DNA of 64,000 nucleotides, taken from positions 31,982-95,981 of the forward strand of contig CAVXTE010000001.1 of NCBI GenBank assembly GCA_963764475.1. Direction: 5' to 3'. Below the pieces are notes generated by a model, which made no database searches, was not told the origin of the DNA, and saw nothing but the letters and a program-made list of their open reading frames with translations. Position 1 is the first letter of the stretch. Every line of letters starts with the position of its first letter. Below are positions 1 to 64,000 of this stretch, piece after piece. A program made the position numbers and the translations under genes. Source of the DNA: an uncultured Bacteroidales bacterium (lineage in GTDB: Bacteria; Bacteroidota; Bacteroidia; Bacteroidales; JAADJA01).

Positions 1-99
1 TACTACTTTAGCCATTGTGTAATGTTATTTTTATTCCTATAAAATTAATCCAATTAACCGAGGTGTTAACTACATTATTATGAAATGTTAGTGAAAAAT

Positions 100-711
100 T
101 CAAACCAACCGTGAATCCTGTTGGCCAATCAATTCACCGATAAGATTTAAAATTTCCGTTTTCCCTTCACCTGTTTTTGAAGATGTTAAAATTAAAACCG
201 GCAATTCAACCCATTCGGAAGATAACGCCTGTTTATACTGCTGGATACTTGATTTTAACTGTAATTTCGAAATCTTATCGGTCTTTGTAAAAACAATCAC
301 AAATGAAAGTTTTTGTGTTCCAAACCATCGGATAAATTCCAGATCAATTTTTTGCGGTTCGAGCCTCGAATCAATTAAAATAAACGTCATCAACAAATTA
401 GACCGATTCAGAAAGTAGTTTTGGATCAGTTTTTCGATTCTGTTCCGTTCACTTTTTGGGATGCGGGCAAATCCATATCCCGGCAAATCGACAAGGTACC
501 AGCTTTCATTTATTATAAAATGATTGATCAGCCGGGTTTTCCCCGGAGTTCCGGAAATTTTGGCAAGCATTCTCCGTCCAGCGATTCGATTAATAAGTGA
601 TGACTTCCCGACATTCGATCTGCCGATAAACGCAAATTCAGGCAAATCTGGAGAAGGACATTTCCTGTAATCTGAATTGCTCAATACAAACTGGGCGCTT
701 TTAATTTCCAC
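100..711 (-). CDS. engB: ribosome-biogenesis GTPase EngB/YsxC (YihA)
   Basis: 203 aa. P-loop GRSNVGKSSLIN, G3 DLPGYG, G4-like TKTDK. Length is typical of EngB. Confidence 0.9.
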   Translation of the reverse strand: MEIKSAQFVLSNSDYRKCPSPDLPEFAFIGRSNVGKSSLINRIAGRRMLAKISGTPGKTRLINHFIINESWYLVDLPGYGFARIPKSERNRIEKLIQNYFLNRSNLLMTFILIDSRLEPQKIDLEFIRWFGTQKLSFVIVFTKTDKISKLQLKSSIQQYKQALSSEWVELPVLILTSSKTGEGKTEILNLIGELIGQQDSRLV

Positions 712-752
712 AAAAGTTGTTTTTCATTCAGTCGGTTCCAGACTGAACTGAT

Positions 753-1688
753 TTACTGTTCGCCTTTACTATAGGTTGATAAATGCCGGTCTTTTTTATA
801 ATCATAAATATCGGCTATCGTAATGATAATCGCTGTTTCCTCAACATTTCCAAAACTCTTATTAATGGCGGTACCAAATGTTTTCATCGATCCTGAAAGG
901 TTCATATAAGCATTTACAAGAGGAGGGATTTGTTCACCAAACCTTCTTACTTTTTGAGTAAGAATTTTGTAATTTTCATCATAATTAGCTCCTGAAAAAA
1001 AACTGGAAAGTACTTTTTCGCTTGTCTGAATTTTTAATGGTTCTCTAGGCTCAACGAGTCCTTCTGTATCAGGGAAATATTTATGCATAAAAAAAAGGAT
1101 CATGTCTCTTGCCACCGAATCGTAACTTGGGTACATGGTTATTTTGCCGAAAAAATATTTTACCTCAGGATTCTGAATCGTGATAGCGCCAAGTCCGTCC
1201 CACAAATTGTCGAGCGAATACATTCCTTTCCGCAAATTGACAGTCGGCTGATACATGGGCTGTACAAACGATCGGCCCAATTCAAAAGTTAACGGCCAGT
1301 ATTTCTTGATAAATTTATCGGAAAATTTAAATAGTTCCGCAGTGGGTGTATCAGGATGACCGTTTTCATCATTTTTAATATCCTTACCGACAATGTACCT
1401 GTAACCACCTACGATTTCTTTGTCTTCCGGATTCCAGACAATAAGCTGTTTAAAAGGTGTTGATCCGGTATCGAATTCATCAATGTCACAACCTTTGCCC
1501 GTACCACCGGTGGCATCACGGAAGGTAATTTCTCGTAAACGGCCTAATTCACGCATCACATTGGGCGCCTGATCATAGGTAAAAATATATATTTTATTCT
1601 GGCCGTTGTTGGTATCTCTGAAAAATAACTCATCGGTGAGTTCTTTTTCAAGCAGGGTCCTGTCGACCGGTGAAATTACTGTTTCCAT
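753..1688 (-). CDS. GNAT-fold lipid N-acyltransferase (OlsB/GlsB-like, hemolysin-like)
   Basis: 311 aa. Size and sequence character fit the Bacteroidota N-acyl amino acid synthase family. It sits immediately downstream of, and in operon with, an HX4D O-acyltransferase. Confidence 0.6.
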   Translation of the reverse strand: METVISPVDRTLLEKELTDELFFRDTNNGQNKIYIFTYDQAPNVMRELGRLREITFRDATGGTGKGCDIDEFDTGSTPFKQLIVWNPEDKEIVGGYRYIVGKDIKNDENGHPDTPTAELFKFSDKFIKKYWPLTFELGRSFVQPMYQPTVNLRKGMYSLDNLWDGLGAITIQNPEVKYFFGKITMYPSYDSVARDMILFFMHKYFPDTEGLVEPREPLKIQTSEKVLSSFFSGANYDENYKILTQKVRRFGEQIPPLVNAYMNLSGSMKTFGTAINKSFGNVEETAIIITIADIYDYKKDRHLSTYSKGEQ

Positions 1689-1722
1689 AATTTAAGCTTT
1701 AATTTCTTATTAAAATTCAAAG

Positions 1723-2571
1723 TTACGTTTCAAAATCGACGGCATTATCATTTTTAAGTAAATAAACATGCTTTTTAATCCTCCCGGCCCATTCTTTAAA
1801 GGTATGCTTTTTATCAAATGTTTGCCATGGTATTGCCTTACCAACAACAATTTCGATCGTCTTGTTTTTTTGTTTAAACATTTCGTTCGGTAAAAAAAGC
1901 ATTTCGATATTCGATTTAATGTTAAGCATTTTCCGGTAATGAGCAAGGTTGTAAAAAAAATTCGAATTATTACCGTTAATATAAACAGGTATTACAGCTC
2001 TCTTGTATTTGATTGCCTTTGAAATGAAGGTTTTCTTCCATTCCAGATCTTCGATTTTTCCCTTTTGTTTTCGAGAAACAAGCCCGGCCGGAAAATAAAG
2101 GATCATTTTTTCAGAGTCGAAGGTTTTGTGAATGATCTCAAGGTTTTCAGTATTAGTACCATGTTTATTGATAGGAATAAATAATTCTTTCAGATTTGGA
2201 AGAAAAAGCAGGATGTCGTTGACGGGAAACACAATATCTTTTCTGACTTTCCCCATTGCATGCATTAATGCAAGTCCGTCAAGTCCGCCGAGCGGATGAT
2301 TGGAAGCGACGATATACCTGCCTGAAGGTGGAATATTTTCTTCTCCTTTAACTTTTACTATTGCACCGAATTCTCTGATAATAACATCAACAAAATCCAA
2401 TCCGTACAAGTTTTTATCCCGAAAAAGAAATCCATTAATTTCATCCTCATGAATAATTTTCCTCAGATATGAAAAAATAAAACCGGGAATCAATCGTGCT
2501 AGTGCAGGGTTTTTAACTCTGAAAACATTTTCGAGATCGATTGTCCGTTCACTTATCTTAAATTCATCCAT
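1723..2571 (-). CDS. lysophospholipid / 1-acylglycerol-3-phosphate-type O-acyltransferase (GlsA-like)
   Basis: HX4D acyltransferase motif NHPLGGLDG. The ATG at 2571 (MDEFKI...) is preferred over the non-ATG start at 2586 in the ORF track. Confidence 0.65.
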   Translation of the reverse strand: MDEFKISERTIDLENVFRVKNPALARLIPGFIFSYLRKIIHEDEINGFLFRDKNLYGLDFVDVIIREFGAIVKVKGEENIPPSGRYIVASNHPLGGLDGLALMHAMGKVRKDIVFPVNDILLFLPNLKELFIPINKHGTNTENLEIIHKTFDSEKMILYFPAGLVSRKQKGKIEDLEWKKTFISKAIKYKRAVIPVYINGNNSNFFYNLAHYRKMLNIKSNIEMLFLPNEMFKQKNKTIEIVVGKAIPWQTFDKKHTFKEWAGRIKKHVYLLKNDNAVDFET

Positions 2572-2595
2572 TTGCCGTGCTGTCAAATTTTAAGG

Positions 2596-2603
2596 CAAAA
2601 TTA
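2596..2603 (-). promoter_or_regulatory. Bacteroidota -7 box TAatTTTG for the acyltransferase operon
   Basis: Exact TAnnTTTG on the minus strand, about 24 nt upstream of the ATG at 2571. Confidence 0.4.
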
Positions 2604-2781
2604 ATCGAATAAAATAAATTCAAGGTTAAACACAAATAATGTACAGGTTAGAAACCTCCCTTAATACCCCCCACATTATGCCGGATTAGCCTGATCCCTT
2701 TGTCCAGCCCACACTTACGAATAAAAAATAATTGAACCCTGAGGTAACATTTGAATAAAAAGGGAGTTATTATATTCTTCG

Positions 2782-2827
2782 GTGGAATTAAATGGGAAAA
2801 CTTATCAACAAAGTGGATTTTTGTGGG
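2782..2827 (+). promoter_or_regulatory. phased GTGG/TGGG direct repeats upstream of mraZ (candidate MraZ operator)
   Basis: TGG cores at 2783, 2793, 2814 and 2824, in 10-11 bp phasing. They lie 40-85 nt upstream of the mraZ ATG. Confidence 0.35.
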
Positions 2828-2865
2828 AAAATTATTATACATTTACAGCTTGAATTTTTTGATCC

Positions 2866-3327
2866 ATGACGCTTCTTACATATACATACGAGTGCAAGGC
2901 TGATTCCAAGGGAAGGGTGATGCTTCCCGGTGGTTTAAAGAAAGAACTTACACCTGTATTAAATGACGGTTTTGTTATTAAAAAGAGTGTTTTCAACGAA
3001 TGCCTTGAGCTTTTTCCGAAAGCTGAATGGGATATCGAAATGATCGAAATCAACAAACTGAACAGGTACATTGAAGAAAATTTACAGTTTATACGGAAAT
3101 TTTTAGCCGGGGTAAAACCTGTCGAACTCGATAACAATGCACGTCTGCTTATTCCTAAGGATCTGATTTCGTATGCTAAAATTGAAAAAGACATTGTGCT
3201 GACTGCACAAGTAAATAAAATAGAGATTTGGGACAAAGCAACTTATTATAAAGCTATAAATGACGATTCGGTCGATTTCAAAAAGTTGACTGAAAAAGTG
3301 ATGGGTGGAGCAAATAAAACCGAATAA
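2866..3327 (+). CDS. mraZ: transcriptional regulator MraZ
   Basis: 153 aa. Contains the DSKGRVMLP SpoVT/AbrB-like motif. First gene of the dcw cluster. Confidence 0.9.
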   Translation: MTLLTYTYECKADSKGRVMLPGGLKKELTPVLNDGFVIKKSVFNECLELFPKAEWDIEMIEINKLNRYIEENLQFIRKFLAGVKPVELDNNARLLIPKDLISYAKIEKDIVLTAQVNKIEIWDKATYYKAINDDSVDFKKLTEKVMGGANKTE

Positions 3328-4222
3328 TGATGTACCACAATCCGGTTTTACTGAAAGAGAGCATTGACGGATTAAACATTACAAAAAGCGGCATCTACAT
3401 CGATGCGACATACGGCGGCGGCGGACATTCAAAAGAAATTTTAAACCATTTAGTTGACGGTTCTTTGATAGCATTCGACCAGGATCAGGATGCAATGAAA
3501 AACAAAATCGATGATGAAAGGCTTGTATTGATCAACCAGAATTTCAGGTTCATGCACAACTTCCTGAAACTTTACAGGGCTATTCCTGTCAATGGAATAC
3601 TAGCAGATCTGGGTGTTTCGTCCTTTCAGATCGATGAAGCCTATCGGGGTTTTTCATTCCGGTTCAACAGTGAACTGGATTTGCGGATGAACCAAAAAAA
3701 AGTCTGACGGCAAGGCAAATTGTAAACGATTACCCGGTCAGAAAATTGAAGGAAATATTTCGTGCTTTCGGAGAACTAAACAATGCAGGCAGGGTGGCAG
3801 AACACATAGAAAATGCCCGCACCAAAGAAGAAATAAAGACTACAGATCAATTAATAAATGCAACGAAAGGTTGTACGCCTAAAGGGACAGAAAATAAGTT
3901 TTATGCAAAATTGTTCCAGGCGCTCAGAATAGAGGTGAATGATGAACTGGATGCGTTGAAAGATTTGTTGAGTCAATCGGCTGAGATACTGAAACCGGGC
4001 GGGCGGTTAGTAATCATCTCTTATCATTCGCTGGAAGACAGGCTGGTAAAAAACTTCATGAAAGCCGGAAATTTTGAAGGAGAGGTTGAAACCGACTTTT
4101 ATGGCAAGCCAAAAACAATTTTTAAACTGATCACAAAAAAACCAGTGGTGCCGGGAGATGAAGAAATAAAGGCGAACAGCCGGGCACGCAGTGCAAAAAT
4201 GAGAATAGCAGAAAAAGTATGA
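3327..4222 (+). pseudogene. rsmH: 16S rRNA (cytosine1402-N4)-methyltransferase RsmH, reading frame broken at an A8 run
   Basis: The N-terminal ORF 3327-3707 has the SAM-binding YIDATYGGGGHS motif. The C-terminal part continues in another frame from 3701 (SLTARQIVNDYPVRKLKEIFRAFGEL...) to 4222. The two halves join if the A8 run at 3694-3701 were A9. Confidence 0.85.
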
Positions 4223-4569
4223 GAGACGACGGAACTAATAAAAAACGAAAAGGAAATACGGCTACAAAAGGAATTCAGAGTATCCTGGGCGGTTATTTTC
4301 TAGTTCGTGAGGGTACAACAAAACACCTTCCGTTTCTTTTGTTTGTGGCATTTCTGGCTGTGATCTATATCGGTAATTCCTATTATGCCGAAAAAATCAC
4401 ACGTCAAAACGAAGATTTACAAAAAGATTTAAAGGAATTAAAATTTGAATATATCAATACAAAATCGAAACTCATGCAACGAAGCAGGCAATCGGAAATA
4501 GCTAAAAGTCTGGCGGGAAGAGGGATAAAAGAGTCAACCATCCCGCCTAAAAAATTATATATAAAATAA
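4219..4569 (+). CDS. ftsL: FtsL-like cell division protein
   Basis: 116 aa with one TM segment followed by a charged coiled-coil-like region. It overlaps the rsmH stop by ATGA and sits between rsmH and ftsI. Confidence 0.6.
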   Translation: MRDDGTNKKRKGNTATKGIQSILGGYFLVREGTTKHLPFLLFVAFLAVIYIGNSYYAEKITRQNEDLQKDLKELKFEYINTKSKLMQRSRQSEIAKSLAGRGIKESTIPPKKLYIK

Positions 4570-4577
4570 ATCCTGAA

Positions 4578-6683
4578 ATGAAAAATGTAAAGACCGACAT
4601 ATTGTGGAGGGTATACCTCATTTATATGCTGATGCTGGTATTTGGTCTTGTCATTATTGTCAAAGTCGTATACATCCAGCTTATTCAGGGGAGCGATCTA
4701 ATGCTCAAGTCGCAAAAGCAAACACTTCAGTATTTTAATGTAGAAGCAGTACGGGGTAATATTTGTGCCGAAGACGGAAGTCTGCTTGCCACCTCGGTAC
4801 CGATATTCGACCTTCGGATGGACGCAGCCTCACCGAATATCTCATCAACGTATTTCAGGAATCATGTTGGTGAACTTGCGCAAAAATTATCGGGGCTTTT
4901 TGGCGACAAATCTGCTACGCAATACAAAAATAACCTTATTCGTGCACGCAAAGAAGGCAACCGCTACTACCTGGTCAGAAGAAATGTGGATTATGAACAA
5001 CTCAAAAAAGTTCGGGAATACCCGATTTTCGACAGAGGCAAAAACAAAGGTGGATTGATCACAGTCCCGAAAACCATCAGGCAAAAACCATTCGGTATGT
5101 TAGCCGAAAGAACGATAGGTTACGTTAAAGATACTCTTTTTGTAGGTGTTGAAGGTGCTTTCAGGCATTCGCTGGGAGGCATAAACGGTAAACAGCTGAT
5201 GCGGAAGATTAACAATGGTGACTGGATGCCCGTTTATGATGAAGATGCAGTTGATCCCGAAGACGGTGCAGATGTGATAACAACTATCAACCTGAATGAC
5301 CAGGATATCGCAGAAGCAACACTTTATAAACATTTGGTTGAAAATAATGCTGAATGGGGCTGTGCTGTAATCATGGAAGTAAAAACCGGTCAGATCAAAG
5401 CGATAGCAAACCTTACGAGAGACGAAGAAACAGGAACCTATGGGGAAGACTATAACTATGCCGTAGGAACCCGGATCGAACCCGGATCGACCTTTAAATT
5501 ACCGTCCCTGATCGCATTATTTGAGGACGGCCTCGATAATCTTGAAGATACTGTGGATATCGGCAAAGGATATGTTGTTTTTTCGGGATTAACGATAAGA
5601 GACATTCATCCCATCCGTGATGGCAGGGTATCCATAAAGGAAATATTCGAAAAGTCCTCAAATGTCGGTGTTTCAACGCTTATTTATAACAAATATTCGG
5701 GCGATCCTCAAAAATACATTGACCACCTGTATGGTATGTCGCTGAACCTAAAAGATGGTATTGATATTCCGGGTGAAGCTGAACCATATATTAAAAATAC
5801 CAAAGACCCCTCCTGGTCGAAAGTATCCTTACCGTTTATGTCGATCGGCTATGAGCTTAAAATTACTCCGTTGCAGTTGCTGACTTTTTATAACGCAGTA
5901 GCGAATGATGGTGTGATGGTAAAACCCATGTTCGTGAAGGAGATTCGTGAAGGCGGCCGGAGTGTGGAAAAATTTGACCGTGAAATTATAAATCGTTCGA
6001 TTTGCTCGAAATCTTCGATCAAAAAAGCACATGAGATTCTCGAAGGTGTCGTAACCGACGGAACGGCTGAGATACTGAAAAATTCAGCTTACAAAATTGC
6101 TGGCAAAACCGGAACTGCACAAATTGCTTCCCGGAACAAAGGATATAACAAAGTAAATTACAATGCCTCATTTGTAGGATATTTCCCTGCTGACGATCCG
6201 AAATATTCAATTATCATCGTTATCAGCAATCCCTCATCCGGCAGATATTACGCCAGTTCGGTAGCTGTGCCTGCATTTAAAGAAATCGCTGATAAGGTTT
6301 ATGCCACGAACCTCGGAATACAAAAAAATGAGAAATCTGAACAAGAAAGTAATTCGATCTATCCTGCCTATGTCGCAGGCTACCAGGAGGATTTTACCCG
6401 GATTTATGAATCGCTCGATATTCCGGTTGAATCATCAAGCACCAAATCCGAATGGGCGTATGTTTCGCGGCCTGACAGCACCATCAGGTTTGATGCACGG
6501 ATCATTCGTGAGGGTCAGGTACCGAATGTCAGAGGAATGGGAGCAAAAGATGCGATTTATGTGCTTGAAAACCTTGGGCTGAAAGTAATTATAAACGGAA
6601 GAGGACACGTGAAAGAACAATCCATTCCCCCGGGATCAGCTTTGGTGAAGGGAAGTCAGATATCATTACGACTGGCAGTTTAA
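4578..6683 (+). CDS. ftsI: class B penicillin-binding protein (PBP3/FtsI transpeptidase)
   Basis: 701 aa. N-terminal TM segment plus the STFK, SSN and KTGT motifs. dcw position. Confidence 0.9.
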   Translation: MKNVKTDILWRVYLIYMLMLVFGLVIIVKVVYIQLIQGSDLMLKSQKQTLQYFNVEAVRGNICAEDGSLLATSVPIFDLRMDAASPNISSTYFRNHVGELAQKLSGLFGDKSATQYKNNLIRARKEGNRYYLVRRNVDYEQLKKVREYPIFDRGKNKGGLITVPKTIRQKPFGMLAERTIGYVKDTLFVGVEGAFRHSLGGINGKQLMRKINNGDWMPVYDEDAVDPEDGADVITTINLNDQDIAEATLYKHLVENNAEWGCAVIMEVKTGQIKAIANLTRDEETGTYGEDYNYAVGTRIEPGSTFKLPSLIALFEDGLDNLEDTVDIGKGYVVFSGLTIRDIHPIRDGRVSIKEIFEKSSNVGVSTLIYNKYSGDPQKYIDHLYGMSLNLKDGIDIPGEAEPYIKNTKDPSWSKVSLPFMSIGYELKITPLQLLTFYNAVANDGVMVKPMFVKEIREGGRSVEKFDREIINRSICSKSSIKKAHEILEGVVTDGTAEILKNSAYKIAGKTGTAQIASRNKGYNKVNYNASFVGYFPADDPKYSIIIVISNPSSGRYYASSVAVPAFKEIADKVYATNLGIQKNEKSEQESNSIYPAYVAGYQEDFTRIYESLDIPVESSSTKSEWAYVSRPDSTIRFDARIIREGQVPNVRGMGAKDAIYVLENLGLKVIINGRGHVKEQSIPPGSALVKGSQISLRLAV

Positions 6684-6705
6684 AAAAAGAGCAACAGAAA
6701 ATTAA

Positions 6706-8175
6706 TTGAAAATAACGAACGACATATCAAGACAATTAGGTATTAAAAAAGTCATCGGGGATGCCGGGACCGAATTCAATTTTGTAGAATTTGATTCGCG
6801 CAAAGTAAAACGGGGGTCACTCTTTGTTGCCGTAAAAGGCACACAGACTGATGGCCACAAATTCATTGGAAATGCTATCGGATCAGGTGCCAGTGTTGTT
6901 GTCTGCGAATTTCTGCCTGAAAAATTATCTGAAGACGTCACATATATCCAGGTGACAAACAGCAGCATTGCCCTGGGTATTTTGGCTTCATACTATTATG
7001 ATAATCCATCTGCTAAGCTTAAACTCGTTGGTATTACAGGTACCAATGGAAAAACTACAGTTGCGACTCTTTTGGCCGATATTTTTCAGAAGATAGGCCA
7101 CCCGTCAGGGCTTTTATCTACGGTAAGAAATAAAATTGAAGACAAAGTAGTAAGCGCCAGCCATACTACTCCGGATCCGCTTCAGCTCAACTGGCTCCTC
7201 AACCAAATGGTTCAGGCTGGTTGTTCGCATTGTTTTATAGAAGTCAGTTCGCATGCCATTAACCAAAACCGCATCGCCGGATTGAATTTTACAGGAGGTG
7301 TTTTTACGAATATTACACACGACCACCTCGATTATCACGGAACTTTTAACAATTACATAAACGTAAAAAAGAAATTTTTTGATGAACTGCCTGAAAATGC
7401 ATTTGCCTTAACGAATACCGATGACAGGAACGGCCTTGTTATGCTTCAGAATACGAAAGCTCTCAAAAAAACTTACAGTTTGAAGGGCGATACCGACTTC
7501 AAATGCAGGATCAAAGAAAATCAGTTCGAAGGCCTTCAACTCGAAATAGATGGTCAGGAAATCTGGACCAAACTCATCGGTAGTTTCAATGCGTACAATC
7601 TGCTGGCGGTATATGCTGCGGCTGTTTTACTGGGTGAAAACAAGGAAGAAATACTGACAGCCCTGAGTGATGTTGATGCTGTGGAAGGCCGGTTCGAATA
7701 CATCCGGTCGCAAAACAATATAACCGGTATTGTGGATTACGCTCATACGCCCGATGCATTAAAGAATGTATTGGAAACCATTGCTGCAATCCGAACCCGA
7801 AATGAAACGCTTATTACAATTGTCGGTGCCGGCGGAGACAGGGATAAGCTGAAGCGTCCGCTGATGGCTCAAATCGCTTGTTTGAAAAGCGACAAAGTCA
7901 TCCTGACCTCGGATAATCCGCGATCTGAAGATCCGGAAGAGATTATCCGGGAGATGCAAACCGGTATCGAGGCGCAATATTCGGGCAAGGTGATGGCGAT
8001 TGTAAACCGCAAGGAAGCCATAAAAACAGCTTGTTCATTCGCCAAACATGGGGATATTATTCTGGTTGCAGGCAAAGGTCATGAAAAATACCAGGAAATC
8101 AAGGGGGTGAAACATCCTTTTGATGACAAGGAAATATTGAAGGAATTTCTGCTGACGAATATCAATAACAATTAA
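6706..8175 (+). CDS. murE: UDP-N-acetylmuramoyl-L-alanyl-D-glutamate--2,6-diaminopimelate ligase
   Basis: 489 aa. [10 protein letters not shown]-loop and the DNPR motif typical of meso-DAP-adding MurE. TTG start. Confidence 0.92.
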
Positions 8176-8176
8176 A

Positions 8177-9430
8177 ATGTTTTATTACCTCTTTACATAT
8201 CTTGATAAGACTTTTAATATTCCGGGAGCCGGTGTATTTCAATACATCTCCTTCAGGGCAGGAGCTGCGATTATAACTTCCCTTGTTATTTCGCTGATAT
8301 TTGGTAAAAGTCTTATCCGGATTTTGGTAAAAAAACAAGTCGGCGAAACTATCCGCGATCTGGGTCTGGACGGTCAAAAGGAAAAACAAGGAACGCCCAC
8401 GATGGGTGGACTTATCATTCTGGGTGCTGTGCTCATCCCGACAATACTTTTTGCCAAACTTGATAACATTTACATCATCCTGATGCTGTTTACAACAATC
8501 TGGCTGGGACTCATTGGATTTTTAGATGATTATATCAAGGTTTTCAAAAAAAATAAAAAAGGACTTGCCGGGAAATTTAAACTCTATGGACAGATCGTGC
8601 TTGGACTGGTTGTCGGACTAACAATGTATTTTAATGATGGTGTGGTTATCAGGGAAAAGATCAGCACTGAAAAACTGATCAAAACAGCAGAAAATGGTGA
8701 GGTGGTCGCCATCAGCAATCCGTCACAAAAGTTCGCTAAAGAGTTGGTGAAATCGACCAAAACGACCATTCCTTTTTTTAAGAATAATGAGGCTGATTAT
8801 GCTAAATTGCTGGCATTTTTGGGTGAAGGCTATGAGAAATGGGCTTTTCTGGTTTTCATCCCGATCGTGATCTTCATCATTGCAGCAGTTTCAAATGGTG
8901 CAAACCTTACCGATGGTATCGATGGCCTTGCAACGGGCACTTCTGCCATTATCGGTTCTACACTGGCAATTCTTGCCTGGGTATCGGGTAACATCATCTT
9001 TGCCGATTATCTGAACATTATGTACCTGCCGAATACAGGCGAACTTACAATTTTTATCAGTGCCTTTGTCGGAGCCTGCATCGGATTTTTATGGTATAAT
9101 TCTTACCCGGCTCAGGTATTTATGGGCGATACGGGCAGCCTTGCTATCGGAGGGATTATAGCAGTTTTCGCTATCCTGATCCGCAAAGAATTTCTTATCC
9201 CGGTATTGTGTGGAATTTTCTTAGCCGAAAGCATGTCAGTCATCATGCAGGTAGCTTATTTTAAATATACTAAACAAAAATTCGGAACAGGACGAAGGAT
9301 ATTTAAAATGTCGCCGTTGCACCATCATTTTCAGATTATGGGTTATGCTGAACCCAAAATCGTGTTGCGGTTCATGATCGTAGGGATCATGCTTGCAGTA
9401 GTAACAATTATTACATTAAAACTCAGATAA
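8177..9430 (+). CDS. mraY: phospho-N-acetylmuramoyl-pentapeptide transferase
   Basis: 417 aa polytopic membrane protein with the [10 protein letters not shown] motif. dcw position. Confidence 0.92.
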
Positions 9431-9436
9431 TGAATT

Positions 9437-10777
9437 TTGAAAAAGAAAATTGTCATACTGGGTTCTGGCGAAAGCGGTGCAGGTTCTGCTGTTTTGGCAA
9501 AGAAAAATGGATTTGAGGTTTTTGTTTCGGATGCAGGAAAAATAAAGGAAAAATACAAGAACGTTCTTTCACAGTTTGAAATAAATTTCGAGGAAGGAAA
9601 ACACACGGAAGCACTTATTCTCGATGCGGTTGAAGTTATCAAAAGTCCAGGTATTCCAGAAAAAGCAGAAATAGTAGCTAAAATCATTAAAGCAGGAATC
9701 CCTGTAATTTCAGAAATTGAATTTGCCGGTCGGTTTACTTCGGCAAAAACAATTTGCATTACGGGCAGTAATGGTAAAACGACCACAACTTTGCTTACTT
9801 ATCATATCCTGAAAAAAGCCGGCATGAATGTGGGGCTTGCGGGAAATGTCGGCAAAAGTTTTGCTTTGCAGGTTGCTGAAAATGAATTCGACTATTATGT
9901 TCTGGAAATAAGCAGCTTTCAGTTGGACGGTATGTACCGTTTCAATCCCGACGTCGCTATATTGCTAAACATTACACCCGATCATCTCGACCGTTACAAT
10001 AATAATTTTCAGCAATACGTCGATTCCAAGTTCAGGATCATAAAGAACCAGACAGAAAAGGATTGCTTTATCTACTGGGCAGATGATACGGTGATTATGA
10101 ATGAAATTGCAAAACGGTCCGTTCTCCCGAAAAAGTTTCCTTTCTCAATCAAGCAAAATATAACTGGAAATGGTGCCTGCCTGACAGGCGAAAATATAGT
10201 GATCAATGTAAATTCAAATACTTTTAATATGACATTAGAAAATTTAGCATTACAGGGCAAGCACAACATCTTTAATTCGATGGCGGCTGGCATTGCCTCC
10301 CGGATTCTCGACATCAAAAAGGACATCATCAAAGAAAGTCTTTCAGACTTTCAGAATGTTGAGCACCGGCTGGAATATGTGGCACGCGTACACGGTGTTG
10401 ATTTCATCAACGATTCCAAAGCAACCAACGTGAATTCGACCTGGTATGCCCTTGAAACCATGAATAGCCCGGTTATCTGGATCGCAGGTGGTATTGACAA
10501 AGGAAACGATTATACCATTTTGAAACACCTGATTCGCAATAAAGTCAAGGCACTTATTTGCCTTGGAAAGGATAACCAAAAGCTAATAGAAGCCTTTAAA
10601 GATGTTGTCCCGCTTATGGTGGAAACCACTACTATGGATGAAGCAGTTAAATATGCAATTGCTCTTGGTAAGATCGATGATACGGTCCTGCTTTCACCTG
10701 CATGTGCCAGTTTCGATCTGTTTGAAAACTTTGAGGAAAGAGGGAATATGTTTAAGGAAGCTGTCGGCAGGTTATAG
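9437..10777 (+). CDS. murD: UDP-N-acetylmuramoylalanine--D-glutamate ligase
   Basis: 446 aa. ITGSNGKTTT P-loop and an N-terminal Rossmann GSGESG motif. TTG start. Confidence 0.9.
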   Translation: MKKKIVILGSGESGAGSAVLAKKNGFEVFVSDAGKIKEKYKNVLSQFEINFEEGKHTEALILDAVEVIKSPGIPEKAEIVAKIIKAGIPVISEIEFAGRFTSAKTICITGSNGKTTTTLLTYHILKKAGMNVGLAGNVGKSFALQVAENEFDYYVLEISSFQLDGMYRFNPDVAILLNITPDHLDRYNNNFQQYVDSKFRIIKNQTEKDCFIYWADDTVIMNEIAKRSVLPKKFPFSIKQNITGNGACLTGENIVINVNSNTFNMTLENLALQGKHNIFNSMAAGIASRILDIKKDIIKESLSDFQNVEHRLEYVARVHGVDFINDSKATNVNSTWYALETMNSPVIWIAGGIDKGNDYTILKHLIRNKVKALICLGKDNQKLIEAFKDVVPLMVETTTMDEAVKYAIALGKIDDTVLLSPACASFDLFENFEERGNMFKEAVGRL

Positions 10778-10865
10778 CCGGATTTTAGGCTCTGTATAAA
10801 ACGATTCTAATGTCAAAAAAACTACAATGCAACTCTGATTGGGATGAATTCAAAAAAACAACACG

Positions 10866-12029
10866 ATGAATACTATTCTCAGCAAAATAAAAGGGGATAA
10901 AATCATTTGGCTGGTGGTCATTATCCTGTCGGTTTTTTCGATCCTGGCTGTTTACAGTTCAACCGGGACACTGGCTTATAAATACCAGCACGGAAATACA
11001 GAATATTACATGATCAAGCATTTTATTATTATTGCCCTGGGGTTGGTACTGATGTATCTGGCTCACCTCATCAATTACACTTACTTTTCAAGGATCTTTC
11101 AGGTTGCTTTATGGATAGCCATTCCGCTGCTGTTGCTTACATTATTTGTGGGATTGAATTTGAACGATGCTAAACGGGTACTGCCATTACCTTTTGGACT
11201 TACATTCCAGACATCCGACCTTGCCAAACTTACACTCATCATGTACCTGGCTCGTGAACTGACCAAAAGACAGGAAGTCATCAAGGATTTCAAATCGGCT
11301 TTTTTGCCCATCGTCATACCTGTCTTAATTGTTTGTTTTTTGATCTTTCCAGCAAATTTTTCAACGGCAGCTATCTTGTTTGTGACCAGCCTTGTGTTAA
11401 TGTTTATTGGCAGGGTAAGGCTGAAACATATATTTTCAATGATTGGAATCGGAATCGCAGTCATGCTGATCCTATTCATTTTTGCAAAAGCATTTCCAAC
11501 AATATTACCACGCTTTGATACCTGGGTCAGCAGAATCGAAAATTTTGGAGGAGGAGGCGATTCCCACGAAAACTACCAGGTTGAACAGGCAAAAATTGCA
11601 ATTGCCGGTGGCGGGCTCTTTGGGAAAATGCCCGGAAACAGCGAGCAACGGAATTTTCTTCCTCACCCCTACTCCGATTTTATATATGCGATCATTGTTG
11701 AAGAATATGGATTGATCGGGGCAATACTTATTGTTGTCCTGTATCTCATTATTTTATACAGGGCTGTAAAAATCGTTTCAGTAATTCCCCGAAATTTCGG
11801 GGCGTTTCTGACCATCGGGGTAGCATTCAGCCTGGTTTTCCAGGCGATGATCAACATGGGAGTGGCGGTGCATGTTCTTCCTGTCACCGGACAGACACTT
11901 CCATTTATAAGTATGGGAGGAACTTCCATCTGGTTCACCAGCATCTCGATCGGTATCATATTAAGTGTTAGCAAAGAAATAGAAAACAATCCCGAAAATG
12001 CAGGACAATTCAAACCGGCGGAGGCATAG
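10866..12029 (+). CDS. ftsW: FtsW/RodA/SpoVE (SEDS) family peptidoglycan glycosyltransferase
   Basis: 387 aa polytopic membrane protein with the PHPYSDFIYAII..EEYGLIG motif. dcw position. Confidence 0.9.
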   Translation: MNTILSKIKGDKIIWLVVIILSVFSILAVYSSTGTLAYKYQHGNTEYYMIKHFIIIALGLVLMYLAHLINYTYFSRIFQVALWIAIPLLLLTLFVGLNLNDAKRVLPLPFGLTFQTSDLAKLTLIMYLARELTKRQEVIKDFKSAFLPIVIPVLIVCFLIFPANFSTAAILFVTSLVLMFIGRVRLKHIFSMIGIGIAVMLILFIFAKAFPTILPRFDTWVSRIENFGGGGDSHENYQVEQAKIAIAGGGLFGKMPGNSEQRNFLPHPYSDFIYAIIVEEYGLIGAILIVVLYLIILYRAVKIVSVIPRNFGAFLTIGVAFSLVFQAMINMGVAVHVLPVTGQTLPFISMGGTSIWFTSISIGIILSVSKEIENNPENAGQFKPAEA

Positions 12030-13116
12030 GATCATCATTAGTGGTGGCGGTACCGGGGGACATATATTTCCCGCAATCGCCATTGCAAACGCATTGAAAA
12101 AAAAAGAACCGGATGTTGAAATATTATTTATCGGGGCAAAAGGAAAAATGGAAATGCAAAAAGTTCCGGCTGCAGGTTATCCCATCGAAGCCCTTTGGAT
12201 TAGCGGATTGCAACGCAAATTGACGATCAGGAATCTGTTTTTCCCTTTAAAAGTCCTGTTAAGCTTGATGAAAGCAAAAAAAATAATCAAACGATTCAAA
12301 CCGGATATAGTTGTTGGTGTTGGCGGCTATGCCAGCGGCCCGACACTGAGGGTTACCTCAAACAGAGGTATTCCCACAGTTATCCAGGAACAGAATTCTT
12401 TTCCCGGCATTACCAACAAGCTTTTAGCAAAGAAAGTAAAGAGGATATGTGTCGCATATGAAGGAATGGAAAAATTCTTTCCAAAAGAAAAAATTATCCT
12501 CACCGGCAATCCGGTAAGGCAGGAAGTAATCGAAACCACAGGCAAGAAGCGAGATGCGTTAGCTCTTTTTGGATTAGAGCCTGATAAAAAAATTTTACTG
12601 ATCATTGGTGGCAGTCAGGGAGCTTTATCCATAAATAAAAGCATTCAGAAAAATCTGGATTTTATTGTACAGAACGATATACAGGTGATCTGGCAAACCG
12701 GCAACTATTATTATCCGACGGCTATAGAATTATCTGGCAATCCTGCAAGTAAAGGAATCCGTATCGTCGAATTCATTGACAGGATGGACCTGGCCTATGC
12801 CGCTGCCGATGTAATTGTTTCACGTGCCGGAGCAATTGCAATTTCCGAAATTTGTGCTGTCGGTATTCCGGCGGTGTTTATCCCGTTGCCTTCGGCTGCC
12901 GAAGATCATCAAACTAAAAATGCACAGGCGCTTACAGAAAAAGATGCAGCTATTCTGATCCCTGATAACGAAGCCAATGAAAAGCTGGCAATAACAGTAG
13001 TGAATTTAATGAAGGATGAAACAAAACGAAAAAAATTAAGTGAAAATATCGCCCGGTTAGCAATCCGGGATGCTGCAGACAGAATTGCAATAACCATTCT
13101 CAAATTATGTAATTAA
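11998..13116 (+). CDS. murG: UDP-N-acetylglucosamine--N-acetylmuramyl-(pentapeptide) pyrophosphoryl-undecaprenol GlcNAc transferase
   Basis: 372 aa with the GGTGGHIFPA motif. Its 5' end overlaps the ftsW 3' end. Confidence 0.9.
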   Translation: MQDNSNRRRHRIIISGGGTGGHIFPAIAIANALKKKEPDVEILFIGAKGKMEMQKVPAAGYPIEALWISGLQRKLTIRNLFFPLKVLLSLMKAKKIIKRFKPDIVVGVGGYASGPTLRVTSNRGIPTVIQEQNSFPGITNKLLAKKVKRICVAYEGMEKFFPKEKIILTGNPVRQEVIETTGKKRDALALFGLEPDKKILLIIGGSQGALSINKSIQKNLDFIVQNDIQVIWQTGNYYYPTAIELSGNPASKGIRIVEFIDRMDLAYAAADVIVSRAGAIAISEICAVGIPAVFIPLPSAAEDHQTKNAQALTEKDAAILIPDNEANEKLAITVVNLMKDETKRKKLSENIARLAIRDAADRIAITILKLCN

Positions 13117-13128
13117 ATTTTTTTAAGT

Positions 13129-14502
13129 TTGAGCCTAAATAACCTGCATAGTATTTATCTCCTCGGTATCGGAGGCATCGGCATGAGTGCCCTGGCCCGG
13201 TATTTTAATCGACAGGGGGGCCTTGTGCAGGGATATGATAAAACACCCTCATTACTGACTGACCAGTTACAATCAGAAGGCATCAACATACATTTTACAG
13301 ATGATACTTCAAAAATTCCGGCTAAAATTGATCTTGCTATTTACACCCCCGCAGTACCCAAGAACCTGAAGGAGTATATCTATTTGAAGGATTCAGGGAT
13401 TCCGTTTAAAAAAAGATCGGAAGTGCTGGGTTTGCTCACCGCAGGAAAAAAGACTATTGCTGTTGCCGGAACACACGGAAAAACGACCGTCACCAGCATG
13501 ATCGCCCACATTCTGAAAACTGCAGGGATTAGTTGTACCGCTTTCCTCGGTGGTATTGCCAAAAATTTCGATTCCAATTTGCTGGTTTCCGACTCACCTG
13601 AATGGATGGTTGTCGAAGCTGATGAATTCGACAAGTCCTTCCTTCAATTGCATCCTTCAATTGGAGTAATCACCTCACTGGATGCTGATCATCTCGATAT
13701 TTACGGCGATCTCAATAATGTAATAAATTCATACACACAATTTGCCAACCAAATTGTAAACGAAGGGACACTGATTATTAAAGATGGTGTCGACCTTGAT
13801 ATTACGCATTTAAAAAATCGCAGTGTTGTGTCCTATTCAATCAAAGAAAAGGCTGAATACTATGCGGATAATATTCAGTTGTCAAAAGGAATTTACACGT
13901 TCGATTTTATGACACCTGATGGTGCGAAAAAGGATTTTACCCTTGGTGTTCCGGCACTGATCAATCTGGAAAATGCCACCGCTGCTTTGACAGCAGCCAG
14001 TTTTGTGGGAGTTTCAGAAACAGCCTTGAAAACGGCTATCGCTACTTTTTCAGGGATAAAAAGAAGATTCGATTACCGGATAAAGACAGATAGCGTTATC
14101 TATATCGATGATTACGCGCATCATCCCGAAGAAATTAAGGGCTTCATTCAGTCGGTAAGACTATTGTATCCCGGGAAACGTATACTGGGGATTTTTCAGC
14201 CGCACCTTTACACACGTACCCGTGATTTTGCTGATGAATTTGCAAAAAGCCTTGACCTTTTGGATGAAGTCATATTATTACCGATTTATCCGGCAAGGGA
14301 ATTACCAATCGCAAGTGTCAATTCGGAAATGCTTCTGGACAAAATGACATTGAAGGAAAAAATGGTGTGTACCAAAACGAATCTTTTATCAGTGGTCGCT
14401 CAAAAACATTTCGATATTATTGTTACGCTTGGAGCCGGTGACATAGACCAGGTTATCGATCCGATCAGGAAATTTTTATCTGAAACCAATAAAATGCTTT
14501 AA
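13129..14502 (+). CDS. murC: UDP-N-acetylmuramate--L-alanine ligase
   Basis: 457 aa. GIGGIGMSALA and GTHGKTT motifs. TTG start. Confidence 0.9.
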   Translation: MSLNNLHSIYLLGIGGIGMSALARYFNRQGGLVQGYDKTPSLLTDQLQSEGINIHFTDDTSKIPAKIDLAIYTPAVPKNLKEYIYLKDSGIPFKKRSEVLGLLTAGKKTIAVAGTHGKTTVTSMIAHILKTAGISCTAFLGGIAKNFDSNLLVSDSPEWMVVEADEFDKSFLQLHPSIGVITSLDADHLDIYGDLNNVINSYTQFANQIVNEGTLIIKDGVDLDITHLKNRSVVSYSIKEKAEYYADNIQLSKGIYTFDFMTPDGAKKDFTLGVPALINLENATAALTAASFVGVSETALKTAIATFSGIKRRFDYRIKTDSVIYIDDYAHHPEEIKGFIQSVRLLYPGKRILGIFQPHLYTRTRDFADEFAKSLDLLDEVILLPIYPARELPIASVNSEMLLDKMTLKEKMVCTKTNLLSVVAQKHFDIIVTLGAGDIDQVIDPIRKFLSETNKML

Positions 14503-14503
14503 G

Positions 14504-15274
14504 ATGAAAAAGATACTTCATTTCACAATCTGGCTGATACTGATAGCAGGAATATTTGTCCTGGTCAGTTTTATCGATATTGAGCACAAAAAAATCACCT
14601 GCAAAAGTGTGGAGGTCAGTTTCGACTACCAGGACATCGACCCGCTGGTCTCGGCAAATGAGATCAATAAAATATTGTATAAAAACCATGATTCGCTGGT
14701 TGGCAAACGGCTGTCTGAAATCAATCTGGCCGAACTGGAGAATTCCCTAAATAAAATTCCCCAGGTTGCCCGGGCCGATGTGTATACATCTATTAACGGA
14801 AAACTCGCAATAAAAATTAAACAGCGAAATCCTCTATTCCGTGTTATAAATTTGGCTGGTCAGGTTTTTTATGTCGACCGCGAAGGCTGTGCCTTTAAGG
14901 CAAATCCTGGTTATACGACACGGGTGTTGGTAGCAAACGGGTCCATCACTCAAAAATATTCCGATACGTTAACGGTTGATTTTTCAAATGATAAATCATT
15001 GCTTACAAAACTTTACAGAATTTCTGAGTATATCGACAGGGATGAATTTTTAAAAGCACAAATTGAACAGATTTGGGTAACAAAAGATAAAGAATTTGAA
15101 ATGATCCCAAAAGTTGGCAGACAATTAATTATTTTTGGCGATGTAGATAAGATGGAAAACAAATTTAAAAAACTGCTTGTTTTTTATGAGCAGGGACTCA
15201 ATAAATCCGGGTGGGACAAGTACAATACCATTAACCTGAAATTTGAAAATCAAGTGGTGTGTTCAAAAAATTAA
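14504..15274 (+). CDS. ftsQ: cell division protein FtsQ
   Basis: 256 aa with an N-terminal TM segment, sitting between murC and ftsA. Confidence 0.75.
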   Translation: MKKILHFTIWLILIAGIFVLVSFIDIEHKKITCKSVEVSFDYQDIDPLVSANEINKILYKNHDSLVGKRLSEINLAELENSLNKIPQVARADVYTSINGKLAIKIKQRNPLFRVINLAGQVFYVDREGCAFKANPGYTTRVLVANGSITQKYSDTLTVDFSNDKSLLTKLYRISEYIDRDEFLKAQIEQIWVTKDKEFEMIPKVGRQLIIFGDVDKMENKFKKLLVFYEQGLNKSGWDKYNTINLKFENQVVCSKN

Positions 15275-15278
15275 TGAT

Positions 15279-16565
15279 ATGAAATCTTCTGAAATAGTTG
15301 TAGGCCTCGATATCGGAACAACAAAAATAGCTGCTATTGTAGGTAGGAAAAACGATCACGGAAAGATCGAAATACTCGGTCACGGGCGAACAGAATCAAT
15401 CGGTGTAAAGAGGGGTGTGGTTTCGAATATTGAAAATACGGTGAATTCGATACAGAAAGCCATTGAGGAAGCCTCACAAAAAGCAGGTGTGAACATCAAA
15501 TATGTGAATGTCGGCATTGCAGGCCAGCACATCAAAAGTCTTCAGCACCGCGGGGGCATCATCCGTGAAAATTATGACAATGAAATTAGTAAAGCTGACG
15601 TGGAAACCCTTCTCAACAACATGTACAATCTGAATATGAGTCCCGGTGAAGAAATCATCGACGTGATACCTCAGGAATATATTGTCGATGATGAGCAGGG
15701 AATCAAACAGCCAGTTGGGATGCTCGGAAATAGTCTCGAGGCAAATTTTCATATCATCATTGGGCAGACGACAGCGGCAAAAAATATTTTCAAATGTGTT
15801 ACCAAGGCTGACCTTGAAGTCGTCGACCTGATCCTTGAGCCGATTGCTTCAGCTGAAGCAGTTTTGAGCGAGGAAGAAAAAGAGGCTGGCGTCGTTTTGG
15901 TGGATATCGGAGGGGGCACAACCGACATTGCTATTTTTCAGGATGGTATTATCAGGCATACAGCAGTCATTCCGTTTGGAGGTGATGTGATCACCGAAGA
16001 TGTGAAGGAAGGCTGCACTATCATTCGTAAGCATGCTGAAGAATTAAAGGTAAAATTCGGTTCATCCCTGGCGAGCGAAAATCGTGACGATGAAATTGTT
16101 GCAATTCCGGGATTACGCGGCAGACCACCCAAAGAGATCAGTCTGAAAAACCTTGCCAGCATCATACAGGCAAGAATGGAAGAGATCATCGAGCATGTTT
16201 ATTTCGAAATTAAAAACTCAGGGTATGAGAAAAAACTAATCGCCGGCATTGTCCTCACTGGTGGAGGTGCATTACTCAAACACCTGACGCAGCTTACGGA
16301 GTTTATTACTGGCATGGATACACGCATCGGTTATCCGAACGAACACCTTGCCGATACAGTTTCTGAAGAACTCGCCAGTCCGATGTATGCCACAGGAATC
16401 GGACTCGTAATCGAAGGGATGAAAAGATTCGACCTGGAAAAGGAACACCTGGGAAAAAAAGAGGAGGTCATTCCAGATGAGGATGAAACAATGAAACGGG
16501 AAGGGAGACCATTCAGCTTTCTGAAAAAAATACAGGATTTCTTCGAAAAGGATGATATTTCCTGA
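15279..16565 (+). CDS. ftsA: cell division protein FtsA
   Basis: Actin-fold motifs VGLDIGTTK and DIGGGTTD. The ATG at 15279 (MKSSEIVVGLDIG) is preferred over the ORF-track start at 15243, which would overlap ftsQ. Confidence 0.9.
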   Translation: MKSSEIVVGLDIGTTKIAAIVGRKNDHGKIEILGHGRTESIGVKRGVVSNIENTVNSIQKAIEEASQKAGVNIKYVNVGIAGQHIKSLQHRGGIIRENYDNEISKADVETLLNNMYNLNMSPGEEIIDVIPQEYIVDDEQGIKQPVGMLGNSLEANFHIIIGQTTAAKNIFKCVTKADLEVVDLILEPIASAEAVLSEEEKEAGVVLVDIGGGTTDIAIFQDGIIRHTAVIPFGGDVITEDVKEGCTIIRKHAEELKVKFGSSLASENRDDEIVAIPGLRGRPPKEISLKNLASIIQARMEEIIEHVYFEIKNSGYEKKLIAGIVLTGGGALLKHLTQLTEFITGMDTRIGYPNEHLADTVSEELASPMYATGIGLVIEGMKRFDLEKEHLGKKEEVIPDEDETMKREGRPFSFLKKIQDFFEKDDIS

Positions 16566-16798
16566 AAGCCATGATGCGATTCGAACTAAAAATCAGATCA
16601 CTTACAGATTAGAAAACCGCTACTTTATCTTATTGATGGCTGCTTCAGAGAAACCCTCACCGGATATAGCGGGTTTGATGCAAATATTGTACTATAATGT
16701 CACGATCAGAACGTAAATAATTAACATTGATTTTGTTGATAAAAACTGATTATTAAATATTTAAGTGGATTTTTAATTAATACTTTTAAAAGAAAAAA

Positions 16799-18361
16799 AT
16801 GGATCATATGCTAAATTTTGATTTGCCTAAAAATCAATCTTCTATCATAAAAGTCATCGGTGTCGGCGGTGGCGGTAGCAATGCAGTTTCGCACATGTAT
16901 TTGCAGGGAATTCAGGGAGTGGATTTTATTATTTGCAATACGGATGGTCAGGCAATGGAAGCCAGCCCGGTCCCAATTAAAATACAATTGGGTTCGAAAG
17001 GCCTTGGTGCCGGGTCCATTCCGTCAGTGGGTAAAGAAGCTGCCATCGAAAACATAGAGGACATAAAACACCTCCTGGAAAAAAACACCAAAATGCTCTT
17101 TATTACAGCTGGTATGGGTGGTGGTACAGGTACAGGAGCAGCTCCGATCATAGCTCAGACGGCCAAAGAATTAGGCGTCCTCACAGTCGGGATCGTTACC
17201 ATTCCGTTTTCGTTTGAAGGAAGAAAAAGAAGGCTTCAGGCAGAGGATGGAATCGAGGAACTGAGAAAAAATGTCGATACCCTGCTGATCATATCTAATG
17301 ATAAACTCAGGGAGGTACATGGTGATTTAAAATTGTCGGAAGCATTCCAGAAAGCAGATAACATCTTAACGGTCGCAGCGAAAGGTATTGCAGAGATCAT
17401 TACCGTTACCGGGTATATAAATGTCGATTTCGAGGATGTAAAAACAGTGATGAAGGATAGCGGAACCGCCATCATGGGTTCGGCCATAGCTGAAGGCGAA
17501 AACCGTGCAATCACTGCCGTAGAAGAGGCCCTTGCATCCCCCTTACTAAATGACAATCAGATTATCGGCGCCGACAACATCCTGCTGTATATCGCTTCCG
17601 GAAATGCGGAGATAACAATGGATGAAGTGACCGAAATCACCGAATATATTCAAAATTCCGCCGGTCAAAATGCAGAAATAATCTGGGGTAATGGCAAAGA
17701 CGAAACCCTTGAAAATAAAATCAGCGTTACCCTTGTCGCTACAGGTTTCAAATCGGAAAAAGATGGCAAGGTGATCGGAAAAACCGAACGGATCGTTCAT
17801 CCGCTTGTTGAAATTCCAAAAGAAGAATTTAGGGCGAAACCCCGGATTACCGAAAATATCACAGAAATAACGTTGTTAAGTTCATCGAAATCTGGTTCAG
17901 ATGAAACAGAAGGTGAGACTGATGCCGGGCAAACCAGACACGAAACCGGCAATCAGTCAACGATGGAACTAAAATTCAAACCGGCAGAAAAACCCGCCGT
18001 TAATGAAATTGCTCCGGTAATTGCAGATGAGAAAAAACCGGAAGCTGAAAAGCCTGTAAAAACTTCTGACAATTCTGAAACGGAACAGAAAAATCAGCCG
18101 GTGAAAACCGAACAGGATGAGCTTGAGAAAAAATCGATGGAGCGCATCAAACGGCTGAAAGATTTGAGCATGAAGCTAAAATCGCCTTCTGATATCGAAG
18201 AAATGGAAAACACTCCTGCTTATATTCGCAGAAATGTGGATTTGTCGGAGATGAATCTTTCATCTGATTCGGAAGTTTCTCGTTTCATGCTTTCTGACGG
18301 AGAAGATAACAGCACCCGGATCAAACCGAATAATTCCTTTCTTCATGATAATGTAGACTGA
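16799..18361 (+). CDS. ftsZ: cell division protein FtsZ (long linker and C-terminal extension)
   Basis: 520 aa. GVGGGGSNAV and GGGTGTGAAP tubulin signature. C-terminal peptide NTPAYIRR followed by a ~45-aa tail. Confidence 0.95.
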   Translation: MDHMLNFDLPKNQSSIIKVIGVGGGGSNAVSHMYLQGIQGVDFIICNTDGQAMEASPVPIKIQLGSKGLGAGSIPSVGKEAAIENIEDIKHLLEKNTKMLFITAGMGGGTGTGAAPIIAQTAKELGVLTVGIVTIPFSFEGRKRRLQAEDGIEELRKNVDTLLIISNDKLREVHGDLKLSEAFQKADNILTVAAKGIAEIITVTGYINVDFEDVKTVMKDSGTAIMGSAIAEGENRAITAVEEALASPLLNDNQIIGADNILLYIASGNAEITMDEVTEITEYIQNSAGQNAEIIWGNGKDETLENKISVTLVATGFKSEKDGKVIGKTERIVHPLVEIPKEEFRAKPRITENITEITLLSSSKSGSDETEGETDAGQTRHETGNQSTMELKFKPAEKPAVNEIAPVIADEKKPEAEKPVKTSDNSETEQKNQPVKTEQDELEKKSMERIKRLKDLSMKLKSPSDIEEMENTPAYIRRNVDLSEMNLSSDSEVSRFMLSDGEDNSTRIKPNNSFLHDNVD

Positions 18362-18374
18362 AAAGATAAACATT

Positions 18375-18824
18375 ATGAGTCTGGAAAAAACCATTAATGA
18401 GGATATTAAATCGGCCATGCTGGCCAAAAATAAAAAGAAGCTGGAAGCTTTACGTGCAGTGAAAGCAGCAATTTTAATTGCGAAGACCGATAAAGATTTT
18501 TCAGGTGAACTTGCGCAGGATGCAGAGATGAAAATCCTTCAGCGGCTTGTAAAACAGCGGAAAGAATCGGCTGATCTTTATAAGGCTCAGAATAGAAATG
18601 ACCTTGTCGAAGAAGAATTATTCCAGTGTTCTGTCATTGAAAAATACCTTCCGGCCCAACTCAGTGAAGAAGAAATCCGGTCCTCGGTCAGGGAAATTAT
18701 TGCAGCGTCAGGTGCTACATCCATTAAGGATATGGGAAAAGTAATGGGATTAGCCACTAAAAAACTAGCGGGTAAAGCCGAAAATAAAATTATTTCGGTG
18801 ATTGTTAAAGAATTACTTTCTTAA
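18375..18824 (+). CDS. GatB/YqeY domain protein
   Basis: 149 aa helical protein. The pattern MLAKNKKKLEALRAVKAAI...ESADLY is typical of the YqeY family. Confidence 0.75.
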   Translation: MSLEKTINEDIKSAMLAKNKKKLEALRAVKAAILIAKTDKDFSGELAQDAEMKILQRLVKQRKESADLYKAQNRNDLVEEELFQCSVIEKYLPAQLSEEEIRSSVREIIAASGATSIKDMGKVMGLATKKLAGKAENKIISVIVKELLS

Positions 18825-18842
18825 AAGGGCTGTAGATAAATC

Positions 18843-18874
18843 AAAAAAGGCTGCAGGAAATCTCCCGCAGCCTT
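18843..18874 (-). terminator. intrinsic terminator between convergent yqeY and tsf
   Basis: GGCTGC(A)GG / CC-GCAGCC stem at 18849-18872. It is preceded on the plus strand by A6, which is U6 after the stem on the minus strand. Confidence 0.6.
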
Positions 18875-18898
18875 AAATTCATTAACCTCAATTTTTTA

Positions 18899-19726
18899 TC
18901 AGGCACCAAGCATCAGTCGCCTGAAACCTGTAACTTTTAATTCGGGATCAACACTTTTCAGATATTGACCTACTGTAATTTTCGAATCCCTTACAAAATC
19001 CTGGTTGAGCAAGGTGTTCTCTTTATAAAACTTATTGAGTTTTCCCTGTGCTATTTTTTCAAGCATATTTTCGGGCTTTCCTTCCTGGCGGGCCTGTTCC
19101 ATTCCGATCTCAATTTCCTTGTCAATAATTTTTTGTGAGACGTCATCCTTATCGACAGCTACAGGATTCATTGCTGCAACCTGCATGGCCATTTGACGAC
19201 CGGCTTCTGCATTGTTGTCCTTATTCAATCCCAGGATAGTCGCCAAACGATTTCCCTGGTGATTATAAGCAAAAACTTTGTTTGCTTCGATGAATTCATA
19301 GCTTGAAAGATCCATTTTTTCACCGGTTTTCCCAACCAGATCCATCACGCTTTCCCCAACAGTTCTTCCATTGATATCTAAACTTTTCAGTTCATCCAGG
19401 TTATGTGGCTGATGGTGAATCGCTGCATCAATTACTTTGTGAGCGAAACCGGAAAATTCTTCATTTTTGGCAACAAAATCTGTTTCACAATTCAGCATGA
19501 TGACTGCACCGAATTTATGATCGTGTGAAGTTTTCGCAATCACGATGCCTTCGATTGCTTCTTTATCGGCCCGTTTATTGGCAACTTTCTGACCTTTTTT
19601 CCGGAGGATATCAATTGCTTTTTCAGTATCGCCATCTGCTTCTACCAGGGCATTTTTACAATCCATCATCCCCGCCCCGGTAATTTGTCTCAGCTTGTTT
19701 ACCTCTGCTGCTGTAATATTTGCCAT
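18899..19726 (-). CDS. tsf: translation elongation factor Ts
   Basis: 275 aa. N-terminal UBA-like MANITAAEVNKLRQITGAGMMDCKNAL. Confidence 0.95.
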   Translation of the reverse strand: MANITAAEVNKLRQITGAGMMDCKNALVEADGDTEKAIDILRKKGQKVANKRADKEAIEGIVIAKTSHDHKFGAVIMLNCETDFVAKNEEFSGFAHKVIDAAIHHQPHNLDELKSLDINGRTVGESVMDLVGKTGEKMDLSSYEFIEANKVFAYNHQGNRLATILGLNKDNNAEAGRQMAMQVAAMNPVAVDKDDVSQKIIDKEIEIGMEQARQEGKPENMLEKIAQGKLNKFYKENTLLNQDFVRDSKITVGQYLKSVDPELKVTGFRRLMLGA

Positions 19727-19780
19727 TTTATTTTAAATTATATCCCGGGAAATTTCACCGGGAAAAGTTGAACGAATTTT

Positions 19781-20695
19781 TTATTTTTTTGTAATTCTTT
19801 TGGCTGGCTTTGTAACAATTTTACGTGGCCTCTTTCCTGTTTTTGAAGATCCCTCCTCTTCTTCAGCTTCTTTTGCCTTAGCCTTGATCCGCTTTGTTAC
19901 TTCGACATCCTCATCTTCTTCTGCTTCGAGCATTTCAATGGTTTCTGACTTGACCTTAACCGTTTCTTCCTGTTCTTCATCTTCTTTTGCCTTTTTATCC
20001 CTGTCAAGTTTTCGTTCCACAAGGCCTTCTTCAATTGCCTTCACGATTGCTCCGACAATCAGATCAATCGATTTGGAGGCATCATCATTGGCAGGAATCG
20101 GAAAATCGATTTTAGTAGGATCAGAATTCGTATCCACAATCGCAAAAGTGGGGATATTCAGTTTTTTTGCTTCGGCAATCGCAATGTGTTCTTTCAGAAT
20201 ATCCACTACAAAAATTGCGGAAGGTAAGCGGTTCAAATCAGCAATGCTCCCAAGTTGCTTCTCGAGTTTTGCCCGTTCACGCTGTACCTGCAGCCGTTCC
20301 CTTTTCGAAAGATTGTTGAATGAATTGGTGGTGATCATTTTATCGATGGATGCCATTTTCCGAACTGCTTTCCTGATGGTAGCAAAATTCGTCAGCATAC
20401 CGCCTGGCCAACGCTCAGTCACATATGGCATATTTACACGCTGGACATGCCGTGAGACAATGTCTTTTGCCTGTTTTTTGGTAGCTACAAACAGGATTTT
20501 CTTACCTGATTTGGAAATCTGCTTAATAGCAGAAGCAGCTTCTTCAATCTTTGCCACAGTTTTATAAAGGTCGATAATGTGGATACCATTGCGCTCCATA
20601 AAAATATAAGGAGCCATATTTGGATTCCATTTTCTTTTGAGGTGGCCAAAATGCACACCTGCGTCTAATAATTCGTTGAAATTTACTCTTGACAT
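19781..20695 (-). CDS. rpsB: 30S ribosomal protein S2 with a charged C-terminal extension
   Basis: 304 aa. Conserved S2 core (GVHFGH, WPGGMLTNF) plus a ~75-aa K/E-rich tail. Confidence 0.95.
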   Translation of the reverse strand: MSRVNFNELLDAGVHFGHLKRKWNPNMAPYIFMERNGIHIIDLYKTVAKIEEAASAIKQISKSGKKILFVATKKQAKDIVSRHVQRVNMPYVTERWPGGMLTNFATIRKAVRKMASIDKMITTNSFNNLSKRERLQVQRERAKLEKQLGSIADLNRLPSAIFVVDILKEHIAIAEAKKLNIPTFAIVDTNSDPTKIDFPIPANDDASKSIDLIVGAIVKAIEEGLVERKLDRDKKAKEDEEQEETVKVKSETIEMLEAEEDEDVEVTKRIKAKAKEAEEEEGSSKTGKRPRKIVTKPAKRITKK

Positions 20696-20810
20696 GTTTT
20701 TAATGTTTACATTCTGTTAATTAAAGCAATCACCGGGTAGCATTCAAAACTGAAAAATATCAGCAGGTAATGGTCCAGGCAATTTAGATACTAAACATTG
20801 ATAAATACGG

Positions 20811-21197
20811 TTACCGTTTACTGAACTGGAATTTTTTACGGGCTTTTTTACGGCCGTATTTTTTCCGTTCAACCATTCGGGGATCCCTCCTTAACAAACC
20901 TTTGGCTTTTAAAGGCGGCCTGTTTTCAGGTTCTAATTCAACCAATGCTTTTGATATGGCGAGTCTCAGCGCTTCAGCCTGTCCTGTTATGCCTCCGCCG
21001 TCAAGATTTGCTGCAATATCAAACTTACCAAGGTTATTGGTAATTTCCAGGGGTTGATTTATGATGTATTGCAATGTTGCTAATGGGAAATATTCTTTAT
21101 AATCTCGTTTATTCACAAGGATATTACCTTTTCCGTCGTTAAGATATACCCGCGCAATAGCGGTTTTTCTTCTCCCGGTAGTATTGATTACGTCCAT
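20811..21197 (-). CDS. rpsI: 30S ribosomal protein S9
   Basis: 128 aa. GGGITGQAEA motif and the C-terminal KKFQFSKR. Confidence 0.95.
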   Translation of the reverse strand: MDVINTTGRRKTAIARVYLNDGKGNILVNKRDYKEYFPLATLQYIINQPLEITNNLGKFDIAANLDGGGITGQAEALRLAISKALVELEPENRPPLKAKGLLRRDPRMVERKKYGRKKARKKFQFSKR

Positions 21198-21202
21198 ATT
21201 TT

Positions 21203-21658
21203 CTATTTGATTTTAGTCAGATCAATTAATTTGGGTTTCTGCGCTTCATGCGGATGTTCAGTTCCGGCATAAACATGCAGGTTCCTGAATATTGCATCTC
21301 CCAGTTTGTTTTTTGGTAACATCCCTTTTATTGCATGTTCAATAATAGCGGTCGGTTTTTTAACCAGCATTTCTTTCGGTGATTGCTTTCTTTGTCCGCC
21401 CGGGTACCCGGTATACCTCACATATACCTTATCAGTCCATTTTTTGCCTGTCATCTGCACTTTTTCCGCGTTGATGATGATCACGTTATCACCGCAATCG
21501 ACATGAGGTGTAAAATTGGTCTTGTACTTTCCCCTTAATAACTGGGCAGCGACCGAAGAAAGCCTTCCTAGAATTTGATTTTCAGCATCTATTATGACCC
21601 ACTCTTTGTTTGCTGTTGCTTTATTTGCGCTAACCGTTCTGTAGCTTAAAGTATCCAT
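21203..21658 (-). CDS. rplM: 50S ribosomal protein L13
   Basis: 151 aa with W.IIDA..Q.LGRL.S..A..L.GK, upstream of rpsI as usual. Confidence 0.95.
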   Translation of the reverse strand: MDTLSYRTVSANKATANKEWVIIDAENQILGRLSSVAAQLLRGKYKTNFTPHVDCGDNVIIINAEKVQMTGKKWTDKVYVRYTGYPGGQRKQSPKEMLVKKPTAIIEHAIKGMLPKNKLGDAIFRNLHVYAGTEHPHEAQKPKLIDLTKIK

Positions 21659-21706
21659 CTAAATCTTAATTACTTGTTTTCAATTCTCCTTTTGAAAATC
21701 GGGCTG

Positions 21707-21714
21707 CAAAAGTA
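21707..21714 (-). promoter_or_regulatory. Bacteroidota -7 box TActTTTG for rplM-rpsI
   Basis: Exact TAnnTTTG on the minus strand, ~48 nt upstream of the rplM ATG. Confidence 0.4.
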
Positions 21715-21853
21715 GATTGAAATTATTTAAATAACAAATTTTGCAAACAACATTTTATTGATATTTTGTGTCTTAAATAAAATTATTTTGAAAATAATGA
21801 TAATCAGCTAAATACGTTAATATTGTTGTTTGAAAAATCGCAAAAATAAAAAA

Positions 21854-22588
21854 ATGTCCAAAAAAACGATTACCGTAATTGTCTGGATTACCCTTTTTGC
21901 TGTGGCGATGGGCTACCTCGAAAGTGCAGTTGTGGTCTATCTCAGGAAAATATATTACCCCGATGGGTTTACATTTCCTTTGCATGTCATCGATCAGGAT
22001 ATCGGTATCACTGAAATTTTCAGGGAGTTTGCGACTTTAATCATGCTGGCCGGAGCCGGCATAATAGCAGGCAGGACAAGAACTGAAAAATTTGGTTTTT
22101 TTATTTATTGTTTTGCTATCTGGGATATATTTTACTATGTATTCCTTAAACTATTACTTGGTTGGCCGGAGTCATTGATGACCTGGGATATTTTGTTTTT
22201 GATTCCGGTAACCTGGGTGGGACCGGTGATCGGGCCGGTGATCAATTCGCTGACCATGATCGTACTTGCTTTGCTGATCAGCCATTTCACGGATAAGAAT
22301 AGCACCATTAAAATTCAAAAAATAGAATGGCTGATGTTCGCCATGGGATCACTAATTATTATCATTTCCTATACGCGGGATTATTCAAATTATATACTCA
22401 GTAAATTTACATTCGGTGAATTGTTCAGCCTGCCGCCCAGGCCGGAAGTTTCTGAATACGCGTTGGGATATGTGCCCGAAAGTTTTCCCTGGTGGATTTT
22501 CTGGAACGGACAGGTAATTATTTTCGGAGGAATTTATCTTTTTTATAAAAGAACGAGGGGAAAGTTGACGAAGAATCATTTGGGGTAA
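21854..22588 (+). CDS. polytopic membrane protein of unknown function
   Basis: About 6 hydrophobic segments and no motif I recognise. The ATG at 21854 (MSKKT) is preferred over 21830. Confidence 0.5.
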   Translation: MSKKTITVIVWITLFAVAMGYLESAVVVYLRKIYYPDGFTFPLHVIDQDIGITEIFREFATLIMLAGAGIIAGRTRTEKFGFFIYCFAIWDIFYYVFLKLLLGWPESLMTWDILFLIPVTWVGPVIGPVINSLTMIVLALLISHFTDKNSTIKIQKIEWLMFAMGSLIIIISYTRDYSNYILSKFTFGELFSLPPRPEVSEYALGYVPESFPWWIFWNGQVIIFGGIYLFYKRTRGKLTKNHLG

Positions 22589-22734
22589 AATGGATCACCC
22601 TGATTTTTAACATATCGTATTTCTTCAACCATTCAACCATAAAAAACCCTGATAGGTTGCTACCCCTCAGGCTCTTTTCTTAGTTCCAAAATCTAATATC
22701 TAAGTTCTAAATACTCTGTACTTTGTACTCAATA

Positions 22735-23298
22735 CTAAATTGTCATAATATCCTTCTCTTTGGCCTCTATCAATTTGTCTACCTTTTCGGAATAGTCGTC
22801 AGTTAGTTTTTGGATATCATCCTGTAGCTTTTTTACATCGTCTTCCGAAACGCCTTCCTTTTCAAGCTTTTTGGCTTCTTCATTACCTGTTCTCCGTGCA
22901 TTGCGGATACCTATTTTAGATTCTTCGGCTTCGGCTTTGGCCTGTTTCACCAGTTCGCGCCTGCGCTGTTCAGTCGTTTGCGGTACAATGATCCTTAATA
23001 CTTCACCTTCATTTTTTGGGTTGAACCCGAGATTGGCGGCCAAAATGGCTTTTTCGATAACACTAATAATGCTTTTATCCCATGGCTGAACGATAATCTG
23101 ACGGGCATCAGGAGATGTAATGTTTGCCGTTTGATTGATTGGGGTCATCACTCCGTAATAATCCACCATCACTCCCTGCAACATATCAGGACTGGCTTTC
23201 CCGGCCCGTATATTCTGAAATTCACGCTCAAGATGGTGAACGGCTTTATCCATCCCTTCTTTGGCAAGGTCGTATACAAACTGGCATTCTTCAATCAT
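22735..23298 (-). CDS. frr: ribosome recycling factor
   Basis: 187 aa with the typical RRF sequence (IRAGKASP..L..V.VDYYG, RNARR). Confidence 0.95.
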   Translation of the reverse strand: MIEECQFVYDLAKEGMDKAVHHLEREFQNIRAGKASPDMLQGVMVDYYGVMTPINQTANITSPDARQIIVQPWDKSIISVIEKAILAANLGFNPKNEGEVLRIIVPQTTEQRRRELVKQAKAEAEESKIGIRNARRTGNEEAKKLEKEGVSEDDVKKLQDDIQKLTDDYSEKVDKLIEAKEKDIMTI

Positions 23299-23351
23299 AA
23301 CATTGCGCTTTTTAATTCCGATGCAAATTTAAAAGAAATATTTTTTGAAAT

Positions 23352-24062
23352 TTAGCCTTTTGACACCAGCGTGCCGATTGTTTCACCATTGACAATTCTT
23401 TTTAAATTACCTTTTTCATTCATATCGAAAACAACAATGGGAAGGTTGTTCTCCCGGCACATAGTAAAAGCCGTAAGGTCCATTATTTTCAGCTTTTTGT
23501 CGTATGCTTCATCAAACGTCAGCCGGCTGAATTTTTTCGCATCCGAATGTTTTTCCGGATCAGCCGAATAGATACCATCCACCCGGGTTCCTTTTAAAAA
23601 TACGTCAGCTTCGATTTCAACACCTCTTAAAACGGAAGCTGTGTCAGTTGTAAAATAGGGATTCCCCGTTCCGCCACTGATGATAACAACCTTTCCCTGT
23701 TCAAGATATCCGGTGGCTTTCCTTCGGCTCATGAGTTCACTCACCGGTCCGATCTGAAAACCAGATAACAGGGCAGTTGCAACTCCAATTTTTTCCAGCG
23801 CCGCCTGAAGTGCAAGACTGTTTATAACGGTGGCAAGCATGCCCATATAATCCCCCTGTACACGATCCATTCCCTCTGCAACCCCATCAAGTCCACGATA
23901 AATATTTCCGCCTCCAATCACAATGGCCACCTGTACTTTTTCTTCAACAACGGATTTTATTTCGAAGGCATAGTTATTTAACCGGTTGCCATCGATTCCG
24001 TATTGTCGGTTTCCCATCAGGGATTCTCCGCTAAGCTTCAGCAAAATCCTTTTGTATTTCAT
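23352..24062 (-). CDS. pyrH: UMP kinase
   Basis: 236 aa. KRILLKLSGE and GGGNIYRG motifs. Upstream of frr as usual. Confidence 0.95.
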   Translation of the reverse strand: MKYKRILLKLSGESLMGNRQYGIDGNRLNNYAFEIKSVVEEKVQVAIVIGGGNIYRGLDGVAEGMDRVQGDYMGMLATVINSLALQAALEKIGVATALLSGFQIGPVSELMSRRKATGYLEQGKVVIISGGTGNPYFTTDTASVLRGVEIEADVFLKGTRVDGIYSADPEKHSDAKKFSRLTFDEAYDKKLKIMDLTAFTMCRENNLPIVVFDMNEKGNLKRIVNGETIGTLVSKG

Positions 24063-24306
24063 TGATATCCTTTAATTAATAATTGTCGATAATTTATTAC
24101 CTTTAGAGTCTATATGGATAATTTTATTTTCAAAAATTATCAACCTGAATTTTATAAAGTCCTGACTTAAGGTCATATCGTTCGTATATTTTCGGTAAAA
24201 ACGAAATCAAAAATAAAGATTTATTGTTTACCTTACAGGTCAGGGTAATAAAACGGGAGATTAATCTTTGAAAAACAATGCCTGTTGAATCATAAAAAAT
24301 AACTGC

Positions 24307-24939
24307 ATGAATCTTATAGATCAAATAGAATGGCTTGGGCAGGCGACCGTAAAATTCAATTTTCATGATAAAATAATCTACATCGATCCTTATCAGATCT
24401 CTCAAAACGACAAAGCAGATTATATCTTTATCACGCATTCGCATTACGATCATTTGTCTCCGGATGATATCAAAAAGGTTGTAAAAAAAGACACACGTTT
24501 TTTTGCACCTTATAATTGTATTCCGAAACTGATGGATATCGGTTACTCGAAGATCGTCGGAATAGAACCCGGGCATGAGGAGGATCTTGATATTTTTAAA
24601 TTTAAAGCCGTACCTGCGTATAATATTGATAAAGTCAATTATCACCCTAAGAATAACAAATGGGTGGGGTATATTTTTGAGATTGATGGCCAGCGGATTT
24701 ATCACGCCGGCGATACGGAGCGTATTCCTGAAATGAAAGACATTGAATGTGATGTGGCGATGTTGCCATTGGGCCAGACATATACTATGAACAGCGTGGA
24801 AGAAGCCGCCGCCTCTGCCATCGATGTCAAAGCGAAAATCGCGATCCCCATTCATTACGGTTTGTATGAAGGTACGGAAGAAGATGCCATGAAATTCAGA
24901 GATTTACTGAAAGACAAAATAGAAGTGATCTTGAAATAA
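24307..24939 (+). CDS. MBL-fold metallo-hydrolase
   Basis: 210 aa with the HxHxDH motif THSHYDHL. The 241-aa antisense ORF is judged spurious. Confidence 0.8.
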   Translation: MNLIDQIEWLGQATVKFNFHDKIIYIDPYQISQNDKADYIFITHSHYDHLSPDDIKKVVKKDTRFFAPYNCIPKLMDIGYSKIVGIEPGHEEDLDIFKFKAVPAYNIDKVNYHPKNNKWVGYIFEIDGQRIYHAGDTERIPEMKDIECDVAMLPLGQTYTMNSVEEAAASAIDVKAKIAIPIHYGLYEGTEEDAMKFRDLLKDKIEVILK

Positions 24940-25010
24940 CTCTTTCCCGGATTTAAAATCAACTACTTCCTTTTTCTTGATATTCTTGATTTCCGGTTAC
25001 TCAAACTTCG

Positions 25011-25018
25011 TACTTTTG
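25011..25018 (+). promoter_or_regulatory. Bacteroidota -7 box TActTTTG
   Basis: Exact TAnnTTTG, 22 nt upstream of the ATG at 25041. A TTG lies ~23 nt further upstream. Confidence 0.4.
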
Positions 25019-25040
25019 GGCCCCTTAGTGTTACAGGTTT

Positions 25041-26293
25041 ATGAAGTACGATGTGATCGTAATCGGAGCAGGAGCTGCCGGATTGATTGCTGCCATTAGT
25101 GCAGCAGGTTCGGGAGCCAGCGTTCTGGTTCTTGAAAAAATGGAACGAGCAGGCCGGAAACTGCTCATCACCGGCAAAGGCCGGTGCAATATCACCAATG
25201 ATGCAGAACTGCATGAATTTTTTAACCATATCCAGCCCCATTCCCGTTTTTTGAAACATGCTTTTTCTCAATTTTTTACCGGTGACATAATCCGGCTTTT
25301 GAACGAATCAGGAGTTAAGACTGTTGTCGAAAGAGGCAAACGAGTTTTCCCTGCCAGTAATAAATCGTCGGATGTAGTTCAGGCATTATTAAAACAAGCA
25401 CAAAAAAATAAGGTGGTTATTCAGTACCGATCCAAAGTGAATGAATTTCTGATCGATGATAATCAAATCCGGGGTGTAAAAATGACAAAAGAAGGGATTG
25501 GCTCGGATATTTTTGCGGGAAAAATTATTTTATGTACAGGCGGAAACTCATATCCTGCCACTGGTTCCGATGGAGATGGCTACCGGTTGGCAAAATCTGC
25601 CGGACACACTATAAATTCTGTAAGGCCGTCGCTGGTGCCGCTTGAAACAAAAGGCAGCATGGCAAAACTGCTCCAGGGACTCAGTCTGAAAAACAGCAAT
25701 GCCGTGGTTTGGATCGATGGTAAAAAACAAAAAGAAGAATTCGGGGAGATGCTGTTTACACATTTCGGAATCTCCGGACCGGTGGTATTAACACTAAGCT
25801 GTTTTGTTGTGGATGCCTTAAGTGAAAATAAGCATGTTGAAATTTCAGTTGATTTAAAACCGGCACTGGATGACCAAAAGCTTGATAAACGACTGATCAG
25901 GGATTTGACTGAACACAGCAAAAAACGCCTCGATAATATCTTTAAACTGTGGCTGCCAGCAAAACTGATTCCGGTATTCATCGAAGAATTGCAACTTGAT
26001 CCGGCAAAAGAGGGCCATCAGCTTACGGCAGCAGAACGAAAAAAAATCCGGTTGATGATGAAGGATTTGCGGTTTGAAATTTCAGGACACCGGTCGTTTA
26101 AGGAGGCGATCATTACTGCCGGTGGGATCAGCACGAAAGAGATCGATTCGAAAACCATGGAATCAAAACTTGTCAAAAATCTCTTTTTTCGCCGGAGAAG
26201 TCATCGATCTGGATGCCGATACTAGGCGGCTACAACCTTCAGATCGCCTGGTCGACGGGATGGCTGGCCGGGAAATCTGCCGCCAATTTATAA
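25041..26293 (+). pseudogene. HI0933/YhiN-like FAD-dependent oxidoreductase, two frame changes near the 3' end
   Basis: N-terminal DVIVIGAGAAGL. The C-terminal family signature is spread over three frames: ...KNLFF (frame 0), AGEVIDLDADT (frame 1), GGYNLQIAWSTGWLAGKSAANL* (frame 2). Confidence 0.8.
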
Positions 26294-26310
26294 TAAGGGA
26301 AAATATCATT

Positions 26311-27847
26311 TCAACTTCCTGCAATTCCCATTGCGACCTTAATCCCATCAGCTGCACTCGACATAATACCTCCCGCATAACCGCTCCCCTCTCCGATCAT
26401 ATAAAGATTTTTAAATCCGCTGCACAATCCGTTCGGATCACGAATTACCTGTATGGGTGAGGACGTTTTACTTTCCAGCCCGATCAGGTTCCCGATCTCA
26501 AATCCCTTCATTTTTTTTATGAAGTTCTGCAATCCGGCACGCATTGCCTGATAAATAGCAGAAGGCAGCAAGTCCCATAAAGGCGCAGGAAATAAACCAA
26601 GCGGGTAACTTGATTTAATGGTTTTCTCAGTTTCTTTTTTTTGTAAAAAATCCCGGATGGTGCAGAAGGGAGCAGCAAAGTCGTGGGTATACGCAAAGAA
26701 TGTTTGCTCGAGCTGTTCGACAAAATCAAGAACTTCCAATGCTGTGGCCGTTTTGCCGCACAATTCATCGGGATGTATTCCGGCTACACAGGCTGCATTC
26801 GCAAACATCACCGTTCCGCCTATAGTTACTCATTCCGTTTACAATATTGGTGTTCTCAAATGCAGCGGAAGGAACAACAATGCCGCCCGGACACATGCAA
26901 AAGGAATAAACCGGATGTTTACCATCCCCTTCTGATGTCAGCCGGTATTCGGCGGCTTTGACACCCGGCAGCGATTCCCTTCCCCATTGTGCCAGGTTGA
27001 TCAGTGACTGCGGATGCTCCATCCGGCAACCGATGGCAAAATTTTTCGTCCTGAAACCAACACCCTTTTTTATCAGCATCCGATACGTATCATATGCCGA
27101 ATTTCCCTGGGCGACTAAAAAATAATGAGCTTCAATATCTCCTGATTCAGTAACCGCTGAATTTATATTGCCATTATTGATCCTGAAATCAGTCAGAAAG
27201 GTTTCGAACAGGATGGTGCCGCCCAACTCAATAAACTTACTGCGAAGATTTTTTACAATCACTTTCAGGTTGTCACTGCCAAGATGCGGATGCATCATAT
27301 ATTTAATTTCAACAGGCGCTCCTGCATCAACATAATTGTCGAGGATAAACTCTTTTTCGAGTGAGATGTGTTTCGATCGTGAAGTAAGTTTTCCATCGGA
27401 AAATGTACCGGCCCCACCCTCACCAAAGGCATAATTGCTTAGAGGGTTAAAAATTCCCGACGTTTCAAATTCTGCAATACCTTTTGTCCGTTTAGTCACT
27501 TCGGTGCCTCTTTCGATAATGGTAGTTTTAAAACCAGCCTTTTGCAAAACATAGGCAGCAAAAAATCCGGCCGGCCCGCTACCGATCACAACTACATTTT
27601 CTTTTCTTTTACGATAAGGGATTTGAAGCTCCGGTTTAATTGCGGGAAAAGTTCCCTTCAAATCAGGAGAAAGGATAACTACCTTCAGCAGCCAATGGAT
27701 AAAACTCCGGTTCCTTGCATCGAGGCTTTTGTTTTCTATCCTGTAGGTAAAATCTTTGATCCGGAGCTCCTTTGCGATCTTATTTCGCAACAATTCTTCC
27801 GAATAATCTGTCGGCAGTTTGATTGAAATTTCCTTAACCCCCTTCAT
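26311..27847 (-). pseudogene. COG2509-type FAD-dependent dehydrogenase, single frameshift
   Basis: ORF 26765-27847 (VVVIGSGPAGFFAA ... CPGGIVVPSAAFENTNIVNGMSNY) and ORF 26311-26811 (FANAACVAGIHPDEL...) are two parts of one ~511-aa protein. They join near 26806-26812. Confidence 0.8.
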
Positions 27848-28012
27848 TTGGCAAAATATTTAGCCTTGAACAAAATTTGAACTTGTGACTTCAGAAAACG
27901 GTTCATTTTGTATCGACAACAAGATTATAAAATAGAATGTAAAAATACGATGATTCTGAAAATGAATAAGAAAATTCGACATCAGCCGTTTAAAGTAAAA
28001 TCAGGTTGAAAG

Positions 28013-30262
28013 ATGGCGAAACCATATAAGTTTATACTTTTAATATTTGCAGGGCTCATTCTGTTTATTTGTTTGTCATTCGCAGCATTGTATATGGCTG
28101 TGCATGCCGGACTTTTCGGCAGATTGCCCAATACCGAAGAACTGAAAGCGATCAGCAATGAACAGGCCACACTGATCTACGCCGCAGATGGTTCATTGAC
28201 AGGAAAAATCTTCGCCAGCAACAGGACCAATATCAAATGGGAGGATGTTCCGCCTCAGCTTGTAAATGCGTTGGTCAGCACAGAAGACAAACGGTTTTTT
28301 AGCCATGAAGGAGTCGATAAAATGAGTTACCTCCGTGTGCTGTTCAAGACACTTATTTTTGGTAATCGCAGTTCTGGCGGAGGCAGTACACTGACACAGC
28401 AACTTGCAAAAAACCTTTACGGCAGGAAAAAATTTAGTTTTTTAACGCTTCCTGTAGCTAAAATTAAAGAGGCGATCATTGCTTACAGGCTTGAAAAAAT
28501 TTATTCGAAAGATAAGATCATCCTGTTGTACCTCAATTCTGTTCCATTCGGCGAAAATGTGTTTGGCATCGAAGCAGCGTCGCAGCGGTTTTTCGGAGAA
28601 AATACATCCACCCTGAATACAGCACAAATGGCTTTGTTGGTGGGCATGCTGAAAGCAAATACACATTATAATCCGAGACTAAATCCCGAACATGCGCTTC
28701 AGCGACGAAACCAGGTCCTTCAATTGATGGAAGAACAAAGTTATCTTACTCCCTCAACGGCCGATAGCCTGAAAGAACTTCCTTTGGATTTGAATTATTC
28801 GAATTATGAACTTTCTTCTCCTGCCGGATACTTCAATTACCAGGTGACACTAAAAGCAAATAAACTTCTTGCAGGTATAAAAAACCAATCCGGTCAACCT
28901 TTCGATTTAAAAAAAGACGGACTGAAAATTTATACAACCCTCGATCCCAAGCTTCAGAAAATCGCACTCAATTCGGTGCAAAAACAGCTTTCTTCCAAGC
29001 AAAAACTCCTTGATGCGGAATTGAACAGACGGCATTTTCGAAAAACCTGGGAAAAGAGAATGGTTTCTTCTAAAAATCAGCAATGGGAAAAAAATCCGGA
29101 TGTAACCGGGGAAGTTTTTGATTGGGATGATGAGCCGGATAACATAAAAACCTATCGAGACAGCTTGTGGCACTACTATTCAATGTTGAATGCTGCCGTA
29201 TTGATGATCGAACCAGGATCAGGCAAGGTCCGGGCCTGGGTAGGGGGCAATAATTTTCGTTACCTCCCATTTGATCTGGTTCTTTCGCATAGGCAGATCG
29301 CATCTGCATTTAAACCGATTTTGTATACCGCAGCCCTTGAAAACGGGATTTCTCCCTGCACCTATCTCGATAACGAAGAAAAAGATTATGAAGAATATGA
29401 CGGATGGCATCCCCGGAATTTTGATAATTCGAGTGGAAATAAAATCGCCATGTGGTATGCGCTCGCACATTCGATTAATCTGCCGACTGTCGATCTCTAT
29501 TTCCGGACCGGTTATAAGGCTTTGAACGAGACCTGCCGCAATCTGGGCCTGCCTGTTTCTGACGGCGATATTCCCTCTGTTGCCCTGGGTTCGATGGATA
29601 TTTCGCTTAAAGAAATTGTAACCGCTTACAGTGCCTTTGCAAACGATGGATTTATTGCAGAACCCGTTATGATAGAGTCGATCAAAGATGCTGACGGGAA
29701 TATCATTTACAGAAATCAGGAGATGGAAGATCATGCGGCCATTCCTCCTGAGATTGCTACTCAAATAACAGCTATGCTTGAAAGAGCCGTAAATGAAGGA
29801 ACCGGAAAAAGTTTACGCAGTATTTATCAAATACATTCGGAATTAGCAGGAAAAACAGGCACTTCGCAAGATTATACAGATGCCTGGTTCATTTCGTATA
29901 CGCCCAATCTTGTAATCGGAACCTGGGTAGGTGCGATGGATCCTGATGTTCATTTGCACTCAAAAGCAGGGAGCGGGTCGTCGCTTGCCCTACCCATCGC
30001 AGGACAAATATGGAAAAGGATTGAAACCACTTCTGACCTAAACAGAAAATATACCGGATCATTTCAAATCCCTGAAACATATCTCACAGAAATGGATTGT
30101 GAGCCGATAAAGGAAAATACATTGAAAAACCTTTACGAAAAGCTTTTTGGAAAGAAAGAAATAAAAAAAGCTGTAACACCGAAGCAAGATAAAAAAACCG
30201 TAAAAGAAAAAAGTAAGGTCGGGAAGTTTTTTGACCGGCTTTTTAAAAAAAAGAACAAATAG
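28013..30262 (+). CDS. class A penicillin-binding protein (GT51 transglycosylase plus transpeptidase)
   Basis: 749 aa. EDKRFFSHEGVD and GGSTLTQQLAKN (GT51). SAFKP, SIN and KTGTS (transpeptidase). Confidence 0.9.
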   Translation: MAKPYKFILLIFAGLILFICLSFAALYMAVHAGLFGRLPNTEELKAISNEQATLIYAADGSLTGKIFASNRTNIKWEDVPPQLVNALVSTEDKRFFSHEGVDKMSYLRVLFKTLIFGNRSSGGGSTLTQQLAKNLYGRKKFSFLTLPVAKIKEAIIAYRLEKIYSKDKIILLYLNSVPFGENVFGIEAASQRFFGENTSTLNTAQMALLVGMLKANTHYNPRLNPEHALQRRNQVLQLMEEQSYLTPSTADSLKELPLDLNYSNYELSSPAGYFNYQVTLKANKLLAGIKNQSGQPFDLKKDGLKIYTTLDPKLQKIALNSVQKQLSSKQKLLDAELNRRHFRKTWEKRMVSSKNQQWEKNPDVTGEVFDWDDEPDNIKTYRDSLWHYYSMLNAAVLMIEPGSGKVRAWVGGNNFRYLPFDLVLSHRQIASAFKPILYTAALENGISPCTYLDNEEKDYEEYDGWHPRNFDNSSGNKIAMWYALAHSINLPTVDLYFRTGYKALNETCRNLGLPVSDGDIPSVALGSMDISLKEIVTAYSAFANDGFIAEPVMIESIKDADGNIIYRNQEMEDHAAIPPEIATQITAMLERAVNEGTGKSLRSIYQIHSELAGKTGTSQDYTDAWFISYTPNLVIGTWVGAMDPDVHLHSKAGSGSSLALPIAGQIWKRIETTSDLNRKYTGSFQIPETYLTEMDCEPIKENTLKNLYEKLFGKKEIKKAVTPKQDKKTVKEKSKVGKFFDRLFKKKNK

Positions 30263-30316
30263 AAAAGTCCTGAAGGATGGTAATTTGATTTATTGTCAAA
30301 TTATAAACCCTATTTT

Positions 30317-32779
30317 TTAATCATCCTTGTCACTACTTTCGACCAATAGAAAAGCTGAATGAACCGGAGGCGGACAATCATCGGTTCCTTTTACTGCAAA
30401 CCAGATCACTTTATTGAATTCATCGTCGGGAACCCTGTCTTCGATCGAAAAATCAAATTTCTCACTCATTTTTTGCCATCTGTTCAGAGCGACATTCTTT
30501 TCGTTCAGGTCGACCCCGGCAGGCAATGATTTAAAACCCGTGATATTCACTGTATCGTTAAAACAGCGCCACATCGGCGTAGCGGCAGCATCGTACTGGC
30601 TCATCGGAGGCAGACCAAGGATAAGTTCTATGGTACGCAGCATGGATGATGTAGAATACATCGTATGATCGACAAAATTTCGTTTAACATATCCACCGGC
30701 CAGGTAAGCTGTGGTTCGGTGGGCATCCACATGATCGGGGCCGTTCTGTGCGTCATCTTCAACAATAAAAACGATACTATTTTTCCAAATCGGGCTGTGG
30801 CTCAGATATTCCACAAAGAGACCAACCGCCAGATCATTATCTGCAACCTGAGCGAATGGAGTCGGTTTTCCTTTTCGTAATCCCATCGTATGATCATTAA
30901 TGAAGCGCAAGGTATTGAGCTGTGGAACCGCATCAATTCTTAGCAATGAATCAAAATCCCGTTTCCACTGGCTGAACCTTGTCGTATCCTTTACGGATTG
31001 ATCCCAGCTTGTATAATAACGGCAGTAATGATTTTCAAGCACAGGTATATTGGGCTTATAATCATCAGTAAATTCCCCATAAGTGCGGTAACTAATTCCA
31101 TATTTTTTGCAATAGTCCCAGATAAATCCATTCTTATTATTGGCGATTTCCCGGGTCCCTTCGGCATTGTAGAATCCTCCCCGACCGCCATAACTTGTCG
31201 GCCAGTTTTTTTCGAGGAAATCGGTCGCATAGGCACCCGTACTCCAGTTGTGGCCGTCAGCACTGACTTCTCCATCGACATAAAAATTATCAAGCAAAAC
31301 AAAATCATTTGCAAGCGCATGCTGATTCGGTGTGATATTTTTGCCGAATAAGAGAAGGGTTGTATCCCCGTTCCCTTCCGGCATATCACCAAGAACCTGA
31401 TCATATGTTCGGTTTTCTTTGATGATATAAAATATATGCTTTACAGGTGAAGCATCACCGGTATGCAGTGGAACAGGATTACTGTTCTGGCCTGAAGTCG
31501 TGAATTCCAGCTCCTTTTTGTAAGGCGTATTATGATAAACCACAAGTGAAAAAATACCTAATTGATCGGCATCCGGAACCGGGATCATGCTCATGGTTCC
31601 CCTGAAAAGACCGGCAATGTATTGTTCTTTTCGCGATACAACAGAATCGCCTTTCTGATAGAATACCTTTTGCCCTTTTCTGGCTGGGTTTGGGCCATAG
31701 GGATTTGCCATCGAAGAAAAGCCTTTTCCATTGGCGACAAAAATCGTTTGATCGACCACACGGACACAGGTCGGATACCAGCCTGCCGGTATAAAACCTT
31801 TACCCGAACTTTTTCCCGGCTGGCTAACATCAAATACTGCCAGGTAGTTGTTATCAGCATTTGCAACAAAAAGCGTTTTCCCATCTTCGCTCAAAGCCAC
31901 ACTGTTGGTGGTCGAACCGGTTGGGGCATCAGGATATAAAGCGGTATTAAGCGTTTCGATGACTTCGCGGTTTTTCAAATCAATCACTGAAACCGTATTA
32001 TCATTTGCATTTGCGACGAATAAAAAATTACCATCGTTTGTCAGACACATATCGTTTGGATTATCTCCTACCATGATCGAACCCAAGAATTGCTCGCTAT
32101 ACGTATCAAACAGAATGATTTTATCACACCCCCAGCAAGAAATGTAAAGTACTTTTTTATCCGGTGAAAGAAGGCAGGTGTAGCCTTCTCCGCCTAAAGG
32201 AAACCGTTTGACCGAATTATTTTTTTGAAGATCGATAACATACAACGAATTGTTTTCAGTTGTCACAGCATACAGGGCATTTCGTTTATCGTCAACTGCA
32301 ATTCCTGACGGTGAAATTGTCTCGGGCCACGGTTTACCAATGACGAGTGTATCAGAAGGGACCAACTTTTTTTTACGAACGTCGAACCGTACAATCCAGT
32401 TATCATTTCCCCCGGAAGCGTACAGGCTTTTATCATCATCACTAAATGCGAGGCCAATCCAGGCCTTGCCAACAACAATCGTATCCAGTGTTGATTGTTT
32501 TTCCGCATCGATCAGTTGGATGGTTTGGTCGCTCTGGCCATTGTTTGTTACGGCCAGCATTTTTTTTGAATGGGACACGGCAATGTTCAGAGGCAGATCA
32601 CCAAGCGGGATGCTCTTACCAACCGGAGTAATTGCCCAGCCATTCGGCAGGTGTATTCTTCCAGATTCGATTTCCGAAAGGGACTGGCATATTGATCTCC
32701 CCGGCAGTATCATCATTACTAAAAGTATAAGCGATATACCAATATTTAGTTTCATTGTATGTGTGGTTTCAAATAACAT
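30317..32779 (-). CDS. secreted YncE-like beta-propeller fused to a phosphoesterase (PLC/AcpA family) domain
   Basis: 820 aa with a signal peptide. The N-terminal half has repeated propeller blades (LYVIDL, LFVANA, VSVIDL). The C-terminal half has IIKENRTYDQVLGD, typical of the phosphoesterase family. Confidence 0.7.
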   Translation of the reverse strand: MLFETTHTMKLNIGISLILLVMMILPGRSICQSLSEIESGRIHLPNGWAITPVGKSIPLGDLPLNIAVSHSKKMLAVTNNGQSDQTIQLIDAEKQSTLDTIVVGKAWIGLAFSDDDKSLYASGGNDNWIVRFDVRKKKLVPSDTLVIGKPWPETISPSGIAVDDKRNALYAVTTENNSLYVIDLQKNNSVKRFPLGGEGYTCLLSPDKKVLYISCWGCDKIILFDTYSEQFLGSIMVGDNPNDMCLTNDGNFLFVANANDNTVSVIDLKNREVIETLNTALYPDAPTGSTTNSVALSEDGKTLFVANADNNYLAVFDVSQPGKSSGKGFIPAGWYPTCVRVVDQTIFVANGKGFSSMANPYGPNPARKGQKVFYQKGDSVVSRKEQYIAGLFRGTMSMIPVPDADQLGIFSLVVYHNTPYKKELEFTTSGQNSNPVPLHTGDASPVKHIFYIIKENRTYDQVLGDMPEGNGDTTLLLFGKNITPNQHALANDFVLLDNFYVDGEVSADGHNWSTGAYATDFLEKNWPTSYGGRGGFYNAEGTREIANNKNGFIWDYCKKYGISYRTYGEFTDDYKPNIPVLENHYCRYYTSWDQSVKDTTRFSQWKRDFDSLLRIDAVPQLNTLRFINDHTMGLRKGKPTPFAQVADNDLAVGLFVEYLSHSPIWKNSIVFIVEDDAQNGPDHVDAHRTTAYLAGGYVKRNFVDHTMYSTSSMLRTIELILGLPPMSQYDAAATPMWRCFNDTVNITGFKSLPAGVDLNEKNVALNRWQKMSEKFDFSIEDRVPDDEFNKVIWFAVKGTDDCPPPVHSAFLLVESSDKDD

Positions 32780-33027
32780 ATTTTATAAAATTTGAACATA
32801 GCAATCCGTTTATCATTTTATCAGTTCAAAAATAGTAAAACAAAACAATTAAATTTTTCTTACAACAAAGAACTTTTCGCTTGCTCAATTGTTTCATTTA
32901 TGTATTGCATTTATAAATGAAGATTGTATCACCAATTTAAAAAAACAGACAGTAATACAGAAAGGTGCTACATTTAGGATAAAGGTAATATAATTAAGGT
33001 AAAAGATTTTACCCAGACGCTATGAAG

Positions 33028-33061
33028 AACCCGGATGATAAAACATCCGGGTTTATTTTTT
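33028..33061 (+). terminator. orphan intrinsic terminator
   Basis: 10-bp stem AACCCGGATG / CATCCGGGTT with a 6-nt loop, followed by TATTTTTT. There is no annotated plus-strand gene upstream. Confidence 0.6.
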
Positions 33062-33170
33062 GTGCATAATTCTGCTTGTTCTTTTTTTAGTGAACAAACT
33101 TTTAAATAAGAATCCCTGATATTTCCAAATCCCAAAATCAGATTCACTACAAATATTTTCAGCTAAAAAC

Positions 33171-33315
33171 AAAAAAAGCCGGAATACTCCAGCCAGTTGA
33201 AAGGTTCCTTTTTGGATACCTTCATCGCGACAATCTCCTCATCTTTGCCCATTGCCGCTCTTATTTCCGCAAAAATGAAATTCTTGTTCATCAATGCTTT
33301 CTGTTTACAAAAATA
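33171..33315 (-). repeat. paralogous ~145-bp element, copy 1 (candidate ~130-nt sRNA or 42-aa micro-ORF on the minus strand)
   Basis: 94/100 nt identical (hand count) to 34147-34246. Minus-strand TAttTTTG box at 33308-33315. Minus-strand hairpin GCUGGA-GUAU-UCCGGC (33178-33193) followed by U7 (33171-33177). Confidence 0.8.
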
Positions 33316-33498
33316 AAGTTGTAATGCTAACCCCCAATTAGGCCTCCTTCGTAATTAGACCGCATTTATCACCTGCATTTGCTATGCATTCCCTTATAAT
33401 TGCTCAAGTGTTCAAGGCAGGCCTTTGTGCTAAAGCGTCACTTGTGCTCAGTATCCGAAAAATAATTCTATTCTATAGTTACATCTGCCAGTTATTCT

Positions 33499-33506
33499 TA
33501 ATTTTG
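33499..33506 (+). promoter_or_regulatory. Bacteroidota -7 box TAatTTTG for the toxin-antitoxin operon
   Basis: Exact TAnnTTTG, 26 nt upstream of the ATG at 33533. Confidence 0.4.
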
Positions 33507-33532
33507 CAACTTGAGTATCAAATATTTTAAAA

Positions 33533-33715
33533 ATGAAAGTAATTCTTGATATACAAGAAAGCAAAGCACCCTTTTTTATCGAATTGGTTAATGGATTGAA
33601 ATATATACGGATTATCAAACAAGTGAAAGATAAGCGCAAAAGCGCTGCAATACAGGATATCGTTGAGGCATTCAATGATGTGATGTTACATGAAGAAGGG
33701 AAAAAGAACGCTTAA
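33533..33715 (+). CDS. putative antitoxin of the RelE/ParE-type module (apparently truncated by a frameshift)
   Basis: 60-aa ORF directly upstream of the toxin. After ...LHEEGKK the frame starting at 33708 reads TLKSANQILDEI* and ends at 33746, overlapping the toxin start by 11 nt. Confidence 0.55.
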   Translation: MKVILDIQESKAPFFIELVNGLKYIRIIKQVKDKRKSAAIQDIVEAFNDVMLHEEGKKNA

Positions 33716-33735
33716 ATCTGCAAATCAGATTTTAG

Positions 33736-34068
33736 ATGAGATTTAATGTTGTCGCCACAGAAAACTTCGAGAGAAAAGTCAAACGGTTGGCGAAGAAATA
33801 TAAATCCCTGAAAGCTGACTTAAAGCCTGTTTTCGACCAATTAGAAACAATTCCCAAGCTTGGTACAGCCATTGGAAATGATTGTTATAAAATCAGGATA
33901 GCAATCAATTCTAAAGGAAGGGGTAAATCTGGAGGTGCCAGGATTATCACTTATGTCAGGTACATGAAAGACACAGTTTACCTGATTGACATATATGATA
34001 AATCAGAAAAGGCATCTATCACCGAAAGAGAAATAGTAGAACTGATTGCATTAATTCTGGGTCAATAA
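33736..34068 (+). CDS. type II toxin, RelE/ParE superfamily
   Basis: 110 aa. The pattern F.R..K.L.KKY..L..D...KIRI..S.KGRGKSGGARIITYV is typical of RelE-like mRNA interferases. Confidence 0.75.
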   Translation: MRFNVVATENFERKVKRLAKKYKSLKADLKPVFDQLETIPKLGTAIGNDCYKIRIAINSKGRGKSGGARIITYVRYMKDTVYLIDIYDKSEKASITEREIVELIALILGQ

Positions 34069-34146
34069 ATTTGATTGGATGATAATTTAAATTCTATTCT
34101 CCTTTAACATTAATCCTTCACCATCCTTATTGGTAATTTTACCAAC

Positions 34147-34289
34147 AAAAAAAGCCGGAAAACTCCAGCCAGTTGAAAGGTTCCTTTTTGGATTCCTTCT
34201 TTGCGACAATCTGCTCATCTTTGGCCATTGCCGCTCTTATTTCCGCAATGATGTTGAAATTACACCATTGTTTTCTGCTTGCAAAAGTA
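34147..34289 (-). repeat. paralogous ~145-bp element, copy 2 (candidate ~130-nt sRNA)
   Basis: Matches copy 1. Minus-strand TActTTTG box at 34282-34289. Hairpin GCUGGA-GUUU-UCCGGC (34154-34169) followed by U7 (34147-34153). Confidence 0.8.
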
Positions 34290-34515
34290 ATCGAATAAAT
34301 CCTCCTGAATCTTAAGTTAACATTAATTTTTTTACTTTTTTTATATCGAATAACCAACGAAGAGAAACAAAAAAGAGAAAGTCGAGAATTAATCTTTCGT
34401 CTTGCTTTTTTCTGTTAAATTTGAACACTTAATACTGATAGACAGATGTATGCATCTCGATATATTATTTTTTCATGAATTAAGGAATTGAATCCTGATT
34501 AAATAAATATTATTT

Positions 34516-36000
34516 ATGAGTAAAAAAATTATCATCATCGGCGGTGGCATTGCGGGATTGTCCGCTGGTATATATGGCCGGATGAACGGTTACGAAACGG
34601 AAATCATCGAAATGAATAAAATTCCTGGAGGTCAGTGTACCGCCTGGGATCGTAAAGGATATCGTTTCGATTATTGTCTTCACTGGCTTGTAGGTACAAA
34701 GAAAGGCCCTTTTCACAGGATATGGCAGGAAACCGGCGTTTTAAATCCCGACGTTAAAATCCTGGATCATGAAATTCATACATTGCTTGTAGATGAAAAT
34801 GGGAATGAGTTTATCGTTTATACCAATGCTGATCGATGGGAAAAATACCTACTCGAACTGGCGCCGGAAGATGCCGTACCTATCCGGAAAATGTGTATGC
34901 ACATTCGGAAAGGATCTAAACTCGAAGCGTTTGAAAATGCTCCCGGTGTAAGGAAATTCAAGGAATATTTTCCGGGTTTACTGAAAATGCTTCCTGCCCT
35001 TTTGCTGATTATTAAATACAGCAAAAAAAGCACGCTTGAGTATTTCAGGGAGTTGAATTTCAAAAATGAACGCCTTAAACGTTTTTTGTTCGACTTTTTT
35101 ACTGAGAACAATATGTCTGCCATAGCATTCATCGGGATGCTCGGCTGGTTTCAACAAAATAATGCAGGTTATCTTATCGGGGGGTCACTGCCAATCACCC
35201 AACGGATGGCAGAGAAATATAAATCACTGGGTGGTATTCTTAAAACAAGTAAAAAGGTTGAAAAGATTATTGTTGAAAATAATAATGCCACTGGAGTTGT
35301 TTTAACAGACGGAACAAAAATCATGGCTGATTTTGTCGTTGGAGCAGCCGATGGACATTCAATAATCTTTGATATGTTGGGAGGTAAATACATTTCGAAA
35401 GAAATTGATACAGCCTATAAAACATGGCCGCTTTTCCCATCACTGGTTCAGGTTTCATTTGGAATCGGCAAGGAAGTAAAGACTGATTTTACATTGCAAA
35501 GTGTTGTTATGAAAGGCGAAAAGATTGGAAATACAATTTTGGAATCACCCTGCTCAATCATGAATTATTGCTATGACCCGACACTGTCACCAGAAGGTAA
35601 AACAGCGATTGTAATTCGTTACGAAAGTCCGTGGGAAATTTGGGAAAATATGGCTGAAGAAGAGTATAAAGCAGAAAAGAAACAAATTGAAAAAGATGCA
35701 ATGGTCATTCTTGAAAAGCGGTATCCGGGGATTTCAGGACACATTGAAGTTGTAGATGTGGCAACACCGAGAACAAGTGTAGAGTATACCGGGGTTTGGA
35801 AAGGTGCATACGAAGGTTTTCTGCCTACTAAAAACAACATGACCAAAGTATTAAAAATGACGTTGCCCGGTCTCGATCACTTTTATCTGATCGGGCAGTG
35901 GTTGTATCCCGGCGGTGGACTTCCACCCTCTGCTCAGTCAGGGAAATGGGCCATTCAGCTTATATGCAAGAAAGACAAAGTAAACTTTAACGTACATTAA
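34516..36000 (+). CDS. phytoene desaturase (CrtI)-like NAD(P)/FAD-dependent oxidoreductase
   Basis: 494 aa. N-terminal IIIIGGGIAGLSAG dinucleotide fold. The C-terminal GQWLYPGGGLP is typical of CrtI-family amine-oxidase-fold enzymes. Confidence 0.7.
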   Translation: MSKKIIIIGGGIAGLSAGIYGRMNGYETEIIEMNKIPGGQCTAWDRKGYRFDYCLHWLVGTKKGPFHRIWQETGVLNPDVKILDHEIHTLLVDENGNEFIVYTNADRWEKYLLELAPEDAVPIRKMCMHIRKGSKLEAFENAPGVRKFKEYFPGLLKMLPALLLIIKYSKKSTLEYFRELNFKNERLKRFLFDFFTENNMSAIAFIGMLGWFQQNNAGYLIGGSLPITQRMAEKYKSLGGILKTSKKVEKIIVENNNATGVVLTDGTKIMADFVVGAADGHSIIFDMLGGKYISKEIDTAYKTWPLFPSLVQVSFGIGKEVKTDFTLQSVVMKGEKIGNTILESPCSIMNYCYDPTLSPEGKTAIVIRYESPWEIWENMAEEEYKAEKKQIEKDAMVILEKRYPGISGHIEVVDVATPRTSVEYTGVWKGAYEGFLPTKNNMTKVLKMTLPGLDHFYLIGQWLYPGGGLPPSAQSGKWAIQLICKKDKVNFNVH

Positions 36001-36011
36001 AAATTTGATAA

Positions 36012-36755
36012 ATGAATTCGGTATTCAAAGATCAGTTTATCAGCCAATGGAAAAAATATTTCAAAAATGCGGAACTGCCGATCACTTTCTGGTATTCGGA
36101 TGAAACAGACGGAGCTAACAGAAAAGAACCAGTCAATGGCCACAGTTGCCTGATCTGTGAACTGGCCAAAGTCCGCAACGGCGAATCACTGGCTTACGAT
36201 GAGAATGCACTGGGATGTGCCGGGGCCAAACGTTACCTTGGTTTTAAGAAAACCATCCGGGAAGGTTTTAACTATTTTCTTTCATGCGGAAATGATGAAA
36301 TTGAAGGAGAACGATATATCCGCACTCCTGAAATGGTAAACGAACTGATGAAAAATCAGAAAATGATAGAGAGAAAGGGAAGCAACATCATTTTCAAAAG
36401 ATGGGACAAACTTTCCGAAACAGATCAGCCGGAAGTTATTATTTTCTTTGCCAAGCCTGATGTGATCGCCGGCTTGTTTACACTTGCCAATTTTGACCAG
36501 ACTGAACCAAACGGCACTTTTACTCCATTTGGAGCAGGCTGCGGATCTATCATTCATTATCCATATCTTGAGATAGATTCAGACAGACCCAGAGCAGTTA
36601 TCGGGATGTTCGACCCTTCGGCCAGACCTTGTGTACCGCAAGATATGCTCACGTTTGCTGTTCCAATTGTGAAGTTCGAAAAAATGATCGGCTATATGGA
36701 TGAAAGCTTTCTGATCACACCCACCTGGGAAACCGTCATGAAAAGACTTGACTAA
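36012..36755 (+). CDS. DUF169-like protein (tentative)
   Basis: 247 aa. Assigned from size and general sequence character only, and not verifiable here. 11 nt downstream of the CrtI-like gene. Confidence 0.4.
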   Translation: MNSVFKDQFISQWKKYFKNAELPITFWYSDETDGANRKEPVNGHSCLICELAKVRNGESLAYDENALGCAGAKRYLGFKKTIREGFNYFLSCGNDEIEGERYIRTPEMVNELMKNQKMIERKGSNIIFKRWDKLSETDQPEVIIFFAKPDVIAGLFTLANFDQTEPNGTFTPFGAGCGSIIHYPYLEIDSDRPRAVIGMFDPSARPCVPQDMLTFAVPIVKFEKMIGYMDESFLITPTWETVMKRLD

Positions 36756-36783
36756 ATTGTTTTTTTCAGCTTTCGGGAAATAG

Positions 36784-37992
36784 TTGTACTTTGGCAACTC
36801 ATTAATTTATTCTGATTTGGTTAATATAAAACCCCTTGATCCGGAAAAAAGAATTGTATCGATCGATATTCTCAGGGGATTTGCACTTTTCGGTATTGCA
36901 CTTGTGAATGTTTTTGGCTTCAATGCTTCCTTCTTTGATTTCGGTGGTTTTTATAATAATCTCCCCGATCCGGCCGAACAGAAGGTCTATCATATCCTTA
37001 TCGGTTTAATGGCTGATAAATTCATCTTTATTTACAGTTTTCTTTTTGGCTATGGATTTTATTTGCAATACAGAAAATTCAGGAACAGCACAGACAACTT
37101 CACCGATTTTTATCGCAGAAGGCTGCTGTGGCTTGCATTTTTCGGATTCTGTCATGTTGTTCTGCTTTGGGCGGGAGATATTCTGTTGCTTTATGCGATA
37201 GCCGGAACATTGTTGCTGGCGATACGCAATTTTTCGAACAGGAAATTACTGATCATCGGATTTCTCTTTTATTTTTTCATCGGCATCTGGCTTGCGCTTT
37301 CGGTTTGGATCAAACTTCCGGATGCAATGACTTCCACCTGCACAGGATGTCTAAACGATGCATTGAAAATCTATCCCGAAGGAAACTGGTTCACTTGCAT
37401 GAAGCTGCGACTTGCTGAATACGCATCATTCCGTTACATCAACCTGTTTTATTATTTTCCTAAAATTGTCGGCATTTTTATTTTCGGCTATATTGCTTCC
37501 AGAAATAAGCTACACCGGTTGATTCAGGAAAATCTTCGTAATTGGTCAGGGATTCTGATCATTATTGCTGCAATGGCAACAGTTATGTACCTTTATTATG
37601 AAAAAGCAGTATTTTCGATCCTCGGAAAAGAAAGCAATTATTTGAATGCATTATATATGACAGCTTACGAACTGATGAACCTCTTTGTGGCAAGTTCCTA
37701 TATTCTTTTAATTTTTGTCCTTACATCCATTAAGCCAGTTCAAAAAATACTGATGTTTTTTTCATGGGCAGGAAGAATGTCGCTTACCAACTATATCGGC
37801 CAGTCTGTGCTTTTCTCTGTGATTTTTTATGGCTGGGGGTTTGGGAAATTCGGGATGACACAACCTTCTCATTTCATCTGGTTCGCAGTGGGTGTATTTA
37901 TTCTTGAGGTCATATTCAGCTATTTCTGGCTAAAGTTTCATAAACAAGGGCCATTGGAGAAATTGTGGAGGAGGCTTTCCTATAAAAATTAA
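36784..37992 (+). CDS. DUF418/YeiB-like polytopic membrane protein
   Basis: About 400 aa. N-terminal SIDILRGFALFGI..VN is typical of the DUF418/acyltransferase_3-like family. The exact start is uncertain (TTG in the ORF track). Confidence 0.6.
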   Translation: MYFGNSLIYSDLVNIKPLDPEKRIVSIDILRGFALFGIALVNVFGFNASFFDFGGFYNNLPDPAEQKVYHILIGLMADKFIFIYSFLFGYGFYLQYRKFRNSTDNFTDFYRRRLLWLAFFGFCHVVLLWAGDILLLYAIAGTLLLAIRNFSNRKLLIIGFLFYFFIGIWLALSVWIKLPDAMTSTCTGCLNDALKIYPEGNWFTCMKLRLAEYASFRYINLFYYFPKIVGIFIFGYIASRNKLHRLIQENLRNWSGILIIIAAMATVMYLYYEKAVFSILGKESNYLNALYMTAYELMNLFVASSYILLIFVLTSIKPVQKILMFFSWAGRMSLTNYIGQSVLFSVIFYGWGFGKFGMTQPSHFIWFAVGVFILEVIFSYFWLKFHKQGPLEKLWRRLSYKN

Positions 37993-38026
37993 GTACGAAA
38001 CTCAGATCGGTTTTAAAACCCCTGAA

Positions 38027-39766
38027 TCATTCGATATTCCTTTTTCGCAGTTTACTATGCCGGATGCTGTAAGTAAAATAGATTACCAGCCCGATCACCA
38101 GCCAGATCAGGAACCGCAGCCAGTTGGTGATACCTAATTCCGACATCAGGTACAAATTGGTTAATAAACCCAATACCGGAATCAGGGACATTTTTTTTAC
38201 TATAGATAAGATCGTTACCCCCAGTGCAACAAGTAAAAATAAAAACTGTGGTATTTTATCAAGAATCGTCTTTTCAAAAGTACTGGTTGCCTGACCCGAC
38301 GGAAAACTTAAAAAATTGCGGAGACCTTCCCGGTTGAATTGAATCAAGATGAAAATCAGTACAATAACAATAATGGGCATAAGGTAACGGGAATTAATAT
38401 AGGGTATAGAAAATTTTCCAGACGATTTTTTACCCTTTGTATCGAGTACCAGCACTCCGGCGCACACAAGAACAAAGGCAAACAATGTACCGATACTGGT
38501 GAGGTCAGTCATTTCAGTCAGGTTCGTAAACAAACTTGGCAATGAAACAAGGAGTCCTGTTATTATTGTAGAAAAAGCCGGTGTTTTGAACCGGGGATGA
38601 ATTTTCGCAAAACGTGGAGGCAGCAATCCGTCGCGGCTCATACTCATCCATATCCGGGGTTGTCCTACCTGAAAAACCAGCAGCACACTTGCCATAGCAA
38701 TGATAGCGCCGAAGGCGACGATACCTGCAAGCCAATCGAGTTTTAATTTCTGGAAAATAAATGCAAGCGGATCACCAACAGCCAGATATTTATAATTGAC
38801 TACTCCGGTCAATACGAGTGTAACCATAACATACAAAACCGTGCTGATCAACAGTGAAAGGATCATTGCGCGCGGTAAATCCCGTTGCGGATTTTTGCAT
38901 TCTTCTGCAGTTGTGGATATCGCATCGAACCCGATGTAAGCAAAAAATACAGCCGATACGCCTCTCAGTACCCCATTAACTCCGTTTGGTGCAAAAGGAT
39001 GCCAATTTTCTCTGTTGATATAAAATGCACCAATAACGATCACCATTAAAACAATAAATACCTTGAGGAAAACCATGATATTACCTGCGATCTTGCTTTC
39101 CCGGATACCAATATAAACAACCGTTGTAATAAAAACAACTACGCCAAAGGCCGGAATATTTGCAATGATTCGAACACCTCCAATTGCAGGTGCTTGTGTC
39201 CAGGCTGCGTACGCATGTCCGATATTTAGAGGAAACCCGGCAGGATCGACGCCCGTACCGATCAGTTTTGTTGCTTCCTTAAATCCGCGGGCCGCTGAAA
39301 GATAATCCATCGTGAGGTACTGGGGAATGCTGATGCCAAAGCCGTGTAAAAAGCTGGTAAAGTATTCGCTCCACGAGATAGCGACAGCAATATTGCCGAT
39401 GGAATATTCCATCAAAAGATCCCATCCTATGATCCATGCAAGGAGTTCTCCAAGTGAAGCATATGCGTATGTGTAAGCACTACCGCTCAAGGGAATACGT
39501 GAAGCAAAATCGGCATAGCACAATGCTGAAAAACCGCAGGCTACAGCCGTAAAAACAAACAACAATGAAACAGCGGGACCTCCATAAGCACTTGCATTTC
39601 CAATGGTGCTGAATATCCCGGCACCAACAATAGCCGCAATAGCAAGGGCTGTAAGATCAATTAAACGTAAATTTTTGGAAAGTCCAGGATGTCCGGCATC
39701 TTCAACTTTGGAATCAAGAAGAATGAGATCAATGCTTTTTTTATTGAAAAGTTGCTGAAAATTCAA
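38027..39766 (-). CDS. APC-superfamily amino acid permease (cationic amino acid transporter-like)
   Basis: 579 aa with about 14 TM segments. Contains typical APC motifs (GAGIF, FFAYIGFD). Confidence 0.8.
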   Translation of the reverse strand: MNFQQLFNKKSIDLILLDSKVEDAGHPGLSKNLRLIDLTALAIAAIVGAGIFSTIGNASAYGGPAVSLLFVFTAVACGFSALCYADFASRIPLSGSAYTYAYASLGELLAWIIGWDLLMEYSIGNIAVAISWSEYFTSFLHGFGISIPQYLTMDYLSAARGFKEATKLIGTGVDPAGFPLNIGHAYAAWTQAPAIGGVRIIANIPAFGVVVFITTVVYIGIRESKIAGNIMVFLKVFIVLMVIVIGAFYINRENWHPFAPNGVNGVLRGVSAVFFAYIGFDAISTTAEECKNPQRDLPRAMILSLLISTVLYVMVTLVLTGVVNYKYLAVGDPLAFIFQKLKLDWLAGIVAFGAIIAMASVLLVFQVGQPRIWMSMSRDGLLPPRFAKIHPRFKTPAFSTIITGLLVSLPSLFTNLTEMTDLTSIGTLFAFVLVCAGVLVLDTKGKKSSGKFSIPYINSRYLMPIIVIVLIFILIQFNREGLRNFLSFPSGQATSTFEKTILDKIPQFLFLLVALGVTILSIVKKMSLIPVLGLLTNLYLMSELGITNWLRFLIWLVIGLVIYFTYSIRHSKLRKRNIE

Positions 39767-39832
39767 ATCCTTATTTCGCTTTAGGGAGATAAAAGTAGAA
39801 TAAAAAATTCAAGCCGAACAATTCTGTTTGTT

Positions 39833-40843
39833 TTAAAGTTTCATGCCTTCTGTACAGTTCCTGCAGATATCGATTTGTTTCCGTTGTGTAAACACGCTTT
39901 TTCTAAAATTTTTATACGACCGGTTTCTCCAGATTTCCCTGAAAGTAGAATTTCTCATATTTCCAAGCCTGTATGTCGCATCTTTATCGAAGCAGCATGG
40001 AACAGTCAGCCCGTCCCAGGTAATTACACTGCTTGTCCACATACGCTGGCAACGGTTGGGAAATTTATTTTTAAAGACCCAGGTTCCGTCGGGTTTTTCT
40101 TTATATCTTGAATATTTTTCAATGCTTGGGATCAAGAGGTTTCCCTTCTCAAAATCGTTGATCTGAGCCGTTTTAAACTGAAGCTCATCAACACCCAGTT
40201 CCTTGCATAATTCTTTAATATCCTTCAACTGGTGTTCATTTGAACGAAATACAATAAACTGGACAATGATATGCGGGGTTTTGGATTTCAAATCCTTTTT
40301 CCATTTTACGACATTCTTGATACCTTCCAGTACACGGCGGTAGCGACCACCAACACGATATGAAGCATACGCTTTCTGCCCGATCCCATCGAGTGAAATG
40401 ATCAGCCGGTCAAGTCCAGATTCCACTGTTTTACGTGCATTTTCATCCGTTAGAAAATGGGCATTGGTCGATGTGGAAGTATAAATTTTATGTTCGCTGG
40501 CACGTTTTACAAATTCGAAAAAAGATGGATTCAGATACGGTTCACCCTGAAAATATAGCGTCAGATACAAAAGATGATCGCTCATCTGCGTCATGATTTT
40601 ATCAAAAAGATCCAGATTCAGCATGCCTGTATTTCGAGAAAAATGGCGCATTCCGGAAGGACATTCCGGACAACGGAGATTGCAGGAAGTAGTTGGTTCA
40701 ACCGAAATGGCGTAGGGCATTCCCCAATGAACAGAACCTTTGGATAAACCGCTAAGTACATAACTTGACCGAAGCAACAAGATGTTCCACAAGCGCTTGA
40801 AAGTAAGCTTCGATATTAAATTTATATAATCATTGATCACCAT
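39833..40843 (-). CDS. radical SAM enzyme with a C-terminal SPASM-like Cys-rich domain
   Basis: 336 aa. CNLRCPEC (CX3CX2C) cluster. C-terminal region CQRMW...VPCCFD...CRNCTEG. Confidence 0.75.
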   Translation of the reverse strand: MVINDYINLISKLTFKRLWNILLLRSSYVLSGLSKGSVHWGMPYAISVEPTTSCNLRCPECPSGMRHFSRNTGMLNLDLFDKIMTQMSDHLLYLTLYFQGEPYLNPSFFEFVKRASEHKIYTSTSTNAHFLTDENARKTVESGLDRLIISLDGIGQKAYASYRVGGRYRRVLEGIKNVVKWKKDLKSKTPHIIVQFIVFRSNEHQLKDIKELCKELGVDELQFKTAQINDFEKGNLLIPSIEKYSRYKEKPDGTWVFKNKFPNRCQRMWTSSVITWDGLTVPCCFDKDATYRLGNMRNSTFREIWRNRSYKNFRKSVFTQRKQIDICRNCTEGMKL

Positions 40844-40864
40844 TTAATTCACTTTTCAATGGTT

Positions 40865-40872
40865 CAAAAGTA
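40865..40872 (-). promoter_or_regulatory. Bacteroidota -7 box TActTTTG for the SPASM radical SAM gene
   Basis: Exact TAnnTTTG on the minus strand, 21 nt upstream of the ATG at 40843. Confidence 0.4.
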
Positions 40873-41096
40873 GGTATATTGAACCTTGTTTTTTGGGGAT
40901 AAAATTGCAAAATTACACTTCACTTTAGTCTGCCGGTATTTAAGCAGAATCAAACCTTTTTATCCTTTTCAAACAATATTCTCTTTTAAAAGTTTCAAAA
41001 AGCCGGCTATTTAATTGCATATGAAAGAATCCTGTAATAACGTAAGAATTCTTATTCAATCAGTTACCCAATATCGTTCGGAATTTTAAATTATTC

Positions 41097-42191
41097 CTAA
41101 ATATTTTCGGTGATTTTCTGAACTAGTTTTGATTGGCTAAAAAACTGTTTTGCAACAATTCGTAAAACTGTATAACCCGGTATGGCGAGGATCATTCCGG
41201 GAATTCCGGCTAGGCTGCCCGCCATCAAAATAACCAAAAATATTTCAATGGGGTGAGCATTCACAGAAGTGGAATAGATAAGCGGTTGAAGAACAAAATC
41301 ATCGATCAGCTTAACAACGATGAACGTTCCGAATATCACAGTGGCAATCGGTACAATGTTCTCATACGATTGCATGCTTAAATTTTCGGTAGTTCCTATT
41401 AATACGCCGATCATTGCTCCAATGATAGGTCCGAGATAAGGAATCACATTCATAAGACCTCCTAAAAACCCGATAAGCAAAGCACTTTTTACATTAAAAA
41501 AGGTTAATCCAATCGTAATCAGTGTCATGACAGTAAGCAACTCAATACTTAATCCGATAAAATAGCGCGATAAAAGTCTCCGCGTATCACCGATGATGAT
41601 AGCAGCTTTTTCTTCGTATTTTGTAGGAACAAAAAGCATAATACCATTGAAAAAAAGCCGTTCATCACGTAAAAAGAAAAAGGTCATAAAAATAACCGAG
41701 AACATGCCGATGAAAAGCGAGCCTGCAAACCCCACGACATTTCCAAAAATATGCCTGACCGAAGTCATATCAACCAGGGATTCGATCTCTGACGAAATCA
41801 TTGTTTCCAGCGTCTGATTCTTTTCGAGGATATTGTATTTCATCAATTGTTCTTCAAGATTGTGCAACGGTTTTTGCAACTGCTGGCCCAGGTATTGAAA
41901 ATCGATGTTGGATATTACGTTTGCCTGACGGTTTATAATCGGAACAAAAATTAAAAAAAGTGAAGTAAGTATGATCACCATAGTCAGCAAAGTAAGGACC
42001 GCACTAAAGGTATGCGGCATTCTGAATTTTTTGAAGTGTATCCTGTCGTACAGTCTTACGACGGGCTGTCCGATTATCGATAAAATACCGGCAATGAGAA
42101 CGTAAACCAGAATATCTGAAAAGAACCAGATAAGGTAAACGGCAACTAAAAATAAAATAATTCCGCCGGCAAGCTTTACGTAATAATTCAT
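41097..42191 (-). CDS. AI-2E family transporter (PerM/UPF0118)
   Basis: 364 aa with 7-8 TM segments and the typical IPYLGP / PGYTVL-type motifs. Confidence 0.75.
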   Translation of the reverse strand: MNYYVKLAGGIILFLVAVYLIWFFSDILVYVLIAGILSIIGQPVVRLYDRIHFKKFRMPHTFSAVLTLLTMVIILTSLFLIFVPIINRQANVISNIDFQYLGQQLQKPLHNLEEQLMKYNILEKNQTLETMISSEIESLVDMTSVRHIFGNVVGFAGSLFIGMFSVIFMTFFFLRDERLFFNGIMLFVPTKYEEKAAIIIGDTRRLLSRYFIGLSIELLTVMTLITIGLTFFNVKSALLIGFLGGLMNVIPYLGPIIGAMIGVLIGTTENLSMQSYENIVPIATVIFGTFIVVKLIDDFVLQPLIYSTSVNAHPIEIFLVILMAGSLAGIPGMILAIPGYTVLRIVAKQFFSQSKLVQKITENI

Positions 42192-42206
42192 GGAATATCT
42201 TTAGCA

Positions 42207-42214
42207 CAAAAGTA
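42207..42214 (-). promoter_or_regulatory. Bacteroidota -7 box TActTTTG for the AI-2E transporter gene
   Basis: Exact TAnnTTTG on the minus strand, 15 nt upstream of the ATG at 42191. Confidence 0.35.
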
Positions 42215-42421
42215 GAAATTATATCTTATTGAAAACTATAATTTGAGGGTTGATAAAACGTTCAATTAGTTAATCGGTTCAAGTTAAATTGTTGTGTTGC
42301 AATCGCATTTATTTTGCTTAAGCTGACGAACCTTTATTGTTTTTGATCGTTTTAAATATTGGCAACGGGAAAATAATATTAATTTAGCTCACTTTTTTCT
42401 AATTTCTTTCCGGAAATTGAA

Positions 42422-45400
42422 ATGACGGGGAACTTTACAACTGATAATAAATTTACATTTCGGGAAATACGTTTCGTATTGCTCTTGTTACTATTTGGGT
42501 TCGGATTAAAATTTGAAGCCAGGAGTCAGTTTTATAACGGATCGCAGATGAGTTTCGGGAAAAACCGCGTGCAGTACAAGGAATTTTTCTGGACCTACTA
42601 CAAGTTTGAAAAGTACGATATCTATTTTTACCTTGGTGGCAAGGAACTGGCATTATACACTGCCAAATATGCTAAGGAACACCTTGACGAAATCGAAGAT
42701 AAACTGGATACCGGCCTCGATGATAAAATCCAGTTCATTGTGTTTAATAACCTGACCGATCTAAAACAAAGCAACATCGGCCTTGTAAATGATGAGCATT
42801 ACAATACAGGAGGCGTGACCTATATTATCGGTAAGAAGGTTTTCCTCTATTTTAACGGCGACCACGATAATTTCGATAAACAGATAAAGGCCGGGATTGC
42901 TCAATCAATCGTCAACCAGTTGCTTTATGGAAGCTCAATCGGATCTCAAATAAAAAATACTTCCCTTTTCCCATTCCCTGACTGGTATATGAACGGCCTG
43001 GTTTCCTATATTTCGAATGACTGGGATACAAAAATTGACAACTGGGTCAAAGACGGAATACTGACCGGCAAGTTCGATAAGTTCAATCAGCTTACGGGTC
43101 AGGAAGCCACGTATGCTGGCCATGCTTTCTGGAGGTACATCGCAGAAAAATACGGTGAATCTACCATTTCAAATATCATTTACATGGCCAAGGTTAGCCG
43201 GCGGCTCGAAAGTGGATTTTTGTACATTCTGGGTATTTCTTTCAAAAACCTTCAGAAGGAAGCACTGGCTTATTACCGTGACATGTATAACACTTCCGAT
43301 TCGATCAGGGAATTCCCCAATGAATCAGTACTGAAAAAGGTGAAGGGAAAAATCGTATACAATCGTCTTAAGCTGAGTCCTGATGGCAATTATATCGCCT
43401 ACACATCAAACAGGGATGGATTGTTCAAGGTATATATTAAAGATCAGAATTCAGGCAAAACCAAACGGATCATACGCGGAGGTTACCGTCTGGAAGATAA
43501 AATTGATTATTCTTATCCGCTGCTTGCCTGGCATCCAACAGGAAAGATACTTGCAATGATAATTGAGCGAAAGGGGGAAGTGAACCTTTATTACTACCTA
43601 CTTGATGAAAAGAAACTGGAAAAAGTAATTTTGTACCAGTTCGAAAAAGTATTGGATATGGCTTATTCGGATGATGGCCTGTCACTGGTCATGTCGGCTG
43701 TACAGCTCGGACAATCGGATATTATTGTCTATAACATCGGGGCTAATTCGTTCCAACAAATTACCAAAGACCATTTCGACGATTTGAATCCGCGTTTTAT
43801 TAATCATTCGAAAGATATTATTTTCAGTTCGAACCGCTTCAGCGACACCATTCGGTTTGAAAACAAATACAATCCCGGAGATAAACAGAAACGATTCGAC
43901 TTATTCGTTTACCGCTATAAACAGGAAGACAATATTCTACGCAGAGTCACAAAAACACCGCTGGCAAACGAAATCGAACCGATGCAATATGAGGAAAATT
44001 ACGTCGCTTACCTTAGCGATCAAAACGGAATTTACAACCGTTATATCGGCCGGTTCGACAGTGCAATCAGCTTTATTGATACCACTTTACACTACCGGTA
44101 TTATGTCAATTCATTTCCTGTAACAAATTATTCAAGGAGTATACTGGATCAGGATGTTGTGCCGGGAATCAGAAAAGTTGCACAGGTACTTTACAAGGAC
44201 AGGAAATACTTTATGCAAATAGAGGATCAAACACCTGCTCATTCGCTTATTCCGGTCGAACTGAATAATACAGTATACATGGACAAGCTTATCAATGTGT
44301 ATGGTAAAGCGAAAAAGGAAAGTACAACATCAGGAAATGAGACAGGTCAGGTGAAGCCAAAAAAACAGCATGGGTTTAGTTCGGTAAGACAAAGTGACGC
44401 CATAAAAGAAATTCAACAAATCATTAAAACAGATACCACAAACAGTAATAAAAAGTTTGATATTTCGAATTATGAATTCGATCTGAAGAATTTTAAAACT
44501 AAAAACGGGAAGAACCTTGAATTTGGTGAGATAAATGTTCCGCTACCCGGCCAGAAAACGGAGGAAGAGCCCAAACGGATCAATTACAATGTGGAATATT
44601 TTATCAACCAGATTGTGACCCAGGTCGACTTTTCGTACCTGAACCAGATGTATCAGCCGTTTACCGGCGGGAATTCCCCCATTTTTCTAAATCCCGGATT
44701 CAATGTAATGCTAAAGGTCGGTTTGACGGATCTTCTGGAAGATTACCGGATCATTGGCGGTGTTAGGCTTAATCTGAACCTTGCAAACAATGAATACCTG
44801 CTAAGTTTTTCAAACCTGAAAAAACGGCTTGATAAAGAAATCGTATTTCACCGGAATGTTATCGAAAACTACAGTGATTATAATTCTGTGGTTCGTGTTT
44901 ATTCTCATGAACTCTATTATATGCTAAGGTGGCCTTTCAGTCCGATTCTGGCTGTTAAGGGTACGGCGCTTTACAGAAACGATTTATCGGTCTACATGTC
45001 AACTGATGTGGTAAACCTGTCGAAGGCCAATCAATATCAAAACCTCGGTGGTGCCAAAGGGGAACTAATCTATGACGATACTAAATCGCTTGGGTTGAAC
45101 CTTTATCAAGGTACCCGTTTCAAATTTTTCGGCGAATACTATTATTTTTTTGGTACGAACGGACAAAGCCTGAAAGTGGTCGGTTTTGACATCCGGAATT
45201 ATCAGCGTCTGCACCGCACGCTTATATGGGCGAACCGGTTTGCAGTAAGTTCTTCATTCGGTAAAAACAAGCTCATTTATTATATGGGTGGCGTGGATAA
45301 CTGGCTGTTTCCAAAATTTGACAATAATACACCGGTCGATCTAAGCCAGCATTATTCCTTTCAAACGCTTGCAACAAACATGCGTGGGTTCAGCCAGAAT

Positions 45401-45772
45401 ATCCGGAATGGGAACAGTTTTGCCGTGATCAACAGTGAAGTTCGTTTTCCGGTGTTCAGGTATTTTGCCAACCGGCCCATCAAGTCAGATTTTCTGAATA
45501 ATTTTCAGATTGTAGGTTTTGGTGATGTGGGCACAGCCTGGACAGGATTACAACCCTATTCTGAAGACAATTTCTTGTACACCAACACTGTCGATCAGAC
45601 ACCGTTGCATGTTACCGTTAAGGTTCAAAAAGATCCGATTGTCGGAGGATTTGGTTTTGGCGCACGAACGCGGCTGCTTGGTTATTTTCTTCGTGGCGAC
45701 CTCGCCTGGGGTGTTGAGGACCAGCAAGTCCAACCTTCTGTTTTCTACTTTAGTTTGAGTCTTGATTTTTAA
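42422..45772 (+). CDS. large outer-membrane protein: TolB/PD40-like beta-propeller region plus a C-terminal beta-barrel
   Basis: 1116 aa with a signal-like N-terminus. PD40-like SPDGNYIAYTSNRDGLFKVYI. The C-terminal third has alternating beta-strand character and ends ...FYFSLSLDF (terminal Phe). Confidence 0.55.
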   Translation: MTGNFTTDNKFTFREIRFVLLLLLFGFGLKFEARSQFYNGSQMSFGKNRVQYKEFFWTYYKFEKYDIYFYLGGKELALYTAKYAKEHLDEIEDKLDTGLDDKIQFIVFNNLTDLKQSNIGLVNDEHYNTGGVTYIIGKKVFLYFNGDHDNFDKQIKAGIAQSIVNQLLYGSSIGSQIKNTSLFPFPDWYMNGLVSYISNDWDTKIDNWVKDGILTGKFDKFNQLTGQEATYAGHAFWRYIAEKYGESTISNIIYMAKVSRRLESGFLYILGISFKNLQKEALAYYRDMYNTSDSIREFPNESVLKKVKGKIVYNRLKLSPDGNYIAYTSNRDGLFKVYIKDQNSGKTKRIIRGGYRLEDKIDYSYPLLAWHPTGKILAMIIERKGEVNLYYYLLDEKKLEKVILYQFEKVLDMAYSDDGLSLVMSAVQLGQSDIIVYNIGANSFQQITKDHFDDLNPRFINHSKDIIFSSNRFSDTIRFENKYNPGDKQKRFDLFVYRYKQEDNILRRVTKTPLANEIEPMQYEENYVAYLSDQNGIYNRYIGRFDSAISFIDTTLHYRYYVNSFPVTNYSRSILDQDVVPGIRKVAQVLYKDRKYFMQIEDQTPAHSLIPVELNNTVYMDKLINVYGKAKKESTTSGNETGQVKPKKQHGFSSVRQSDAIKEIQQIIKTDTTNSNKKFDISNYEFDLKNFKTKNGKNLEFGEINVPLPGQKTEEEPKRINYNVEYFINQIVTQVDFSYLNQMYQPFTGGNSPIFLNPGFNVMLKVGLTDLLEDYRIIGGVRLNLNLANNEYLLSFSNLKKRLDKEIVFHRNVIENYSDYNSVVRVYSHELYYMLRWPFSPILAVKGTALYRNDLSVYMSTDVVNLSKANQYQNLGGAKGELIYDDTKSLGLNLYQGTRFKFFGEYYYFFGTNGQSLKVVGFDIRNYQRLHRTLIWANRFAVSSSFGKNKLIYYMGGVDNWLFPKFDNNTPVDLSQHYSFQTLATNMRGFSQNIRNGNSFAVINSEVRFPVFRYFANRPIKSDFLNNFQIVGFGDVGTAWTGLQPYSEDNFLYTNTVDQTPLHVTVKVQKDPIVGGFGFGARTRLLGYFLRGDLAWGVEDQQVQPSVFYFSLSLDF

Positions 45773-45807
45773 CAGAACAATATGGAATTTAAGAAGGAAT
45801 CATTAAT

Positions 45808-46257
45808 ATGACAAAAATCAGAGTGACAAAAGAATTCACCTTTGAAATGGCCCATGCTTTATTGGGATACGACGGTTCGTGCAAATACATTCATGGCCAC
45901 TCTTATGGATTATCAGTAACAGTTGCAGGCGAACCAATAAAAGATGACAACCATCCGAAAAACGGCATGGTGATCGATTTTGGGGATCTGAAATACATTG
46001 TTAAATCTGCAGTAATCGAAGAATTCGACCATGCGCTGGTATTAAATAAAAAAACACCAAATACGCTATTTGTTGAAAACCGTGACTTATTTGACAAACT
46101 TATTCTTGTTGATTATCAGCCGACAAGTGAGAACCTTGTCGCCGATTTTGCAGATCGCATCCGAAAATTATTACCCCTTAATTTACAATTGTTTTCTCTG
46201 TGCCTCAGGGAAACTGCTACCTCTTATGCTGAATGGTCTGCCGGAGATAACATCTGA
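45808..46257 (+). CDS. queD: 6-carboxy-5,6,7,8-tetrahydropterin synthase
   Basis: 149 aa. FEMAHAL and CKYIHGHSY (Zn-binding His and catalytic Cys pattern). Confidence 0.85.
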   Translation: MTKIRVTKEFTFEMAHALLGYDGSCKYIHGHSYGLSVTVAGEPIKDDNHPKNGMVIDFGDLKYIVKSAVIEEFDHALVLNKKTPNTLFVENRDLFDKLILVDYQPTSENLVADFADRIRKLLPLNLQLFSLCLRETATSYAEWSAGDNI

Positions 46258-46437
46258 TCAATTGAATACATCAAAGATCACGTCACCGTATGTATTACCA
46301 TAATTCATTACACACCAGCTACGGAGTACTTTGACTTCTTCATTTTTCAGCCATTTGAGAGATTTCCTCAACTCTTTGTTGAATAACTCTTTATTAAAGC
46401 TAACTTTCTGTAAAACGATTTCAGTGTACTTCAACAT
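46258..46437 (-). CDS. 59-aa hypothetical protein (just below the ORF-track cutoff)
   Basis: Hand translation: MLKYTEIVLQKVSFNKELFNKELRKSLKWLKNEEVKVLRSWCVMNYGNTYGDVIFDVFN*. ATG at 46437, TGA at 46258-46260. Non-repetitive, helical-looking sequence. Confidence 0.45.
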   Translation of the reverse strand: MLKYTEIVLQKVSFNKELFNKELRKSLKWLKNEEVKVLRSWCVMNYGNTYGDVIFDVFN

Positions 46438-46890
46438 GACATCAGATTTTAAAAATTAAATAACTAAGTTTGCTTCAATTAATGGGTTCAATATCAATGA
46501 TTTTGTTATAATCAACTTCTAAACACCAAATATATGCCATTTTTATATATTATTGTGCATCTGGCATTTATTTCAAAGATCATTTTTTGTATTGTCTTAA
46601 AACAGGATGATTTGTGTATTTTTAAAACTTTCCGGTATATGCTCATCCTTTAACAAAATCATCAAAACAAGAAACGATTAATAACTGAAATTCGTGCAGG
46701 AAAAAATAAAGGTTTCTAACATTTAACATTTTTTTAGATTTGGCTTAAATATACCGAATATATTAGAAGATTTCTGTGGAAAGATCAGAAAACTGCAATA
46801 TGGCAACCTTTATGAACAAAGCCCCGTAAAAGTTCAGAGATTAGATTAAAAATTATCAGAAAATCTGTGACTTGTACAAAATAAAACCTT

Positions 46891-46898
46891 TAAATTTG
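46891..46898 (+). promoter_or_regulatory. Bacteroidota -7 box TAaaTTTG for korAB
   Basis: Exact TAnnTTTG, 22 nt upstream of the ATG at 46921. Confidence 0.4.
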
Positions 46899-46920
46899 CC
46901 CCAATTCTAAAATACTAAAA

Positions 46921-48774
46921 ATGAATGTCAAACGACAAAAGGTTGTAGAATTAGAGAATGTAGTAGTGCGTTTTGCCGGGGATTCGGGAGACGGGATGCA
47001 GCTTACGGGAGCACTTTTTTCAGACGCAGCAGCAATTGCCGGTAATGATTTTGCCACCTTTCCTGATTATCCGGCGGAAATCAGGGCTCCACAAGGAACA
47101 GTATCGGGTGTTTCAGGATTCCAGATTCATTTTGGCCATAAAAATATTTATACATCTGGCGATCAGGCCGATGTGTTAATTGCCATGAATCCGGCACCGT
47201 TAAAAAAGAACCTTATATGGGTTAAAAAAGGAGGAACAATCATCGTTGATACCGATACCTTTTCCGATAAAGCCCTTGAAAAAGCAGGATATGAAACCAA
47301 TCCGCTGGAAGATGATTCATTGAAAGCATATAATGTGATCAAGGCTCCTATCAGCGAATTGACGAGAAAAAGCGTTGAAGATCTTGGCCTAGATAACAAA
47401 ATGGTGTTGAAAAGCCGCAATATGTTTGCGCTGGGTATTATGTTCTTTATTTTCAATCGCGAATTGGCATCAGCCGACGAATATTTCGAACAGAAATTCA
47501 AGGCCAATCCGTTGGTGGTTCAGTCAAATAAGATCATCTTAAGAGCCGGCTACAGCTTTGCCGACACCATGGAAGCGCTAAGCTCCATCACGTATAAAGT
47601 TAAACCAGCCCCGCTTGAAAAGGGGTTTTACAGGAATATTACAGGAAATATTGCAACAGCCTGGGGTCTTCTGGCAGCATCCGAAAAATCGGGAAGAAAA
47701 CTGTTTCTTGGTTCATATCCGATTACGCCGGCAACAGAAATACTGCAGGAACTTTCAAAACATAAATCACTTGGTGCTAAGGTTCTCCAGGCGGAAGACG
47801 AAATTGCAGGGGTTGTATCTTCGATAGGTGCAAGTTTTGCCGGTGCATTTGCCGTAACATCGACTTCAGGTCCCGGGTTATCACTTAAGACTGAAGCGAT
47901 CGGATTAGCGGTCATGACAGAATTACCCATTGTGATCGTGGATGTTCAGCGGGCAGGTCCTTCGACCGGTATGCCGACCAAGACCGAGCAATCCGATCTT
48001 TTACAGGCACTCTTTGGACGAAACGGTGAAGCTCCAGTTGTTGTCGTGGCGGCTTCTTCTTCATCCAATTGTTTCTACTACGCCTATGAGGCAGCAAAAA
48101 TAGCCATGGAGCACATGGTTCCTGTTATACTGCTTACCGATGGTTATCTGGCCAATGGTTCGGAAGTATTTAAAATACCGACAATGGCAGATATGCCGGA
48201 AATAAACCCACCCATTGTTTTTGCCGACGATCCGGATTATTTTCCATATAAACGCGATCCGGAAAAGCTTAGCATAAGATGGGCAATACCGGGAACACAT
48301 GGATTACGCCACAGGATAGGAGGATTGGAAAAGGAAGATATCAAAGGCAATGTATCTCATGATCCCGAGAATCATCAGCTCATGTGCGAATACAGGGCTG
48401 AGAAAGTTGCCAGGGTAGCAAATTATATCAAACCACAGGAAGTCTATGGCCCTTCTTCAGGAGATTTATTAGTTGTAAGCTGGGGCGGAACACATGGTAA
48501 CATGATCGAGGCAGTACAGGAAATGCATCAGCAGGGGAAAAAAGTAAGCCTTGCCCATTTTCATAATATACAGCCATTGCCAAAAAACACTGCTGAAATT
48601 TTCAGCCGGTTTAAAAAAATCATCGTTCCTGAATTAAATCTCGGTCAATTCGTTCTCTATTTGCGAATGAATTTTCAGCAATTTAAATTCGAACAATACA
48701 ATAAAATCCAGGGACTACCATTTATGGTAAATGAATTGATAGAAAAATTTAATCAAATATTAGAGGAAAAATAA
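46921..48774 (+). CDS. korA: 2-oxoglutarate/2-oxoacid:ferredoxin oxidoreductase subunit alpha
   Basis: 617 aa. The N-terminal gamma-like domain (FAGDSGDGMQ) is fused to the alpha domain (GSYPITPATEIL). Confidence 0.88.
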   Translation: MNVKRQKVVELENVVVRFAGDSGDGMQLTGALFSDAAAIAGNDFATFPDYPAEIRAPQGTVSGVSGFQIHFGHKNIYTSGDQADVLIAMNPAPLKKNLIWVKKGGTIIVDTDTFSDKALEKAGYETNPLEDDSLKAYNVIKAPISELTRKSVEDLGLDNKMVLKSRNMFALGIMFFIFNRELASADEYFEQKFKANPLVVQSNKIILRAGYSFADTMEALSSITYKVKPAPLEKGFYRNITGNIATAWGLLAASEKSGRKLFLGSYPITPATEILQELSKHKSLGAKVLQAEDEIAGVVSSIGASFAGAFAVTSTSGPGLSLKTEAIGLAVMTELPIVIVDVQRAGPSTGMPTKTEQSDLLQALFGRNGEAPVVVVAASSSSNCFYYAYEAAKIAMEHMVPVILLTDGYLANGSEVFKIPTMADMPEINPPIVFADDPDYFPYKRDPEKLSIRWAIPGTHGLRHRIGGLEKEDIKGNVSHDPENHQLMCEYRAEKVARVANYIKPQEVYGPSSGDLLVVSWGGTHGNMIEAVQEMHQQGKKVSLAHFHNIQPLPKNTAEIFSRFKKIIVPELNLGQFVLYLRMNFQQFKFEQYNKIQGLPFMVNELIEKFNQILEEK

Positions 48775-48777
48775 AAA

Positions 48778-49809
48778 ATGGCTGAAGCAAATGAAATTAC
48801 AAATATTCCTGTCCTCACCAAAGAAGATTTTGTAAGTGGCCAAATGGTAAAATGGTGTCCGGGATGCGGAGACCATGCCATACTTTCTTCATTTCTGAAA
48901 GTTTTACCAGAACTCGGAATAAAACAAGAGGACATAGTTGTTGTTTCAGGAATCGGGTGTTCATCCCGTTTTCCTTACTATGTGAAAACCTATGGATTCC
49001 ATGGTATTCATGGAAGAGCTGCACCGCTTGCAACCGGAATTAAAATTACAAATCCCAACTTAAATGTTTGGATGATTACCGGTGATGGGGATTCGCTGGC
49101 AATCGGCGGCAACCATTTCATTCACGTCCTGAGAAGAAACATTGACATTAATATCATGTTGTTCAACAACAAGATTTATGGATTGACGAAAGGGCAATAT
49201 TCTCCTACTACACCCAGAGGTAAGAAAACTAAAACGTCTCCTCATGGCACAATAGAACACCCGTTCAATGTTGGGGAACTCGCCATCGGAGCACAGGGAA
49301 CCTTTTTTGCCCGTACAGTTGACAACAATCCGAAGATGATGATGGAGGTGATGCTTGAGGCAGGAAAACATAAAGGGACTTCTCTGATCGAAATCCTGCA
49401 GAACTGCGTTATCTTTTTCAACAATGTACATGCGGAAATTGCTTCGAGGGAAACCAAAGACGAAAACCAAATCCACCTTAAGCACGGCGAACCCATGATC
49501 TTCGGCAAGGATAACGACAAGGGCATTGTGTTGAAGGGAACCCGTCTTGAAGTCGTAAAACTCGGGGAAGATGGGATAACTGAAAAGGACCTTTTGGTTC
49601 ATGATAAATACGAACCGGATACGGGTATCCATGTTATGCTTTCAAAAATGGCACCACCGGTATATCCTGTTGCTGTCGGAGTAATCAGATCAGTTAATAA
49701 TTTAACCTATGAATCACAAATGGATCAGATCATCAAATCGGAAAAAGAAACCAACCCGATAAAATGCGTCGACGATTTACTGATGAGTGGAAAAACCTGG
49801 GAAATCTGA
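48778..49809 (+). CDS. korB: 2-oxoglutarate/2-oxoacid:ferredoxin oxidoreductase subunit beta
   Basis: 343 aa. WCPGCGDH and the TPP-binding motif GDGDSLAIGGNH. Confidence 0.9.
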   Translation: MAEANEITNIPVLTKEDFVSGQMVKWCPGCGDHAILSSFLKVLPELGIKQEDIVVVSGIGCSSRFPYYVKTYGFHGIHGRAAPLATGIKITNPNLNVWMITGDGDSLAIGGNHFIHVLRRNIDINIMLFNNKIYGLTKGQYSPTTPRGKKTKTSPHGTIEHPFNVGELAIGAQGTFFARTVDNNPKMMMEVMLEAGKHKGTSLIEILQNCVIFFNNVHAEIASRETKDENQIHLKHGEPMIFGKDNDKGIVLKGTRLEVVKLGEDGITEKDLLVHDKYEPDTGIHVMLSKMAPPVYPVAVGVIRSVNNLTYESQMDQIIKSEKETNPIKCVDDLLMSGKTWEI

Positions 49810-49835
49810 TCCCCGGCAAATTAAATTTATACAGT

Positions 49836-49867
49836 AAAGCCCGGATAACCTCCGGGCTTTGCATTTT
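49836..49867 (+). terminator. intrinsic terminator after korB
   Basis: 10-bp stem AAAGCCCGGA / TCCGGGCTTT with loop TAACC, followed by GCATTTT. Confidence 0.6.
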
Positions 49868-49914
49868 AATAAATTTGGACAAATTAAAAATTAATTTCTA
49901 CCGTACAAACGACA

Positions 49915-50187
49915 TTATCTCAGGTATATATTGTATTCGGGATGTCGTAAAATAAAGGTCCTAACTGCCGAACACAAAGCAATTATCTTCAAATTTTTCG
50001 ATACGGCAAAATCCAGACCCTGCTTGATTATATCCATGGCTAGCCCCCTTCCGCGAACCGGTTCAGGAACATAGGTGTGAAAAAAAACGATGGTATTCTC
50101 ATCCTGAATTTCATACTCAAGAAGACATTCGGAATTATCGACTATCCTGTAAAATTTATTGGGTGCGTGTTTAATCTCTGATGTCAT
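49915..50187 (-). CDS. small GNAT-like N-acetyltransferase (YjdJ/PF14542-like)
   Basis: About 90 aa from MTSEIKH. The HTYVPEPVRGRGLA ... ALCSAVRTFILRHPEY pattern fits this family. Confidence 0.65.
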   Translation of the reverse strand: MTSEIKHAPNKFYRIVDNSECLLEYEIQDENTIVFFHTYVPEPVRGRGLAMDIIKQGLDFAVSKNLKIIALCSAVRTFILRHPEYNIYLR

Positions 50188-50334
50188 GAAACAGATTCTT
50201 TCTGGCTTTAACTTACTTTCCATAAATAAGTTACAATTTAAAGGCATTAAAATCCTACAAAAAAGAGGAAAATGGTTCAGTCGGAAATTTTGTAAGTCAA
50301 TTCCCGTGATATTAAATTCAGGATTAAAACCCGG

Positions 50335-50964
50335 TCAGGGAATGGTGAAGTTAAAATCTGACTTTAGCTCACCTTTGGTATATTCCTCAACAGATAGTTT
50401 TTGCATGTATACATCATTAATGGGCTTGTCATTTGAATCGACGGCAACCTGGGAAATGGCAAACACGGCATCCATTCCCTGGAATACAATTCCGAAAACA
50501 GTGTATTTCCCGTCAAGCAAGGGTTCACCGTCAGGATCGCAGACAATATAAAACTGTGATCCGTTCGATCGACGGTCGGGATTGGTTTAATCGGGTAGTC
50601 TGGCAGCACCCACCGATCCATAAACATGATGTATCGTATCGATGATCTCGGCAGGAATGGTATAACCGGGTCCACCATTTCCTGTTCCTTCGGGATCGCC
50701 ACCCTGGATAACAAAATCACTGACCACCCTGTGGAATATCAGACTGTCGTAAAAACCGGTCGTTACCAAATGAAGAAAATTATCCCGGTGCTGTGGTGTA
50801 ATATCATATAGCCAAATACGGAAATCTCCGAAGGCTGTCTGAATCTTTACGATTTCATATTTTTGAGATGGTTCGGGTTGTTGTTCTTCATCTTTTTTCT
50901 TGCACGATGCGATCACCAATAAAAAAAGAGTAAAAAATAAAATAAAATTTCTGAATGATTTCAT
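50335..50964 (-). pseudogene. lipoprotein cyclophilin-type peptidyl-prolyl isomerase interrupted by an in-frame TAA
   Basis: Lipobox LVIASC. FHRVVSDFVIQGGDP. A stop lies at 50587-50589. The same frame continues [32 protein letters not shown]... to 50335. Confidence 0.85.
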
Positions 50965-50976
50965 GAGATGAAAATC

Positions 50977-52404
50977 TTAACCATTTTTCTTTAAAAAACC
51001 TGTCGTAAAGTTAAGCCAATTTTGCGGTTCATTCTTTATCATCTTAAACATAAGGGATGTAAAAAACCAGGGATATGCTCTGAACAACCTGAATATCGCG
51101 TGCGACTCAACCGGAAAGCGGGCATCGAGCCGGTTCCTGATCTGGTAAAGTTCAGTCGAACTCAGATGGTTTGTTTTTACATTCGATGCATAGTGATTGT
51201 ATTTTGAGTAATCATTCAAATTCGTTACAAGACCTTTTTCAATCAGTTCATCCCTTAGTTCCGTACGCAAATGAGGAGTAAGAATGTTGAAAAGCTGAAT
51301 ATCGACACCAATTTTTTTTGCATAATTGAAATTGCTCAGCATCGTCTCCCGTGTATCTTCAGGATAGCCAAAAATAAATCCGCCAACGACAAGCATTCCG
51401 TACTTTTTAAGTTCTTTAACTACCTCAATTGTATCGGAACTTTTCAATTGGTTGCTTTTCTGCATGAATGCCAATGCATCATCAGAGGCATTTTCGATGC
51501 CGAGGAATACGAATTTTGTCCCCGCTTTAGCCATCGCTTCGGCCAATCCGGGGGTTTTCCGGATGCCCTGCACGCTGGCCTGAACCGCAAATGTCAAATT
51601 TAGCTTGGCTTTCGTGATCTCGTTACAAAGGTTCAGATACCTTTTGCCATCGAGGGTTATGTTGTCGTCGGCGATGAAAACAGCTTTGGCTCCATGGCGC
51701 TTTGCATCTTCAAGGTCAGCAAGGATGCGTTCGATCGAAAACTTCCTGAACGATTTGCCATACATATAACGGATGCTGCAGAAATTGCAATCAAAAACAC
51801 AACCGCGCGAAGTTTCAATCACATCGGACGGCATGCCCATCATGTGAAATCCTTTTTTATAAATGCGGGCATTCCTGAGAGGGATGTTGATCTTATCGGC
51901 AGGCAACAGGTCGGGCCTCGGATTGTGTACGATGCTTCCATTTTTTCTGAAGGTTATTCCCGGAACATCGCTGTAATCATGCCCTTTGCTCAGCTTCTTT
52001 ATCAGTTCACTGAACGGCACCTCGCCTTCCCCATCGATCAGGATATCGAAATATTCATGGTCCGGGCTTAGTAGTATGTTTTCATGATCGGCTGTTGCAT
52101 GATAACCACCTAAAAGCGTGACCGCATTTTTTAAATGTGCTTTTGTCAGCTTTGCCAGTTCGAGGGCAGTTTTATATTGAAAGCTCATGGCTGTAAAGCC
52201 TACAGCATCCGGTTCAAAGGATTTCAGAACGTTGAGCAAGGCCCCTTTCGGATCTTTATCTTTTACCACCAGGTCGGCAATTTTAATTTCTGCTGAACCT
52301 TCATCAATGTTAGCTGCCAGTGAAGCCAGGTTGAGGCTTGGTATTTTGGTGAGGCGGTTGAAGCCCATCACCGTTCGCGGGTTACCGACAAGGAGTACCT
52401 TCAC
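50977..52404 (-). CDS. B12-binding domain radical SAM protein
   Basis: 475 aa. N-terminal cobalamin-binding-like Rossmann domain, then SRGCVFDCNFCS (CX3CX2C). Confidence 0.75.
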   Translation of the reverse strand: MKVLLVGNPRTVMGFNRLTKIPSLNLASLAANIDEGSAEIKIADLVVKDKDPKGALLNVLKSFEPDAVGFTAMSFQYKTALELAKLTKAHLKNAVTLLGGYHATADHENILLSPDHEYFDILIDGEGEVPFSELIKKLSKGHDYSDVPGITFRKNGSIVHNPRPDLLPADKINIPLRNARIYKKGFHMMGMPSDVIETSRGCVFDCNFCSIRYMYGKSFRKFSIERILADLEDAKRHGAKAVFIADDNITLDGKRYLNLCNEITKAKLNLTFAVQASVQGIRKTPGLAEAMAKAGTKFVFLGIENASDDALAFMQKSNQLKSSDTIEVVKELKKYGMLVVGGFIFGYPEDTRETMLSNFNYAKKIGVDIQLFNILTPHLRTELRDELIEKGLVTNLNDYSKYNHYASNVKTNHLSSTELYQIRNRLDARFPVESHAIFRLFRAYPWFFTSLMFKMIKNEPQNWLNFTTGFLKKNG

Positions 52405-52768
52405 TGTAATTAATTTTCTGCGAAAATAGTAAAATCAAAGTAAAAGAATTTAAGCAATATGCTGATTTGATAAAGCATAGATCCTTTAGTACGTGGTATG
52501 GGTGTTAATTTGAAAATAAAAAGTCACGAATTCACAAATAAGTAAACTTGTTAAATTGTTAACTTTTTCTCCTATTTAATCATTTACTCATTTATTTATT
52601 TAAGCATTGCTATGGTGTTTGTGGTCTTTTATTTTTTTCTTTGCGCTTTCTGAATGCAATTTTTTTCCGATTAAAATTGTCTGATTTCAGCCATTTACTT
52701 CCGGATTATTTGTATTACCTTAGTGTCCTTAATGTATTTTGTTTGGGAGCTAATATACTTTTGGAATT

Positions 52769-54025
52769 ATGAAACCTTTTAAGCTTTTCCTGGTCGCGGC
52801 ATTAATTTTAAGTTTTAAAGGCAGCCTTTTAGCCTGGACTTCTTCAAATGAAGGCATATGTTATACAATGGATACATTGACAGTGCTTAGTCCCGGTATA
52901 ACCTATAACGGATCAACTGGAATGTACGAAATAACTACAGATATAATTATTTTAGAAAACGATACCCTGAATATTTTACCTGGGGAAATTTTAAAATTTA
53001 TTAGTAACAATTATAATTTCCGGGGTATAAAGATCTATGGTTGTTTAATAGCCATTGGAAATCCACAAAATAAAATAATATTAGGGGATCCGATGTTTAA
53101 TTTATCAAGTGGTTATATATGGAATGGAATTAAATTTTATGATACCGCCAAGCAAAGTATCCTAAAGAATTGCATAATTCGAGGAGCAACTGACCAGGGT
53201 GGAAGTGGCGTAGCTTATTTAAGTTCACTATATTGTGAGAATTCATCTCCAATAATTGATCATTGTACAATATGTTATACACACTCCCCTGAAGATACAG
53301 GTGGAGGTATAGCTATCTCTTGTAAAGGGCAAAGTTATCCAATAATAAGCTATTGCCAATTTGAATATCTTATTAACAGTATTGTTATTTGGTGTAATCC
53401 ATGGACGACCATATCTGATACTATTAATTATCCATCTCCTCTAGTTTTAAATTGTAATATTATGCCAACGGTCACAGGATTTTTTTACTATCCTCCTTTA
53501 TGGGATGATATTGTGGTTTATAAAGGAGGATTTCTTGATAATTGTTACCTGGGAGTAAATACTTACCAGGCTGATACGACATTGGGATTTCCAATTGATA
53601 CAATGGGAGATGGGATTTGTAGTACTACATCTTCCTTCTGGCTGCAGAGATTTATGGAAGTCGATGGTGTTGTTCATCCGAGGGGTGATACATTGCTGAC
53701 TGGGATTAATGAAGAGGAAACCGAAATTTTACCTACAACTTCACAATTCCTGACGCTGAGCAATTACCCGAATCCTTTTTCAGGTTCCACCACGATTGAG
53801 TTTGAAATAATAGGTAAACCTGCTGCAATTTCACTATTGATCTTTAATTCAAAAGGCAACCGGGTTAAACAGATTATTAACAATGAAAACTTTCCACCCG
53901 GAACGCACAAAGTGAACTGGTACGGCAATAATGAAACAGGGGAAAAAGTGGGTTCAGGGATCTATTTTTACAAGTTGATTTCAGACAATAAAATGTTAGT
54001 GAAGAAGGCGATAATGGTGAGGTGA
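52769..54025 (+). CDS. secreted protein with a T9SS type A C-terminal sorting domain
   Basis: 418 aa with a signal peptide. C-terminal LSNYPNPFSGSTTIEFEI...GIYFYKL...KKAIMVR is the typical Por secretion tail. Confidence 0.8.
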   Translation: MKPFKLFLVAALILSFKGSLLAWTSSNEGICYTMDTLTVLSPGITYNGSTGMYEITTDIIILENDTLNILPGEILKFISNNYNFRGIKIYGCLIAIGNPQNKIILGDPMFNLSSGYIWNGIKFYDTAKQSILKNCIIRGATDQGGSGVAYLSSLYCENSSPIIDHCTICYTHSPEDTGGGIAISCKGQSYPIISYCQFEYLINSIVIWCNPWTTISDTINYPSPLVLNCNIMPTVTGFFYYPPLWDDIVVYKGGFLDNCYLGVNTYQADTTLGFPIDTMGDGICSTTSSFWLQRFMEVDGVVHPRGDTLLTGINEEETEILPTTSQFLTLSNYPNPFSGSTTIEFEIIGKPAAISLLIFNSKGNRVKQIINNENFPPGTHKVNWYGNNETGEKVGSGIYFYKLISDNKMLVKKAIMVR

Positions 54026-54145
54026 TAGTAAAGAAATACATTGAAATAAGAGAGGGAATTAATTTTTCCGGTTTTCCTTTTATGAAAAATGAACGACAGA
54101 AAAACGTTTACGATAGATTTTCGTAATTTTGTAAAAAAGAAAGTA

Positions 54146-54349
54146 ATGCTGGAAATTATATTTATCGTTGAAGATTCTCCTGAAGGGGGTTTCGAAGCCA
54201 AAGCACTTGGATATTCTATATTTACCGAAGGAGACAGCATTGAAGAACTCAGGGAAAATATCAAAGAAGCTATTCACTGCCATTTTGAAGAAAACGCACC
54301 AAAAGTTGTTCGACTGCACTATATAAAAGAAGAAGTATTTGCGGCATGA
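54146..54349 (+). CDS. hicB: HicB-family antitoxin (UPF0150-like)
   Basis: About 67 aa. IVEDSPEGGFEAKALGYSIFTEGDSIEELRENIKEAI. It overlaps hicA by ATGA. The internal ATG at 54146 is preferred over 54089. Confidence 0.7.
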   Translation: MLEIIFIVEDSPEGGFEAKALGYSIFTEGDSIEELRENIKEAIHCHFEENAPKVVRLHYIKEEVFAA

Positions 54350-54588
54350 CCAAAACTCCACGAAATTTATCAGGGAAAGATCTCATTTCAAAACTTAAAA
54401 AATTCGGGTATAAACCTACCAGGCAAATGGGTAGTCATATAAGATTAACGACAGAAATAAACGGAATTCATCATATTACTATCCCTGATCACAATCCCAT
54501 AAAAATAGGCACGCTGTCAAACATTCTGAAAGATATAGCTTATCACCTGGAGATAAGCAAAGAAGAATTAATAAAACAATTATTCTGA
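54346..54588 (+). CDS. hicA: HicA-family mRNA interferase toxin
   Basis: 80 aa. LSGKDLISKLKKFGYKPTRQMGSHIRL, with the catalytic GSH context. Confidence 0.8.
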   Translation: MTKTPRNLSGKDLISKLKKFGYKPTRQMGSHIRLTTEINGIHHITIPDHNPIKIGTLSNILKDIAYHLEISKEELIKQLF

Positions 54589-54684
54589 AAGAAGCATTCT
54601 CCATTTAATATCCCTTCTCTGGTGAAAAGAAAAATTATTTTTTGCCACAAAGACTAAAAGACTCCAAGGTTCACAAAGGGATAA

Positions 54685-56175
54685 ATAGTCAAGCCTGAAA
54701 AACTTAAAGAAATCAGTGATATCAACAGGTTTACGTTAATAACTGGTCAAAAAAACGCAGTATAATTTGCAAGGATATTTGTAATTTTATAGAAAACCTT
54801 GCAAAAAGATGGTAGGAAAAACAGATAAGACACCTCAATTGAATGTTTTCAAAATCCCATTGAACGTATACATAAATCACAATCATGAATTATGTTTGCT
54901 TTCGAAAAAGATAGACTGGGACAAAGTAGAAGAAGAATTTAGGGAATATTACTGTGCTAATAATGGAAGGCCATCGATTCCGATTCGAAAAATAGTTGGA
55001 GTAATTTTACTTAAACGAGTTTATAACCAGAGTGATGAAAGCGTAGTGGAAAGGTGGCAGGAAAATCCGTATTGGCAATATTTCTGCGGCGAAACATACT
55101 TTCAACATGAAGCCCCTTTTGATCCGACGGAGTTGATAAAATTCAGGCAACGCATAGGAGAATCGGGAGCAGAGAAAATACTCAGTTTAACCATACATTT
55201 ATTTGAGAAAAGAGAGATCAAGGCAAAAGAAGTGTTAATTGATACAACTGTCCAGGAAAAAAATATCACCTTTCCGACCGATACCAAACTGCAAAAGAAA
55301 ATTATCGAGAAATGCAGAAAAATAGCCGAAGAAGAAGGTATCTTCCTTAGGCGGAGTTACAGAAGGATATTGAAGCAATTAATGATAGACCAACGCTTTA
55401 GGCAGCATCCCAAAAGACGGAAAAAGGCCAATGCGGCAGCCAGGAAAATAAAAACCATTGCAGGCAGGATGGTCAGGGATATTGAAAGAAAAATGAACGA
55501 TGAACAACGTCAACGGTTCCTTCAGGAATTGACAATTTTTAAGCTCATACTAAGTCAACAGAAAAACTCAAAGAACAAAATATACAGCATTCATGAGCCA
55601 CATACACAATGTATAGCAAAAGGGAAAGAATCAAAACCCTATGAATTTGGGAATAAGACCTCAATAGTAAAAACACGAAAATCAGGGATCATCATTGGAG
55701 CTTTAGCATTCAAAGAAAACATTTATGACGGGGATACTCTTGGAACCCCAGTTAGAACAAGTAAAAAGGTTAATAGATTACCAACCAGAGGTTGGCATTG
55801 TGGACAGAGGATATCGTGGTAAAAACACAGTGCGAAATACAAAAATAGTATCTCCCAAACAGTTACCCGCCTGGGCCAGTAGCTATCAAAAGCAAAAAAC
55901 AAGAAAACGGTTCAGGGACAGGGCCGGAATAGAACCGGTCATTGGTCATATAAAGCACGATCACAGGATGATATGCAATTATTTATCCGGAGAACTGGGC
56001 GATACAATGAATACTTTGCTGGCAGCAGCCGGATTTAATATGAGAAAGATGCTTAGAAGGTTAAAAGGTCAGGCAATTATTTTTATTTTCAATTTTTGTG
56101 TGCAAATATTCCTTCTAAATCTTCATCCAAAATATTCCGTTGATCGAAAAGAAGAACTTTTTCAGGCTTGACTAT
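54685..56175 (+). mobile_element. IS5/IS1182-type insertion sequence, 1491 bp
   Basis: Perfect 18-bp terminal inverted repeats: ATAGTCAAGCCTGAAAAA at 54685-54702 and its reverse complement at 56158-56175. Flanked by the direct duplication ATAA (54681-54684 and 56176-56179). Confidence 0.9.
54809..56171 (+). pseudogene. DDE transposase (DUF772 N-terminal plus IS4/IS5 DDE domain) split by a 1-nt frame change
   Basis: ORF1 ends ...IYDGDTL then goes out of frame. ORF2 reads EPQLEQVKRLIDYQPEVGIVDRGYRGK...RAGIEPVIGHIKHDHRM. The junction is at the GG dinucleotide 55742-55743. Confidence 0.85.
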
Positions 56176-56296
56176 ATAAGAATTTTCCGAGTCTAATGGT
56201 CCTTCTTTTAAAAAACTTCAATTATATTCTCTGACCATTTTAATTGCTATATTTATCCGAATTACGTTGTCGGCCTCTGAAAGACTAAATAAAATA

Positions 56297-56935
56297 TCAA
56301 AATTCATTTAGCTGAGATAGTGTTAACAAAGGATTCTTAAACAAAGCAATTTTATTTTTTATTTTTTTATCTTCCCATTCCCACCATTTTATCGACAACA
56401 ATCGTTCGATTATTTGTTTATCAAATCGATAACGTTGGAATTTAGCAGGAGTTCCATATACAATAGAATATGGTTCTACATCTTTTGTAATAAGCGAATT
56501 GGCACCAATAATAGCACCATCTCCTATCGTCACTCCGGCGAGGACAATTGCGTTTGCTCCAATCCAAACATCATTTCCGACACTAGTTTCTTTCTTTAAA
56601 TCATTTTGTATTTTATCATTTTCTTTAACAAATTTATATTTGGGATCATAGGCAAAAGAGTGTGTACTCATCCAATCGATTGGATGACTTCCCAATCCTA
56701 TTTTGACATTATAGGCAATTGAGCAAAATCGTCCAATCACAGTATTTTTTTCAATCAGGCTATATTTATTGATATACGAATACTTTCCGATTCTATCAGC
56801 TTGAATATGCGACCCGTATTCCACGGTAACACCCTTCTCAAAGTGCACATTTCGCGATAGACTTGCAGCCCTGATTGTGCATGTTGGGTTCTTTATTCTT
56901 AAATAATATCTCCAGATTGTTTGTATGAAAGTCAT
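56297..56935 (-). CDS. hexapeptide-repeat xenobiotic acyltransferase (CatB/Vat-like O-acetyltransferase)
   Basis: 212 aa. GNDVWIGANAIVLAGVTIGDGAIIGANSLITKDVEPYSIVYGTPAK...WWEW is the typical XAT-class pattern. Confidence 0.8.
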   Translation of the reverse strand: MTFIQTIWRYYLRIKNPTCTIRAASLSRNVHFEKGVTVEYGSHIQADRIGKYSYINKYSLIEKNTVIGRFCSIAYNVKIGLGSHPIDWMSTHSFAYDPKYKFVKENDKIQNDLKKETSVGNDVWIGANAIVLAGVTIGDGAIIGANSLITKDVEPYSIVYGTPAKFQRYRFDKQIIERLLSIKWWEWEDKKIKNKIALFKNPLLTLSQLNEF

Positions 56936-57218
56936 GGCTTAATATTTTTTAAAACAGTTACAATTCTTTCAGAAGTTCTTCCATCCCACAACTCAGGAAT
57001 TTTACCTTCTTTCCATTGGCCTTTTAATATCTGATTTGCAAACTCAACAATTTTCTCTTTTCTGGAACCTGCCAATTGATTCGTTCCTTCCCAAATAGTA
57101 ACCGGCCTTTCCGTATTATTTCGCAAGGTAATGCACGGAACTTTATACACAGTAGTTTCTTCCTGAATACCTCCGCTGTCAGTCATAACAAACCTTGCAT
57201 TCGAAATAAGTTTTCCAA
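56932..57218 (-). pseudogene. wecB: 3' remnant of UDP-N-acetylglucosamine 2-epimerase (WecB)
   Basis: Only the last ~95 codons are present (..LIGKLISNARFVMTDSGGIQEE...). The frame is closed by a TGA just upstream, and the GT4 gene ends at 57219. ATGA overlap with the acetyltransferase start. Confidence 0.75.
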
Positions 57219-58538
57219 TTAAGGAAAAACTTTTTCAGATATCATCTCATCCAATAATCCTGCAATTTTTTTGGTCAAATTTTTACGTGAAAATTGGTTT
57301 ATGATCTCATCGTCATCATCTAAATACAGGTTATCAGATTTAAAACGTTCATACAAATCCTGGATACACTTTTTCATTGTCACTTTATCATTGAAATCGA
57401 TAACAAATCCAGCATGACATTCTTTTATAATTTTAGCGCTGTCTCCCAGATTGGATCCTATGCATAATACAGGTCTTTTTAAGGCCAGATATTCGAATAC
57501 TTTTCCCGGAATTATACCCTTTACATTTCGAGTATTGTTTAACGGCAGCAACAATACACTTGCATTTGCTGCACTATTCATTAATTCATCATGGGGTTTG
57601 TAGTCGGTTTTTTCAATATATTCCGACAGTGCAAATTTTTCAATTGATTCAAAAACTGAGTAATCCGTCTGTCCAATAAATAATATTTTTAAATCATGTG
57701 AAAGAGAGGATTCTACAGTTAATAATTCATGCAACGCCTCCCAGAGCACATGCGGATTTCGGTCTTTGTTCATGGAACCAATATGGACAAAAGTAAATTT
57801 TTGAGTTGGATTATATTTTATGTTTTTAAAATCATCAGGGTCGAAACCATTGGTAATGACGTCAATCTTTTCAGCCCCCAATTTTTTAAAATCCAGAGCC
57901 CAGTTCCAACTCACTGTTACCAGTTTATCAGCAGCTTTCAGGACGCTTAATTCCATTCGTTTATGCTTGTTATCAGCAAAGCTTGACAACATTAGCTTAT
58001 CATAAAAATCAATATTTGTCCACGGATCCCTGAAATCGGCAAGCCACGGTATGTTTAATTTCTTTTTTAAACCGAGCGCGATCAGATGCATGCTGTGAGG
58101 CGGTCCTGTCGAAACCATGGCGTCTACCGGATGTTCTTTCAGCCAATTTGTTAAGTATTTTATCGAGGGCTTGATCCAGAATTTCCGTGCATCAGGAATA
58201 AAGAAGTTACCACGTATCCACACTGCTATTTTTTCTGAAAGCCCCGGTTTCTTTTTTTCCGAAAGAAATCCTGCTTTTATCCGGTCTTCTTTTTTCCGTC
58301 CGACAAAACGCTTGTAAGTTGTATACGGTTCCCATATTTTTGTCTTTAATACCGTAATCCCTTTCGGAATATCTTTTTCGAGGGATCGATCGATGGCAGG
58401 TGCTTCAGGGTTTTCAGGAGTATATACAACCGGTTCCCAGCCAAATTCCTTCAGGTACTTCACGAATTTCAGCCAGCGCTGTACTCCTGCCCCTCCTGAC
58501 GGAGGCCAGTAATACGTAATGACAAGGACCTTTTTCAT
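57219..58538 (-). CDS. glycosyltransferase family 4-like protein
   Basis: 439 aa. The N-terminal VLVITYYWPPSGGAGVQRWLKF is typical of a conserved Bacteroidota GT4 group. It overlaps the YfhO gene stop by 4 nt. Confidence 0.7.
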   Translation of the reverse strand: MKKVLVITYYWPPSGGAGVQRWLKFVKYLKEFGWEPVVYTPENPEAPAIDRSLEKDIPKGITVLKTKIWEPYTTYKRFVGRKKEDRIKAGFLSEKKKPGLSEKIAVWIRGNFFIPDARKFWIKPSIKYLTNWLKEHPVDAMVSTGPPHSMHLIALGLKKKLNIPWLADFRDPWTNIDFYDKLMLSSFADNKHKRMELSVLKAADKLVTVSWNWALDFKKLGAEKIDVITNGFDPDDFKNIKYNPTQKFTFVHIGSMNKDRNPHVLWEALHELLTVESSLSHDLKILFIGQTDYSVFESIEKFALSEYIEKTDYKPHDELMNSAANASVLLLPLNNTRNVKGIIPGKVFEYLALKRPVLCIGSNLGDSAKIIKECHAGFVIDFNDKVTMKKCIQDLYERFKSDNLYLDDDDEIINQFSRKNLTKKIAGLLDEMISEKVFP

Positions 58539-61006
58539 CCTTCTTTCCTGAAATATTTTCTTATTTCAAAACCTGCGTACCCAAGAACGACAAGGATGAG
58601 AAGCAGGGATGAGGCAAACGAAATTTTTTCACCGATAAAATAGGATTTCGGATGGAATTTAAATTCGATGAGATGTTTTCCTGCCGGCACAATCATGGCC
58701 CGTAAAACATAATCGGTCCTGAAATAGGGCGTTTTATTGCCATCAACATAAGCGTTCCAGCCCTTATCATAATAAATTTCCGAAAATACGGCCAACTGAT
58801 CACTGTTTGTGTTTGACTGGTATTTCAAATCGTTGGGTTCGTATTCAATCAGCTTGATCTGCGCAGTTGAATCATAGTTTGGTGTAAAGCCTTTTATTAT
58901 GTTACTGAATTTTTCATCGACCACAGCCGTTTTTTCAGGGTCGAAACCGGTAAGAGCATCCAGTTCTTCGTCTGCATTTTTAACATATTTTATTCCCTTC
59001 ACGAACCATGCATTCCCGCAGGCATTTACATTCGGATGAACCGTGGGCTGTTTGTTTTCATCAGCCTGAATGATATAGCGAGTATTCAGCATATCCAGCA
59101 CACCCATATTGTATTTCCCTTTGATCTGATGATCATAAAGTTCCTGGTAACGCCGGAGCTTTGCACCATGATAGCCACCGATCGATTTATGAAAATATGA
59201 AGTACTGGCATCGGCAAACGGATCGACAGTTAGATTAAGAACCCGGTAGTCAGGCGATTTATCTTTGAGGATTATCTCATCGGCTTTTGTTTTTGTAAAT
59301 GGAGTTTCGCTTTTTGATTTTGAAATAAAACTATCGTTGTTTAGGTACCGTTTATCGACGAACCACATATCAACCAAAATCAACAGCGTAACGGCAGCGA
59401 TCGTTACATTCTTCTTCAGTTTTCCTTTAGAAAAGCCAACTATAACGGCACCACCCAGCAGCATAAACATGAATGAACGGAAAGCATCTTCACGGAGGAT
59501 TGCTCTGCGCGCCAGTTCAACATTGGCATAAAAATCAGTAATTTGATCAGCATATTGTGGATTTGAGACTTTCTGTTTTGCGATAGAAATAACTTCCTGA
59601 TCACTCAAAAACTTAAAAAATAACGAAGGGAATAAGGCAAACAAGAGCGCTATACCCGCAGTAATTCCAAAAGCCAGATAAAACGGATTAACCTGATAGT
59701 TTGCAACACTTATTTTCTTCTTAAACCTGTCAGGATCGGAAAGAATTTTATCAAGTGCGATAATTGCAAGCAAAGGAATTGTAAATTCTGCAATTACCAG
59801 GGTCATCGATACGGCCCTGAATTTATTGTACCCCGGGAAATAATCGAGGAAAAAATCAGTCAGCGGCATGAAATTTTTTCCCCAGGCAAGCATGATCGAC
59901 AAAACCGTTCCGGCAAGCAACCACCACTTCATTTTTCCTTTTACGATAAGGAGTCCGTAAATAAAGAGAAAAACAATGATCGCTCCTGCATAGACAGGTC
60001 CGGATGTAAACGGCTGGTCACCCCAGTATTTGTTGGCATTGTTAGCAACAGCTTCCTTATATCGTTCATTTACATTTTTCAATGCATATTCATTGTTCCC
60101 GATCAGGCCTGTGCCACCACCTTTTATATCAGGTATCATCAGCGAAAATGACTCCCCTATTCCGTATGACCATTGTGTAGCATAATCTTTATCAAGCCCG
60201 GATGTGCGGTTCTCCTGATCGGTAGTCAGGTCGGTTTTGCCCCGGATGCTATATTTCCCGTATTCGTATGTACTCCATAAACTTGCAATATTGGTCAGAA
60301 CTGCAAAAATACCAGCCGCGATCACGATTGCCGAGGCTTTGAAGAAATGCGTATATTTTTTTACGCGTATTGCTTCGATCAATTCAGCTAAACCAAAGAT
60401 TAGCAAAAGCAGCATCAGGTAATATGAAATCTGTGGATGTCCGGCCTTGATCTCAAGTGCCAGAAACAAGGCAGATAGAATTCCTCCCAAAATGTATTTT
60501 CCCCTGTATGTCAGAATAATCCCAGCGATAACAGGAGCAATATAACCAATAGCATGAGCCTTTGAATTATGTCCGGCCTCGAGTATAATCAGAAAATAGG
60601 AGGAGAACCCGAATGCAATCGCACCGGCGATAGCAAGCCATGGATTTACGCGTAAAACAACAAGCAGAATAAAAAATCCGATCATGTACAGAAAAACAAG
60701 GTCGGCCGGATGCGGCAATCCCAGCAAAAAAATATCATCTACAAACCGGATAAGATTAGCAGGGTATTTTGTAGAGATTTGATAAGCCGGCATGCCGCTG
60801 AACATCGAGTTGGTCCACAACGGTTCGGTGCCCGTTTTATCCCTGAAATCAGTTATTTCCTTCGACATACCTTTGTAACGGGTAATATCGTCCTGCCTCA
60901 GTTTTTTCCCTTCGAGCAGCGGATTCAGGTAAGCCATCGTAATAATGACAAAAATCACGATAGCAACAAAATAGGGAACAGCATTTTTGATCGACAGATT
61001 TCTCAT
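58535..61006 (-). CDS. YfhO-family polytopic membrane glycosyltransferase-like protein
   Basis: 823 aa with many TM segments in the N-terminal two thirds, a large extracytoplasmic C-terminal domain, and a final TM segment. Confidence 0.7.
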   Translation of the reverse strand: MRNLSIKNAVPYFVAIVIFVIITMAYLNPLLEGKKLRQDDITRYKGMSKEITDFRDKTGTEPLWTNSMFSGMPAYQISTKYPANLIRFVDDIFLLGLPHPADLVFLYMIGFFILLVVLRVNPWLAIAGAIAFGFSSYFLIILEAGHNSKAHAIGYIAPVIAGIILTYRGKYILGGILSALFLALEIKAGHPQISYYLMLLLLIFGLAELIEAIRVKKYTHFFKASAIVIAAGIFAVLTNIASLWSTYEYGKYSIRGKTDLTTDQENRTSGLDKDYATQWSYGIGESFSLMIPDIKGGGTGLIGNNEYALKNVNERYKEAVANNANKYWGDQPFTSGPVYAGAIIVFLFIYGLLIVKGKMKWWLLAGTVLSIMLAWGKNFMPLTDFFLDYFPGYNKFRAVSMTLVIAEFTIPLLAIIALDKILSDPDRFKKKISVANYQVNPFYLAFGITAGIALLFALFPSLFFKFLSDQEVISIAKQKVSNPQYADQITDFYANVELARRAILREDAFRSFMFMLLGGAVIVGFSKGKLKKNVTIAAVTLLILVDMWFVDKRYLNNDSFISKSKSETPFTKTKADEIILKDKSPDYRVLNLTVDPFADASTSYFHKSIGGYHGAKLRRYQELYDHQIKGKYNMGVLDMLNTRYIIQADENKQPTVHPNVNACGNAWFVKGIKYVKNADEELDALTGFDPEKTAVVDEKFSNIIKGFTPNYDSTAQIKLIEYEPNDLKYQSNTNSDQLAVFSEIYYDKGWNAYVDGNKTPYFRTDYVLRAMIVPAGKHLIEFKFHPKSYFIGEKISFASSLLLILVVLGYAGFEIRKYFRKEG

Positions 61007-61024
61007 ATGCTCTGTTTTTGGTAA

Positions 61025-61261
61025 TTAATCCTTGATTTCTTCATAATCGGTATATTCTCCCAATTTATCCGAAACTTGTTTTTTTTCGGGAGAATATTCA
61101 ATGCTAATATCCCCGTCTTTCCGTTTCGAATCTTGATGTTCTTTTTGATAGTGATTTTTATATAAAAAATACTTTGCTAGAAAAGGTATGACGTTACGTG
61201 AAATGAACCGAACGACATAGAAAACAATGAGTATTATCAGTATTGTTCTGAGCAGCTGCAT
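61025..61261 (-). CDS. DUF4834-like small membrane protein
   Basis: 78 aa. N-terminal TM segment (ILIILIVFYVVRFI) and an acidic C-terminus ...EYTDYEEIKD. Confidence 0.6.
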   Translation of the reverse strand: MQLLRTILIILIVFYVVRFISRNVIPFLAKYFLYKNHYQKEHQDSKRKDGDISIEYSPEKKQVSDKLGEYTDYEEIKD

Positions 61262-61365
61262 CTTAAATTTTTTGTGAATATAACTCAGATAAAATCAAAA
61301 TATTTTTTTCAGGAAGTTCGTATGGAAAACAAAATTATGACATTTCTTTGAAACCGGCAGCATAA

Positions 61366-61400
61366 TAAAAACAAAGAGGAGATAAACAGTTTATCTCCTC
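61366..61400 (-). terminator. intrinsic terminator after rpmH
   Basis: Perfect 11-bp stem GAGGAGATAAA / TTTATCTCCTC (61376-61400) with a 3-nt loop. Followed on the minus strand by TTTGTTTTTATT. Confidence 0.75.
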
Positions 61401-61434
61401 TCAGAATCCTTTATCCGGTCAGAAAGCCCGGAAA

Positions 61435-61593
61435 TTATCTTTTATCGAGCTTTTCGTCAGAAACCGTCAGTTTTTTACGTCCTTTTGCACGCCTGTTTGC
61501 CAATACTCTACGACCGTTTTTAGTCGCCATCCGGGCTCTGAACCCGTGCTTGTTCGTTCTTTTTCTTCTCGATGGTTGAAATGTCCGTTTCAT
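61435..61593 (-). CDS. rpmH: 50S ribosomal protein L34
   Basis: Hand translation gives 52 aa: [52 protein letters not shown]. It is below the ORF-track size cutoff. Confidence 0.95.
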
Positions 61594-61613
61594 TTTATTA
61601 TTTTTTGGGAGTG

Positions 61614-61621
61614 CAAAAATA
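61614..61621 (-). promoter_or_regulatory. Bacteroidota -7 box TAttTTTG for rpmH
   Basis: Exact TAnnTTTG on the minus strand, 20 nt upstream of the rpmH ATG. Confidence 0.4.
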
Positions 61622-61859
61622 GAGTTTTTTTTTATCTAAGCAAACAAAATCTTTTTTTAAATGAATGAAAATAAAATACCCTAATCCTTTTAGAGTTTAA
61701 ACTGTTTATCTTTTAAAGGATGAGTGGTTGTTTTAAAGATTGTTAAACAATCATTGAAATCTTAAAATTCGTCGTTTTTTTTCGTAACATTGCACCCTTG
61801 ATTTTTAAAAAGATAAAAATCAGATAATCAATAGTTAAGTTATATAAAAAGTAGATATT

Positions 61860-64000
61860 ATGGCTGATAAACATGTTTATACATTTGGGGATAAGAAAGC
61901 AGAAGGCAATGCTTCCATGAAAAATTTACTGGGTGGTAAAGGCGCCAACCTTGCCGAAATGAACCTTATCGGTGTACCTGTCCCTCCGGGTTTTACTATC
62001 ACAACCGAAGTTTGTACACTCTATACTAAAGAAGGTGAAGAAAAGGGTGTCCAGCTGATAAAGAAAGCCGTTGAAAATGGAGTAAAGAATATTGAAAAAA
62101 TAATGGGAACCAAATTCGGAGATAAAGAAAATCCCTGTCTGGTTTCCGTGCGTTCCGGAGCAAGGGCATCCATGCCCGGCATGATGGATACCGTGCTAAA
62201 CCTCGGTTTGAATGATGATGCAGTAAAAGGAATTGCAAAGAAAACCGGCAACGAACGATTTGCATGGGATTCATACAGAAGATTTGTTCAGATGTACGGT
62301 GATGTTGTTTTAGATCTCAAGCCTGCATCCAAAGAAGATATCGATCCATTTGAAGAAATCATCGAACAGTTGAAGGAAGAAAAAAAGGTCACCCTTGATA
62401 CAGATCTTACGACTGACGACCTGAAAGAGCTTGTAAAAAGATTTAAAAAAGCGGTGAAAGATAAAACCGGCAAAAATTTTCCGAACGATCCATGGGATCA
62501 GCTTTGGGGCGCTATTATGGCTGTTTTCGGAAGCTGGATGAACGACAGGGCCAAACTTTATCGTAAGTTGAACGGCATCCCCGACGAATGGGGCACAGCC
62601 GTGAATGTGCAGGCTATGGTGTTTGGCAATATGGGTCAAAAGTCTGGTACGGGCGTGGCTTTTACAAGAGATGCCGGTACCGGTGAGGATATTTTTAACG
62701 GTGAATACCTGATCGATGCACAGGGTGAGGATGTGGTGGCAGGTATACGGACACCTCAACAAATTACAAAAGAGGGCTCCCTTCGCTGGGCTGCACTTGC
62801 AAAAGTTTCGGAAAAAGACAGGAGAACCAAATTTCCTTCTCTCGAAGAAGTCATGCCGAATGTTTTTAAAGAGCTTAATGAAACACAGCAGAAGCTTGAA
62901 GACCACTACAAAGATATGCAGGACCTTGAGTTCACCATTCAGGACGGAAAGCTTTGGCTGCTGCAGACAAGAAATGGAAAGCGGACGTGTGCAGCCATGG
63001 TTAAAATCGCCATGGATATGTTAAAAAGCCGTAAAATAGACAGAAAGACTGCTATTATGCGGGTCGAACCAAACAAATTAGACGAATTGCTGCACCCGGT
63101 TTTTGATGGAGATGCCATTAAAAAGGCAAAGGTGATTGCCAAAGGATTACCTGCTTCACCGGGAGCTGCCACCGGCCAGATCGTATTTCATGCAGACGAA
63201 GCGGAAGAATGGGCTGCTAAGGATAAAAAAGTCATTTTAGTGAGGATTGAAACCTCACCCGAAGATTTAAAAGGAATGAATGTAGCCGAAGGTATTCTTA
63301 CCGCAAGAGGCGGAATGACCTCTCATGCTGCTGTTGTTGCACGCGGAATGGGTAAATGCTGTGTTTCGGGTGCAGGTGGAATAAAAATCGATTACAAAGC
63401 CAGGACAGTAAATTTTGATGGTCAAAATTATAAAGAAGGCGATTGGATATCTTTGAATGGATCAACAGGAGAAGTATATGAAGGCAAAATTCTAACGAAA
63501 AAACCTGAAATGTCCGGTGATTTTGGTGAGCTGATGAAAATTGCCGACAGCATCGCCCGCATGAAAGTTCGTACCAATGCAGATACACCACACGATTCGC
63601 AGGTAGCACGGGATTTCGGTGCAGTGGGCATCGGACTTTGCAGAACAGAGCATATGTTTTTCGGAGAAGATAAAATACAGGCCATGCGAGAAATGATCCT
63701 CGCCGAAGATGTAGCCGGCAGAAAAAAGGCTTTGAAAAAACTGCTGCCGATCCAACGGAAGGATTTTGAAGGTATTTTTGAAGCTATGCACGACCTTCCT
63801 GTTACTGTTCGTTTGCTTGACCCGCCCCTGCACGAGTTTGTTCCCCATGAAGAAAAAGAGCAGAAGGAAATGGCTGAACTGATGGGAATTTCGTTGAAAG
63901 ATGTAAAGGATAAAATTGCCAGTCTTGCTGAATTTAATCCCATGCTTGGGCACAGGGGTTGCAGATTGGGCAATACCTATCCTGAAATTTCGGAAACACA
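61860..64000 (+). CDS. ppdK: pyruvate, phosphate dikinase (5' part, continues beyond the window)
   Basis: ATG at 61860 (MADKHVYTFG..GGKGANLAEM). In-frame motifs checked by hand: GEYLIDAQGEDVVAGIRTP, catalytic GGMTSHAAVVARGMG, NPMLGHRGCRLG. It has no stop before 64000, so it is absent from the ORF track. Confidence 0.93.
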   Translation, partial: MADKHVYTFGDKKAEGNASMKNLLGGKGANLAEMNLIGVPVPPGFTITTEVCTLYTKEGEEKGVQLIKKAVENGVKNIEKIMGTKFGDKENPCLVSVRSGARASMPGMMDTVLNLGLNDDAVKGIAKKTGNERFAWDSYRRFVQMYGDVVLDLKPASKEDIDPFEEIIEQLKEEKKVTLDTDLTTDDLKELVKRFKKAVKDKTGKNFPNDPWDQLWGAIMAVFGSWMNDRAKLYRKLNGIPDEWGTAVNVQAMVFGNMGQKSGTGVAFTRDAGTGEDIFNGEYLIDAQGEDVVAGIRTPQQITKEGSLRWAALAKVSEKDRRTKFPSLEEVMPNVFKELNETQQKLEDHYKDMQDLEFTIQDGKLWLLQTRNGKRTCAAMVKIAMDMLKSRKIDRKTAIMRVEPNKLDELLHPVFDGDAIKKAKVIAKGLPASPGAATGQIVFHADEAEEWAAKDKKVILVRIETSPEDLKGMNVAEGILTARGGMTSHAAVVARGMGKCCVSGAGGIKIDYKARTVNFDGQNYKEGDWISLNGSTGEVYEGKILTKKPEMSGDFGELMKIADSIARMKVRTNADTPHDSQVARDFGAVGIGLCRTEHMFFGEDKIQAMREMILAEDVAGRKKALKKLLPIQRKDFEGIFEAMHDLPVTVRLLDPPLHEFVPHEEKEQKEMAELMGISLKDVKDKIASLAEFNPMLGHRGCRLGNTYPEISET

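Follow-up and report, generated by a model that had tools for sequence, protein, structure and literature searches.

Two copies of a short intergenic unit on the minus strand of the window, i.e. the whole 64-kb stretch of DNA analysed here from an uncultured salt-marsh Bacteroidales genome, probably are stand-alone genes for a non-coding small RNA (sRNA) that is specific to a narrow uncultured lineage of the Bacteroidales. The unit plausibly represents a new lineage-specific sRNA family, which is duplicated in the window. Promoter, hairpins and terminator of both copies, together with the toxin-antitoxin (TA) cassette between them, are compiled in Table 1.

A preliminary description of this DNA had reported two near-identical copies followed by weaker similarity with indels. 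Our repeat search agreed, returning 33168-33277 and 34144-34253 (110 nt, 93% identity), and blastn extended the alignment up to the −7 box of each copy (33316-33168 versus 34290-34144; 152 nt, 85%), with the indels in the 5' part. Two core words of 22-28 nt occurred exactly twice each in the 64-kb window and not at all in 100 shuffles, and a covariance-model search of the window revealed no third copy. Across 185,579 species genomes the unit had one confirmed locus, and plasmid and phage collections gave no match to it. A dispersed repeat or MITE, with many copies and terminal inverted repeats, was also considered and rejected, as the 64-kb window has just two copies, which share one locus.

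The −7 boxes given for both copies in the preliminary description match TAnnTTTG on the minus strand; this consensus and the criteria for a 'high-confidence intergenic sRNA' were taken from Ryan et al. 2020 (PMC7366714). Over four sequences the box reads TATTTTTG, TACTTTTG, TACTTTTG and, in the strain variant X1, TAGTTTTG, the variation being restricted to the free n positions. The window contains TAnnTTTG at a density of about 0.54 per kb and strand, and a −33 TTTG element was not evident at the unit promoters. At the 3' end, the hairpin followed by U7 was found as described before, but the stem comprises 7 pairs when G-U is counted, not 6 (GGCUGGA-N4-UCCGGCU then U7, minus strand, 33194-33177 and 34170-34153). 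A 7-bp G+C-rich terminator stem followed by U7 was present in every unit sequence compared, and all changes of the terminator were in the loop, the sole exception being a C>U in variant X4, which faces a G. The sigma-ABfr-type promoter (TAnnTTTG) would drive a transcript of ~135 nt, predicted to consist, from 5' to 3', of SL1, a conserved unpaired stretch starting with GCGGAAAU, SL2, SL3 and the intrinsic terminator. With the boundaries set by the promoter and terminator positions, the predicted transcript of copy 1 had a fold z-score of −3.25.

Table 1. Coordinates of the two unit copies and of the intervening TA cassette in the window
Feature	Coordinates	Strand	Remarks
Copy 1 promoter, sigma-ABfr −7 box TATTTTTG	33308..33315	-	Position kept in copy 2, L078 and variant X1
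Copy 1 predicted transcript, ~135 nt	33168..33303	-	Starts ~5 nt past the −7 box, ends with the U-tract
Copy 1 SL1, fast-evolving 5' hairpin, 9-10 bp, two U-U mismatches	33270..33296	-	Beats shuffles, p = 0.03
Copy 1 SL2, 8-bp stem GCGGCAAU/AUUGUCGC, hypervariable 16-nt loop	33227..33258	-	
Copy 1 SL3, GAAGGUAUCC-AAAAA-GGAACCUUU	33200..33223	-	
Copy 1 intrinsic terminator	33171..33194	-	7-bp stem, loop GUAU, then U7
Copy 2 promoter, −7 box TACTTTTG	34282..34289	-	
Copy 2 predicted transcript, ~134 nt	34144..34277	-	Fold z-score −4.21
Copy 2 SL1, perfect 9-bp hairpin CAAUGGUGU/ACAUCAUUG	34246..34270	-	Versus shuffles, p = 0.0015
Copy 2 SL2	34203..34234	-	
Copy 2 SL3	34176..34199	-	
Copy 2 intrinsic terminator	34147..34170	-	Loop GUUU, then U7
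Candidate TA operon −7 box TAATTTTG	33499..33506	+	27 nt 5' of antitoxin ATG
Antitoxin gene of inserted cassette	33533..33715	+	60 aa as written
RelE-family toxin gene	33736..34068	+	PF06296, E = 1.6e-7; convergent with copy 2

Structural conservation was analysed using three full sequences and four variants that were rebuilt from difference lists of Logan contigs. RNAalifold gave the same four hairpins for all sequences. In the alignment of relatives, which the preliminary description had proposed along with a covariation test, the −7 box, the three core stems and the terminator were kept in the second genome. Pairs were counted with our own script on the column frame of alignment A5, because the MAFFT alignment of seven sequences (A6) put the SL1 gap out of structural register; 94.5% of the pair cells were canonical (7 sequences). 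Variable columns of the core were rarer among paired (6/48) than among unpaired positions (18/51; Fisher p = 0.01, related sequences). The statistics, including those of the wobble test (0.02-0.07), are modest because the comparative set is small and its members are related and phylogenetically non-independent. Pairing was kept in five of six stem changes: three were C>U with G as partner, one was A>G facing U, and one turned G-U into A-U. These changes fit the minus strand only, as the opposite strand would have C-A mismatches. Since G-U-type changes keep pairing on one strand only, they indicate RNA and not duplex DNA.

The individual hairpins differ in their variability. Only C>U changes opposite G, with pairing retained, were seen in the SL2 stem, whose loop varies at at least 8 positions and additionally by indels. 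In SL3, columns 81 and 83 change compatibly and column 86 breaks the internal pair 86-99 in copy 2 and X3. SL1 shows ~65% identity between sequences, and every version of it out-folds its shuffles (p = 0.03, 0.0015 and 0.003). Its pair 16-26 is AU, UA or CG and its pair 11-31 is UA or AU; mismatches occur in several sequences, pair 11-31 is broken in one X1 variant, and variants X3 and X7 have A-U in place of one U-U mismatch of copy 1. Columns 42 and 44 of the linker are variable, and for the UCAAC linker variation was seen in X4 as well as in a homologue from a cave metagenome, the latter known only from listed differences far from the ends of the aligned pieces. No long invariant single-stranded seed stands out in the unit. 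Divergence between the two paralogues lies mainly in SL1 and the SL2 loop and may tune specificity.

A syntenic locus with conserved gene order, L078, was present in another Bacteroidales MAG. Here a single unit, flanked by the oxidoreductase/DUF169 genes on one side and the YncE-phosphoesterase gene on the other, has the −7 box TACTTTTG and stems and terminator as in the window copies, and TA genes are missing; therefore the unit is the older resident gene. Core identity between window and L078 is 90.6%, the coding DNA of the flanking genes has 75-81%, and the flanks directly upstream and downstream of the unit are poorly conserved. The unit lies in intergenic space outside the neighbouring mRNAs, the upstream gene being divergent and, in L078, the downstream gene (DUF3764) convergent. 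The lineage of the unit is poorly sampled. When the neighbouring oxidoreductase was used as metagenome query, 77 loci were obtained, all with ≤62% aa identity and with neither synteny nor unit; a protein search gave no relative closer than 64%, and in exact-protein look-ups neither the oxidoreductase nor the toxin was on record.

The TA cassette lies between the copies, in line with the preliminary description, but a functional tie to the units was not apparent, as L078 has no TA genes and TA homologues have no unit. Having a toxin domain of the RelE fold and, ahead of it, a small antitoxin gene, the cassette is a type II system of the RelE family. As in RelE/RelB systems (PF06296), the small antitoxin gene is followed by a gene for a 110-aa RelE-family toxin; the two genes overlap by 11 nt in the relatives, whereas the antitoxin frame of the window is shortened by an extra A. 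It aligns with the 70-aa antitoxins of relatives but is frameshifted, and after removal of one A from the run 33701-33705 it would encode 70 aa and end at 33746. Toxin homologues with 65-81% identity were found in unrelated contexts with no unit nearby, the unit was beside none of the TA homologues at the 13 loci examined, and viral contigs contained no toxin relatives. An unrelated cave metagenome, for which housekeeping matches were ≤85%, has a contig that matches the segment 33409-33672 with 92% identity. The TA cassette is thus horizontally mobile and secondary to the unit.

The ancestral state, retained in L078, is a single unit in this gene context. In the lineage of the window, a segment that contains the complete gene and runs from about −40 through the terminator has been duplicated, and the RelE-type cassette may have been inserted later between the duplicates or have arrived together with the duplication. 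Of the ancestral flanks, the upstream one, on the side of the oxidoreductase gene, is found at copy 2 and the downstream one at copy 1, and the copies appear to have exchanged sequence by gene conversion. This flank arrangement would also result if the copies were a by-product of TA arrival, by a single Campbell-type homologous crossover within the resident unit, from a circular or linear donor that carried the cassette and a divergent unit copy. The products would be attL/attR-like direct repeats, able to delete or remobilise the cassette. We regard such an origin, which does not conflict with the sRNA gene reading of the unit, as possible but rather unlikely. In its favour, the duplication closely matches the extent of a single gene, the two copies resemble each other in their 5' parts (~63%) no more than each resembles L078, with cores 94% identical, the cassette is mobile, and the cave metagenome has an 85% unit homologue in addition to the 92% cassette. 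However, the flanks of the cave unit homologue differ from the cassette, and with no unit at any of the 13 TA-homologue loci, a donor of the needed kind was not seen. Moreover, no joint or TA-less allele was found in four salt-marsh runs (short contigs, 2-5x coverage), and a simple tandem duplication, with the cassette inserted afterwards, explains the arrangement just as well.

Where a TA cassette lies between direct repeats, as here, post-segregational killing and recombination influence each other. That repeats and cassette form a functional ensemble, by excision and re-entry or by addiction lock-in, seems improbable to us. If the first version were true, recombination between the copies would excise a cassette circle carrying one copy, which could re-enter any genome with the resident sRNA gene, and the sRNA gene would be a homology 'landing pad' for an integrase-less TA cassette. 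In the second version, the addiction module would kill recombinants and thereby lock in an unstable sRNA gene duplication.

Nucleotide-level conservation beside the same genes in two genomes, as well as the inverted repeats contained in the unit, would also be expected of a DNA-level or cis-acting element that has no free-standing RNA product, for example a protein-binding inverted-repeat array, a terminator module or the leader of a neighbouring gene. We give little credence to this reading. There is no co-oriented gene upstream of the unit, and since the next downstream gene in L078 is convergent, the unit is neither a 5' leader nor a 3' UTR; the −7 box is conserved at the right distance, and the G-U-type changes preserve pairing on one strand only.

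An sRNA gene is likewise preferred over two coding interpretations, as the unit is under no coding constraint. On the plus strand, a frame of 35-41 aa (33197-33316 and 34173-34298) starts with TTG and would give a hydrophobic peptide (MKGSFLDTFIATISSSLPIAALISAK...), to which the minus-strand RNA would be the antisense partner in a type I TA-like pair. Stop codons are absent from the core part of this frame in both window copies and in L078, the hydrophobicity of the peptide is moderate, and the TTG is changed in variant X4 to GTG, still a start codon. Such a peptide is nevertheless very improbable: the start codon is not ATG and is lost in the cave homologue (CAAC>ACAC), no TAnnTTTG is found upstream on the plus strand, the C-terminal third varies in sequence and length in every copy, Pfam gave no match, and the five wobble-type stem changes are compatible with the minus-strand structure only. 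The ratio of synonymous to non-synonymous columns, 3:10 or 4:9, reveals no coding constraint. Assignment to the type I toxin-antitoxin systems was rejected, the plus-strand ORF having no promoter box, no coding constraint and no conserved C-terminus.

A gene for a 42-aa minus-strand peptide (MNKNFIFAEIRAAMGKDEEIVAMKVSKKEPFNWLEYSGFFCF) is extremely improbable and largely refuted, because its frame, although uninterrupted in both window copies and in variant X7 and annotated once by a gene caller (P0001), has its ATG (33291) in copy 1 and not in copy 2 or L078, is interrupted by TAA at codon 17 in L078 and the salt-marsh strain variant X3, continues through the terminator hairpin and the U-tract, shows 12 of 13 variable core columns as non-synonymous, has no Pfam or NCBIfam match, and retrieved only itself from 5.8 billion proteins (word-indexed search) and from 1.84 billion representative proteins (HMM profile search). 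The extent of this frame and the missing ATG of copy 2 had been recognised in the preliminary description, which partly on these grounds favoured RNA over protein and named two observations that would speak for a gene remnant or a small protein. Neither was made: none of the homologues is the 3'-terminal part of a longer gene, only the 42-aa ORF of the window being found, and codon-like variation is absent from all six frames (1-5 synonymous versus 8-12 non-synonymous columns).

The unit had also been described as an unrecognised RNA family, in agreement with Rfam 15, where the best overlapping match reached 22.5 bits versus a gathering score of 85 (E = 3.5). A permissive Rfam 15 scan of 32500-35000 resulted in chance matches only, and GibS and FopS were not matched. 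The unit is inferred to be transcribed and would most likely act in trans on its targets, as a regulatory RNA that base-pairs with mRNAs or binds a protein. A search of RNA-only runs with the unit as query listed no public run. In X5, the sole metatranscriptome with the locus, a single contig covered the antitoxin gene only, and in X8 and X9 coverage was restricted to the DUF3764 gene of L078. Within the window, RNAduplex against 45 start regions and a search for 11-mer complementarity gave targets at background level only.

To our knowledge, regulatory RNAs of Bacteroidota are known almost solely from gut Bacteroides, and environmental Bacteroidales are essentially uncharted in this respect. 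With this locus, a candidate family lacking an Rfam entry is added, which has clear gene boundaries and a structure backed by strand-specific compatible changes. The immediate impact is modest, because the family is narrow, the transcript is predicted and there is no known target. The sister genomes offer a natural contrast of single-copy and two-copy states that can be used to study the divergence of sRNA paralogues, since the 5' hairpin and one loop change fast and the rest is frozen.

Promoter, terminator and intergenic position, by which canonical intergenic sRNAs of Bacteroidota are recognised, are all present in the unit. Like the intergenic sRNAs of B. thetaiotaomicron, e.g. GibS (PMC7366714), it is intergenic, has its own sigma-ABfr −7 promoter TAnnTTTG and a Rho-independent 3' terminator, is 100-150 nt long with ~40% GC, and should act in trans independently of Hfq and ProQ. 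In contrast to GibS-class sRNAs, it is more structured, with four hairpins and no long single-stranded 5' seed, occurs in an uncultured environmental Bacteroidales lineage only, and its transcript is predicted. OmrA/OmrB and the tandem PrrF1/PrrF2 are paralogous sRNA sets, and as in such sets, the gene is duplicated with an own promoter and terminator for each copy. FopS is a further set, with 14 copies in B. thetaiotaomicron (PMC11697453), and shares with the unit that one part is conserved among paralogues and another part is divergent. FopS, however, conserves the 5' seed, whereas in the unit the 3' two-thirds are conserved and the 5' hairpin is variable. The unit also differs from the paralogous sets in that there are just two copies, in one of two genomes, with a TA cassette between them.

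The repeat search of the window returned a direct repeat of 110 nt (33168-33277 / 34144-34253; 93% identity, spacing 976 nt); blastn aligned the copies over a longer stretch of about 150 nt (85%), the 5' third of which contains indels. Two core words occurred twice each in the window and in none of 100 shuffles; a covariance model search found no third unit copy in the window. Both copies carry a -7 box, in which differences across the compared sequences are confined to the free positions (TAT.., TAC.., TAG..), as well as a terminator-like hairpin, and they bracket a RelE-type toxin-antitoxin (TA) cassette. These features, from which the preliminary description had composed a pair of paralogous units, were all confirmed. 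The promoter consensus is that of PMC7366714, according to which a promoter together with a terminator marks high-confidence intergenic sRNAs in Bacteroides.

Features of the two unit copies and the enclosed TA cassette
Feature	Position	Strand	Remark
-7 box TAnnTTTG, copy 1	33315-33308	minus	motif match
-7 box TAnnTTTG, copy 2	34289-34282	minus	motif match
Terminator-like hairpin, each copy		minus	GGCUGGA-N4-UCCGGCU then U7
Antisense TTG-start ORF	33197-33316; 34173-34298; L078 antisense of 5989-6126	plus in window	
Antitoxin ORF, small	33533-33715	plus	between unit copies
RelE-family toxin gene	33736-34068	plus	PF06296
Pairing-preserving changes	columns 50, 75, 126		C>U opposite G
Pairing-preserving change	column 83		A>G opposite U
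Pairing-preserving change	column 81		G-U>A-U

A GTDB scan with one genome per species, using translations of both peptide frames as query patterns, gave one confirmed locus, L078, in an uncultured Bacteroidales MAG. It shares the gene order of the window (DUF418, DUF169, CrtI-like oxidoreductase, unit, YncE/phosphoesterase; 74-87% amino acid identity) and contains a single unit copy with TACTTTTG and with the same stems and terminator. Either window copy is identical to L078 at 93/103 positions of the core; by blastn the unit reaches 90.6% over 106 nt, flanking coding DNA 75-81%. As L078 has one unit copy and no TA genes at this locus, the unit is older than the cassette.

RNAalifold yielded one architecture common to all sequences: SL1 and a linker come first, then SL2, whose loop has 16 nt, then SL3 and the terminator; fold z-scores of single sequences were -3.25 and -4.21. 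Four extra variants were rebuilt from salt-marsh runs, using the differences listed for their Logan contigs, which brought the set to seven sequences. Among the seven sequences 94.5% of pair cells were canonical, and variable core columns were rarer at paired (6/48) than at unpaired positions (18/51, p=0.01), statistics that are indicative only since few and closely related sequences were compared. Of the six stem changes, five keep pairing and the one at column 86 breaks an internal pair. Because the five would be C-A mismatches on the opposite strand, they point to an RNA made from the minus strand. SL1, about 65% identical between sequences, forms a 9-10 bp hairpin in each version, better than shuffles (p=0.03, 0.0015, 0.003); pair 16-26 is AU, UA or CG and pair 11-31 UA or AU, with mismatches also present. 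Columns 42 and 44 of the linker are variable, and so is the UCAAC spacer in the salt-marsh variant X4 and a cave homologue (X6). The unit has no evident single-stranded seed that is both long and invariant, a target search yielded no candidate to propose, and any mode of action would be conjectural.

Two protein readings were weighed. On the plus strand, the ORF with a TTG start (MKGSFLDTFIATISSSLPIAALISAK...) has no stop within the core of copy 1, copy 2 or L078; it was rejected as a gene, being without promoter box, conserved C-terminus or coding constraint, and its start codon is lost in the cave homologue. The 42-aa peptide, whose ATG is present in copy 1 and missing in copy 2 as described before, was rejected because it has no relatives, its frame meets a TAA in L078 (...AAMAG*), where the ATG is also missing, and the same in-frame stop recurs in the salt-marsh variant X3. 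It matched only itself among 5.8 billion proteins (word-indexed search) and 1.84 billion representatives (full HMM search), which likewise speaks against a remnant of a longer protein, and had no Pfam or NCBIfam match. Synonymous excess was found in no frame of either strand (13 variable core columns). The earlier preference for RNA over protein is thus supported by the shared stop, the lack of protein relatives and the lack of codon-like variation.

We consider it somewhat probable that the unit is a functional non-coding RNA gene. The comparison with Rfam gave no family, in agreement with the first reading, and the unit would best be filed as a new, narrowly distributed sRNA family of known kind. 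It resembles GibS, a canonical Bacteroidota intergenic sRNA, and in its duplication the paralogous FopS set. A 438-nt contig of cave run X6 agrees with the unit's 3' half (window 34144-34214) at 60/71 positions; recognisable likeness runs on into SL2 (GCGGUUAUGG...) and its flanks are unlike the window, so that the family is probably not confined to this lineage.

Reaching from about -40 to the U-tract, the duplicated segment corresponds very nearly to a single gene. Between the copies the cores are 94% identical, and the SL1 regions diverge from each other as much as each does from L078. Of the ancestral flanks, the upstream one is preserved at copy 2 and the downstream one at copy 1. Salt-marsh variants of copy 1 (33166-33303; X2, X3, X4, X7) are mosaics of copy-1-like, copy-2-like and L078-like states, most clearly in the SL2 loop and at columns 80, 86 and 117-119: in X3 the SL2 loop is L078-like and columns 80 and 86 agree with copy 2, and X7 joins copy-1 SL1 to an L078-like core. 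These mosaics suggest gene conversion between paralogues, or recombination among copies or between strains. The arrangement fits tandem duplication with later cassette insertion; it also fits one homologous crossover with a donor in which the cassette was accompanied by a divergent unit. No such donor was found among the loci with TA homologues, and no excision joint in the salt-marsh runs.

The TA cassette is mobile. Toxin homologues (65-81% identity) occur in many unrelated contexts, none with a unit nearby. The cassette with about 125 nt upstream (33409-34083) is 92% identical to X6 contigs, whereas the flanking housekeeping genes match this run in short pieces only (<=85%), which indicates recent horizontal spread. 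One extra A in the run at 33701-33705 shortens the antitoxin frame to 60 aa; without it, a 70-aa antitoxin would end at 33746, and its 11-nt overlap with the toxin start would be precisely that of L079 and L080, two loci with relatives of the cassette. In three other salt-marsh runs the contigs are one base shorter at 33707/33708, and the extra A reflects either a homopolymer error of the assembly or a genuine truncation of the antitoxin. No terminator belongs to the TA operon itself (34069-34143), and the copy-2 hairpin, read on the plus strand, lacks a U-tract and contains a C-A mismatch, so that transcription of the cassette may run antisense through the convergent copy 2. A 151-nt contig of salt-marsh metatranscriptome X5 (99% identity) covers antitoxin positions 33545-33695; this sole RNA-library signal at the locus, where the unit itself matched no RNA run searched, may reflect DNA carry-over.

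In L078, the oxidoreductase gene (3969-5502) is split by a frameshift into ORFs of 458 and 69 aa, possibly a long-read assembly error, which explains why the protein database holds no close homologue. An additional gene between it and the unit (5373-5768, minus strand) encodes a 131-aa predicted membrane protein with no Pfam match and no counterpart in the window. The window has a strong terminator hairpin at 33027-33054 (plus strand) without a preceding gene (adjoining 32780-33026); the homologous hairpin of L078 terminates an 87-aa DUF3764 gene (6225-6488; PF12594), which is deleted in the window, leaving only some 80 nt alignable around the hairpin. The L078 DUF3764 gene is covered by contigs of two soil metatranscriptomes (X8, X9).
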